Shown: positions 1 through 5,155 of the stretch, piece by piece | Layout: every line of letters begins with the position of its first letter | Position numbering within the stretch: the stretch's first letter is position 1 | Source: a virus | Lineage: Duplodnaviria > Heunggongvirae > Uroviricota > Caudoviricetes | Direction: 5' to 3' (one strand) | IMG/VR virus record: IMGVR_UViG_2778261499_000005 | Length of the DNA stretch: 5,155 nt | The notes under the pieces: generated by a model | What the model was told of the DNA's origin: nothing | The model's database searches: none | Seen by the model: the letters and a program-made list of their open reading frames with translations, nothing else | Made by a program: the position numbers and the translations under genes

Positions 1-187
1 TAAAGTGCATTAGTTCAGATGCAAATTGACATTTTGTGGCACAGGGTAGAGCTAGCGTGGTTGTCCGCTTTGTGCCAGGAGCGGAAGTTGCCAAGAGAAC
101 TCTTGCAAAGGTATGATAACGTAGGTGCTAAATAATCATGAACCATAATAAATTAAAGGTTTTTAAGTTAACTCTATGGCGTTTCTT

Positions 188-216
188 TTGCATGATGATT
201 TTTTATTTATTATATA
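188..216 (+). promoter_or_regulatory. Candidate sigma70 promoter for the AT-rich ORF: TTGCAT (188-193), 17-bp spacer, TATATA (211-216)
   Basis: Hexamers read directly from the sequence with 17-bp spacing; predicted start near 223, about 60 nt upstream of the SD-led ATG at 283. AT-rich DNA gives many chance -10-like hexamers, so this is weak. Confidence 0.3.
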
Positions 217-327
217 AAGCTTAAATATACATAATATTTAGCTTCATTTTTTTAGGTATTTTAAAGATTTAGAGGAATGTGAATGGCTACTTATGCTTCT
301 TATTTACCAGAATAACAAATTATCACT

Positions 328-1626
328 TTGTGCAAGGATTTCCCAGCGTTTACTGATCCTGAAAAATTAGATGGATTCATTAATCCAGAACAGTTTGGCG
401 TGTTTTTTCATGAGTGGATTCATTTTCTTCACAATATTTCCACAATTAATGGGTTTTCTATTTTTTGCACGCAAAACATCCTGTGGTCTAATTTTCGCTG
501 GGCAATGGACAATCAGGATGTATGTCTTGGTTCAAATGACATGGATCCAGCACATATCGAATCAAACAAAAATTTTCTCAGTTACATTCGTTCCAATAGG
601 AGTCTGCATAAATGTAACTTACCTTATTATGTAAAAGTAAACGACTTGTATTTTGAGGATGCAATAATCCATGACATGGAGGTTGCTGACGGTAGTGTTA
701 TATGTACATCATTAATAAAGTGTAGAATTTCTCATTCTGAAAACAAATACGATCTAGATTTAGGCGTGCTTGAAATACTTGAATCCGCAGCTTTTATGCT
801 TGAATGTAAGTGTATTAATGCGATGAATGGCTTCCCTCAAGAGGCACCCTTTTATCCGTATCATACTATCAAGGGCTTAGCAGCGAAAATTGCTCCGTCA
901 TTAAATGATGAAGATATTATTTGTTGTATGTTAGCTTCTTTGCAATCTAATAACCCTCCCCAAGTATTATTCAATCTACTACATAAATGTGAATTATTAC
1001 ATTCTGATTGTAGGTATGAACATCTAGTGGCGGAGGTGAAAAAACAATTAAGCGAACAAGATCAAATAATAAGCGAGTCACTTAATCAAATAATTCAAAT
1101 GATTCCTGTTGATGAACCGATGGGAAACTTTATCAAGCTTACTCTTAACAGAATAAGTAACAATTTGAACTATAGAAAGCAAAAACCGTTTTTTGAGTTA
1201 GATATAATAAAAAAAATAGCAGAAAAAACTGAGTTTATGAATGAAGTAATACAGAAATTCGGTGGTTGCACTATCATCCAGGTAAGACATGGAGATGATA
1301 ATGAACCACAGCGTGATATTATGTATGACTTTTGCTTACCTGAAAATAATGATTCAATTTTATTTGGTTCGAAAATGCTACGCGCTTGTTTTCACTTTAT
1401 ATTTATTCACTTTAAACTTTCTGGTGAAATCATGAAGACAGAAGAATTAAATATTTCGCCGCGTAATAAATGCCCATTTTATACTGTTTGCTGTGCATCA
1501 ATTCGAGCTAATAATAGTAATATCTGCGCTGAATCCCCTTGGAAATCAATGTCTATTGATGACAACAAAGGTTGTTATTATGCAGCAGCGATTAAAGCTA
1601 CTAACCCACCAGTTTTGCCGGATTAA
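328..1626 (+). CDS. Hypothetical 432-aa protein of unknown function; HEWIHFLH (HExxHxxH) at residues 28-35, about 20 Cys; candidate horizontally acquired prophage cargo
   Basis: 1299-nt uninterrupted frame in stop-rich, roughly 30% GC DNA. The start is uncertain: TTG at 328 has no SD, and an in-frame SD-led ATG at 283 is separated from the ORF by a single TAA at 313-315. No family recognised from memory. Confidence 0.8.
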   Translation: MCKDFPAFTDPEKLDGFINPEQFGVFFHEWIHFLHNISTINGFSIFCTQNILWSNFRWAMDNQDVCLGSNDMDPAHIESNKNFLSYIRSNRSLHKCNLPYYVKVNDLYFEDAIIHDMEVADGSVICTSLIKCRISHSENKYDLDLGVLEILESAAFMLECKCINAMNGFPQEAPFYPYHTIKGLAAKIAPSLNDEDIICCMLASLQSNNPPQVLFNLLHKCELLHSDCRYEHLVAEVKKQLSEQDQIISESLNQIIQMIPVDEPMGNFIKLTLNRISNNLNYRKQKPFFELDIIKKIAEKTEFMNEVIQKFGGCTIIQVRHGDDNEPQRDIMYDFCLPENNDSILFGSKMLRACFHFIFIHFKLSGEIMKTEELNISPRNKCPFYTVCCASIRANNSNICAESPWKSMSIDDNKGCYYAAAIKATNPPVLPD

Positions 1627-1871
1627 GAATAGTGTTCTATCTGATAAATATAAAATATTTAAGGTCAGGTCTGCTTATCGCTCAAAGCGGACTAGAAGGT
1701 TAGCTTGCGTCGGACTTGGCGTATTTAAAGAAGTGCTGGTGGTGACTGGTTGTTGTGTTCCATTTCTACAGAACAAAATCACAGAAACTATACCCAATAG
1801 TTATATTGAATCAATGATGAGACAGCCTCATATTTATCAGGACTGGTGTACGTCCAATACAGGAGGTTGTC

Positions 1872-1961
1872 GTGCTGGTTCTCAAATGTGCGCTAGCTAT
1901 TGCGGCTGTAATGGCAATTTATTGTCTTGCTGTTGTTCTTACGGATCGCCTTTCTGATTGA
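1872..1961 (+). CDS. Candidate small membrane peptide, 29 aa (MLVLKCALAIAAVMAIYCLAVVLTDRLSD)
   Basis: AGGAGG (1861-1866) lies 5 nt upstream of GTG 1872. The product is a single hydrophobic helix with a charged tail (TDRLSD); stop TGA at 1959-1961. Too short to appear in the ORF track; no homolog recalled. Confidence 0.3.
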   Translation: MLVLKCALAIAAVMAIYCLAVVLTDRLSD

Positions 1962-1968
1962 TTTTATA

Positions 1969-1997
1969 TTGGCGAGGTGACGTGAGTTAAGTAGAAT
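1969..1997 (+). promoter_or_regulatory. Candidate hok mRNA promoter: TTGGCG (1969-1974), 17-bp spacer, TAGAAT (1992-1997)
   Basis: Good -10 (TAGAAT) with a TTGnnn -35 at 17-bp spacing. The predicted start near 2004 coincides with the 5' element that is complementary to the region after hok. Confidence 0.4.
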
Positions 1998-2003
1998 TGC
2001 TGC

Positions 2004-2051
2004 GGGTGCTTGAGGCTATCTGCCTCAGGCATGAACACCAAAGGCAGATAG
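2004..2051 (+). promoter_or_regulatory. hok mRNA 5' leader refolding elements (tac/ucb/dcb-like)
   Basis: 2009-2015 (cttgagg) pairs with 2023-2029 (cctcagg) as a 7-bp stem with a 7-nt loop. 2016-2024 (ctatctgcc) is also the exact reverse complement of 2043-2051 (ggcagatag). 2004-2015 is complementary to 2380-2392. These are mutually exclusive pairings, as in the hok mRNA switch. Confidence 0.45.
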
Positions 2052-2059
2052 AGAAAAGC

Positions 2060-2124
2060 CCCAGATAACATTACGCGTCCGGCAAGACGCTTAACATTAA
2101 TCTGAGGCCAATTTCATGCTTTGC
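2060..2124 (-). ncRNA. sok: Candidate Sok-like antisense RNA, antitoxin of the hok locus (extent approximate)
   Basis: In hok/sok loci the antisense RNA covers the mok translation-initiation region. A minus-strand promoter-like pair (TTGCCT at plus 2154-2159, 17-bp spacer, TAACCT at plus 2131-2136) would start transcription near 2124, running across the mok SD (2103-2107) and ATG (2116). No clean minus-strand terminator was found, so the 3' end is a guess. Confidence 0.35.
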
Positions 2125-2328
2125 ACATGTAGGTTAGCCTCTTACGCGCCGGAAGGCAAGGAGAAGCAGGCTATGAAGCAGCAAAAGGCGATGTTAGTCG
2201 CACTGATTGTCATCTGTTTAACCGTCATAGTGACGGCACTGGTAACGAGGAAAGACCTCTGCGAGGTGCGAATCCGAACCGGTCAGACGGAGGTCGCTGT
2301 CTTCACAGCTTACGAACCTGAGGAGTAA
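2116..2328 (+). CDS. mok: mok-like frame (70 codons), in-frame N-terminal extension of hok that couples hok translation
   Basis: ATG 2116 preceded by tGAGG (2103-2107) at 8 nt; it shares frame and stop with hok, as I recall for chromosomal mok/hok pairs. The 70-codon length matches known mok frames. Confidence 0.55.
   Translation: MLCTCRLASYAPEGKEKQAMKQQKAMLVALIVICLTVIVTALVTRKDLCEVRIRTGQTEVAVFTAYEPEE
2173..2328 (+). CDS. hok: Hok/Gef-family type I toxin, 51 aa (HokD/RelF-like)
   Basis: Translation MKQQKAMLVALIVICLTVIVTALVTRKDLCEVRIRTGQTEVAVFTAYEPEE matches the Hok family and is near-identical to E. coli HokD/RelF as I remember it. AAGGAG (2158-2163) lies 9 nt upstream of ATG; stop TAA at 2326-2328. 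Confidence 0.93.
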   Translation: MKQQKAMLVALIVICLTVIVTALVTRKDLCEVRIRTGQTEVAVFTAYEPEE

Positions 2329-2337
2329 GAGTGACTA

Positions 2338-2392
2338 GGCGAGGGAGAAATCCCTCGCCGCCTCTGATGTGTCAGGCATCCTCAACGCACCC
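2338..2392 (+). promoter_or_regulatory. hok mRNA 3' structures: perfect 9-bp hairpin with GAAA loop (2338-2359) and fbi-like element (2380-2392)
   Basis: ggcgaggga-gaaa-tccctcgcc is a perfect hairpin with no following U-tract. cctcaacgcaccc (2380-2392) pairs with gggtgcttgagg (2004-2015) over 12 bp with one bulged C. Confidence 0.45.
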
Positions 2393-2796
2393 ACACTTAA
2401 CCTGATTCGGCGAGTTTATTTTATCTGTGAATATTTTTATAAAAATAATGCCCATACACAGCAAAAAACAAAAAGTATTACAGATAAAAAAGGAGCGTAA
2501 TGTGCAGATTTGTTGTTTTCCATATTTACTCACCTTAATATGATTAATCCTGATAGGATTGTTATTTCAGCGGTTTTCAAATGAGATATTATGGTGATCT
2601 GACAAATTTGCATAACATTAAAATTTAATTTGTTTAACCGCTTTTAATAATAAGCGTTGTTTGTATCCCAGCAATCTGTTGTTTGGTTTTTATTCCATTA
2701 AGGTGGGGGCTTTACACTGGAACCAGTTTATTTATACTTTATACGTCAGCCTGAACAACTGGCATCTGCTGCACTGCGCCATCGAGAGATTGAGAA

Positions 2797-3396
2797 ATGG
2801 CGCATATACAACTGGTCAAACAAACTTCTTCTGGTTTACTTCTCCCGGCGACGCCGGAGAGTTGCGATTTTCTGCATCAAATCAAAATAGGTGAGTGGAT
2901 ACACGCAGACTTTAAGCGTGTGCGTAACTACGCATTCCACAAGCGTTTTTTCAAACTCCTGCAACTGGGATTCGATTACTGGACTCCGGTCGGTGGGGCG
3001 ATCACGCCTCGCGAACGAGAACTGCTGTCTGGTTTCGTTGATTACCTGTGCGAATCAGTTGGTCGGGAACACACGCCAGCCCTGAGTGATGCCGCAGAGC
3101 AATACCTTAACACCGTTGCGACTCGTAGAACCCGGGATACGGCGTTGCTAAAGTCGTTTGAGGCTTTCCGCGAGTGGGTAACCATTCAGGCCGGATTTTA
3201 CACCGAGCATATTTATCCGGACGGTAGCCGTGGGCGTCGGGCAAAATCCATCGCTTTTGCGAATATGGACGAAGTCGAGTTTCAGCAGGTTTATAAATCT
3301 GTACTGAATGTGTTGTGGAACTGGATTCTGTTCCGTAAATTCTCCTCTCAGGAGGAAGTTGAAAATGTGGCCGCACAACTACTGGAGTTTGCGTAA
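2797..3396 (+). CDS. Prophage protein of unknown function, 199 aa (DUF1367-like, from memory)
   Basis: 600-nt ORF at about 50% GC; its stop overlaps the next gene's ATG (TAATG at 3394-3398). A roughly 200-aa protein directly upstream of a DUF1364 gene and Q matches the arrangement I recall in lambdoid prophages. Confidence 0.8.
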   Translation: MAHIQLVKQTSSGLLLPATPESCDFLHQIKIGEWIHADFKRVRNYAFHKRFFKLLQLGFDYWTPVGGAITPRERELLSGFVDYLCESVGREHTPALSDAAEQYLNTVATRRTRDTALLKSFEAFREWVTIQAGFYTEHIYPDGSRGRRAKSIAFANMDEVEFQQVYKSVLNVLWNWILFRKFSSQEEVENVAAQLLEFA

Positions 3397-3686
3397 TGGT
3401 GAATTTACGTAAAGCGGCTAAAGGCCAGATGTGCCAGATCAGAATCCCTGGCTACTGCAATCACAATCCCGAAACCTCTGTGCTGGCGCATTACAGGCTG
3501 GCGGGGACGTGCGGAACAGCGACAAAACCACACGATATGCAGGCGGCGATAGCCTGTAGCTCATGCCACGATCTAATCGACGGGCGGGTAAAAACCAGCG
3601 ATTACACCAAAGAAGAATTGCGCCTGATGCATGCTGAAGGGGTTTTTCGCACACAAGAAATCTGGAGAAAGAAAGGTCATTTATGA
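3396..3686 (+). CDS. DUF1364 family prophage protein, 96 aa (YbcO-like)
   Basis: Translation MVNLRKAAKGQMCQIRIPGYCNHNPETSVLAH... resembles E. coli DLP12 YbcO (96 aa) in length, Cys pattern and the CQxRIPG motif. GGAG (3384-3387) lies 8 nt upstream; ATGA overlap with the Q start at 3683-3686. Confidence 0.85.
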   Translation: MVNLRKAAKGQMCQIRIPGYCNHNPETSVLAHYRLAGTCGTATKPHDMQAAIACSSCHDLIDGRVKTSDYTKEELRLMHAEGVFRTQEIWRKKGHL

Positions 3687-4225
3687 TTTACCCAACGAAT
3701 ACAGGAAAAAGCGGAGAACACCTTCGCCTCACCACGCTGGAAAGTGTCTGGATTCAGGGAAAACTACGTATGTGGGGGCGCTGGTCGTATATTGGCGGTG
3801 GCAGGTCAGGGAATATGTTCAATCAGTTGTTGGCATCCAAAAAACTGACGAAAACAGCCATTAATGAAGCCCTGCGCAGAATGAAAAAAGCGGGAATAGA
3901 GAAAGCTGAGCTGGAAGCGTTTTTGCGAGAGATGATCAACGGCAAGCAAAAGAGCTGGCTGGCGCATTGTACTGATGCAGAGGCGTTATGTATTGATCGA
4001 GTCATAAGTGAGGTGCTGGCAGAGCATCCAGGATTGATTTGCATTCTCCGGCAACGCTATGAAGGGCGGGGGATGACTAAGCGCAAAATGGCTGAATTGC
4101 TAAATGATGCACACCCAGAGTGGTGTTTTAGCACATGCGAAAAACGGATTGCTAATTGGTTAGCTGTTGCTGAGTATGCCCTATATATTCCCATGCGTGA
4201 ATCATTTGCTGAGAAAATGGCTTGA
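3683..4225 (+). CDS. Antitermination protein Q-like late-gene regulator, 180 aa
   Basis: Contains LRMWGRW, resembling the L-x-x-WG-x-W motif I recall in Q-family antiterminators such as QuuD. It is the last gene of the DUF1367-DUF1364 operon and is followed within about 80 nt by an intrinsic terminator. AAAGG (3672-3676) lies 6 nt upstream of ATG. Confidence 0.65.
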   Translation: MIYPTNTGKSGEHLRLTTLESVWIQGKLRMWGRWSYIGGGRSGNMFNQLLASKKLTKTAINEALRRMKKAGIEKAELEAFLREMINGKQKSWLAHCTDAEALCIDRVISEVLAEHPGLICILRQRYEGRGMTKRKMAELLNDAHPEWCFSTCEKRIANWLAVAEYALYIPMRESFAEKMA

Positions 4226-4303
4226 TTTCTTACGTATAAACTGCTTCAATTTTGCTATGCTTCGCAAAGCTGTATCGCGAGGCGGATTGCAGACATGGAC
4301 ATC
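4226..4303 (+). promoter_or_regulatory. Candidate Q-dependent late promoter and Q-utilisation region (position only; hexamers unresolved)
   Basis: Sits between the Q stop and the terminator, where lambdoid phages carry the late promoter and qut site. TATAAA at 4235-4240 is a possible -10, but no well-spaced -35 was found. Confidence 0.25.
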
Positions 4304-4305
4304 GT

Positions 4306-4332
4306 AAAAAAACCGCTTAATGCGGTTTTTTT
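4306..4332 (+). terminator. Symmetric, potentially bidirectional intrinsic terminator (tR-prime-like)
   Basis: aaaaaaa-ccgc-ttaat-gcgg-ttttttt: a 4-bp GC stem (4313-4316 / 4322-4325) with a 5-nt loop, flanked by a 7-A run (4306-4312) and a 7-T run (4326-4332) that extend the stem. Confidence 0.6.
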
Positions 4333-4369
4333 ACGTCAGGAAAGCAGGGGAGAATGCTGCTAGTTGGGC

Positions 4370-4408
4370 AACTGGTCTTTCTGCTCCAAATTATAACAGA
4401 GACCAGTT
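4370..4408. repeat. Perfect 9-bp inverted repeat, aactggtct (4370-4378) / agaccagtt (4400-4408), with a 21-nt spacer
   Basis: Exact reverse complements read from the sequence. An 8-T run follows at 4425-4432. Function unknown: RNA hairpin or protein-binding site. Confidence 0.5.
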
Positions 4409-4652
4409 ATAGTTTCGGTGCTGTGTTTTTTTTACAATATTGTGATAACACATTGCTGGCGGGAGTTTTGATATTTCTTGGCAGGGGCTGATGATGCGTT
4501 ATCCTGATGTCGTCAACTCATATAAAATGAGATGAGAGATCATTGCAGGGTGGTTTGTAATTCGCTGTTTAGCGGGACAATATGTTGTCTGATACAAGAC
4601 ACCCGACGCCTCAGATTACTATAATAAAGACGAAGCATCCTTTGTATTGACC

Positions 4653-4678
4653 AACCGCCTGTTTAGGCGGTTCTTTTT
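4653..4678 (+). terminator. Rho-independent terminator
   Basis: aaccgcc (4653-4659), loop tgttta, ggcggtt (4666-4672), then cTTTTT (4673-4678). The GC-rich 5-bp core is extended by two A-T pairs; only the plus strand has the trailing U-tract. Confidence 0.5.
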
Positions 4679-5029
4679 GGGCTGGTTTATTGTATGCCAA
4701 ATGATTATTAAAAAGGTTGTGTTAATAACAAAATCCGAAATAATATGCCTGCATATTTTTATCTTGCTTATATTCTGCATATTGTGCATAGCAGGCTCAT
4801 CCCTGCAATCAAAACTGTATGATGAGTATTTTTTGTTTTCCTTTTTTCCAGTCATCTGATGATGACCTGCTTCTTTTTAATCCGGATCGACATCAGTTTT
4901 TTAAGATAATTCCTGCGAGTTATATGCATAAATACCACAAACTCCGCATTTTATGTGGTTGGGAGTTGCCGGGCGCGCAGTGAGTTTGCTAAGAAAACTC
5001 CTGCATGGTGAATCCCCCTGTGCGGTGGG

Positions 5030-5068
5030 GTGATACCATTAACCTTTTCTGTCGCCGACAGGTATCAC
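5030..5068. repeat. Perfect 8-bp inverted repeat, gtgatacc (5030-5037) / ggtatcac (5061-5068), with a 23-nt spacer; candidate operator or RNA structure upstream of the gene starting at 5102
   Basis: Exact reverse complements read from the sequence; located 34 nt upstream of the SD-led ATG at 5102. Confidence 0.45.
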
Positions 5069-5101
5069 GAACATTTTGTTCACCGGGAGGCACCCGGCAC
5101 C

Positions 5102-5155
5102 ATGCACTTCAATAGATTCTCTCCACATTATGGATATTCTTTCAGAATATCCCAC
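5102..5155 (+). CDS. Possible 5' end of a gene running off the window (MHFNRFSPHYGYSFRISH...)
   Basis: GGGAGG (5085-5090) lies 11 nt upstream of ATG 5102; the frame stays open to the window edge. Only 18 codons are visible, so this is weak. Confidence 0.25.
   Translation, partial: MHFNRFSPHYGYSFRISH

Follow-up and report, generated by a model that had tools for sequence, protein, structure and literature searches.

Temperate phages carry fixed positions at which conserved genes surround cargo that is swapped quickly, as at the fun(Z) and tin/old positions of P2 and the psu-int position of P4. Most of the cargo at these hotspots is anti-phage (PMC9122126; PMC9519451; PMC13586616), and its swapping is very fast and extends to sharing with unrelated mobile elements (PMC13586616, September 2026). 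The recombination processes are said there to "still need to be elucidated", with homologous and illegitimate recombination listed as candidate mechanisms (PMC13586616). The hotspot described here is of the same general kind, but unlike those of P2 and P4 it lies in a lambdoid (Rac/Qin-type) prophage, between a DUF977 gene and hok. Going by its title, a 2004 paper by Nilsson et al. reportedly proposes site-specific recombination for the variable regions of P2, and part of what we report on cassette boundaries could already have been described for P2 (Mol Biol Evol 21:1); later papers that cite it contain no details of such sites. Two further systems are close in layout. In integrons, imperfect-palindrome composite sites split an array of cassettes, a tyrosine recombinase gene adjoins the array, and the cassettes are common to unrelated replicons. 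The pdif modules of Acinetobacter plasmids, which occur on different plasmid backbones, are gene modules flanked by 28-bp dif-like sites for XerC/XerD of the host Xer system; these sites are in inverted orientation and alternate in orientation along arrays.

The window, by which we mean the whole stretch of 5,155 nucleotides analyzed, comes from a Caudoviricetes record of IMG/VR, and all features given here are on its plus strand. It reads as a segment of a lambdoid prophage with a Rac-like backbone, because recE, racC, kilR, sieB ... trkG are found around the same module in matching E. coli genomes; the Qin-type context assumed in the original prediction, a set of claims made earlier from the letters of the window, was not borne out. 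The left backbone flank (1..62) lies directly 3' of the prophage DUF977 gene, and positions 1-85 have 97.6% identity to the sequence 3' of that gene in loci L001, L002 and L004, whose cargos differ despite the common left flank. Thousands of E. coli genomes carry the right flank (1693-5155) at 99.8% identity. It includes a conserved 3' module (2797..4225, 99.8% identity in many E. coli genomes) that Pfam resolves into DUF1367 (2797-3396, E = 6e-98), YbcO/DUF1364 (3396-3686, E = 5e-45) and a DUF1133/Q-like antiterminator (3683-4225, E = 2.5e-107). The GC content is 25-37% over 100-1700 versus 46-55% in the phage genes, and the AT-rich region holds one long ORF, as had been predicted.

The interval from the DUF977 gene, in the replication module, to hok, in the hok/sok-nin-Q module, is a highly variable hotspot, as is evident from a survey of cargos over a spread sample of 5,426 complete E. 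coli genomes, in about 4,800 of which the hotspot flank is found. Left (1-85) and right (from 1668) flanks are common to prophages with entirely different cargo, and more than 15 different cargos occur between the DUF977 gene and hokD. A five-gene transporter island (BCCT/DUF2254/LysR/GGCT/MFS) occupies the site in about 296 genomes; the others include QueH, a DUF262 protein, a DUF4209 protein, an AAA ATPase, a SAM methyltransferase, a RelA/SpoT-domain protein, HAD and NUDIX hydrolases, AbiH, and sets of hypothetical proteins. PADLOC models for defense or candidate defense systems match 5 of the 7 non-metabolic cargos sampled, namely AbiH, NsnA/PD-T4-2_A, PDC-S39, PDC-S06, and Hp1-Hp2-Hp3. The suggestion of a variable moron or defense hotspot thus gains support, and the comparison across prophages that had been proposed with it mapped the conserved flanks and the many alternative cargos. 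The arrangement in the window is not a common conserved state; its cargo is rare and occurs in 13 of the 5,426 genomes. None of the lambdoid sites examined was truly empty; the shortest, in strain A20, is an AbiH cassette with an internal deletion that keeps both ends. At an empty P2 locus (FY26), what is missing is the whole unit between and including the boundary sites described next, plus its roughly 60- and 70-bp flanks.

The AT-rich cargo has well-defined edges, and we take window 63-1692 to be a mobile cassette consisting of its own promoter and one gene between a left site, L, and an inverted right site, R. The L site (63..86) is GTCCGCT-TTGTGCCAGG-AGCGGAA, recognized by its pattern and by junctions shared among loci, and the R site (1669..1692) is GTCTGCT-TATCGCTCAA-AGCGGAC, recognized by its pattern and by the ends of matches: P2-like prophages match the window up to 1693, and other lambdoid prophages match it from 1668-1678 on. 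Both sites are 24-bp near-palindromes, with consensus GTCCGCT-YTGTGCCAnn-AGCGGAC for L and GTCCGCT-nnTCGCTCAA-AGCGGAC for R. The cores are TGTGCCA or TCGCTCAA, and the R core is the L core inverted, with two fixed changes; another inverted copy of the L-site core, TGGCACAGGG, is found at 37-46 in the left flank. The pattern GTCYGCT-N10-AGCRGAM occurs 3 times in the window versus 0 times in 200 shuffles. L and R sites are present at every occupied P2 locus and at 11 of the 12 lambdoid loci examined, both junctions carrying them in lambdoid loci L001, L002, L004, L009, L010, L016-L019 and L022 and in P2-type loci L005, L006, L008 (phage P2 fun(Z)), L021, L107, L109 and L110; at the lambdoid locus with QueH cargo (L011), they are not recognizable. 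The outer arm and core of each site go with the backbone and the inner arm goes with the cargo. Across at least 9 unrelated cargos, sequence divergence begins right outside the inner arms. Comparison of L002 with L004 shows the exact exchange of one cassette, with a middle L-type site at one end and the R site at the other. The literature searched gave no printed occurrence of the site strings, and no known RNA family was found at the sites.

The same cassette, with the same boundaries, is present in 12 P2-like prophages at the fun(Z) defense hotspot, in a backbone unrelated to that of the window. Window 37-1693 matches the P2-like prophages at 99.3%, and inside 87-1668 the sole difference from one of them (L005) is nt 314. 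A sigma-70-like promoter (88..117), TTGCCA-18-TATGAT, with 10 of 12 matches and a palindrome CAAGAGAACTCTTG between the hexamers, moves with the cassette into the P2-like prophages and is also recognizable 5' of a 74%-identical homologue in Sodalis. From these comparisons, the AT-rich gene upstream of hok appears to be a self-contained cassette that was recently transferred. A second shared cassette is flxA-ydfV, for which a P2-like prophage (L021, 787-1804) and K-12 Qin (L003, 7979-8996) agree at 98.8% over 1018 bp. That match stops exactly at the sites, and the orientation relative to the backbone is opposite in the two.

The enzyme that may act on these sites is a tyrosine recombinase of 200 aa (PF00589) consisting of the catalytic domain only. 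Copies of its gene occur within the lambdoid hotspot (L022), within the P2 fun hotspot (L107), and on an island of strain Nissle (L020), a representative protein being WP_001305361 of Nissle/CFT073; the gene is absent from the 5-kb window. Across genera, an R-like site lies about 62 nt 5' of the gene, and a hairpin with an L-like site about 27 nt 3' of it. In Enterobacterales there are arrays of the form cassette-R-about 18 bp-L-cassette around the gene. The 276 kb that surround it in 15 species hold 64 L/R sites, compared with 0.3 in shuffles. In Sodalis, the homologue of the AT-rich gene itself lies between R-18-L and R. Because a simple palindrome search gave no clear comparable arrays at Pseudomonas, Burkholderiales, and most Alteromonadales recombinase loci, we limit what we say of arrays to Enterobacterales plus Idiomarina and Pseudidiomarina. 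The recombinase is linked to the sites by position only, and is their candidate cognate enzyme. Against such a role, it is encoded in just 863 of the 5,426 complete E. coli genomes, versus the about 4,800 that have the hotspot flank; its absence from the window, the QueH locus with its unrecognizable sites, and the Pseudomonas and Burkholderiales loci with no comparable arrays also weigh against it.

All of the integron properties listed above have their like in the L/R arrays, where the composite site is R-about 18 bp-L with R nearly the reverse complement of L. The differences are several. Against the integron-integrase model the recombinase scores E = 0.006 and 15.9 bits versus a 265-bit cut-off, and it is a 200-aa catalytic-domain-only protein, unlike IntI. 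The sites are unrelated in sequence to the R''/R' GTTRRRY boxes of attC, the likeness being one of architecture. The L/R cassettes have their own promoters, can comprise several genes, and are found in either orientation, and at a phage hotspot there is just one cassette, with a single L and a single R around it. The window has no recombinase gene and no IntI-type integrase next to attI, and the boundary sites are not attC. The pdif sites likewise flank gene modules in inverted orientation; unlike them, the L/R sites do not resemble dif, and the recombinase to which they are linked is a small, dedicated one. FimB/FimE-type invertases are also about 200 aa with the catalytic domain only, and act on short inverted repeats. 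They invert one promoter element, whereas L and R flank exchangeable gene cargo and form arrays. The recombinase has weak matches to the 'tyrosine-type DNA invertase' models PRK09871 and PRK09870; membership in the FimB/FimE family was rejected on scores far below the family cut-offs.

The explanation that we consider probable as a whole is that the window holds an L/R-bounded mobile cassette, exchanged by recombinase, whose likely anti-phage cargo has been inactivated here. In this mechanism, the 200-aa recombinase, provided in cis or in trans, would catalyze crossovers of L with L and of R with R. Because the single L and the single R of a hotspot differ in their cores, simple excision or inversion of its cassette would be impossible, and replacement would go through a double crossover with another element, as in engineered recombinase-mediated cassette exchange, of which the L/R system would be a natural analogue.

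Ordinary modular exchange would dispense with a dedicated enzyme: RecA or phage Red/RecET recombination would act in conserved genes or intergenic stretches, and the palindromes would be inherited hairpins with another job, such as transcription insulation, termination, or RNA stability. Such a process has material to work with, since lambdoid prophages have highly conserved flanks, Rac encodes RecE, and the short flanks in common between P2 and lambdoid prophages (about 49 bp on the left, 37-85, and about 25 bp on the right) could serve recombination of the Red/RecET type. Every L/R site is able to fold as a hairpin, and homologous and illegitimate recombination are the candidates named for P2 and P4 (PMC13586616). 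What modular exchange leaves unexplained is a conserved inner arm in unrelated cargos with divergence exactly at its edge, the recurrence of the sites in non-phage islands and arrays with the regular R-about 18 bp-L unit, and the placement of the recombinase gene between R-like and L-like sites across genera. As for a hairpin role, the stability of the window hairpins is not significant (z = -1.5 and +0.3), and the sites were rejected as intrinsic terminators by the lack of a T-run after them. We rate modular exchange as unlikely, and prefer site-specific exchange at L and R as what the boundaries suggest.

With sites common to two unrelated phage families, to islands, and to recombinase arrays, the swap mechanism becomes a directly testable hypothesis. 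If it holds, defense and moron cassettes with their promoters move among P2-like phages, lambdoid prophages (including the flxA-ydfV of Qin), conjugative elements, and chromosomal islands, in Enterobacterales and beyond, and this would be the missing mechanism for the rapid swapping of defense genes at phage hotspots. Bacterial immunity has a major reservoir in prophage hotspots, and the L/R sites would give a signature that delimits cassettes for the mining of unknown defense genes.

The same system would explain why flxA-ydfV lies beside relBE-hokD in K-12 Qin, which bears on where the cassette belongs relative to a toxin-antitoxin position. The window has a complete hok/sok type I locus (2004..2328), with the sok and 5' regulatory region at 2004-2178 (Rfam 116 bits, E = 8e-27, gathering score 59), an overlapping mok ORF at 2116-2328, and the toxin gene hok at 2173-2328 (Pfam HOK_GEF E = 7e-24, 98% identity to K-12 HokD). 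With mok and sok present it is complete here, and K-12 Qin shares just 2159-2417, its only homology to the window. The original prediction had given the Qin order as relB, relE, hokD, rem, ydfU and a Q-like gene, which is right (relB-relE-hokD-rem-ydfU-ydfT), and had put the AT-rich gene at the position of relBE. Taken literally, that would have the gene replacing relBE in a toxin-antitoxin slot directly 5' of hok. In favor of this, relBE is immediately 5' of hokD in K-12, no other large gene lies as close 5' of hok in the window as the AT-rich one, and, as predicted, the window has no RelB or RelE coding sequence upstream of hok (tblastn best E = 4.1 for RelB, no match for RelE). The boundary sites place it elsewhere. 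Qin has L/R-type sites that bound flxA-ydfV, with relBE outside, about 110 bp beyond a site, so by its sites the AT-rich cassette is the counterpart of the flxA-ydfV segment. Because K-12 homology resumes only at 2159, relBE fills the interval equivalent to window 1693-2158, which holds the small ORF, the mok start, and sok, and not the place of the cassette. Both regions thus have cargo 5' of hokD that includes an L/R-bounded cassette, and differ in that Qin has relBE. They differ downstream as well. The DUF1367/DUF1364/Q module that the prediction placed after hok is there, but is not the same kind as in Qin; because tblastn finds no significant homologues of rem, YdfU, or YdfT in the window, the two modules are analogous by position only. 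With the nin/Q module different and the prophage Rac-like, replacement of relBE by the AT-rich gene seems to us very improbable.

The cargo gene itself (283..1626, phrog_15354 family) would encode 447 aa if intact, starting at ATG 283 with GAGGAA at 272-277. An in-frame TAA at 313-315 falls on codon 11, where all homologues have TCA (Ser), and nt 314 is A in the window and C in L004, L005 and L006. The window copy is probably inactive, because this change makes codon 11 a stop; the ORF that is left spans TTG 328 to 1626. That TTG was rejected as the native start, since homologues extend 15 codons upstream of it, from ATG 283. At 50% identity the family has 867 representatives. HEWIH, an HExxH motif within the fuller HEWxHxxHN, does not vary across 32 homologues and is accompanied by four invariant C-terminal Cys and by conserved Glu residues; the protein is possibly a metal-dependent hydrolase. 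The AlphaFold2 model is confident (pLDDT 92.6). The protein has no relative in Pfam, NCBIfam, PADLOC (v2, 0 families at E<=1), PDB (profile search), or BFVD, and no tblastn match in 50,697 phage genomes; the match in PHROGs is to a family of unknown function only, and neither the phrog_15354 identifier nor the accession numbers are mentioned in the literature searched. Lit of e14, a prophage-encoded single-gene abortive-infection zinc protease, offers a parallel as another single-gene prophage moron with an HExxH motif. The cargo protein differs from it in that no similarity in sequence or fold was detected to Lit or to any peptidase family, nor any match to the zincin fold, and its activity is predicted only.

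Read from its setting, the cargo protein is most likely a single-gene anti-phage effector of the abortive-infection type. A moron with some other function, as a metalloprotease (secreted or intracellular), virulence factor, or regulator, or a selfish or neutral cargo, is possible, if somewhat doubtful. The hotspot also carries QueH, BCCT and MFS transporters, and hydrolases, the protein has no PADLOC match, the Aeromonas copy of the gene lies among housekeeping-type genes, and the gene is broken in the window, all of which sit well with such a role. They are to be set against two phage positions that are both rich in defense genes, the one in P2 being a published defense hotspot (PMC9519451), against a single AT-rich gene with its own promoter and a patchy distribution, and against neighbors elsewhere that include a reverse transcriptase (RT) with an SMC-like ATPase, and an ApeA-HEPN protein. 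An anti-phage effector remains our preferred reading, and the family, with no annotation and a confident unmatched fold, is a candidate new defense protein. Joining the two parts gives a proposal that is plausible but that we hold tentatively: an unrecognized exchange system, integron-like but distinct, made of the approximately 200-aa recombinase and paired heterospecific 24-bp L/R sites, together with a cargo that would be a new single-gene anti-phage effector whose fold is unmatched among solved and predicted viral structures.

Two minor features lie between the R site and hok. At 1693..1732, a 16-nt spacer that contains GGTTAGCTTG, as the array spacers do, is followed by what may be a degenerate L-like remnant, GTCGGACTTGGCG, both judged by eye against the R-spacer-L composites of the arrays. 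Further on, at 1872..1961, is the small hydrophobic ORF of the original prediction, with 29 codons from GTG 1872 to the stop ending at 1961 (VLVLKCALAIAAVMAIYCLAVVLTDRLSD, read from the sequence). It has no annotation in RefSeq records. The ORF exists as predicted but was rejected as cargo: it belongs to the conserved right flank, has a strong Shine-Dalgarno sequence, AGGAGG, at 1861-1866, and is still open, with 1-3 amino-acid changes, in the prophages of L002, L009, L010 and L022.

The window opens with a short block (1-62), continues with an AT-rich block of 25-37% GC that holds a single long ORF (~63-1692), and from 1693 onward matches thousands of E. coli prophages at 99.8% identity. This conserved right block contains a complete hok/sok locus, with the Rfam sok match at 2004-2178, mok at 2116-2328, and hok at 2173-2328, followed by genes for DUF1367 (2797-3396), YbcO/DUF1364 (3396-3686), and a DUF1133/Q-like protein (3683-4225). 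In annotated genomes, the module sits in Rac-type prophages, where it is preceded by recE, racC, kilR, and sieB and followed by the lysis genes and trkG. The sequence of window 1-85 is found right after the DUF977 gene, and that of 1668 onward ahead of hok, in prophages of entirely different cargo. Together with PADLOC defense matches among those cargos (AbiH, NsnA/PD-T4-2_A, PDC-S39, PDC-S06, and Hp1-3), this supports the original prediction of a variable moron or defense hotspot, which lies between the DUF977 gene and hok. The alternatives include AbiH with a 463-aa protein (L001), a five-gene BCCT/DUF2254/LysR/GGCT/MFS island (L002, ~296 genomes), and, at other lambdoid loci, QueH, DUF262, DUF4209, an AAA ATPase, three-gene sets, a methyltransferase, a RelA/SpoT-domain protein, and HAD with NUDIX hydrolases. 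The BCCT and DUF2254 cassette (L002 1535-4873) has copies at 93-94% identity elsewhere on the chromosome and on plasmids in many E. coli, so it was captured from, or donated to, non-phage locations.

The edges of the AT-rich block are 24-bp near-palindromes, the L site at 63-86 (GTCCGCT TTGTGCCAGG AGCGGAA) and the R site at 1669-1692 (GTCTGCT TATCGCTCAA AGCGGAC). The L/R pattern occurs 3 times in the window versus 0 in 200 shuffles, and inverting the L core gives the R core, apart from two constant substitutions (TGGCACAA vs TCGCTCAA). At the lambdoid position, L lies to the left and R to the right of every cargo examined except QueH (L011, E. coli IHE3034, 1900-2980), where no L or R is recognizable, making 1 exception in 12 lambdoid loci. 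The outer arm and core follow the backbone, the inner arm differs from cargo to cargo, and divergence between loci begins immediately past the inner arm. Where L002 and strain H3 (L004) have the first cassette in common and the second different, the switch comes exactly at the middle L-type site. Lambdoid phages carry other morons in the region downstream of Q. A third L-like site, GTCAGCTCTGAGCCAGTGGCGGAC, is located there between TolA-like genes (L001 12830-12853, L002 13452-13475), ~630 bp past the window's right end, so the same prophage may have a second site-marked hotspot.

The AT-rich segment is present in 13 of 5,426 complete E. coli genomes, only once at the lambdoid position, in strain H3 behind the BCCT cassette. 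The other 12 copies are in P2-like prophages between the tail-fiber assembly gene G and the sheath gene FI, and the stretch matching the window runs from 37 to 1693. This is the fun(Z) locus, the second defense-enriched locus of P2 (Vassallo et al., PMC9519451). L and R bracket every occupied P2 locus examined, enclosing fun(Z) in P2 itself, and the AT-rich gene, flxA, DUF5677, Shedu, and SIR2 as cargos elsewhere. One P2-like prophage, in E. coli FY26 (L108 625-760), has an empty G-FI interval, with the terminator and pF promoter region directly after gene G and without the L...R unit and its ~60- and 70-bp flanks; hence the hotspot platform itself looks like an acquired insert in P2.

The original prediction had the AT-rich gene standing in for relBE upstream of hokD, with K-12 Qin as the model. 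The K-12 Qin order relB-relE-hokD-rem-ydfU-ydfT is correct, and the absence of relBE is real, since tblastn with the K-12 proteins found no RelB or RelE coding sequence in the window, where HokD matches at 98% identity. The equivalence of position does not hold: in Qin the same L and R sites bracket flxA-ydfV, which is the counterpart of the AT-rich cassette. A P2-like prophage in strain H10 carries this 1,018-bp segment as its cargo at 98.8% identity, in opposite orientation relative to the backbone, with the match stopping at the sites. Because relBE begins ~110 bp past the site and K-12 homology to the window picks up only at 2159, relBE instead takes the place of the stretch that in the window has the small ORF, sok, and the start of mok. 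Nor is the module after hok of the same kind, as had been proposed, for Rem, YdfU, and YdfT have no tblastn match in the window; judged by families, it is a positional analogue only.

Short perfect L-site matches elsewhere in genomes, in a Nissle 1917 island and a Qin-like prophage of strain WCHEC025985, led to a recombinase. The WCHEC025985 hotspot reads L[c1]R-18 bp-L[c2]R'-int-L'[c3]R-hokD, where int encodes a 200-aa tyrosine recombinase with no domain other than the catalytic one (PF00589; its Xer and invertase matches are weak). The gene is also found inside a P2 fun hotspot and in 863 of 5,426 complete E. coli genomes, and is absent from the window. Homologues at 76-97% identity extend across Enterobacterales and Alteromonadales, and those >60% identical across at least 547 species. 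Across genera, the gene has an R-like site at ~-62, and a hairpin and L-like site ~27 nt past the stop. The 276 kb around it in 15 species contain 64 L/R sites versus 0.3 in shuffles, many being R-~18 bp-L composites between cassettes; in Pseudomonas and Burkholderiales recombinase loci, arrays were not found. The Sodalis homologue of the AT-rich gene has the same promoter region, and itself lies between R-18-L and R. A conserved hairpin, CTCAAATCTCC-N9-GGAGATTTGAG, runs up to or into the start codon of the recombinase gene (L020 8540-8580, L022 5025-5066, L027-L034 9960-10003), which suggests translational control. In Idiomarina sp. X4 (L025 7001-14534), after the recombinase and its L' site come 6.9 kb of cargo and then a perfect-armed R site; encoded in this cargo are a two-component system, an EptA-like phosphoethanolamine transferase, PAP2, DAG kinase, and a sulfatase, so cassettes can carry envelope-modification genes of the polymyxin-resistance type.

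All mechanistic statements here draw on comparative patterns in a few dozen loci, not a census; at that level, the boundary sites are shown to be paired, conserved, and precise, to form arrays, and to be linked by position to a small tyrosine recombinase, and unrelated backbones are shown to share identical cassettes. We propose that the recombinase performs L × L and R × R crossovers. Direct repeats of like sites in arrays would permit excision and integration of circles, each with one R-spacer-L composite. Phage hotspots have intact sites as one L and one R only, the window's right flank (1693-1732) holding a spacer and a probable decayed L-like remnant, so a cassette there would be stable yet replaceable by double exchange with heterospecific sites, as in recombinase-mediated cassette exchange. 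The chief competing possibility is that Red/RecET recombines short homologies and the hairpins are carried along passively, which leaves the conserved inner arms, the arrays, and the recombinase linkage unexplained. Neither prophage hotspots nor the P2 fun locus is new. The title of Nilsson et al. 2004 invokes site-specific recombination in P2-like phages, and the P2 sites may have been described before; the L and R sequences are printed in no paper of the literature searched, a scope outside which that article falls.

The mechanical ORF of the AT-rich gene starts at TTG 328, and its PHROG alignment begins at profile position 16. All homologues start MATYASYLPESQIITL..., and translation natively begins at ATG 283, preceded by GAGGAA at 272-277. 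The window has TAA as codon 11, where every other copy has TCA, and nucleotide 314 is the sole difference between the cassette interior and the strain APEC O2-211 copy, so the window copy was almost certainly knocked out recently. The family comprises 32 close members and 867 at representative level, with an invariant HEWxHxxHN motif, conserved Glu residues, and four C-terminal Cys; the protein has no match in Pfam, NCBIfam, or PADLOC, and a defense role is suggested through guilt by location. The spacer separating the -35 and -10 hexamers in the cassette promoter holds a perfect palindrome, CAAGAGAACTCTTG (94-107), that could be an operator; the Sodalis cassette (L015, ~7815) has a similar element, CCAAAATAACTTTGG, at the same place.

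In the right block, a 29-codon hydrophobic ORF (1872-1961) with AGGAGG ahead of its start lies between the cassette and hok/sok, the interval held by relBE in K-12 Qin. It is unannotated in RefSeq, is open in 4 other prophage lineages with 1-3 amino-acid changes only, and may encode a genuine small membrane protein. Past the Q-like gene and ahead of the lysis genes, Rfam matches the STnc100 sRNA (4973-5155, cut by the window end) at 81.5 bits (E = 6e-17; gathering score, 47).

Follow-up and report, generated by a model that had tools for sequence, protein, structure and literature searches.

We conclude that the long open reading frame (ORF) in this stretch of E. coli DNA is, with high probability, the remainder of a prophage cargo gene struck by a recent and real nonsense mutation, and that the resulting allele is most likely null or severely weakened. 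The window (the whole stretch analysed, 5155 bp, which by exact-sequence match is the entire contig NLVF01000148.1 of E. coli draft assembly GCA_002510345.1) contains a 447-codon gene interrupted at codon 11. ATG 283, with the GAGGA before it, is the real start of this gene; a single C-to-A transversion at position 314, found in one assembly only, turns Ser11 (TCA) into an ochre codon (TAA); and ribosomes initiating at ATG 283 would release a peptide of 10 residues. The relevant features are:

272 to 276, plus strand: Shine-Dalgarno (SD) sequence GAGGA of the true start, with a predicted anti-SD pairing energy of -6.0 kcal/mol and equivalents in three other genera.
283 to 315, plus strand: the truncated product MATYASYLPE, then TAA, as read from the sequence.
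283 to 1626, plus strand: the full gene, 447 codons and a stop, broken at codon 11 in the window, as delimited by the RefSeq 1344-nt CDS and by PHROG 15354.
314, plus strand: the single changed base, Ser11 TCA to ochre TAA, which is A in the window and C in 13 of 13 copies by column-by-column comparison.
328 to 1626, plus strand: the remainder ORF of 432 aa, beginning at TTG 328 and annotated as WP_244580301.1 on NLVF01000148.1.

A preliminary description of the window had reported GAGGA at 272 to 276, 6 nt before ATG 283, the peptide MATYASYLPE, the TAA at 313 to 315, and a 432-aa ORF running from TTG 328 to 1626 in frame with ATG 283, and every one of these coordinates holds. It had also remarked that the later candidate starts lack an SD, and this is borne out by predicted anti-SD pairing of +0.2 kcal/mol for TTG 328 (which lies 12 nt past the TAA), +0.2 kcal/mol for GTG 400, and -2.2 kcal/mol for ATG 505, as compared with -6.0 kcal/mol for ATG 283. 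An SD as strong as that of ATG 283 is found at about 10% of window positions, so that the pairing of SD and ATG is unremarkable by itself and constitutes weak evidence; what carries it beyond chance is comparison with other genomes, which shows that ATG 283 is the true start of the gene family.

We compared the window with 13 complete E. coli chromosomes in which the surrounding region is at least 99.5% identical. Codon 11 is TCA (Ser) in all 13, and TAA occurs only in the window. In 11 of them RefSeq annotates a 447-aa CDS (1344 nt) that opens at the counterpart of ATG 283 (WP_000257039.1, WP_073520295.1, and WP_338928287.1), and the intact form of window 283-1626 can be seen, for example, at positions 3134-4477 of one E. 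coli locus that we compared (L002); in the remaining two genomes a frameshift splits the gene, and the N-terminal fragment still keeps the equivalent ATG as its start. C314A is the sole CDS difference between the window and the commonest allele (WP_000257039), and with the CDS otherwise matching that intact allele exactly, the change must be very recent. The preliminary description had named T313 as the base whose read support deserved checking; that choice was off by one, since the departure from all relatives is at 314 (C to A). Records of the intact 447-aa protein come from 936 contigs, and those of the 432-aa TTG 328 product, WP_244580301.1, from one contig only, NLVF01000148.1 itself.

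The same start and the same sense codon extend well beyond E. coli. We compared three orthologs at the DNA level, from Sodalis (75% identity), Enterobacter (61%), and Aeromonas (47%); each begins at the same ATG, preceded 6 to 8 nt upstream by GAGAGG, GAGGGA, or GAGGA, and each encodes Ser at codon 11 (TCA or TCG). Alignment of orthologous loci at codon 11, which the preliminary description had proposed, thus returns a sense codon for all 13 E. coli copies and for three further genera, and TCA or TCG in every DNA-level relative, just as expected if the window holds a pseudogene with intact relatives; the opposite pattern, in which orthologs would share the stop and a conserved start downstream of it, was not seen. 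The equivalent of TTG 328 is TTA in Sodalis, Enterobacter, and Aeromonas, so TTG 328 is not a conserved alternative start. In all four genera a stop codon directly precedes the start ATG (TGA, TGA, TAA, and TAG; positions 280 to 282 of the window), making a longer reading frame impossible in the orthologs; this arrangement could reflect chance in an A+T-rich spacer, or selection against upstream read-in.

Several lines of comparison show that the codons ahead of the stop encode a conserved stretch of the protein. Specifically, i) in codons 5-16 the three orthologs together show 17 synonymous changes relative to E. coli and 1 non-synonymous, when random single-base changes would be 24% synonymous, a rough binomial p of 4e-10 for lineages that are not fully independent; ii) Y7 and I14 are invariant in protein alignments of 26 and 36 members and near-invariant in a broader alignment reaching down to 17% identity (Y7 in 54, P9 in 42, and I14 in 50 of 56 members), so that protein-level constraint extends upstream of the stop as part of one gene; iii) residue 11 is variable but always sense, and the 36 and 56 aligned proteins all read through this position; iv) PHROG 15354 matches residues 1-445; and v) a profile search returned 1029 representative clusters at E <= 0.001, and among the best 150 of these most are 440-500 aa long and match from profile positions 2-8, while a handful match only from about profile position 14 onward and may have mis-called starts.

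The preliminary description had offered an early nonsense mutation, a sequencing error, or a leader peptide as explanations for the interrupted frame, and also expression by reinitiation or from a weak start. Nonsense mutation and sequencing error both survive as candidate explanations, but the leader peptide does not, given the sense codon 11 of the relatives and the conservation of the segment upstream of the stop. Under the leader hypothesis, the 10-codon ORF would be a regulatory upstream ORF for a downstream gene with its own start, and a strictly local look at this one sequence does reveal an SD-led short ORF just before a long one, much as in attenuation of the trpL or ermCL type. Here, however, none of the relatives examined has the stop (0 of 13 E. 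coli copies, 0 of 3 other genera), the short ORF shares the reading frame of the long one and has codons homologous to the conserved protein N-terminus, and neither a conserved downstream start nor a separate downstream ribosome-binding site is present. Nor did Rfam return any match around the short ORF or the surrounding cassette (window 1-1700) even at E <= 1, and the predicted RNA fold of 118-345 is no better than that of shuffled sequence (z = 0.03). We therefore reject a leader peptide or attenuator, the likelihood of which we consider negligible. Reinitiation is more likely than that, if still distinctly improbable, as an account of how the gene might remain expressed: ribosomes would restart at TTG 328, ATT 319, or ATC 322 to make an active product lacking residues 1-15. 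TTG 328 is in frame and just 12 nt beyond the stop, the product would keep the HExxH motif (codons 43-47) and all that lies downstream of it, and the contig's own annotation agrees. Translation is classically known to restart after early nonsense codons, as in the lacI restart proteins, and UUG or GUG codons without an SD that follow soon after an early stop can support low-level reinitiation; the likeness to lacI lies in an early stop with such a codon in frame a few codons further on. In our case reinitiation is hypothetical, and the segment lost is not a dispensable N-terminus but one holding near-invariant residues: the product would lack Y7, P9, and I14 as well as both predicted N-terminal strands, the SD pairing at TTG 328 is predicted to be +0.2 kcal/mol, the TTG itself is TTA in three genera, and only a handful of members among the best 150 clusters match from about position 14. 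Low-level reinitiation at TTG 328 might follow from the mutation, but we see no support for reinitiation or a weak start as an evolved way of expressing the gene. No start downstream of the stop is conserved or SD-led. The lack of an SD at the restart codons, together with the loss of conserved residues, leads us to infer that the TAA allele would have lost function.

A sequencing or assembly error is the remaining way to dispose of the stop: the strain would have TCA, and A314 would have been miscalled in the consensus of a 2017-era draft assembly. In favor of an error, the allele occurs on exactly one contig among more than 900 that carry the gene, it is a singleton with no accompanying changes, and the contig is short (5155 bp). 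Against an error, site 314 lies outside any homopolymer, the four other called genes on NLVF01000148.1 are full length and thus give no general sign of poor contig quality, and genuine singleton substitutions turn up in this gene at about 3e-4 per base (14 copies, with 5 other singletons in the CDS). By our own estimate, the substitution-error rate of a short-read consensus should be well below that figure. For these reasons (a non-homopolymer site, intact neighbors on the contig, and the singleton rate) we infer that C314A is real rather than a base-call error, the former being highly probable and the latter quite unlikely. The lesion is an ordinary strain-specific knock-out allele or, less likely, a base-call error, and in either case a matter of little consequence in itself, confined to one strain and to an accessory prophage gene. 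It resembles other strain-specific nonsense pseudogenes in prophage "moron" genes in that one substitution creates an early stop, the gene is intact in relatives, there is no further decay, and the annotation pipeline reports the longest ORF left over, opened by a weak internal start; we see no difference in kind, the particular feature here being an affected family without known function. The 432-aa WP_244580301.1 is a spurious annotation, an artefact of taking the longest remaining ORF with a weak TTG start, and the case shows how an annotation pipeline can turn a nonsense allele into a 432-aa "protein". The locus would be better annotated as a disrupted copy of WP_000257039, and the 10-codon ORF should not be called a leader peptide.

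The gene has been interrupted in other ways elsewhere, at one site that is also visible in the window:

1209 to 1216, plus strand: an A8 homopolymer run; two other genomes have A7 here and a split gene.

The two A7 genomes are chicken E. coli isolates (L003 and L011), each with two annotated CDSs (WP_000257038 and WP_001006509) in place of one, and loss of the A could be a real slippage frameshift or a homopolymer sequencing artefact. In GCA_050626115.1 (L014, positions 5003-7122), an IS1 element with a short target duplication lies within the gene near the window equivalent of 444-452, leaving a 57-aa N-terminal fragment and a 373-aa remainder ORF. This assembly was considered as a second carrier of the TAA and rejected, since its truncation is due to IS1 and Ser11 is kept; a metagenome scaffold (L015) was rejected because a run of N's in it is an assembly artefact rather than a mutation, and a short contig (L016) because it begins in the middle of the gene. 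The 373-aa product expected from ATG 505 is on record from three contigs, none of which has the TAA, and a 408-aa product from GTG 400 is not on record. Disruptions of the gene thus number up to three that are independent, and we do not claim an excess of loss of function. One could argue that the knock-out is adaptive, the gene being costly or self-toxic (as abortive-infection genes can be) and its loss repeatedly favored, since three different lesions have been found (the nonsense codon, the A8 to A7 frameshift in two genomes, and IS1) and relatives of the gene are located among defence genes. We think this unlikely: disrupted copies are a small minority against 936 contigs with the intact protein, the homopolymer frameshift may be a sequencing artefact, and the IS1 case came from a search for truncated products, so that the count is biased toward lesions when intact copies are in fact far commoner.

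The nonsense allele resides in a cargo cassette, with the following features:

About 63 to 1693, plus strand: the mobile cargo cassette, comprising a leader, a promoter, and one gene, at least 99.5% identical in 13 complete E. coli genomes.
88 to 117, plus strand: promoter-like TTGCCA-N18-TATGAT, 10 of 12 matches in a consensus scan, overlapping a palindrome.
50 to 85, no strand assigned: left arm of an imperfect inverted repeat that pairs with 1670-1705 over 36 nt (72% complementary).
1670 to 1705, no strand assigned: right arm of the same repeat, pairing with 50-85.

Identity with the copies in P2-like prophages begins near 63 and ends near 1693, and a cassette-free lambdoid backbone matches window 1 to about 70 and 1668-5155; the cassette is therefore about 1.6 kb long. 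The gene is A+T-rich, with a GC content of 30-37%, compared with 42-53% over most flanking prophage genes. The same promoter-like hexamers and spacing recur upstream of the Sodalis ortholog (L018, about 7700-8000), which suggests that TTGCCA-N18-TATGAT is a promoter. The palindrome overlapping this site is perfect in Sodalis (TTGCCAAA-N5-TTTGGCAA) and may be an operator. The inverted repeat, with core GTCCGCTTTG / CAAAGCGGAC, has arms that bracket the cassette and may mark how it moves. We also considered a 28-codon hydrophobic ORF at 138-224 (MNHNKLKVFKLTLWRFFCMMIFYLLYKA, with AGGTG upstream) as a partner gene, and rejected it as probably not a gene, since the orthologous loci of Sodalis, Enterobacter, and Aeromonas do not conserve it. 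The cassette is near-identical in two unrelated types of prophage, P2-like and lambdoid, and no near-identical copy could be found in a phage-genome collection.

In 12 of the 13 complete genomes the cassette is carried by P2-like prophages, exactly in the gap between G (the tail-fibre assembly gene) and FI (the sheath gene), which in P2 is the "moron position 2" cargo site (PMC3573123). The window and strain H3 instead have it in a lambdoid prophage, upstream of hokD, at a site where other strains have AbiH and a hypothetical gene. The cassette thus occupies the same sites as P2 "moron position 2" cargo and lambdoid AbiH, but its gene is a different one from the cargo described there, and its position suggests an accessory or defence role. 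The lambdoid site, between a DUF977 gene and hokD (window 1-70 and 1668-5155), is a variable cargo site, holding the cassette alone, or a BCCT transporter, DUF2254, and the cassette, or AbiH and a hypothetical gene, or DUF2254, LysR, a gamma-glutamylcyclotransferase, and an MFS transporter, depending on the strain.

More distant relatives are likewise solitary genes in mobile or defence contexts. The Sodalis ortholog lies in a conjugative-element region and adjoins an ApeA-HEPN gene; the Enterobacter ortholog adjoins a reverse transcriptase, an AAA_15 ATPase, and IS elements; and 81 ORFs neighboring relatives in eight further species include Shedu SduA (2.9e-171), Lamassu LmuA, reverse transcriptases, Avs1a, CapP, MADS components, the Tn7-like TniQ, TnsB, and TnsD, and integrases. 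The family is thus found in cargo hotspots near known defence genes, as would be expected of anti-phage defence genes.

As to the protein itself, two sets of codons stand out:

409 to 423, plus strand: codons of the invariant HExxH motif (H43 E44 W I H47), from protein alignments.
1471 to 1575, plus strand: codons of a C-terminal module with four invariant cysteines (C397, C403, C415, and C431), from protein alignments.

H43 and E44 never vary, and at least 90% of 56 members have H47; E167, likewise invariant in the alignment of 56, is a candidate third metal ligand. The HExxH motif expected of a zincin is thus in place, and we found no known metallopeptidase family that the protein resembles in fold or profile. 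Searches of Pfam, NCBIfam, and PADLOC gave no match that names the protein, or its 36 and 56 relatives; PADLOC v2.0.0 yielded no credible match to a known defence family, PHROGs gave matches to "unknown function" families only, PDB sequences produced nothing by phmmer or by profile, and the accession and PHROG identifiers of the protein appear in no searchable paper. An AlphaFold2 model of P0002, an 85%-identical relative, is confident (pLDDT 92.4, pTM 0.92) and places residues 5-8 and 13-16 in beta-strands; no credible structural neighbor of this model was found in PDB or BFVD. The gene is a member of a large unnamed HExxH and four-cysteine family of at least 1029 clusters for which there is no Pfam, NCBIfam, or PADLOC model.

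Lit, the HExxH abortive-infection protease (Peptidase_U49) of the e14 prophage, offers a plausible functional parallel to the intact gene, since both would be cytoplasmic HExxH proteins encoded by a single gene in a defective lambdoid prophage. The two differ in that our protein has no sequence or profile similarity to Lit (no Pfam or PADLOC match to the Lit/Peptidase_U49 profile at E <= 1 for the protein and 36 relatives), is 447 aa long, and has a C-terminal four-cysteine module. Our working guess, drawn from association, is that the intact gene may encode a cytoplasmic metal-dependent enzyme serving phage-borne defence or abortive infection by a Lit-like logic. The more specific proposal, that it represents a new single-gene abortive-infection or defence metalloenzyme with Lit-like logic whose nonsense, frameshift, and IS1 alleles reflect a cost to the host, is one that we would entertain only tentatively. 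We wish to stress that the interrupted gene family is more interesting than the stop codon: an HExxH family found in defence hotspots without recognizable structural relatives could reasonably be entered in an anti-phage screen, for which the S11* allele found in nature would be a ready-made null control.

Two further elements were noted downstream of the cassette. A hok/sok type I toxin-antitoxin locus spans window 2004-2328, where Rfam matches sok at 2004-2178 (116 bits) and a HOK_GEF ORF, annotated hokD in related genomes, is called at 2116-2328; and an Rfam match to the sRNA STnc100 (81.5 bits) occupies 4973-5155, its 3′ end cut by the end of the contig.

Follow-up and report, generated by a model that had tools for sequence, protein, structure and literature searches.

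A conserved HExxH protein family on a mobile prophage cassette: a candidate single-gene defence enzyme

Introduction

A 5,155-nucleotide stretch of a caudoviral genome (IMG/VR record IMGVR_UViG_2778261499_000005, in the following referred to as the window) contains an AT-rich reading frame that an initial annotation, made from the letters of the sequence, described as an orphan gene with a zincin-like HExxHxxH signature and an unusual number of cysteines. It was proposed as an undescribed prophage defence or abortive-infection gene. The locus raises the question of what kind of protein is encoded here, whether the copy in the window is intact, and whether its distribution fits a role in phage defence.

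Results

Gene boundaries and a nonsense codon in the window copy

The uninterrupted frame of 432 codons from TTG on the plus strand is present in the ORF listing as initially described (Table 1). The assignment of the gene start to this TTG had to be revised. No Shine-Dalgarno sequence could be read in front of it, and the RefSeq homologs WP_000257039 and WP_073520295, both 447 aa long, start with the ATG corresponding to position 283, which follows a Shine-Dalgarno-like sequence at a distance of 6 nt. Position 16 of the phrog_15354 profile aligns with residue 1 of the window frame, and the 15 N-terminal residues of the full-length protein are conserved in the family (Y7 and I14 are invariant among 36 closer homologs). 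In the window, codon 11 of this longer gene is TAA, while it is TCA, encoding Ser11, in ten out of ten other copies inspected. The C-to-A exchange at position 314 is the sole difference from the allele of APEC O2-211 over the 1341 nt preceding the stop codon. The listed ORF is therefore the remnant that stayed open after a nonsense mutation. Because of this nonsense codon, the copy in the window has probably lost its activity; at most, translation would resume weakly at TTG 328, yielding a product that lacks the conserved N-terminal strand. In practical and more modest terms, this copy is a fresh pseudogene.

The 447-codon gene is real, coding and under purifying selection (dN/dS 0.14–0.21), in agreement with the coding nature claimed for it. 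Disrupted versions account for three of the 14 copies seen in E. coli, namely the window and two copies with a split CDS, one of which was confirmed by translation. This fraction is compatible with a costly gene as well as with a dispensable one.

Table 1. Coordinates of the features at the locus (positions in the window; residues in full-length numbering).
Feature	Position	Strand	Basis
Mobile single-gene cassette (promoter region, gene, 3' hairpin)	62..1693	+	Common to lambdoid and P2-like prophage backbones
Left boundary hairpin, arm of imperfect flanking inverted repeat	50..85	.	Repeat search
Sigma-70 promoter-like site (TTGCCA, 18 nt, TATGAT)	88..117	+	Consensus match only; inside cassette
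Shine-Dalgarno-like AGAGGA, 6 nt upstream of ATG 283	271..276	+	Read from sequence
True gene, 447 codons plus stop, interrupted at codon 11	283..1626	+	RefSeq homologs, phrog_15354, conserved N-terminus
Premature stop TAA, codon 11	313..315	+	A314 versus C elsewhere (Ser11 TCA); alignment with other copies
Frame of the initial annotation, TTG (Leu16 of the full-length protein) through stop codon	328..1626	+	ORF listing
HEWIH codons (H43-E44-x-x-H47)	409..423	+	Conservation in 123-member alignment
E167 codon, candidate third metal ligand, helix after beta-sheet	781..783	+	Conserved 123/123; model helix
C-terminal Cys4 module (C397, C403, C415, C431 with R408, P419-W420)	1471..1575	+	Conservation; modelled as short helices
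Right boundary hairpin, second arm of flanking inverted repeat	1670..1705	.	Repeat search

The gene is part of a mobile cassette

The window, the lambdoid prophage of E. coli H3 and the P2-like prophage of APEC O2-211 can be aligned nearly free of mismatches from approximately position 62 to 1693 and diverge outside of this range, so that a cassette of 1.63 kb is near-identical in two unrelated phage backbones. It was found in 13 of 5426 complete E. coli genomes (99.5–99.9% identity). The higher AT content noted earlier was confirmed, the GC content of the gene being 0.34 compared to 0.48–0.53 in the downstream prophage genes; similarly, the gene has 34–36% GC in hosts in which the flanks have 50–63%. 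Since the gene is AT-rich and the same cassette resides in two unrelated phage backbones, it is horizontally acquired, as had been suspected.

The promoter-like site inside the cassette matches the consensus at 10 of 12 positions. It is one of two sites that share the best score in positions 1–2400 and is the better of those on the plus strand; promoter-like sites are as numerous in this region as in shuffled sequences.

A large family absent from curated libraries

The designation as an orphan did not hold. Homologs were retrieved in 36 clusters at 90% identity by a word-index search and in 1029 representative clusters at 50% identity by an exhaustive profile search, 275 of the latter at E ≤ 1e-30. 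Nearly all family members are full-length (440–540 aa) and share one uniform architecture, and the pairwise identity to the query ranges from 17 to 61% among 123 aligned members. A genome scan with the closer alignment resulted in nine loci, and a second word-index search with the diverse alignment delivered no new or named proteins.

That no known family could be recognised was upheld on a broader basis. The query has no match in Pfam or NCBIfam and none among the families of PADLOC-DB v2.0.0 (5027 models) at E ≤ 10, and no family of Pfam, NCBIfam or PADLOC covers the 1029 representative clusters. The only profile-library match of the query is to PHROG phrog_15354, the function of which is given there as unknown. 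When 101 diverse members were scanned against Pfam (E ≤ 0.01 and E ≤ 5), neither a recurrent family nor a hint of a peptidase emerged, only sporadic unrelated matches such as DUF2934 in three proteins, and PDB searches with profiles of 36 and 123 sequences returned nothing except coiled-coil noise. The protein had no tblastn match in 50,697 sequenced phage records. Neither a full-text literature search nor the supplements of Rousset 2022 and DefensePredictor brought up WP_000257039 or its relatives, and nothing relevant was found in literature combining HEXXH or zincin with anti-phage terms. The gene is conserved, yet wholly unannotated.

Conserved residues

The sequence HEWIHFLH is located at residues 28 to 35 of the 432-codon frame (nt 409–432), as reported initially. 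Composition alone would lead one to expect 0.029 HExxH motifs and 0.0009 of the HExxHxxH type. The occurrence of HExxH by itself is weak evidence, whereas its invariance among homologs is strong evidence. Conservation of HExxH, named in the initial annotation as a point on which its proposal could fail, was found to be nearly complete: all 123 members possess H43 and E44, and 122 of them H47. Likewise kept in all 123 are Y193, R298 and E167, the latter within the consensus I-x-E-G/S-x-A-x-x-x-E/D, while H376 is found in 120. The third histidine of HExxHxxH (H50), in contrast, is kept in only 81 of the 123 proteins; it is the longer form of the signature that did not stand. As judged from the alignment, the motif that matters is HExxH together with an invariant glutamate approximately 120 residues downstream, rather than HExxHxxH.

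The 20 cysteines of the window frame, including the C-terminal cluster CPFYTVCC...C...C, were confirmed. They represent the maximum in the family (median 10, minimum 5 among 123 members). Strictly conserved in all 123 proteins are C397, C403, C415 and C431, spaced C-x5-C-x11-C-x15-C in the E. coli protein and accompanied by P419 and W420 (122/123 each) and R408 (110/123). A fifth cysteine, C329, is kept in 110 members. Of the cysteine richness, from which metal binding had been suggested earlier, only this Cys4 site is conserved; the high cysteine content as such is a lineage quirk.

Predicted structure

The protein was modelled with AlphaFold2 at high confidence (pLDDT 92.8, pTM 0.92), resulting in a confidently predicted structure without a solved relative. 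In the model (P0001 numbering), HExxH is positioned on a helix comprising residues 30–48 and E167 on a helix comprising residues 157–175. Based on its conservation and its place in the model, E167 is a candidate for the third metal ligand. No zincin fold was detected in the fold and domain searches. The top domain matches, EfeO/M75 and a Fe(II)-binding effector, are proteins that bind metal rather than enzymes. Neither in sequence nor in fold was the family significantly matched to the gluzincins (MEROPS clan MA(E), comprising thermolysin M4, M1, M32 and others). Different from these enzymes, the beta-sheet is predicted to follow the HExxH helix in the chain instead of preceding it, the spacer of about 120 residues between HExxH and the glutamate is atypically long, and a Cys4 module is present in addition.

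Genomic contexts

Recurrence of homologs in prophages and defence islands, which the initial annotation had suggested to look for, was observed at many loci. In five inspected copies from complete E. coli genomes, the gene is located between the P2 tail-fibre assembly and tail sheath genes, and the P2-type right boundary was found in seven further E. coli copies. The slot between these genes is described in the literature as the Z/fun hotspot, which is variable, defence-bearing and non-essential. The lambdoid slot in the early or nin region, upstream of hokD, harbors AbiH in E. coli SW07091 and A11. In other strains the same slot is used by BCCT and MFS transporters, DUF2254 and a LysR regulator; with transporters among its cargo, residency in the slot does not by itself imply a role in defence.

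Outside of E. coli, known or candidate defence systems are frequent neighbours. The Cupriavidus homolog adjoins the Shedu protein SduA (2.9e-171), and an HNH gene and pPIWI-RE/DinG are located near the homolog of Rhodoferax. A Mks/Wadjet-type condensin set (Pfam MukB, MksE and MukF), detected in a pooled scan of neighbours, probably belongs to the Rhodoferax locus as well. An OLD/GajA-like ATPase and an E1-E2/JAB protein are encoded near the Paraburkholderia homolog, a Gabija-like ATPase and helicase as well as a dsDNA nuclease next to that on C. necator pENH92, and a reverse transcriptase and an SMC-like ATPase next to that of Enterobacter. The PADLOC candidates PDC-S71 and PDC-S39 were found near homologs in a Pseudomonas and a betaproteobacterial MAG. 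The Sodalis homolog has an ApeA-HEPN neighbour and lies inside a T4SS element, that of Rheinheimera is cargo of a Tn7-like element and that of P. migulae is found in an integrase island. Neutral contexts were seen in Aeromonas (trp and efflux genes adjacent, no defence neighbours), Azovibrio and a metagenome contig. In a raw tally, a known or candidate defence system was encountered within 6 kb of the gene in no fewer than 8 of approximately 18 independent contexts, and most of the others are mobile-element cargo. The contexts are those expected of a defence gene.

No partner ORF is conserved among the homolog loci. A two-gene system was considered and rejected, as both the small upstream ORFs of distant homologs and the upstream ORFs of 200–250 aa at four loci are mutually unrelated by BLASTP.

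Discussion

Proposed function and alternatives

Taken as a whole, the data are best explained, with a probability of about one half, by a widespread single-gene cassette encoding a metal-dependent hydrolase, probably a Zn endopeptidase, that acts as a one-protein anti-phage defence. The gene is a credible candidate for a single-gene defence enzyme of a new family. We infer metal binding and peptidase chemistry, and likewise a defence phenotype and an abortive-infection mode, with defence or abortive-infection activity suggested by the genomic contexts. The product of the cassette is a soluble protein of about 447 aa, functioning most likely as a metal-dependent hydrolase and probably as a Zn endopeptidase. 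H43 and H47 of HExxH together with E167 would hold the metal, E44 would serve as general base, and Y193, R298 and H376 may contribute to the active site, while the separate C-terminal site formed by C397, C403, C415 and C431 might bind a structural Zn or a Fe-S cluster. Equipped with its own promoter-like site, the cassette travels between the cargo slots of mobile elements. Its most plausible role would be a one-protein anti-phage defence expressed in the lysogen, in which a rival phage is sensed and a host or phage protein is subsequently cleaved, following a Lit-like abortive-infection logic.

The position between tail genes of P2-like prophages might indicate a tail or virion accessory protein. 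This reading was ruled out on genomic context and retains a negligible probability: the same cassette occurs in the early/nin region of lambdoid prophages, homologs are found on Tn7-like and conjugative elements, plasmids and chromosomal islands that lack virion genes, the gene has a foreign GC content and its own promoter-like site, and the slot is the Z/fun locus, known to be non-essential. A more serious alternative, though still an unlikely one, is an accessory ("moron") enzyme without a role in phage resistance, i.e. a metal-dependent hydrolase or regulatory protease that alters host physiology (stress response, metabolism or toxin-antitoxin control). The transporters, DUF2254 and the LysR regulator in the lambdoid slot and the Aeromonas copies without defence neighbours are in line with such a function, and physiological prophage proteases exist, for instance LfgB. 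The defence systems in the vicinity of many homologs, the mobile-element cargo in most other contexts and the presence of the gene also in the P2 Z/fun slot argue against it.

The two remaining explanations concern the chemistry and the beneficiary of the protein. HExxH...E and Cys4 might be structural or sensing metal sites of a binding or scaffold protein, for which a defence role would still be conceivable (as decoy, sensor or membrane-independent blocker). Such a non-enzymatic protein would account for the missing zincin fold and for the top domain matches to proteins that bind metal without catalysis. In zincins, the glutamate of HExxH is the general base and not a metal ligand. A purely structural site offers no easy account of why E44 is invariant in all 123 members, and Y193, R298 and H376 are invariant or nearly so as well, which renders this explanation improbable. 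A shade less probable again is that the same enzyme chemistry serves the mobile element, either against host defences or in competition between elements, for example as a protease removing a host immune protein or the repressor of a rival element. Carriers of the gene include prophages, Tn7-like elements, conjugative elements and plasmids. Genes for counter-defence occur in phage hotspots alongside those for defence, and a mixed purpose has been ascribed to the Z/fun locus. However, many homologs are situated in chromosomal islands amid bona fide defence systems and away from phage early regions, the protein is of large size, the gene brings along a promoter-like site of its own in the orientation expressed in a lysogen, and none of the 50,697 sequenced phage genomes gave a match.

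Comparison with known defence systems

The precedent for an infection-aborting protease is Lit, which cuts EF-Tu on appearance of the T4 Gol peptide. The Lit peptidase of prophage e14 (MEROPS U49) is likewise encoded by a single prophage-borne gene and has an HExxH motif, and a functional analogy is proposed. Lit is shorter (297 aa versus 447 aa in the family), and we know of no Cys4 module in it. The initial annotation had refrained from claiming homology to Lit. This caution was appropriate: hhalign with the 123-member profile assigned a probability of 0.1% (E 0.49), the 29 aligned columns being located away from the motif.

The gene occupies the Z/fun slot of P2, but is not related in sequence to the cargo of the Z/fun and old/tin loci (Fun/Z, Old and Tin; no PADLOC match). 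The same is true for PD-T4-9/CmdTAC and DprA-PRTase, defence systems reported from P2 hotspots. P2 defences have been reported as swappable cassettes that occur in other mobile elements, too, and it is in this property that the family resembles them. AbiH of E. coli SW07091 and A11 is inserted in the same slot upstream of hokD and, too, is AT-rich accessory cargo, but it is an unrelated protein encoded on the opposite strand, and the family has no Pfam match, the AbiH models included. The PDC single-gene families of PADLOC rely on the same kind of evidence, i.e. an uncharacterised single gene recurring in defence islands. Two of them, PDC-S71 and PDC-S39, are neighbours of homologs, whereas the family itself is absent from the 5027 PADLOC v2.0.0 models.

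Implications and cassette ends

Should the intact allele prove protective against phages, the catalogue of defence systems would gain a family of more than 1000 representative clusters that current annotation tools miss entirely. In this case it would also be a new structural class of HExxH enzyme, because the predicted structure has no solved relative. A farther-reaching proposal, which we regard as tentative and somewhat doubtful, is that the family represents an unrecognised type of metallopeptidase, new in fold and at the level of a MEROPS family, in which HExxH...E is combined with a Cys4 module that possibly binds Fe-S. It would constitute a new one-protein abortive-infection system, spreading as a self-contained cassette among P2-like and lambdoid prophages, Tn7-like transposons, conjugative elements and defence islands of Alpha-, Beta- and Gammaproteobacteria. 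Mechanistic dissection is easiest in single-protein systems, with sensor, trigger and target in one chain, and Lit is, to our knowledge, still one of very few defence proteases with a known target.

The near-identical cassette in two unrelated temperate-phage backbones is a clean example of such movement. Its ends are marked by an imperfect inverted repeat with arms of 36 nt, which are 72% complementary and have the core GTCCGCTTTG / CAAAGCGGAC. The boundary hairpins are not exceptional as structures, their fold energies lying within the range of shuffled sequences (z -0.7 and -1.2); the left one has an 8-bp stem of unexceptional energy (z -0.70), and the right one has no T-run. These short inverted hairpins may bear on the exchange of hotspot cargo.

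Gene structure and disrupted copies

The initial annotation had described an orphan open frame of 432 codons at 328-1626 (+), beginning with TTG in the ORF listing. Its AT-richness compared to the neighbouring genes (GC approximately 0.30-0.37 across the ORF, 0.48-0.53 in the downstream genes), the HEWIHFLH motif at residues 28-35 and the high cysteine content (20 in the translation, with the C-terminal run CPFYTVCC...C...C) were found as described. The start of the gene was misplaced. Position 16 of the PHROG profile phrog_15354 (unknown function, E 2.8e-263) pairs with residue 1 of this ORF, and the matching CDS in complete E. coli genomes (WP_073520295, WP_000257039) starts 45 nt further upstream and encodes 447 aa; ATG 283 is the corresponding start in the window. 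Codon 11 is TAA in the window and TCA in all ten other copies (6 complete genomes and 4 IMG/VR contigs), and it holds the single base by which the window differs from the APEC O2-211 allele across the 1341 nt that precede the stop codon. Thus, the 432-codon ORF is what a nonsense mutation of very recent date, or else an error in sequencing, has left open. Translation might conceivably re-initiate at TTG 328, located 12 nt past the stop and lacking a Shine-Dalgarno sequence; this would cost the protein 15 residues, Y7 and I14 included, that rank with the best-conserved N-terminal positions. The window's copy has most probably become a pseudogene only recently.

In two avian E. coli genomes (MS1679 and GPEC1054), the P2-borne gene is annotated as two CDSs. 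The MS1679 pieces are 311 and 129 aa long, and translating the sequence (locus 3134-4476) confirmed the frameshift; for GPEC1054, two hypothetical proteins are given by annotation alone. PHROG phrog_36473 (129 aa), matching only residues 304-432 of the window ORF, would fit a C-terminal fragment of a frameshift-split gene; databases may contain enough of these fragments for this PHROG to have arisen from them.

Features of the window (nucleotide positions) and of the predicted protein (residue ranges in P0001 numbering, as used in the model; add 5 for the full-length protein; E167 and H376 are named in full-length numbering)
Feature	Position	Strand	Basis
Sigma-70-like site	88-117	+	One of two best matches in region; consensus match only
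Shared cassette segment	~62 to ~1693		Alignment of lambdoid and P2-like copies
End hairpins, inverted copies, 8-bp stems	50-85 and 1670-1705		Repeat search; GTCCGCTTTG ... CAAAGCGGAC
Shine-Dalgarno-like AGAGGA	271-276	+	Precedes ATG 283; read from sequence
True start codon, ATG	283	+	Matches start of 447-aa E. coli CDSs
Premature stop, codon 11 (TAA)	313-315	+	TCA in strain H3 and APEC O2-211 (alignment)
47-codon ORF, unannotated, very Cys-rich peptide (MMRQPHIYQDWCTSNTGGCRAGSQMCASYCGCNGNLLSCCCSYGSPF)	1816-1957	+	hokD upstream region
hok/sok type I toxin-antitoxin locus, complete	2004-2328		sok and Hok/Gef matches
sok, Rfam RF01794	2004-2178		116 bits
Hok/Gef ORF, PF01848	within 2116-2328		1.6e-23; hokD in RefSeq of matching genomes
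DUF1367	2797-3396		Lambdoid nin-region gene, intact
YbcO/DUF1364 putative nuclease	3396-3686		Lambdoid nin-region gene, intact
DUF1133, weak Q-antiterminator match	3683-4225		Lambdoid nin-region gene, intact
sRNA STnc100 (gammaproteobacterial), RF02076	4973-5155, runs off window end		Rfam, 81.5 bits
Short strand	N-terminus		AlphaFold2 model
Helical hairpin bearing HExxH, then third helix	30-48 and 50-67 (hairpin)		AlphaFold2 model
Five-stranded sheet	118-155		AlphaFold2 model
Helix of E167	157-175		AlphaFold2 model
Long all-helical middle	190-321		AlphaFold2 model
Two short strands and helix ending at H376	after the helical middle		AlphaFold2 model
Knot of short helices enclosing the four invariant Cys	C-terminus		AlphaFold2 model

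Family, conserved residues and predicted structure

The protein is not an orphan. A word-index search gave 36 clusters, each named "hypothetical", from Escherichia, Salmonella, Sodalis, Serratia, Enterobacter, Aeromonas and Rheinheimera, and an exhaustive profile search 1029 representatives at E <= 1e-3 (549 at E <= 1e-10, 275 at E <= 1e-30), nearly all of 440-540 aa and matched end to end. Genome and plasmid scans added Pseudomonas, Paraburkholderia, Burkholderia, Cupriavidus, Rhodoferax, Azovibrio, Piscinibacter and Phaeobacter. Contigs bearing the main E. coli allele number 936, and comparison of the gene with its orthologs in Sodalis, Enterobacter and Aeromonas gives dN/dS of 0.14-0.21. 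The statement that no known family is recognizable holds for Pfam-A (2025 copy), NCBIfam 20, PADLOC 2.0.0 and the PDB; the literature searched contains no mention of the family, which is "hypothetical" in every source. Three members match DUF2934 (best E 4e-8), and one has a borderline hit (E 7.7e-4) to SNaCT12, a short C-terminal domain associated with NACHT.

Among 123 aligned members, which share 17-61% identity with the query, H43, E44, E167, Y193, R298, C397, C403, C415 and C431 (full-length numbering) are invariant. H47, N51, P419 and W420 are present in 122 of the 123, T54 in 121, H376 in 120 and C329 in 110. HExxH is therefore conserved among homologs; the last histidine of HExxHxxH, H50, does not belong to the signature, being kept in only 81 of 123 members and replaced by Gln in 26. 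Given the amino-acid composition of this protein, chance alone would yield 0.029 HExxH and 0.0009 HExxHxxH motifs, which makes the bare motif suggestive rather than decisive. The family consensus, F-x-H-E-Y/W-x-H-Y/F-L-H/Q-N-x-S-T followed later by G-x-x-x-I-x-E-G/S-x-A-x-x-x-E/D, combines HExxH with a remote Glu carried on a separate helix; this layout resembles the gluzincin arrangement and serves as a lead, not as a test. Cysteines number 5 to 20 per member (median 10), with the E. coli protein at the maximum; only the four invariant C-terminal cysteines, together with C329, are meaningful.

The AlphaFold2 model (36-sequence alignment; pLDDT 92.8, pTM 0.92) was read as a fold without solved relative and is compatible with a helical metal-site module. 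No peptidase signal was obtained in profile searches of PDB sequences or in Pfam scans of 101 members, also with the threshold relaxed to E <= 5.

Genomic context

The cassette carrying the gene is present in 13 of 5426 complete E. coli genomes (99.5-99.9% identity), and no complete genome covers at least 80% of the window. The five P2-like copies examined all sit between the tail-fibre assembly and tail sheath genes, which is the Z/fun slot, one of the classical P2 variable/defence loci according to the literature; seven further complete-genome copies share the right boundary. Lambdoid copies (strain H3, one IMG/VR contig and the window) lie upstream of hokD, after the replication module. The same slot is occupied by transporters in APEC O2-211 and by AbiH and a 463-aa hypothetical protein in SW07091 and A11. 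In SW07091 (4257-6646 of the examined locus) these two lie adjacent on the opposite strand and may form a two-gene defence unit. In the P2 context the inverted repeat runs on into different, P2-specific flanking bases (TCTGACAGTCCGCTCTG / CAAAGCAGACTGTCAGA), and in the AbiH-bearing strain the corresponding left junction contains a complete hairpin (GTCCGCTTTGTGCCAACAGCGGAC); the end hairpins may mark recombination points for swapping cargo between phage backbones.

Among distant homologs, that of Cupriavidus pampae adjoins Shedu SduA, that of Paraburkholderia is flanked by an OLD/GajA-like ATPase and an E1-E2/JAB protein, and that of C. necator pENH92 has a Gabija-like ATPase/helicase pair and a dsDNA-nuclease gene alongside. 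The Rhodoferax homolog is accompanied by an HNH gene and pPIWI-RE/DinG; an Mks/Wadjet-like condensin set (Pfam MukB, MksE and MukF in the pooled neighbour scan) was placed in this locus by inference. PDC-S71 and PDC-S39 are near the homologs of a Pseudomonas and a betaproteobacterial MAG, and ApeA-HEPN is next to the Sodalis homolog within a T4SS element. The Rheinheimera homolog comes first in the cargo of a Tn7-like element, that of P. migulae lies within an integrase island, that of Enterobacter follows a reverse transcriptase, an SMC-like ATPase and IS elements, and the one on a conjugative plasmid of B. glumae has recombinases and a MazEF pair as neighbours. Two Aeromonas loci, Azovibrio and one metagenome contig have neutral neighbourhoods, and no conserved neighbouring ORF was found across the family loci. 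Homologs did recur in prophage and defence-island contexts (Z/fun and AbiH slots; Shedu, pPIWI-RE/DinG and Gabija-like neighbours), in keeping with the defence role put forward initially. In E. coli, Sodalis, Enterobacter and Aeromonas the gene has 34-36% GC within flanks of 50-63%, even though synonymous sites are saturated (dS > 2) between the most divergent of these orthologs, which fits long-term circulation on mobile elements. Betaproteobacterial members have 40-59% GC.

Possible function

The invariance or near-invariance of both histidines, the non-ligand Glu and the distant Glu, together with the invariant Tyr and Arg and the conserved His elsewhere in a single compact fold, argues for a zincin-type catalytic metal site. 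A defence protein binding metal without catalysis is quite unlikely. The four invariant cysteines argue for a second metal site, structural or redox-sensing. As the cassette stands alone, has its own promoter-like site and resides repeatedly in defence hotspots and islands, immunity conferred by one protein is suggested. An accessory enzyme outside immunity is unlikely, a role in serving the element or in anti-defence has a slim chance, and a virion role is extremely improbable.

The favoured reading, a metal-dependent hydrolase acting in anti-phage defence, has a probability of about 0.5, and we infer its every functional step. The most economical model would be a latent protease which, once infection is sensed, cleaves either a phage protein or a host factor that is essential. 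This logic is shared with Lit, the peptidase of prophage e14, by analogy only; that no homology to Lit should be claimed agrees with an hhalign probability of 0.1%. A single-gene candidate defence with a protease-like motif in a prophage hotspot is a familiar type, while the family and the predicted fold are new.

Other features of the window

The hokD upstream region, including the 47-codon ORF, is found in 2145 of the 5426 E. coli genomes. No feature is annotated at this ORF among the 12 records listed, and it may be non-coding hok leader sequence. The nin-region genes have counterparts at 99.8% identity in many Rac/Qin-like prophages of E. coli, and the STnc100 match lies downstream of the DUF1133/Q-like antiterminator gene.

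Follow-up and report, generated by a model that had tools for sequence, protein, structure and literature searches.

A 29-codon gene for a predicted single-pass membrane peptide in a separable prophage cassette directly upstream of hok

The locus and its cassette

The window, that is, the whole stretch of DNA that was analysed, comprises 5,155 nucleotides of a Caudoviricetes virus record (IMGVR_UViG_2778261499_000005). Directly upstream of a hok gene it carries a small open reading frame (ORF) with signals of its own. The features are, in window coordinates:

1669..1964, plus strand: separable mosaic cassette of ~290 bp that carries the small gene
1806..1811, plus strand: -35-like hexamer TTGAAT of the putative promoter of the small gene, proposed from conservation
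1829..1834, plus strand: -10-like hexamer CATATT, expected transcription start ~1841
1861-1866, plus strand: Shine-Dalgarno (SD) sequence AGGAGG, followed by the 5-nt spacer TTGTC and then GTG 1872
1872..1961, plus strand: 29-codon gene with GTG start and TGA stop (1959-1961), encoding MLVLKCALAIAAVMAIYCLAVVLTDRLSD, a predicted single-pass hydrophobic peptide
1950..1956, plus strand: candidate anti-SD CTTTCTG, pairing with CAGGAGG 1860-1866 in an RNAalifold consensus, weakly supported
1969-1974 and 1992-1997, plus strand: hok promoter, TTGGCG and TAGAAT at a spacing of 17 nt
2004-2178, plus strand: hok mRNA leader (Rfam RF01794, 116 bits), mRNA 5' end at 2004
2116: start of the mok frame
2173-2328: hok, HokD-like

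The sequence confirms what an earlier, sequence-only reading of this DNA had described, namely a consensus AGGAGG 5 nt before GTG 1872 and a 29-codon ORF directly upstream of the hok promoter. The distance from the stop codon to the hok -35 hexamer is 7 nt, and a scan of the window found no terminator between the ORF and hok. Position 1821, at which that reading let the element begin, marks no particular feature. An arrangement of the form AGGAGG-N4-9-RTG occurs twice in the window, with 0.26 occurrences expected from shuffled sequences. Standing alone this count is weak evidence; it is the comparative data, not the motif, that set the ORF above chance.

For comparison we gathered 134 more copies, taken from IMG/VR, phages, plasmids and genomes; with the window included, the set holds 52 distinct 214-nt sequences, with 31 haplotypes of the ORF and 25 variants of the peptide. 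The SD sequence is AGGAGG in most copies and GGGAGG, AGGAGA or AGGGGG in the others, and the spacer that follows is constantly 5 nt long. The hexamers TTGAAT and CATATT, 17 nt apart, match the consensus at just 8 of 12 positions, which is below the scan threshold and explains why this promoter does not appear in the list of the consensus scan. ATATT of the -10 hexamer is invariant in all 135 copies. TTG of the -35 hexamer is lost in ~13 of them and retained in ~122, including classes with diverged surroundings (TTGAAG, TTGCTG, TTGAGT on pINV). The spacer between the two hexamers is constant in length, while its sequence diverges between the classes. In general, the -35 TTG, the 17-nt spacer, ATATT, the SD sequence and its 5-nt spacing persist where the flanks diverge or no longer align. 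With moderately strong support from this pattern we infer a sigma-70-type promoter for the small gene, with a start near 1841. In the dRNA-seq table of strain M90T, under the conditions used, neither the pINV copy nor the relic hok promoter there has a transcription start site; icsP has two, at 90709 and 90726, and the interval 90800-91199 has no entry.

The ORF and its cassette are independent of hok. The left edge of the cassette is a conserved hairpin, GTCYGC-N12-GCGGAC, and on the right the cassette ends just past the stop codon of the ORF. Whichever cargo gene precedes, the BLAST matches to other prophages start at window positions 1667-1678, and the preceding genes vary: a 432-aa protein of unknown function in the window, and other hypothetical proteins or QueH elsewhere. 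On the downstream side, hok is the next gene in 108 of the 135 copies. Eleven loci (L089, on a Shigella flexneri chromosome, and 10 others) keep the ORF and have, in the place of hok, a yeaR-like gene that is encoded on the other strand; in this hok-less class the homology stops directly after the TGA, and a bidirectional terminator is found ~190 nt downstream. Many hok loci, in turn, share sequence with the window only from ~1981 onward, that is, they have hok without the block, and K-12 hokD is among the hok loci that have no ORF. In the K-12 Qin prophage region that was examined the cassette is missing and relBE stands in its place, which is the likely reason why the small gene has remained unstudied. 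With respect to a moron-type element, we found discrete cassette edges, neighbours that vary upstream and sometimes downstream, and a putative promoter with conserved hexamers and spacing.

The GTG-1872 frame is a protein-coding gene

The sequence-only reading had proposed that one of two overlapping frames may be a genuine small protein, and had named conservation, the codon pattern and the profiling of initiation sites as suitable checks. The comparative and the profiling data agree in pointing to the GTG-1872 frame. Across its 90 nt, there is not a single indel or premature stop in the 134 other copies, one of which lacks its stop codon. Outside the ORF indels do occur: there are 1-nt deletions in the 5' UTR and, upstream, an insertion of 9 nt and a deletion of 14 nt. 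The 42 site-by-allele changes are split 14/7/21 over codon positions 1/2/3, with an excess at the third position (P=0.0055). Synonymous changes number 20, compared to 13.5 +/- 2.5 expected when transitions and transversions are placed randomly in the numbers observed (P=0.009). Counted in the first of the two other frames, the changes are 14 synonymous and 28 non-synonymous with 5 new stops, and in the second they are 7 and 35. The dN/dS ratio among closely related prophage copies is 0.25-1.07, only moderately under 1.

A more diverged copy is found on the Shigella plasmid pINV, for example at 220153-220239 of pWR501, 294 bp upstream of icsP. It is 77.7% identical in DNA to window 1772-2056 and starts with ATG instead of GTG; it is intact, has the same length of 29 codons, encodes MLVLKGTLAIAAVMTIYCLIVVLMERFSD, and retains the promoter hexamers and the SD sequence. 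Just ~50 nt of the hok leader follow it. Compared with the window, this copy has dN=0.14 and dS=0.71 (dN/dS=0.20), and all comparisons with pINV copies give dN/dS values of 0.12-0.31. We conclude that the GTG-1872 ORF genuinely codes for a protein and that purifying selection acts on it.

The gene is already known as a catalogue entry. In 'The Cryptic Bacterial Microproteome', a re-analysis of retapamulin ribosome profiling, Fesenko et al. include the BL21(DE3)/REL606 ortholog VLVLKCTLAIVAVMAIYCLVIVLMDHLSD in Entero67K, their set of ORFs that are predicted to be coding or under purifying selection, where it belongs to the cluster Escherichia_98807 (389 sequences, dN 0.074, dS 0.161, ratio 0.46; PMC11188072). 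For the BL21(DE3) ortholog (NC_012971.2, 1591437-1591524, minus strand), which was called by smORFer, Table S4 of that work gives 13 retapamulin initiation-site counts at the GTG and 38 ribosome footprints with a fraction of 0.90, and known small proteins in the same table have 100-1400 initiation counts (PMC11188072). We took these counts from the published table, and they refer to the BL21(DE3) allele rather than to the allele of the window. BL21(DE3) has lost the cassette promoter through a deletion that also fused an upstream DUF977 gene into the ORF region, so that the ribosome reads validate the SD sequence and the GTG, not the promoter. The start codon of the BL21 ortholog is used by ribosomes in vivo, and expression appears to be low.

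The suggestion that the gene had been missed by annotation holds for RefSeq/PGAP, which leaves the 29-aa form unannotated; in REL606 PGAP has no annotation for the ORF, and the tag ECB_RS08100 is absent from the numbering. It does not hold for GenBank or for the microprotein catalogue. An exact-sequence look-up found the 29-aa peptide sporadically annotated as 'membrane protein' or 'conserved hypothetical protein', among others in the GenBank records of REL606 and BL21(DE3), and Prokka calls the copy on M90T pWR100 as CP037924_00134. We were not able to find the peptide strings in the full-text literature, or the peptide in the supplements of the Sakai small-gene paper, and no paper found there discusses the small gene specifically; the main text of PMC11188072 mentions neither hok nor prophages nor Shigella. 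In summary, the gene is known from a catalogue entry and scattered GenBank annotations, and the family is uncharacterised.

Distribution and relatives of the gene

Of 5426 complete E. coli genomes, 2261 have a match to the 384-nt block at window 1627-2010, and 1547 (~28% of the 5426) carry at least 80% of it. It occurs in up to 4 copies per E. coli genome, with no annotated feature beneath the match, and most copies are 90-100% identical in DNA. Four sequenced phages carry the block (Tritos, Evi, mEp460_ev081 and HannyBb), and the 143 plasmids on which a tblastn search found the full-length ORF include 124 from Shigella. The strains with the small gene include E. coli B REL606 and BL21(DE3), E. 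coli C and ATCC 8739; REL606 keeps the full cassette, with the ORF at NC_012967.1 complement(1619975..1620064).

In loci without the block, a diverged homolog of 34 aa was found upstream of hok, MSDDISLAMEGALAV[IV]AVVGVYCLVVFLMDRLGN. In O157:H7-type lambdoid prophages it is annotated by PGAP as the hypothetical protein WP_001278450.1 (MSDDISLAMEGALAVIAVVGVYCLVVFLMDRLGN). It shares 52 of 84 nt (62%) with the 29-aa gene, collinear across 28 codons, with dN 0.375, a saturated dS of 1.25 and dN/dS 0.30, and the replacements are nearly all among V, I, L, M and A. The peptide of P0108 (...AVMAIYCLVVFLIDRRGS) is intermediate between the two forms. In 71 of 79 IMG/VR copies of the 34-aa paralog, hok is the next gene. 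The paralog sits in a phage early operon, 30 nt after another small ORF, and a perfect palindrome lies between it and the hok promoter; we found no promoter-like element or regulatory spacer proper to it.

The searches for more remote relatives did not extend the family. With phmmer, 1.84 billion representative proteins gave 9 matches, all at least 83% identical, and no remote homolog. A word-indexed search of 5.8 billion clusters with the 34-aa query gave 49 matches, all of them E. coli hypothetical proteins. A scan of GTDB with one genome per species found only Escherichia and Shigella, besides three short MAG contigs; these are labelled as other genera, bear E. coli-type hok sequence and are probably mis-binned. 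The 29-aa peptide has no match in Pfam and NCBIfam (E<=10) or in PHROGs, and with the 34-aa form the sole PHROG match is at chance level (E=0.12). Judging from these searches, the family of 29-34 residues is confined to Escherichia and Shigella.

Possible roles and comparison with known systems

The sequence-only reading had described the product as one transmembrane-type helix with a short charged tail. This prediction is borne out by a mean Kyte-Doolittle hydropathy of 2.56 over residues 6-24. The small residues A7, A11, A15 and C18 cluster on one face of the helix (240-320 degrees), and the variants have only T, V or G in their place. Y17-C18-L19 is invariant except for one copy with Y17H, and the acidic tail D/E-R/H-L/F-S/G-D/N is conserved. 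Taken together, the small-residue face, the invariant YCL and the conserved tail form a pattern that fits packing of the helix against itself or a partner, as is known from small regulatory membrane proteins. The charges that flank the helix differ between the 29-aa and the 34-aa forms (K5 aligns with E10), and the membrane topology is therefore not predictable.

The reading that we consider probable is that of a real gene, an accessory gene of the moron type on its own cassette, whose product is a membrane peptide of 29 residues that spans the membrane once and acts via helix contacts. Lambdoid prophages carry the family in the stretch that runs from the replication genes to the Q antiterminator, directly upstream of hok/sok. 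The promoter activity, the membrane insertion and the mode of action that we infer would be as follows. The ~290-bp cassette, with its moderate promoter, consensus SD sequence and GTG start, would probably let the gene be expressed alone and at a low level. As a single helix (residues ~6-24), the peptide would enter the inner membrane, and its small-residue face would pack against another helix, either of the peptide itself or of a host or phage membrane protein. The position among variable cargo beside hok/sok suggests, as a conjecture, a role in phage-host or phage-phage conflict.

Potentially, the window could hold a second type I toxin-antitoxin module with the 29-aa peptide as its toxin, depolarising or permeabilising the inner membrane and normally silenced by a small antisense or divergent RNA or by the fold of its own mRNA. 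We think that this is unlikely. The 29 aa, the single hydrophobic helix and the short charged tail do resemble type I toxins, the small gene lies beside hok/sok in a prophage cargo hot spot, and the low observed translation counts for a toxin as well. However, none of the toxin families in Pfam and NCBIfam, Hok, Ldr and Fst included, matches the peptide at E<=10, and the tail is acidic, whereas the tails of type I toxins are mostly basic. Furthermore, genomes carry up to 4 copies without a recognisable antidote, and the 34-aa paralog looks like an ordinary early-operon gene, not like a self-contained toxin-antitoxin module.

The RNA elements that such a module would use were considered separately. 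On the minus strand, a promoter-like site at 1990-1961 would read the 3' end of the ORF in antisense, and another, at 1814-1787, is divergent from the ORF. The divergent site recurs in L089 and on pINV; the antisense one is missing from both the hok-less class and pINV, and there is no terminator for an antisense RNA. We found no direct repeat of at least 10 nt between the upstream region and the mRNA that would provide complementarity for a trans-encoded RNA, and a trans-encoded antitoxin was rejected. Together with Rfam, these searches revealed no convincing antitoxin RNA, but an RNA of an unrecognised kind may have escaped them. As for the mRNA itself, the RNAalifold consensus contains, with weak support, the candidate pairing of SD and anti-SD and a 4-bp hairpin of GUGC 1872-1875 with GCGC 1890-1893 that could cover the start codon. 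Both are 99% maintained. This figure, the share of paired cells in the consensus fold, was scored on the same alignment that yielded the consensus structure, and pINV is the only lineage with compensatory changes, at two pairs. For the single sequence, the minimum-energy fold differs from the consensus, is not unusually stable (z = -0.9 to -1.4) and has the SD sequence, a consensus one, in a loop. With only chance-level Rfam matches in 1669-2003 at E<=1 and weak covariation by RNAalifold and pair counting, an RNA element was rejected as an explanation.

It is highly doubtful that the peptide is a partner of Hok in the membrane, neutralising or potentiating it, or else an independent, membrane-active abortive-infection effector. 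Lambdoid prophages often carry, in a fixed order, a pair of tiny single-helix peptides, 'ORF-A' (M-T/S-WPEAFTTVGIAMAVALVVYSICRWG) and the 29-34-aa peptide, and then Hok. If a partnership with Hok were true, it would add a layer at the protein level to a toxin system that is thought to be controlled by RNA only.

We also consider it very unlikely that the accessory gene is in fact a non-functional chance ORF that hitch-hikes with hok/sok in a recombining block and whose ribosome reads reflect pervasive translation. Most copies are 90-100% identical in DNA, mosaic recombination can mimic conservation, the profiling signal is low, and the M90T table lists no start for the pINV copy. Moreover, hydrophobic ORFs easily arise, and most translated intergenic small ORFs are not under selection (PMC11188072). 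On the other hand, frame, length and start hold at 78% identity (pINV) and at 62% (34-aa paralog, where dS is saturated), with dN/dS values of 0.2-0.3, and both the third-position bias and the significant synonymous excess contradict a chance ORF. Indels are seen in the 5' UTR and upstream yet never in the ORF, the SD sequence and its spacing are conserved, and loci that have lost hok still keep the ORF.

That the ORF is mainly a cis-acting leader of hok, working by promoter occlusion or through a 5'-extended hok mRNA with the peptide sequence secondary, is in our opinion scarcely credible. The short distance to the hok -35 hexamer, with no terminator between the two units, would suit such a leader, and so would the frequency with which hok comes next, after the 29-aa gene as well as after the 34-aa paralog. 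However, the selection acts at the protein level, the ORF occurs without hok in 11 loci and on 143 plasmids, most hok loci function without it, and in the 34-aa class the palindrome parts the ORF from the hok promoter.

Finally, that the overlapping Cys-rich frame is the real product can be dismissed as practically impossible: this 47-aa frame is open in the window and does end at the TGA 1955-1957 given by the sequence-only reading, but it begins at ATGATG 1814-1819, not at 1826, has no SD sequence, shows CTGACG or other codons instead of ATGATG in most haplotypes, contains stops in some copies, is shifted by 1-nt 5' UTR indels in pINV and other classes, and is refuted by its 7 synonymous against 35 non-synonymous changes as well.

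The accessory membrane-peptide gene matters for several practical reasons. It is common and yet has no RefSeq annotation, so that transcriptomic, Tn-seq and proteomic analyses skip it. Within prophages it occupies a hot spot of defence and cargo genes, adjoining a membrane toxin, and its presence in REL606, BL21(DE3), E. coli C and ATCC 8739 makes roles in membrane physiology, in phage exclusion and in connection with hok directly testable. The pINV copy, 290-380 bp upstream of the icsP ATG and ~200-290 bp from the icsP start, lies inside the icsP upstream region that is common in promoter-lacZ constructs. At the same time, hydrophobic microproteins have been catalogued by the tens of thousands; the small gene is one of them, and nothing so far sets its function apart.

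Among known sequences, WP_001278450.1 is a true homolog, with the common core ALA-x-x-AV-x-x-x-YCL-x-V-x-L-x-DRL. Like the 29-aa gene, it lies directly upstream of the hok promoter in the same orientation, has a strong SD sequence and is uncharacterised; it differs by five added N-terminal residues, which are acidic, and by being annotated by PGAP, whereas the 29-aa form is not. Escherichia_98807 is the same family as the 29-aa gene, in the form of a catalogue entry without a proposed function.

The Hok/Gef proteins are, like the 29-aa peptide, small and borne by prophages and plasmids, with one N-terminal hydrophobic helix. By eye, Hok and the peptide also share a Cys in an I/Y-C-L helix motif and a T-D/R-K/R-D-L-like membrane exit. 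However, the peptide has half the length of Hok and no periplasmic C-terminal domain, and its gene is without the overlapping mok-like frame, the Sok-like RNA and the hok-type leader. It does not match the Hok profiles (PF01848, NF007279) at E<=10, while the neighbouring Hok is found with 3.8e-13 in the same NCBIfam run. The idea of a Hok paralog was rejected, since the resemblance is one by eye only and the profiles give it no support.

Ibs, Ldr, TisB, ShoB, ZorO and DinQ are hydrophobic single-helix peptides of 19-35 aa, intergenic and often missed by annotation, each with an antisense or divergent sRNA and a complementary stretch, and often in tandem copies. The 29-aa gene is like them in size, in its single hydrophobic helix, in its intergenic position and in having been missed by annotation. 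It differs in its acidic tail and in showing no similarity to them, and neither such an sRNA nor a tandem copy was found.

The small regulatory inner-membrane proteins MgrB, AcrZ, MgtS, CydX and KdpF bind a larger membrane protein, as the 29-aa peptide may do as well. Their genes belong to the chromosomal core or to regulons and their partners are known, whereas the 29-aa gene, which has no homology to them, is mobile cargo of prophages and plasmids. What it has in common with them is the size, a single transmembrane helix, a strong SD sequence and a packing face of small residues.

Other features of the window around the small ORF

We looked at the surroundings of the small ORF (the 29-codon, GTG-initiated frame of a putative membrane peptide upstream of the hok promoter) and found the following features in the window:

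328-1626, 432-aa ORF of low GC, upstream of the small ORF
1669-1692, hairpin GTCYGC-N12-GCGGAC, left boundary of the conserved block that carries the small ORF
1787-1814, minus strand, promoter-like site TTGATT-16-TATAGT (9/12 matches)
4259-4387, both strands, weak isrK-like Rfam matches (about 20-22 bits, below gathering)
4973-5155, Rfam match to STnc100 (RF02076), 81.5 bits, interrupted by the window end

The 432-aa ORF has no credible match in Pfam (only DUF7772 at E=5.5); among the PHROGs it matches phrog_15354, labelled "unknown function", with E=2.8e-263. In related prophages, the same slot is taken by hypothetical proteins, QueH or a truncated methyltransferase, which gives it the appearance of a hot spot for cargo or defence genes. 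The hairpin that closes the block on this side keeps its stem constant while the loop varies, in contexts as different as those of the window, L210, L026 and L089 (a chromosomal copy from Shigella flexneri that lacks hok). There is no T-run beside it on either strand.

The minus-strand site lies back-to-back with the inferred promoter of the small ORF. It is also present in L089, and the version on the Shigella virulence plasmid pINV reads CTGACT-16-TATAGT. In the phages Tritos and mEp460, the cargo gene upstream is encoded by the minus strand, so this predicted site could drive leftward transcription of the cargo. We searched for a terminator and for an RNA family that would belong to such a leftward transcript and found neither.

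In the distal part of the window, the STnc100 match is placed downstream of the gene for the Q antiterminator, and a strong terminator hairpin lies amid the isrK-like matches.

A second family of tiny ORFs and a palindrome

Another family of tiny hydrophobic ORFs, which we call ORF-A, consists of 27 aa of the form M(T/S/N)WPEA(F/L)..VGIAMAVALVVYSICRWG. It lies 5' of the 29-aa ORF or its diverged 34-aa paralog, or 5' of hok: upstream of the 29-aa ORF in L153, L035, L205, L106, L147, L178 and L199, directly before the hok promoter in L059, L078, L056 and L038, and at 1150-1240 in L217. Its start codon overlaps the stop of the preceding nin-region gene (ATGA). Some records have these residues as the C-terminal tail of "DUF551 domain-containing" proteins of 121-185 aa, and phrog_4612 matches ORF-A weakly (E about 0.01).

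A perfect palindrome of 22 nt, CGATATGGGAATTCCCATATCG, comes just after the 34-aa paralog and before the hok promoter in L217 and some 70 loci like it; no T-run follows the palindrome. Loci of the L039 type also have this palindrome, together with what remains of a truncated 34-aa ORF.

Rearranged and displaced copies

On the virulence plasmid of Shigella, the region upstream of icsP (sopA) contains the small ORF, a relic hok promoter and ~50 nt of the hok leader (2402-2687 in pWR501, L085; about 90,810-91,095 in CP037924), 294 bp 5' of the icsP ATG. In the dRNA-seq table of M90T, icsP has TSSs at 90709 and 90726, and neither the small ORF nor the relic hok promoter has an entry.

Compared with REL606 (L215), BL21(DE3) (L297, NC_012971.2, about 1591440-1591560) carries a deletion, which has removed the QueH region and the inferred promoter of the small ORF. 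The junction fuses the DUF977 gene to sequence 15 nt 5' of the SD of the small ORF, and the annotated DUF977 CDS now ends within the small ORF. In REL606 itself, ECB_RS08100 is missing from the locus-tag series exactly at the place of the small ORF.

Finally, three short MAG contigs (L088, L090 and L091, from genome_contigs) are labelled Collinsella, "Candidatus Scatousia" and Haemophilus. On each of them, hok leader sequence comes after a small ORF of the E. coli type, and mis-binning of Escherichia prophage DNA is the probable explanation.

Follow-up and report, generated by a model that had tools for sequence, protein, structure and literature searches.

The analysed window, 5,155 nt of a Caudoviricetes record (IMGVR_UViG_2778261499_000005), contains on its plus strand a 51-codon hok toxin gene nested in frame within a 70-codon mok frame. 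The Hok product of 51 residues matches the Pfam family PF01848 (HOK_GEF) with E = 1.6e-23 (82.4 bits against a cutoff of 22), and RefSeq labels the identical gene hokD. An in-frame mok and a consensus hok SD had both been claimed in the initial annotation and are both present, with GAGG upstream of the mok ATG as its SD. Around these reading frames we placed the promoters and RNA elements listed in Table 1. The locus lies between the cargo slot and the DUF1367 gene of a Rac-like E. coli prophage, and its neighbours (the DUF977/ydaW side, DUF1367, YbcO and DUF1133, followed in related strains by essD, rrrD and trkG) are those of Rac. PADLOC returned no match for Mok/Hok or for the upstream proteins. 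A Cys-rich 47-codon ORF (1814-1957) was dropped as a small-gene candidate, since its start codon varies among relatives, one of which also carries a frameshift.

Table 1 Coordinates of the hok/sok-type locus and its predicted elements in the window.
Feature	Position	Strand	Basis or details
hok mRNA promoter	1969-1997	+	-35 TTGGCG 1969-1974, 17-nt spacer, -10 TAGAAT 1992-1997
Full-length hok mRNA core, tac to fbi	2004-2392	+	Homology with distant relatives begins and ends here
tac (translational activator element), 5' arm of the end-to-end helix	2004-2015	+	GGGUGCUUGAGG, also given as gggtgcttgagg; fold, pair probabilities
Metastable 5' hairpin of the nascent transcript	2006-2016 with 2022-2032	+	Partial-transcript fold, covariation
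Stable hairpin beside tac, in closed and open folds	2016-2025 with 2042-2051	+	Folds, alignment
Sok antisense RNA (predicted)	2054-2124	-	~15 nt single-stranded 5' tail (2124-2110), long hairpin, U-run
ucb / anti-SD	2056-2066	+	2056-2062 with tac (open); 2058-2066 with mok SD region 2100-2108 (closed)
mok SD and dcb	2104-2141	+	GAGG 2104-2107, GCCUC 2137-2141; open form: Sok-target hairpin, loop 2119-2125 contains UUUG
mok frame, 70 codons	2116-2328	+	ATG 2116, in frame with hok, common stop 2326-2328; ORF list
Sok promoter (putative, by eye)	2131-2159	-	-35 TTGCCT 2159-2154, 17-nt spacer, -10 TAACCT 2136-2131
hok toxin gene, 51 codons	2173-2328	+	SD AAGGAG 2158-2163; PF01848 HOK_GEF
Small covarying stem	2306-2308 with 2318-2320	+	Loop presents UACG of the Tyr47 codon
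3' hairpin, 9 bp, GAAA (GNRA) loop	2338-2359	+	Fold, covariation
3' segment pairing with mok start and Sok-target region 2116-2127 in full-length fold	2369-2379	+	Full-length MFE
fbi (fold-back inhibitory element), 3' arm of the end-to-end helix	2380-2392	+	cctcaacgcaccc; fold, covariation
Degenerate remnant of intrinsic terminator	2399-2420	+	Relatives AACCCGCTTCGGCGGGTTTTT; window AACCTGATTCGGCGAGTTTATTTT

A consensus promoter scan scored the hok promoter at 9 of 12 matches. In most of 73 distinct upstream contexts from homologous loci, a -10-like hexamer (TAGAAT, TATAAT, TAAAAT, TACAAT or TATATT, weaker in a few) stands exactly 6 nt upstream of a conserved GGG, and the hok mRNA of the window probably starts at about G2004, with the -10 six nt upstream. 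Downstream of this presumed start, the whole of the Rfam model RF01794 (hok-sense strand, model positions 1-157) matches 2004-2178 with 116.1 bits against a gathering score of 59; the locus of phage 933W, taken as positive control, scored 113.5 bits, and a K-12-type locus, taken as negative control, gave no match. Within the coding region, RNAalifold recovers the small stem at the Tyr47 codon with compensatory exchanges (pair 308/322 is C-G in 29 and U-A in 16 sequences, pair 309/321 A-U in 23 and G-C in 18), and A-to-I editing has been reported at this Tyr codon in hokD (PMC5630033).

The two ends of the predicted mRNA are complementary. The claimed pairing of 2004-2015 with 2380-2392, 12 bp with one bulge, can be confirmed directly from the sequence and runs from G2004-C2392 to C2009-G2387 and, past a bulged C2386, from U2010-A2385 to G2015-C2380. 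The MFE structure of 2004-2400 includes this tac/fbi helix and is closed by it, at -162.2 kcal/mol compared with -119.6 +/- 6.0 kcal/mol for shuffled sequences (z = -7.07; 0 of 100 shuffles as good), the 12 pairs having probabilities of 0.97-1.0 and the isolated duplex an energy of -19.8 kcal/mol. Over a 5-kb window, 12 bp could arise by chance, or as a by-product of G+C-rich ends without regulatory meaning, and six of the 12 pairs never vary and hence give no covariation signal. However, the stability of the whole fold and the pair probabilities speak against such a reading, as do the homologs. Among 105 distinct homologous loci, each locus's own tac/fbi duplex has a mean energy of -19.9 kcal/mol (range -16.6 to -26.0), whereas tac paired with shuffled fbi reaches -9.4 +/- 2.5 kcal/mol. 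Across the 47 homologous loci of our covariation set (Escherichia, Kluyvera, Photorhabdus, Erwinia and others), tac and fbi are paired in 92.4% of cells and covary through compensatory U-A to C-G and G-C to A-U changes, and the homology of diverged loci ends exactly at tac and fbi, with blastn edges at ~1992-2004 and 2392. Chance complementarity, whose probability we put close to nil, is already refuted by the covariation and the shuffle controls.

In the same alignment, columns 1-3 and 5-8 of tac are invariant, and column 4 covaries with fbi (U-A 35, C-G 10). Pairing over the whole structure amounts to 87.2%, compared with about 40% when partners are slid, and RNAalifold independently finds the tac/fbi, ucb/SD and 3' hairpin pairings. 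The Photorhabdus fbi, which is without the bulged C, is shifted one column out of register by MAFFT, which lowers the apparent pairing of tac/fbi pairs 7-12; per-sequence duplex energies and the tac/fbi pair list were used in place of these columns. The helix formed by the neighbouring 3' segment (2369-2379) shows double changes in eight of nine pairs, but only 67% of its cells are paired in a stretch where the alignment is uncertain.

Besides the end-to-end helix, the 5' region can adopt mutually competing structures. A local hairpin (2009-2015 with 2023-2029) had been annotated as the activating alternative of the 5' element. It is real, with 7 bp including one G-U, and folding extends it to the 11-bp metastable hairpin of Table 1; however, it is the co-transcriptional metastable structure, and the activating pairing is that of tac with ucb (2004-2011 with 2056-2062). 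The 32-nt fold of the metastable hairpin has an energy of -19.6 kcal/mol (z = -4.8), and in the alignment 97.5% of its cells are paired, four pairs show double changes and column 4/29 alternates between U-A (35) and C-G (11). Position 4 of tac thus changes together with both of its alternative partners, a clean and reproducible example of coupled covariation. The further pairing of 2016-2024 with 2043-2051 proposed initially is likewise real (9 bp), and folding lengthens it by one pair to the stable hairpin beside tac, in which 94% of cells are paired and three pairs carry compensatory changes.

Downstream of this hairpin, ucb takes part in two mutually exclusive pairings, with tac or with the mok SD region. 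In nascent-chain folds, the metastable hairpin forms first and the tac/ucb stem afterwards; tac/ucb appears in the 67-nt and 109-nt folds, and ucb/SD in the full-length MFE. The ucb/SD pairing is backed by compensatory changes (e.g., A-U 39, G-C 8). The tac/ucb stem is 99.7% paired and never varies, so that covariation speaks neither for nor against it. In constrained folds of the full-length RNA, the free structure has an energy of -160.5 kcal/mol, compared with -147.1 kcal/mol when tac/ucb is enforced and -143.9 kcal/mol when fbi is kept single-stranded. For RNA truncated at 2364 or 2366, the tac/ucb fold is the MFE (-136.0 and -137.2 kcal/mol, respectively). Upon truncation at 2362, the MFE keeps the closed 5' domain, with the open tac/ucb form within 1 kcal/mol; the switch is thus near-isoenergetic, and thermodynamics alone is not decisive. 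The modelled energies support the switch but do not prove it. When tac/ucb is enforced in the truncated RNA, the hairpin between the mok SD and dcb, the predicted Sok target (-12.4 kcal/mol, z = -2.4), reappears; this hairpin corresponds to helix three in the Rfam consensus.

On the minus strand, the coordinates of the predicted Sok were carried over from the misc_RNA annotated as sokW in phage 933W, with no indels in the transfer, and the resulting RNA folds with -29 kcal/mol (z = -4.75). The consensus promoter scan did not report a Sok promoter with the -10 TAACCT, and the putative promoter was thus assigned by visual inspection and by its match to 933W, which has the same two hexamers; the -35 region is invariant in the alignment. 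The most variable 12 nt among close relatives (2119-2130) comprise the Sok 5' end and the target loop, as expected for a copy-specific recognition site.

At the 3' end, the hairpin with the GNRA loop is paired in 97.2% of cells, with four pairs showing compensatory changes. By analogy with the R1 model (PMC9841398), this hairpin would stop 3' exonucleolytic trimming and so define the 3' end of the truncated, active mRNA. Beyond fbi, most hokD-type relatives carry an intrinsic terminator, about 10 nt past ~2395. In the window, two of its stem positions are disrupted and the remnant forms no stable hairpin; this exact mutated variant occurs in 63 of 5426 genomes. A consensus scan of 1900-2500 found no terminators, and a scan for a replacement downstream of fbi gave only two weak candidates, a yield that does not exceed the chance level. 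With no alternative terminator detected before the next same-strand genes, hok transcripts of this lineage might read through into the nin-region genes (DUF1367, YbcO, Q-like), the locus serving partly as promoter or leader or producing 3'-extended hok RNAs with altered activation kinetics. We regard this as quite improbable: the argument is purely structural, an extended RNA would be shortened by 3' exonucleases to the core that tac/fbi closes, and 933W-type loci are also without this terminator and still work as toxin-antitoxin pairs. Slimmer still is the prospect that, in the Rac-prophage lineage represented by these 63 genomes, transcripts running toward the DUF1367, YbcO and Q-like genes couple the toxin-antitoxin promoter to prophage late-gene control or shift the timing of hok mRNA activation.

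The initial annotation of an apparently complete hok/sok-type locus is supported by the full-length RF01794 match, the HOK_GEF domain and the fact that every RNA element in the published model of R1 (PMC9841398) finds its place in the window, backed by covariation (with tac/ucb itself invariant). On the strength of sequence elements, predicted energies, covariation and family membership, we conclude that the Rac-like prophage very probably carries, at 1969-2420, a complete hok/sok-family type I toxin-antitoxin locus of the hokD/hokW subtype, which likely works as in the model for plasmid R1. From homologs we infer where the transcripts end, how they are processed at the 3' end, that Sok is expressed and that the locus is toxic. 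In such a mechanism, hok mRNA would be transcribed from about G2004, its nascent 5' end being held in the metastable hairpin (2006-2032), so that mok and hok would not be translated co-transcriptionally. In the finished RNA, tac would pair with fbi, the adjoining 3' segment would mask the Sok target along with the mok start, the mok SD would be masked by ucb, and the full-length RNA would thereby be stable, untranslatable and blind to Sok. Slow 3' trimming to the GNRA hairpin would strip fbi, allowing tac to pair with ucb (2056-2062), which would free the mok SD and let the target hairpin form. As long as Sok is present (2124 to 2054), its 5' tail would bind this hairpin and the duplex would be destroyed; once the unstable Sok is gone, mok would be translated, hok translation would be coupled to it and the 51-residue membrane toxin would be made. 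Candidate roles are prophage retention, an aid to lysis on induction as for hokW-sokW, and phage exclusion.

A locus with intact sequence could nevertheless be a functionally silent relic, recently decayed or carried as a prophage passenger, that neither kills nor is regulated in its present host. The degenerate downstream terminator points this way, as does a premature stop in the neighbouring cargo gene, which indicates that the prophage region is decaying, and in several strains the prophage is only a remnant. Yet the damage spares every element of the hok unit proper: its ORFs, both sets of promoter hexamers, the 3' hairpin and the tac, ucb, dcb and fbi elements are intact, and they are identical or compensated relative to the functional hokW-sokW. 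Many strains, moreover, keep the same copy at 99.8% identity; APEC O2-211, CP53 and ECCHD184 are among the carriers. We therefore consider a silent relic unlikely, and a complete toxin-antitoxin locus remains our preferred reading. For other chromosomal members, work cited in 10.1101/2025.08.07.668861 is described there as reporting that hokA (E. coli C), hokB (K-12) and hokC (ECOR24) do not mediate post-segregational killing.

At least 80% of the locus is held by 3928 of 5426 complete E. coli genomes. The autonomous architecture highlighted initially is indeed kept in this copy, but it is nothing unusual, being the common state in E. coli and described in the literature. This type of locus is already annotated, common and experimentally characterised, and the finding is correct but ordinary. 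Genome pipelines label the full hok/sok unit only as the 51-codon 'hokD', so that mok, Sok and the elements of the RNA switch go without annotation, and beyond correct annotation the finding has little importance. The coupled covariation at tac and the Sok recognition site as the fastest-changing part of the locus are in line with what has been published on the hok family and add nothing to it.

Among known systems, hokW-sokW (with mokW) of the Stx2 phages 933W and Sp5 (VT2-Sakai) shares 92% nucleotide identity over 1984-2402 of the window, and its elements, from the promoter through tac, the predicted Sok, mok, hok and the 3' hairpin to fbi, follow one another in the same order and at the same spacing. 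In 933W, mokW and hokW are annotated in the same arrangement and the Rfam match falls at equivalent coordinates; in Sp5, hokW-sokW has been established experimentally as a type I toxin-antitoxin pair with sokW as the antitoxin (PMC8621323). These loci differ from the window in residing in another prophage and position, in several positions of the Sok 5' tail and target loop (2110-2125) and in an unrelated sequence after fbi. A further match, at 91.5% identity and with annotated mok and hok, is 'Escherichia phage Rac' (MN652886). The K-12 hokD (relF), in contrast, is the third member of relBEF, an operon of the Qin prophage. Its toxin is one residue off the window Hok (98% identity), and the hok SD, coding region, 3' hairpin, fbi and ~25 nt beyond are ~94% identical, but relE sequence stands in place of 2004-2158 (own promoter, tac, metastable hairpin, ucb, mok start and Sok), and the K-12 type keeps an intact terminator that the window copy has lost. 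The initially drawn contrast with K-12 hokD thus holds: relB-relE-hokD aligns only from 2159 onward, whereas in the window the leader (2004-2158) is complete and relBE is absent, a departure from the relBEF-type arrangement. Integration of relBE into an ancestral 70-codon hokD, truncating it, has been published (PMC6379469); within 2.5 kb upstream of relB in the K-12-type locus, we found no remaining 5' fragment of the hok leader. The reference system, hok/sok (parB) of plasmid R1, encodes a Hok with about 44% identity to HokW-type toxins (PMC8621323) and resides on a plasmid rather than in a prophage, and processing and killing would extend to the window copy by analogy. In the published R1 model (PMC9841398), it has the same features that we predict for the window: closure by tac/fbi, a metastable 5' hairpin, sequestration of the mok SD by ucb, activation through tac/ucb, an SD/dcb target hairpin, a protective 3' hairpin and a cis-antisense Sok over the mok start.

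The initial annotation had described a hok/sok-type locus with end-to-end complementarity across the hok mRNA; the observation is confirmed, and its interpretation is supported with three corrections. Its coordinates and sequences for the 5′ element tac (2004–2015, GGGUGCUUGAGG) and the 3′ element fbi (2380–2392, CCUCAACGCACCC) are exact on direct reading of the sequence, and the two pair over 12 bp, leaving C2386 as a bulge, in a duplex worth −19.8 kcal/mol on its own. When 2004–2400 is folded, this helix closes the minimum-energy structure, at −162.2 kcal/mol compared with −119.6 ± 6.0 for 100 dinucleotide shuffles (z = −7.07), none of which did as well, with an ensemble probability of 0.97–1.0 for the twelve tac/fbi pairs. 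The two local pairings noticed earlier are also present: 2009–2015 with 2023–2029 lengthens on folding to an 11-bp hairpin (2006–2016 with 2022–2032; −19.6 kcal/mol, z = −4.8), and 2016–2024 with 2043–2051 folds as 2016–2025 with 2042–2051.

Homologous loci retain these pairings. Using the Hok peptide as query, we retrieved 80 viral contigs plus 59 loci from one-genome-per-species contigs, the latter with representatives in Escherichia, Shigella, Kluyvera, Citrobacter, Pseudocitrobacter, Photorhabdus, Pantoea, Erwinia and other genera. Nearly all carry GGGYRC 141–170 nt 5′ of the hok AUG and GYRCCC ending 57–69 nt past the hok stop. In diverged loci, blastn similarity runs from ~1992–2004 to 2392, so that tac and fbi mark where the unit ends. 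When 47 distinct full-length units are aligned, the full-length structure of the window is 87.2% paired, compared with ~40% when partners are slid by 1–3 columns, and 46 of its pairs show double changes. The tac/fbi helix is 92.4% paired, despite bulge-less Photorhabdus sequences lying one column out of register, with exchanges at position 4 (U-A in 35 loci, C-G in 10) and position 12 (G-C 26, A-U 7, G-U 4). The metastable hairpin is 97.5% paired; tac position 4 covaries with its partner there as well (U-A 35, C-G 11), and position 12 is G-C in 16, G-U in 16 and A-U in 15. The seven pairs between tac and ucb (~2056–2066) are invariant, and the sole variable nucleotide in tac positions 1–8 is the one bulged in that stem. 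Without being given the window's structure, RNAalifold arrives at tac/fbi, the hairpin beside it, ucb/SD, the helix between dcb (2137–2141) and the stop region, and the 3′ hairpin. Across 105 distinct loci, each locus's own tac/fbi duplex averages −19.9 kcal/mol, compared with −9.4 ± 2.5 with shuffled fbi. Separately, a 3-bp stem at 2306–2308/2318–2320 (+) covaries in 47 loci, and its 9-nt loop displays the UACG of the Tyr47 codon (2311–2313).

The model for hok of plasmid R1 holds three conformations (PMC9841398), all of which can be placed on this locus by modeling. In the nascent RNA, the metastable hairpin would occupy 2006–2032. In the full-length RNA, tac would pair with fbi, ucb (2058–2066) would mask the mok SD region (2100–2108), 2369–2379 would mask the mok start and Sok target (2116–2127), and dcb with its neighbours would be bound to sequence surrounding the hok stop codon. 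In the truncated RNA, tac (2004–2011) would pair with ucb (2056–2062), and the SD (2104–2108) with dcb (2137–2141) in a hairpin whose predicted 7-nt loop (2119–2125, CUUUGCA) is complementary to the Sok 5′ end. The tac/ucb and ucb/SD pairings are mutually exclusive, because ucb 2056–2062 overlaps the anti-SD nucleotides. The local hairpin noticed in the initial annotation is real, but it corresponds to the metastable structure rather than the activating one, which is tac/ucb. For the full-length RNA, the closed fold reaches −160.5 compared with −147.1 kcal/mol when tac/ucb is enforced, a preference of 13.4 kcal/mol. When the 3′ end is cut to 2364 or 2366, just past a 9-bp GAAA-loop hairpin (2338–2359), the minimum shifts to the tac/ucb fold (−136.0 and −137.2), and at 2362 the two folds differ by <1 kcal/mol. 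These modeled energies are consistent with the order of the switch, but they are not proof of the R1 model.

Rfam model RF01794 ('sok') matches 2004–2178 over its entire length, with 116.1 bits compared with a gathering score of 59. The match is in hok-sense orientation and extends from tac as far as the start codon of hok. Its consensus structure is the open fold, with the tac/ucb stem, the SD/dcb hairpin and, between them, a hairpin that is the complement of the Sok stem; what the model captures is therefore the leader of the mRNA, not the antisense RNA. For a family named 'sok antitoxin', this could lead automated annotation to the wrong strand. Pfam HOK_GEF falls within the 70-codon ORF (E = 1.6e-23). 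In most of 73 homologous upstream contexts, a −10-like hexamer lies exactly 6 nt 5′ of the conserved GGG, as it does here, which supports a start at about G2004. The predicted Sok RNA would begin with ~15 unpaired nt over the mok AUG and continue into a long hairpin and then a U-run (−29 kcal/mol, z = −4.75), and both of its putative promoter hexamers are the same in 933W, an Stx2 phage carrying hokW-sokW.

Features of the hok/sok-type locus in window positions
Feature	Position	Strand	Description
mok	2116–2328	+	70-codon ORF, start behind GAGG, in frame with hok
hok	2173 (start)	+	behind AAGGAG, same frame as mok
hok promoter	ending 6 nt 5′ of G2004	+	TTGGCG-17-TAGAAT, sigma-70-like
Sok RNA (predicted)	2124–2054	−	transferred without indels from the 933W sokW feature
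Sok promoter (putative)	TTGCCT 2159–2154, 17 nt, TAACCT 2136–2131	−	by eye

Most hokD-type loci carry an intrinsic terminator, AACCCGCTTCGGCGGGTTTTT, from ~10 nt past fbi. At this site (2399–2420, +) the window reads AACCTGATTCGGCGAGTTTATTTT, with two stem positions mutated and no stable hairpin; of 5426 complete E. coli genomes, 63 carry this identical variant. No convincing replacement was found 3′ of fbi, which leaves it uncertain where the primary transcript ends; of the hok mRNA span proposed initially, the start near 2004 is supported by the −10 spacing, but the end near 2395 is tentative. The terminator is not essential to the family, because 933W-type loci also lack it. Among relatives of at least 85% identity, no other 12-nt stretch of the hok unit varies as much as 2119–2130, where the Sok 5′ end and the predicted target-hairpin loop lie; this pattern suggests that antisense recognition is specific to each copy in cells that contain several. 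The transcript ends, processing, Sok expression and toxicity that this copy would have are those we infer from homologs.

The neighbourhood holds further features. A 447-codon gene of an uncharacterised family (283–1626, +), with an HExxH motif ('HEWIH'), sits in a variable cargo slot of the Rac-like prophage adjoining hok, where strain SW07091 carries an AbiH-family gene and a hypothetical gene instead. It has 32 homologs, the named ones from Sodalis, Serratia, Enterobacter, Aeromonas and Rheinheimera, and no Pfam or PADLOC match. Codon 11 is TAA in the window (313–315) and Ser in homologs, which means either an interrupted gene or a restart at TTG 328. The block 1668–2003, which in many strains accompanies the hok unit, contains a Cys-rich 47-codon ORF (1814–1957, +) directly 5′ of the hok promoter; it is probably not a gene, its start codon not being kept in relatives and one relative being frameshifted. 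After the Q-like gene, a hairpin is followed by a U-run (ACCGCTTAATGCGGTTTTTTT, ~4311–4332), and weak, sub-threshold isrK-like matches lie on both strands at 4259–4387 (21.6 and 20.1 bits; gathering score 50). The gammaproteobacterial sRNA STnc100 (RF02076) matches 4973–5155 (+) with 81.5 bits (gathering score 47) and is cut by the window end.

Loci of this kind are already known, and this one lies at a site that has been annotated before. The window version of 1668–5155 is common to many strains (99.8% identity, Rac position), and neighbours in related strains include DUF977/ydaW, DUF1367, YbcO and a DUF1133 Q-like protein, then essD, rrrD and trkG. A 461-nt query matches 4725 of 5426 complete E. 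coli genomes (median 2 copies per genome, maximum 10), with at least 80% of it in 3928 genomes and in 74 phage records. RefSeq labels the toxin gene hokD; mokW, hokW and sokW are annotated in 933W and VT2-Sakai, and mok and hok in a Rac phage record. The enrichment of hok in prophages has already been surveyed (10.1101/2025.08.07.668861). In Sp5, hokW-sokW is a demonstrated type I toxin-antitoxin pair that promotes phage release after induction, sokW antitoxin activity partially requiring RNase III and Hfq (PMC8621323). The autonomous architecture noticed initially is present, but it is the norm rather than exceptional. The accompanying statement that K-12 hokD lacks its own regulatory elements is correct: the K-12-type locus (ydfV, relB, relE, hokD, rem) has no sequence that aligns to the window before 2159, and Rfam finds no match there and a match in the 933W locus. 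The common part comprises the hok SD, coding region, 3′ hairpin, fbi and then the terminator region, whereas 5′ of the equivalent of 2159 the K-12-type locus has relE-flanking sequence. Shortening of an ancestral 70-codon hokD by relBE integration is already reported (PMC6379469).

Follow-up and report, generated by a model that had tools for sequence, protein, structure and literature searches.

A minus-strand Sok antitoxin RNA gene in a predicted hok/mok/sok module of an Escherichia coli lambdoid prophage

[quoted passage not shown] In R1, Sok represses synthesis of the Hok toxin via the mok reading frame, and the duplex of Sok with the hok mRNA is cleaved by RNase III (reviewed in PMC4147584; see also PMC9841398). 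R1 Sok has a half-life of about 30 s (PMC1635323). A second reference system is hokW-sokW of the Sakai prophage Sp5, shown by Takada et al. (2021; PMC8621323) to function as a type I system. In that study, sokW RNA was detected by northern blot with probe YO-592, and “pro-less” primers (YO-421/422) were used to change the sokW hexamer TAACCT to GAGCCG. The resulting mutant was toxic, its antitoxin activity was abolished, and sokW supplied in trans rescued it partially (PMC8621323). sokW depends in part on RNase III and Hfq; the trigger of the system is prophage induction, upon which Hok speeds lysis and phage release (PMC8621323).

The stretch of DNA analysed here (“the window”, 5,155 bp) contains a locus of this kind. 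Judging from sequence comparisons, positions 2004-2430 very probably represent an intact hok/mok/sok type I toxin-antitoxin module of an E. coli lambdoid prophage, with a minus-strand Sok RNA of about 71 nt that starts at G2124 (Table 1). Many E. coli chromosomes are 100% identical to the window over 1990-2430, and PGAP names the 51-aa ORF in them hokD; strains CP53 and HS30-1 are examples that have the exact allele. The RefSeq annotation of an identical genome lists hokD only, with no RNA or ncRNA feature at the locus; annotation support for sok comes from phage records only (933W and VT2-Sakai), and the PLSDB tables hold no RNA genes. The hok ORF, which adjoins sok on the opposite strand, matches the Hok/Gef toxin family in Pfam (PF01848, HOK_GEF) with 82.4 bits against a cut-off of 22, and its best identity to homologues is 98%. 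The same Pfam match occupies the C-terminal part of the 70-aa mok-like ORF. A sigma-70-like site (1969-1997) would place the first nucleotide of the hok mRNA at about 2004, which is also where position 1 of RF01794 falls, an Rfam family with 5'-3' (tac/fbi) closure to which the hok leader is homologous. For the 427-nt RNA from 2004 to 2430, the minimum free energy fold joins the 5' and 3' ends (dG -164.3, z -6.1), and the modelled pairing of 2004-2015 with 2380-2392 corresponds to the tac/fbi closure that is typical of hok mRNAs. Two minus-strand ORFs in the area (2142..2228, 28 aa; 1964..2071, 35 aa) are taken as probably non-coding, as they are short and overlap conserved RNA elements.

Table 1. 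Features of the hok/mok/sok locus in window coordinates.
Feature	Position	Strand	Basis
Candidate hok promoter, TTGGCG-17-TAGAAT	1969..1997	+	Promoter scan; mRNA start ~2004
hok mRNA 5' leader (tac element, Sok target, mok start)	2004..2178	+	RF01794 match
U-rich terminator tail UUUUCUCU after conserved GGGGC stem end	2050..2057	-	Sequence
Predicted Sok antitoxin RNA, ~71 nt	2054..2124	-	Gap-free mapping of the 933W/VT2-Sakai SokW annotation
Predicted Sok stem-loop (intrinsic-terminator hairpin) with GC-rich apical extension GCGUCUUGCCGGACGC	2057..2109	-	Folds, covariation
Single-stranded Sok 5' tail, presumed target-recognition segment	2110..2124	-	Unpaired in folds
mok-like leader ORF, 70 aa, in frame with hok	2116..2328	+	ORF list; counterpart of annotated mokW
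Sok promoter -10, TAACCT	2131..2136	-	Same as sokW hexamer; aligns with R1 TATCCT
Sok promoter -35, TTGCCT	2154..2159	-	Sequence; aligns with R1 TTGCGC; same in 933W
hok toxin gene, 51 aa, PGAP name HokD	2173..2328	+	ORF list; PF01848; 90% identity to HokW
fbi-like 3' element CCUCAACGCACCC	2380..2392	+	Pairs with mRNA 5' end GGGUGCUUGAGG (2004-2015)

Downstream of hok, Pfam identifies DUF1367, YbcO and a Q-like antiterminator (DUF1133); this neighbourhood corresponds to the nin/Q region of lambdoid prophages. Further along, the gammaproteobacterial small RNA STnc100 (Rfam RF02076) matches 4973-5155 (+) with 81.5 bits against a gathering score of 47. This match runs off the window end. Its location past the gene for the Q-like antiterminator makes it a probable part of the prophage's late-promoter leader region. 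Just upstream of the hok module, a 432-aa ORF (328-1626, +) has phrog_15354, of function not known, as its only match (E 3e-263) and no match in Pfam or PADLOC; it is a conserved phage protein in a moron-like position.

For comparison, we collected 76 Hok loci from one-genome-per-species contigs and aligned their upstream regions with those of 933W, the Rac-type copy, the R1-type copy and three plasmid loci. Among the 73 distinct sequences, 63 keep the anchor CAAGG(AG), the complement of which gives the TTG of the -35 element. The ten that were dropped for want of CAAGG are K-12-type or unrelated loci (L012, L035, L037, L073, L080, L082), L011, and L055, L083 and L084. In K-12-type hokD loci (five of those just named, without L080, and also L017), unrelated sequence lies directly upstream of the hok Shine-Dalgarno sequence, and mok, the Sok target and sok are missing. 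L011 is of the hokD/W type; its sok -35 is destroyed (GGCACAGG) and its hairpin carries deletions, so that it looks, from its sequence, like a decaying sok. In five loci from Buttiauxella, Enterobacter, Lelliottia and Leclercia (L044, L058, L059, L071, L081), a sequence starting GTACTGACCCCAAAAAGTTGGACAG breaks the Sok hairpin at about 470-510 in each, upstream of hok. These copies have lost the Sok terminator, and their hok is no longer linked to its promoter and leader. For L059, this sequence proved to be the terminal inverted repeat of an element of the IS3 family, next to which lies the C-terminus of an rve-type transposase; in the other four the inserted sequence starts in the same way. 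Finally, eight Hok loci near-identical to E. coli or plasmid copies (L018, L028, L033, L045-L047, L069, L079), mostly on short contigs, come from assemblies labelled Veillonella, Acinetobacter, Xanthomonas, Ferruginibacter, Streptomyces, Oscillibacter, Dysgonomonas and Vagococcus. Contamination or binning errors are the most likely explanation, rather than true hosts.

Could the module in the window have lost its function as well? We consider it unlikely that sok is intact and transcribed within a decaying, non-killing chromosomal copy, with Sok lacking a toxin or acting only as a regulator in trans. For some chromosomal hok/sok loci, post-segregational killing is reported to be absent (bioRxiv 10.1101/2025.08.07.668861), the K-12-type hokD loci L012, L035, L037, L073 and L082 are without the whole sok/mok region, and other copies have an IS inside sok; the window, however, retains the hok promoter, tac, the mok ATG and Shine-Dalgarno sequence, the Hok ORF and fbi, all intact. 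Its hok 3' terminator stem is poorer than that of the Rac-type copy, so the toxin side might be impaired, but many genomes carry the allele with 100% identity, and its close homologue hokW-sokW is functional. As to a role in trans, the variable 5' tail of Sok (see below) speaks against useful cross-regulation. A module that is partly decayed is possible, and the identification of sok is unaffected by this.

The terminator stem of the hok mRNA (2400-2430, +) reads CCTGA TTCG GCGAG in the window and CCCGC TTCG GCGGG TTTTTT in the Rac-type copy (L004), and by this comparison it looks degraded in the window. A simple terminator scan listed no plus-strand terminator downstream of hok. From this region onward, the 933W copy is wholly divergent.

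The evidence supports the view that the minus strand carries the Sok antitoxin RNA gene of a prophage hok/sok system, as an earlier sequence-only reading had proposed. The 933W and VT2-Sakai records annotate a “SokW antisense RNA” at L002 665..735 (minus). The window aligns with 933W without indels here, and the offset of 1389 places SokW at 2054..2124 (minus) of the window. A start near 2124, as had been proposed, agrees with both this annotation and the position of G2124 as the seventh base after the -10 hexamer. A transcript from there covers the mok ATG (2116-2118) and the GAGG Shine-Dalgarno sequence (2104-2107), both inside the Sok-complementary stretch, just as that reading had it, and its statement that this is where Sok RNAs lie holds as well, since promoter, start and target coincide with those of annotated and experimentally studied Sok genes. 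The probe that detected sokW is homologous to 2093-2122 of the window. Going by the sequence, Sok would extend from about 2124 to 2054-2050 (71-75 nt), with a 3' end in the U tract that is uncertain by a few nucleotides. The extent had been called uncertain; the terminator described below gives it this approximate range. Applied to R1, the rule used here (start at the seventh nucleotide after the -10 hexamer, end after GGGGCU...) returns the Sok of 64 nt that Faridani et al. employed in 2006 (PMC1635323). For this exact allele, we infer transcription, the exact ends and the mechanism of repression.

The two promoter hexamers are read directly in the sequence where they had been placed before (Table 1), 17 bp apart, with TCCGGCGCGTAAGAGGC as the spacer on the minus strand. 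TTGCCT matches the consensus at 4/6 positions and TAACCT at 3/6, and there is no extended -10, which bears out the earlier description of the -10 as weak. Our consensus promoter scan of the window did not list this promoter, which we treat as a limit of the scan (3/6 at the -10) and not as a sign of absence. As a bare motif, the hexamer pair is not above chance: pairs as good or better with a spacer of 17 occur 25 times in the 5,155-bp window, about once per 412 nt of strand, and TTGnnn-17-TAnnnT is observed 5 times, with 5.1 expected from shuffles. Because pairs of equal quality are so common in the window, the case for Sok rests on context and homology. The hexamers match the R1 Sok promoter column for column in the alignment (TTGCCT-17-TAACCT versus TTGCGC-17-TATCCT), and the antisense promoter sits where the validated R1 Sok and sokW promoters lie. 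The conserved GCAAGGAG contains the CAA to which the TTG of the -35 element is complementary, which puts the Sok -35 directly against the hok Shine-Dalgarno sequence.

The frequency of such pairs and the missing scan entry would also fit a chance promoter-like match without an antisense RNA, in which case the region would be conserved only for the structure of the hok leader and for the coding of mok. In favour of such a match, the promoter bases also form part of the structured hok leader and border on the hok Shine-Dalgarno sequence, so that their conservation is not attributable to the promoter by itself. We nevertheless regard it as very improbable. The hexamer that was mutated in sokW (TAACCT) is identical to the -10 of the window, the locus is 92% identical, and in sokW this hexamer is needed for antitoxin activity and the RNA has been detected. 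The family-wide alignment and the structure of the RNA speak against a chance match as well. Across many Enterobacterales, the spacer is 17 in 59/63 Sok promoters. The -10 hexamers have the family consensus TAnnCT (A2 in 62/63, C5 and T6 in 63/63), and the base 7 nt past the -10, taken as +1, is G in all of the 63 sequences except the mis-anchored L063. TTGCCT is the most frequent form of the -35 (31/63 homologues). The invariance of its TTG is by construction, as this is the alignment anchor, which does not apply to the -10, the spacing or the +1. Moreover, AGGnTAGCCTCTTAC is conserved although it is read as QDSLLP in the mok frame of R1 and as RLASY in that of the window, which indicates a constraint on DNA or RNA and not on the Mok peptide.

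The earlier reading had found no clean intrinsic terminator on the minus strand. This has to be corrected, since a hairpin (2109..2057) followed by UUUUCUCU is present. A simple terminator scan had left it unlisted too, probably because of single-nucleotide bulges and a stem above the pair count limit of the scan. The minus-strand transcript from 2124 to 2044 folds with a dG of -32.1 kcal/mol (z -5.1), and the 51-nt hairpin core is more stable on the minus strand (-26.9 kcal/mol) than on the plus strand (-17.2 kcal/mol). The minus strand is likewise the more stable one in 61/63 loci (means -27.9 versus -19.7 kcal/mol); these homologues are phylogenetically related, so that the Wilcoxon p-value and the shuffle controls overstate independence and p is only indicative. 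We further aligned 50 distinct predicted Sok RNAs, leaving out the five IS-disrupted loci and L063. The alignment gives a consensus two-helix hairpin in which 96.8% of the cells are paired, as compared to 36-55% with the partner slid. Two pairs are compensatory, GC<->AU (38/11) and AU<->GC (40/9), one U.G pair is retained in 49/50 sequences, and GGGGCUUU(U/C)... is conserved at the 3' end. On the minus-strand RNA, the hairpin contains 110 G.U cells and no A.C cells, the equivalent of G.U on the plus strand, a decisive sign that it is selected as a minus-strand RNA structure. This is beyond what selection on the plus-strand RNA alone would produce. Together with the conserved G 7 nt past the -10 and the conserved minus-strand GGGGCUUU tail, it is difficult to reconcile with a chance match, and we return to a Sok RNA with a single-stranded 5' tail and one stem-loop that doubles as terminator, with a structure conserved on the antisense strand. 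According to the Rfam alignment, hairpins of the hokD/W subfamily have a 16-nt GC-rich apical extension relative to R1, which accounts for a Sok of about 71 nt instead of 64.

The match to Rfam RF01794 (“sok”) requires some care. The window matches the full model on the plus strand at 2004-2178, with 116.1 bits against a gathering score of 59. The consensus of the model is 157 nt long; it starts at the hok mRNA 5' end (GGGUGCUUGAGG) and stops at the hok AUG. As controls, we located the matches at the R1-type locus (L005 200-376) and in 933W (L002 615-789), both of which are hok-sense (+). R1 Sok itself, as defined by in-vitro transcription primers (PMC1635323), corresponds to L005 325..262 (minus). 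The same plus-strand match on R1 and 933W indicates that RF01794 was built in the orientation of the hok leader, and in this orientation a match shows homology of the locus but nothing about the strand of Sok. A lack of matches to Rfam Sok models had been proposed as a refuting test; the model does match, yet on the plus strand, and it is therefore silent on the antisense strand. Taken literally, the full-model match would mean a Sok RNA on the plus strand (2004-2178). This has practically no chance of being correct, as it is ruled out by the R1 and 933W controls, with Sok of R1 on and sokW annotated on the minus strand, and as the model is 157 nt long versus 64-71 nt for Sok. A literature search on the orientation of the CssrC/RF01794 model returned nothing relevant. 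Automated annotation that relies on RF01794 would yield an antitoxin that is too long and lies on the wrong strand. In contrast, a simple positional rule recovers the minus-strand Sok across Enterobacterales: the TTG complementary to CAAGGAG, 17 bp, TAnnCT, a start at the seventh nucleotide, and an end after GGGGCUUU.

The 5' tail of Sok, which is complementary to the mok start codon and the first codons, stands out by its variability. Among 12 hokD/W-type copies that are otherwise very similar, no 16-nt stretch of the locus varies more than 2109-2124: pi is 0.40 in the tail, 0.12 on average over the locus, 0.03 in the hairpin and 0.05 in the hok coding sequence (positions compared among the window, L002, L004 and L010-L023; 12 sequences, kinship ignored). 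Only CAT, the complement of the mok ATG, is retained. The number of places matching the locus has a median of 2 per E. coli genome and reaches 10; in all, roughly 11,000 such places were counted in E. coli genomes. Perhaps, and we offer this tentatively on the strength of the sequence pattern, diversifying selection keeps the hok/sok copies of co-resident prophages insulated from one another's antitoxins. If this were true, each prophage would have a private addiction or lysis-timing switch, and the allele of the window would represent a specificity type distinct from sokW. The variability is the one mildly new observation on the locus, and it is compatible with such a diversification of specificity.

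Together, the data suggest a model for the control of hok in the window. A sigma-70 promoter (TTGCCT-17-TAACCT, minus) would start the Sok RNA of about 71 nt at G2124, and transcription would stop at the intrinsic terminator formed by the hairpin (2109..2057) and UUUUCUCU. The product would begin with 15 single-stranded nucleotides that are complementary to the mok start region and continue into one long stem-loop. If it acts like R1 Sok and SokW, it would pair with the 3'-processed hok mRNA over the mok Shine-Dalgarno sequence and AUG, so that translation of mok and the coupled translation of hok would be blocked, and the duplex would be cut by RNase III. Repression of Hok via mok is what we infer for this allele by analogy, given the perfect complementarity in cis to the mok Shine-Dalgarno sequence and AUG. 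Sok would be short-lived and made constitutively. When its synthesis stops, upon loss of the element or, as for sokW, upon prophage induction, the stable hok mRNA would be translated, and Hok would then damage the inner membrane. Given the prophage setting, an induction-triggered role of Hok in lysis may hold here, too.

How does the locus compare with the known systems? The sok of the window is the orthologue of the RNA gene that was annotated in 933W (AF125520) and has since been studied experimentally, and in this sense it is already known; our analysis adds little biology beyond placing a correctly oriented sok where RefSeq has only hokD. Relative to the window, the hokW-sokW locus (933W, AF125520; VT2-Sakai/Sp5, AP000422) has 92% nucleotide identity. 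It shares TTGCCT, TAACCT, the 17-bp length of the spacer, the start position, the extended hairpin and the GGGGCUUUUCUCU tail, and it also has mok in frame with hok and lies in a lambdoid prophage. The hairpins differ by a single change (A/U at 2066), whereas the 5' tails, GCAAAGCAUGAAAUUG in the window and GUUCAGCAUGGAUUGA in sokW, differ at about half of their positions. Differences are also found at the C-terminus of Hok (…FTAYEPEE in the window, …FVDYESEK in HokW), and in the flanking genes and the hok mRNA 3' end of 933W.

R1 Sok agrees with the Sok of the window in its promoter, which overlaps the hok Shine-Dalgarno region, in the G start 7 nt after the -10, in the single-stranded 5' tail over the mok start, and in the one terminator hairpin ending in GGGGCU. 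In contrast, R1 Sok is 64 nt long and its hairpin is without the 16-nt GC-rich apical extension, R1 Hok is only 41% identical to Hok of the window, and the R1 mok is out of frame with hok, whereas it is in frame in the window. R1 is a plasmid, maintained through post-segregational killing, while the window belongs to a prophage. As for RF01794 (“sok antitoxin (CssrC)”), the 116-bit match spans a model of the hok-sense leader, and the true Sok corresponds to the reverse complement of model positions ~50-120. In E. coli K-12, finally, hokD (relF) of the Qin prophage encodes a near-identical toxin protein and bears the same PGAP name as the CDS in the window; yet K-12-type hokD (L012, L037) is without mok, Sok target and sok, whereas the window has the complete regulatory region.

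Follow-up and report, generated by a model that had tools for sequence, protein, structure and literature searches.

A probable remnant of a tRNA-linked structured-RNA module behind the Q-like gene of a Rac-type prophage

Downstream of the Q-like gene of an E. coli prophage lies an interval (4334–4680) that we regard, with a probability of about 75%, as the decayed, non-coding remainder of a moron made up of phage tRNAs and a structured RNA. Positions are those of the window, the whole stretch of 5,155 nt that was analyzed (IMG/VR record IMGVR_UViG_2778261499_000005). Four alignments (A2, A3, A4 and A5) revealed that ~4326–4680 is homologous along its full length, including the terminator at 4653–4678, to an unannotated module of ~385 nt. 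In all 26 non-redundant phage and prophage variants, this module abuts the 3' end of a tRNA in the Q-to-lysis region. The original prediction, made from the sequence alone, had proposed a small-RNA or small-protein locus, and an inserted or remnant element. The interval is indeed non-coding and derived from an RNA gene, while the small protein falls away, its frame being unconserved and without family matches. The idea of a remnant was borne out by the alignments, the consensus base pairs and the covariance model R1, which identify a truncated and mutated copy of a conserved structured-RNA module. Alignment to related prophages, which had been suggested as a check, likewise identified the interval as a decayed copy of the tRNA-linked RNA module.

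Prophage setting and the post-Q leader

The window comes from a Rac-type lambdoid E. coli prophage, with the gene order hok/sok, DUF1367, YbcO, DUF1133 Q-like antiterminator, post-Q leader and terminator, interval, and STnc100. The features discussed below are as follows.

3683–4225, plus strand: gene for a Q-like late antiterminator of 180 aa (Pfam PF06576 (DUF1133), 356 bits; PF06530 (Phage_antitermQ), weak, 26 bits)
4222–4302, plus strand: conserved post-Q block, with the promoter-like TTGATT (4222)-17-TTCAAT (4250) and the leader GCTTCGCAAAGCTGTATCGCGAGGCG
4303–4335, both strands: predicted bidirectional intrinsic terminator, tR'-like, closing the short leader (perfect 14-nt inverted repeat)
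4334–4390, plus strand: weakly conserved 5' part of the module remnant (alignment A5), holding the 5' arm of a 9-bp repeat (4370–4378)
4354–4491, plus strand: 45-codon ORF45, judged fortuitous (unconserved frame; protein and family searches)
4391–4433, plus strand: hairpin TTATAAC/GTTATAG, orphan 3' strand of helix P1 CGGTGCTG (4416–4423) and U-run (4426–4433) (alignment, covariation)
4431–4517, plus strand: long imperfect hairpin P2, with 26 of 31 pairs kept and five mismatches
4528–4652, plus strand: degenerate STnc100/PasD-like 3' domain, with closing helix GAGAUG/CGCCUC, inner hairpins and A/U-rich linker (model R1)
4596–4625, plus strand: sigma-70-like site AAGACA-18-TATAAT, matching 10 of 12 consensus positions, with a -35 created by a deletion
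4653–4680, plus strand: module intrinsic terminator, AACCGCCT-GTTT-AGGCGGTT followed by CTTTTT (terminator scan, alignments)
4973–5155, plus strand: canonical STnc100 sRNA gene, truncated by the window end (Rfam RF02076, 81.5 bits; gathering score 47)

Searching the window with Rfam also placed sok at 2004–2178, and gave no match above threshold in the interval. The STnc100 gene at 4973–5155 is a second, intact member of the superfamily to which the module belongs, located downstream of the interval. Sequence from 4226 to 4760 was matched in 776 of 5426 complete E. coli genomes, the best match being 100% identical. As many as 447 complete E. coli genomes carry the interval itself at ≥99% identity, a nearly clonal pattern that most likely reflects the recent shared ancestry of a fixed defective prophage, retention for function being the alternative possibility. 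Strains with exactly this locus include Combat11I9 (NZ_CP021726) and HS30-1. No annotation was found beneath the interval among the listed E. coli genome matches. In one matching genome the order was IS1, hokD, DUF1367, DUF1364, DUF1133, ~1.2 kb of unannotated DNA, tolA-like genes, essD-rrrD-Rz and trkG. Against sequenced phages, matches to the interval DNA were confined to the first ~60 nt after Q.

Related phages list the product of 3683–4225 as antitermination protein Q. Between Q and the lysis genes lies the classic "moron" site of prophages (Tree et al. 2014, PMC4104026), and in relatives with the same Q gene the cargo past the leader varies among tRNAs, toxin genes and hypothetical genes; Rac-SA53, for example, carries pertussis-like toxin genes there. 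The expectation that the lysis cassette typically begins right after the Q-dependent terminator was therefore too simple.

Phages and prophages that share this Q gene are ~90% identical over the post-Q block, which runs from the end of Q across ~60 nt of leader. Each of these relatives has a hairpin and T-run past the leader block, behind which homology between them ends; the hairpin and T-run homologous to 4303–4335 are found in a Salmonella relative (L140) and in E. coli relatives. We infer that TTGATT-17-TTCAAT is the leader promoter, a site with a non-canonical -10 that the promoter scan did not list. By position, the block would be an analogue of the lambda pR'/6S and StxS leader. StxS is described as arising incidentally when transcription from the constitutively active pR' is terminated during lysogeny (PMC7547250). 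The element at 4258–4332 likewise comes immediately after Q and has a terminator at its end. However, its promoter is putative, it had no sequence similarity to StxS in Rfam-type searches, and the comparison fits only the flanking leader, the interval being situated downstream of the leader terminator.

Two plus-strand terminators were expected to flank the interval, and both were recovered. The downstream one (4653–4672) was listed by the terminator scan as an 8-bp stem with a CTTTTT tail, in a scan that returned 3 terminator-like sites vs 0.8 ± 0.9 in shuffled sequences. The upstream one appears as a perfect inverted repeat with arms 4303–4316 (CGTAAAAAAACCGC) and 4322–4335 (GCGGTTTTTTTACG). 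It was unlisted by the scan because its A-tract pairs with its T-tract, and the perfect 14-nt repeat implies that it would terminate in both directions.

A structured-RNA module abutting phage tRNAs

Comparison with E. coli genomes showed that 4386–4556 matches, at 74–79% identity, unannotated DNA located just after a tRNA-Gly gene behind other Q types. BLAST alignment of the window with one such locus (L005) gave 69% identity over 472 nt (E 7e-34). With the ETEC1731 version of the module as query, 861 of 5426 complete E. coli genomes proved to carry some form of the element, as many as 5 times in one genome. E. coli W (L010) is one strain with an intact copy. In IMG/VR, the motif was matched in at least 120 contigs. 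For the family analysis, 117 places were reduced to 79 distinct sequences and then to 26 clusters at 96% identity. Among the 25 clusters listed with an ARAGORN result, tRNA-Gly(UCC) was placed directly before the module in 24; in the other (L110), the call was an atypical 80-nt tRNA-Arg(UCU). In the 26th cluster (L137), the same tRNA 3' end is visible in the alignment. The tRNA-Gly usually follows a tRNA-Thr, and ARAGORN sometimes also called Met and Lys or Arg tRNAs ahead of it. The "Met" tRNA of these calls is annotated as Ile in RefSeq.

Measured from the 3' end of the tRNA to the last base of the terminator T-run, the long form of the module spans 368–396 nt and a short form, with a different 3' part, 284–301 nt. 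The terminator is kept in all 28 family variants, long and short. Searching phages with the L005 version gave matches in just two phage records. The exact motif TTCGGGAGGCACCCGACRYYTC was found among species-representative genomes in E. ruysiae and one doubtful MAG only, matches so sparse that they tell little about range; the motif sequence was absent from the literature searched. The Salmonella copies were located through the Q protein and model R1. An isrK scan of these Salmonella Q-protein relatives found none, and the tRNA pair is present there instead. In relatives with the same Q gene, a conserved TTGCGA-16-TATTAT and AT-rich upstream DNA precede tRNA-Thr by ~65 nt, as would be expected if tRNAs and module were an autonomous unit equipped with its own promoter and terminator.

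To describe the fold, an RNAalifold consensus of 68 pairs was built on 23 sequences. At these pairs, 96.0% of alignment cells were paired. Changes on both sides occurred at 23 pairs, compared with 10.9 ± 2.2 in shuffled alignments (0 of 500 reaching the observed value) and 5–12 pairs in slid-partner controls. Across the consensus pairs there were 199 G.U cells vs 13 A.C cells, an excess that places the constraint on the plus-strand RNA. The family is a plus-strand structured RNA. It consists of P1 (GCACUG/CAGUGC), small hairpins, a U-run, the ~31-bp P2, P3 (a multi-hairpin domain closed by GAGGUG/CACCUC), an A/U-rich linker and the terminator. P2 (helices 4 and 5) is the best-supported helix of the family, with covariation such as AU:12 GC:10 at pair 162/228 and GC:14 AU:5 GU:4 at pair 167/223. 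No Rfam counterpart was found for the 5' domain (P1, P2).

The 3' domain was compared with known RNAs in two ways. The Rfam STnc100 model gave no match in 4334–4680 at E ≤ 1, and matched the same 3' part of the module at seven related loci over its full length with sub-threshold scores of 22.9–32.7 bits (gathering score 47). Covariance model R1 was constructed from 21 module 3' domains, the window being excluded. It matched the window at 4528–4678 with 49.9 bits (E 5e-12) and the canonical STnc100 gene at 5000–5143 with 30.9 bits (E 1e-6), these E-values being rough owing to a shortened calibration; Salmonella prophages with the same Q gene and tRNA pair scored 74–86 bits. Together, the R1 and sub-threshold Rfam matches point to the 3' domain as a diverged branch of the STnc100/PasD group, in which PasD is grouped with STnc100 by structure (2026 preprint 10.64898/2026.05.13.724894).

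The module resembles STnc100 and PasD in occupying the same niche, on the plus strand between Q and the lysis genes of lambdoid prophages. Intact module copies have, like STnc100, a closing helix around hairpins (GAGGUG/CACCUC, compared with GCAUGGUG/CACCAUGC). In these copies, a hairpin of the form (C/U)CGGG-AGGCA-CCCG(G/A) stands by the 3' strand of the closing helix, followed by linker and terminator; this GGGAGGCACCC-type hairpin is present with covariation in intact relatives. In contrast to STnc100 and PasD, for neither of which such features are described, the module has an extra 5' domain of ~215 nt (P1, P2) and abuts tRNA-Gly(UCC) in nearly every variant. The window copy further differs from STnc100 in having no signature hairpin. 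PasA, PasB, PasC and PasD of EPEC E2348/69 were also considered as possible versions of the module and rejected: on comparing both prophage regions, only the general STnc100-like shape of PasD was shared, and BLAST of the module against PasA–D of this strain found no similarity.

The arrangement of intact copies suggests how the unit could operate. In intact relatives, Q is followed by a short, putatively constitutive leader closed by its terminator; next come AT-rich promoter-like DNA, tRNA-Thr, tRNA-Gly(UCC) and the ~385-nt module. For such copies, we infer that a single transcript would cover the tRNAs and module, initiated at a promoter of their own in lysogens, forming part of the Q-modified late transcript after induction, and stopping at the module terminator. 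The 3'ETS-leuZ of the glyW-cysT-leuZ operon is a tRNA 3' external transcribed spacer that acts as a regulatory RNA. Like this spacer, the RNA of an intact module would run from a tRNA 3' end to the operon terminator, so that tRNA processing would be expected to release the trailer as a stable RNA; unlike it, the module is far longer, highly structured and phage-borne, and the window copy has no tRNAs. By analogy with STnc100 and PasD, the 3' part of the released trailer may behave like these Hfq-type prophage sRNAs.

Decay of the window copy

The window copy retains 44 of the 68 consensus pairs, compared with 60–68 in its relatives (51 in L006 being the exception). Its loss is uneven, with 0/8 pairs kept in P1, 0/3 in P1a, 0/2 in P3c and 1/4 in P3a, compared with 5/6 in the closing helix and 6/6 in the terminator. 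The intact L011 copy folds with z = -6.25 and the window copy with z = -2.3. ARAGORN found no tRNA in the window, and the DNA that separates the leader terminator from tRNA-Thr in relatives with the same Q gene, including TTGCGA-16-TATTAT, is also absent from it. The GCACUG partner of the orphan P1 strand is missing. A 20-nt deletion after 4595 has removed the 5' half of UCGGG-AGGCA-CCCGA, the best-conserved hairpin of the family and the counterpart of the STnc100 signature hairpin. The copy ends at the conserved family terminator, ACCGCC-loop-GGCGG-T-run (4653–4678).

The 5' end of the module is missing from the window copy. Homology to the module restarts at TTTTTTTACGTCAGGAAAGCAGG in the window, matching TTTTTTATTACGTGGGAGCAGG in the family, and the T-run of the leader terminator (4326–4332) is the probable junction. 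Position 4341–4355 is a lineage-specific insertion of 15 nt; both this insertion and the deletion junction depend on the choices made by MAFFT, the alignment being weak in 4334–4390, a segment matched only by genomes of ≥99% identity. A perfect 9-bp inverted repeat was correctly pointed out here (4370–4378, AACTGGTCT; 4400–4408, AGACCAGTT). This repeat is lineage-specific, the conserved hairpin of the family at this place being TTATAAC/GTTATAG (4391–4397/4406–4412). The 8-T run that had been located at 4425–4432 is present, one base further to the right (4426–4433).

These features are consistent with loss of DNA by deletion or recombination, with one end in the T-run of the leader terminator and the other in an early T-run of the module; the promoter region, both tRNAs and approximately the first 45–55 nt of the module would have been lost in this way. 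Later changes would include the 15-nt insertion, the 20-nt deletion in the most conserved hairpin and the P2 mismatches. The lineage nearest to the window module stands behind another type of Q (L005, 79%), and the arrangement may thus have come about by recombination instead of simple deletion; we regard simple deletion and mosaic recombination as equally possible origins. Without the family promoter and placed right behind a terminator, the remnant would be transcribed only by read-through, most likely only when Q-modified polymerase passes 4303–4335. Its main surviving activity is probably the terminator, which would act as a second block to transcription in front of STnc100 and the lysis genes.

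Alternative readings and significance

The 45-codon ORF described in the original prediction was found exactly as quoted, running for 45 aa from the ATG at 4354 to the TGA at 4489–4491. That it encodes a genuine small, hydrophobic peptide of the membrane, for example one resembling type I toxins or modulating a holin, carried as a moron, is nevertheless very unlikely. The frame runs uninterrupted through 45 codons from an ATG that has GGGGAG close by, the product is hydrophobic, and a hok/sok type I system resides in the same prophage. However, the frame is kept in none of the homologous modules. The aligned segment varies from 122 to 138 nt with lengths that are mutually out of frame, and most homologues have stops in all three frames, such ORFs as they contain differing in position and frame. 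Among 5.8 billion proteins, only copies or fragments of the same locus, 86–100% identical, were matched, with no diverged homologues; Pfam, NCBIfam and PHROG returned no family match, and tblastn against phages found nothing. The Shine–Dalgarno sequence is poorly spaced, as had been noticed, with only ~2 nt between GGGGAG and ATG, and in the alignment it falls together with the start codon inside the lineage-specific insertion. The hydrophobic residues are expected from the T-rich sequence of the RNA structure, including the T8 run. On these grounds, ORF45 is judged to be a chance by-product and not a gene. A resemblance to the Gifsy-1 antQ-isrK-orf45-anrP locus, in which an sRNA gene directly after Q is followed by a 45-codon upstream ORF controlling an antirepressor, was rejected after comparison with Gifsy-1 (NC_010392), and we give homology to that locus almost no credence. 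The Rfam isrK model has a weak match at 4259–4332 (21.6 bits, E 0.17), and, as in Gifsy-1 (PMC4825925), the distance from the putative leader start to the 45-codon ORF is ~100 nt. Against this, the isrK score is far under the gathering score of 50 and comes mostly from the terminator, whereas Gifsy-1 itself scores 79, 69 and 48 bits with the isrK, C4 and a1b1 models. The Gifsy-1 isrK region is a c4/a1b1 antisense system with no such match in the window. The antQ of Gifsy-1 is a phage-82-type Q and not DUF1133; its orf45 (MVGRMGEPKGSP...) is hydrophilic and unrelated to ORF45, and no antirepressor gene follows in the window. Sequences, Q family and RNA family are thus all unrelated.

The two remaining readings concern what the interval may still do. 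It is improbable, though less so than a peptide, that the remnant makes an sRNA of its own, from a promoter at 4596–4625 with a start at ~4632 and an end at 4653–4678, i.e. ~45–50 nt. The predicted RNA of ~47 nt would consist of the conserved 3' tail (UUGUAUUGACCAA), the hairpin of the terminator and a U-tail, a form typical of Hfq-dependent sRNAs. A sigma-70-like site with an 18-nt spacer, made by the deletion and placed before the conserved 3' tail, means that part of the remnant could be self-expressed; the tail ATTGACCAACCGCC...GGCGGTT ranks with the most strongly conserved segments of the family, and Hfq-bound sRNAs of just 51–60 nt are known from the same prophage position (Tree et al. 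2014, PMC4104026). On the other hand, promoter-like sites are not enriched in the region (4 vs 2.8 ± 1.5 in shuffled sequences), and the U-tail of the terminator is interrupted (CTTTTT). The site is absent from the family, whose members match 6–9 of 12 positions at inconsistent places, so it is not the ancestral way of expressing the module RNA; a conserved internal promoter for the 3' tail was rejected for the same reason. Somewhat more plausible, yet still a minority reading, is that the interval matters in cis only, its RNA being functionless and its terminator a second barrier that Q-modified polymerase passes and that prevents unmodified RNA polymerase from entering STnc100 and the lysis genes. 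Two plus-strand terminators do stand in series between the Q gene and the lysis cassette, the downstream one is the sole element intact in the window, and it is conserved even in the short-form variants whose 3' domain is replaced. This leaves the strong family covariation in P1, P2 and P3 unexplained, and it describes a residual activity rather than the identity of the element; as such it is compatible with a decayed tRNA-linked RNA module, which remains the preferred explanation.

No small-protein gene should be annotated in the interval, whose odd position is accounted for by descent from the module. The module is widespread in E. coli and Salmonella prophages, unannotated in RefSeq and below the Rfam threshold, and with its 3' domain the STnc100/PasD group gains a third branch. 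The family merits a proper description, and is a more useful by-product of this analysis than the window feature itself. At its boldest, and at long odds, the tRNA-linked ~385-nt module found in E. coli and Salmonella would be a lambdoid-phage structured RNA not described before, and the window would hold a re-activated remnant of it; a phage tRNA operon would then share one transcript with an STnc100/PasD-type regulatory RNA, and processing would separate the two, possibly with the ~31-bp P2 hairpin as the signal. Should the module be cut from the tRNA transcript, it would provide a phage example of a regulatory RNA derived from a tRNA trailer, and a way to study how the prophage sRNAs of the Q-to-lysis region originate, diversify and decay.

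Transcription signals around the tRNA-linked module

The region directly following Q, the DUF1133-class late antiterminator gene, carries a conserved block.

4222-4335: conserved post-Q block, in which a promoter-like TTGATT-17-TTCAAT is followed by a conserved leader and then by a bidirectional terminator

The terminator that closes this block is a perfect 14-nt inverted repeat. For DUF1133-class Q proteins, the block corresponds in position to lambda 6S and StxS, the short pR'-tR' leader RNAs. We speculate that a -10-like TATGCT (4255-4260) could act as a sigma-dependent pause element.

In the E. coli and Salmonella relatives, a conserved promoter-like site, TTG(C/A)(G/A)A-16-TAT(T/C)AT, lies ~65 nt 5' of tRNA-Thr and is preceded by a long AT-rich stretch.

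L011 (intact module copy), 2120-2170: promoter-like site
L140 (Salmonella relative), ~3780-3830: promoter-like site

The conservation of this site and the AT-rich stretch upstream of it suggest that the phage tRNA pair and the RNA module form an autonomous transcription unit.

Other RNA elements

In the IMG/VR loci L037, L040, L043, L099, L105 and L137, the module takes a short form of 284-301 nt that retains the tRNA linkage, P1, P2 and the terminator, with an unrelated ~60-nt segment in place of the STnc100-like 3' domain. Within the window, a second element is found downstream of the decayed copy.

4973-5155: canonical STnc100 sRNA gene (81.5 bits), running past the window end

Together with the decayed copy, this intact gene gives the prophage a tandem pair of STnc100-superfamily elements, separated by ~300 nt.

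In Gifsy-1 (L143), the published isrK-orf45 region at 34131-34329 (-) matches the P1-type C4 antisense RNA with 69 bits, and the a1/b1 target sites of the C4 RNA also score there, with 48 bits. Judging by these scores, the isrK system resembles an immunity module of the c4-icd-ant type.

Accessory genes and prophage decay

Three further features occupy the left part of the window.

328-1626 (+): 432-aa ORF, in an island of 30-39% GC
1815-1957 (+): 47-aa ORF with nine cysteines, MMRQPHIYQDWCTSNTGGCRAGSQMCASYCGCNGNLLSCCCSYGSPF, ~190 nt 3' of the 432-aa ORF
2004-2328: complete hok/sok-type type I toxin-antitoxin locus (sok, 116 bits; mok/hokD ORF, 2116-2328)

Searches of Pfam, NCBIfam and PADLOC returned no match for the 432-aa ORF, which very strongly matches phrog_15354, a PHROG of unknown function; family searches with the cysteine-rich ORF matched no family. 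The two ORFs may constitute a moron pair upstream of hok/sok.

In one strain, E. coli ET5 (L007, 1779-3052), an IS4-like ISVsa5 element stands in place of everything left of window position 4629, sparing only the terminator of the module and the sequence that follows. This replacement shows that decay of the prophage is still ongoing.
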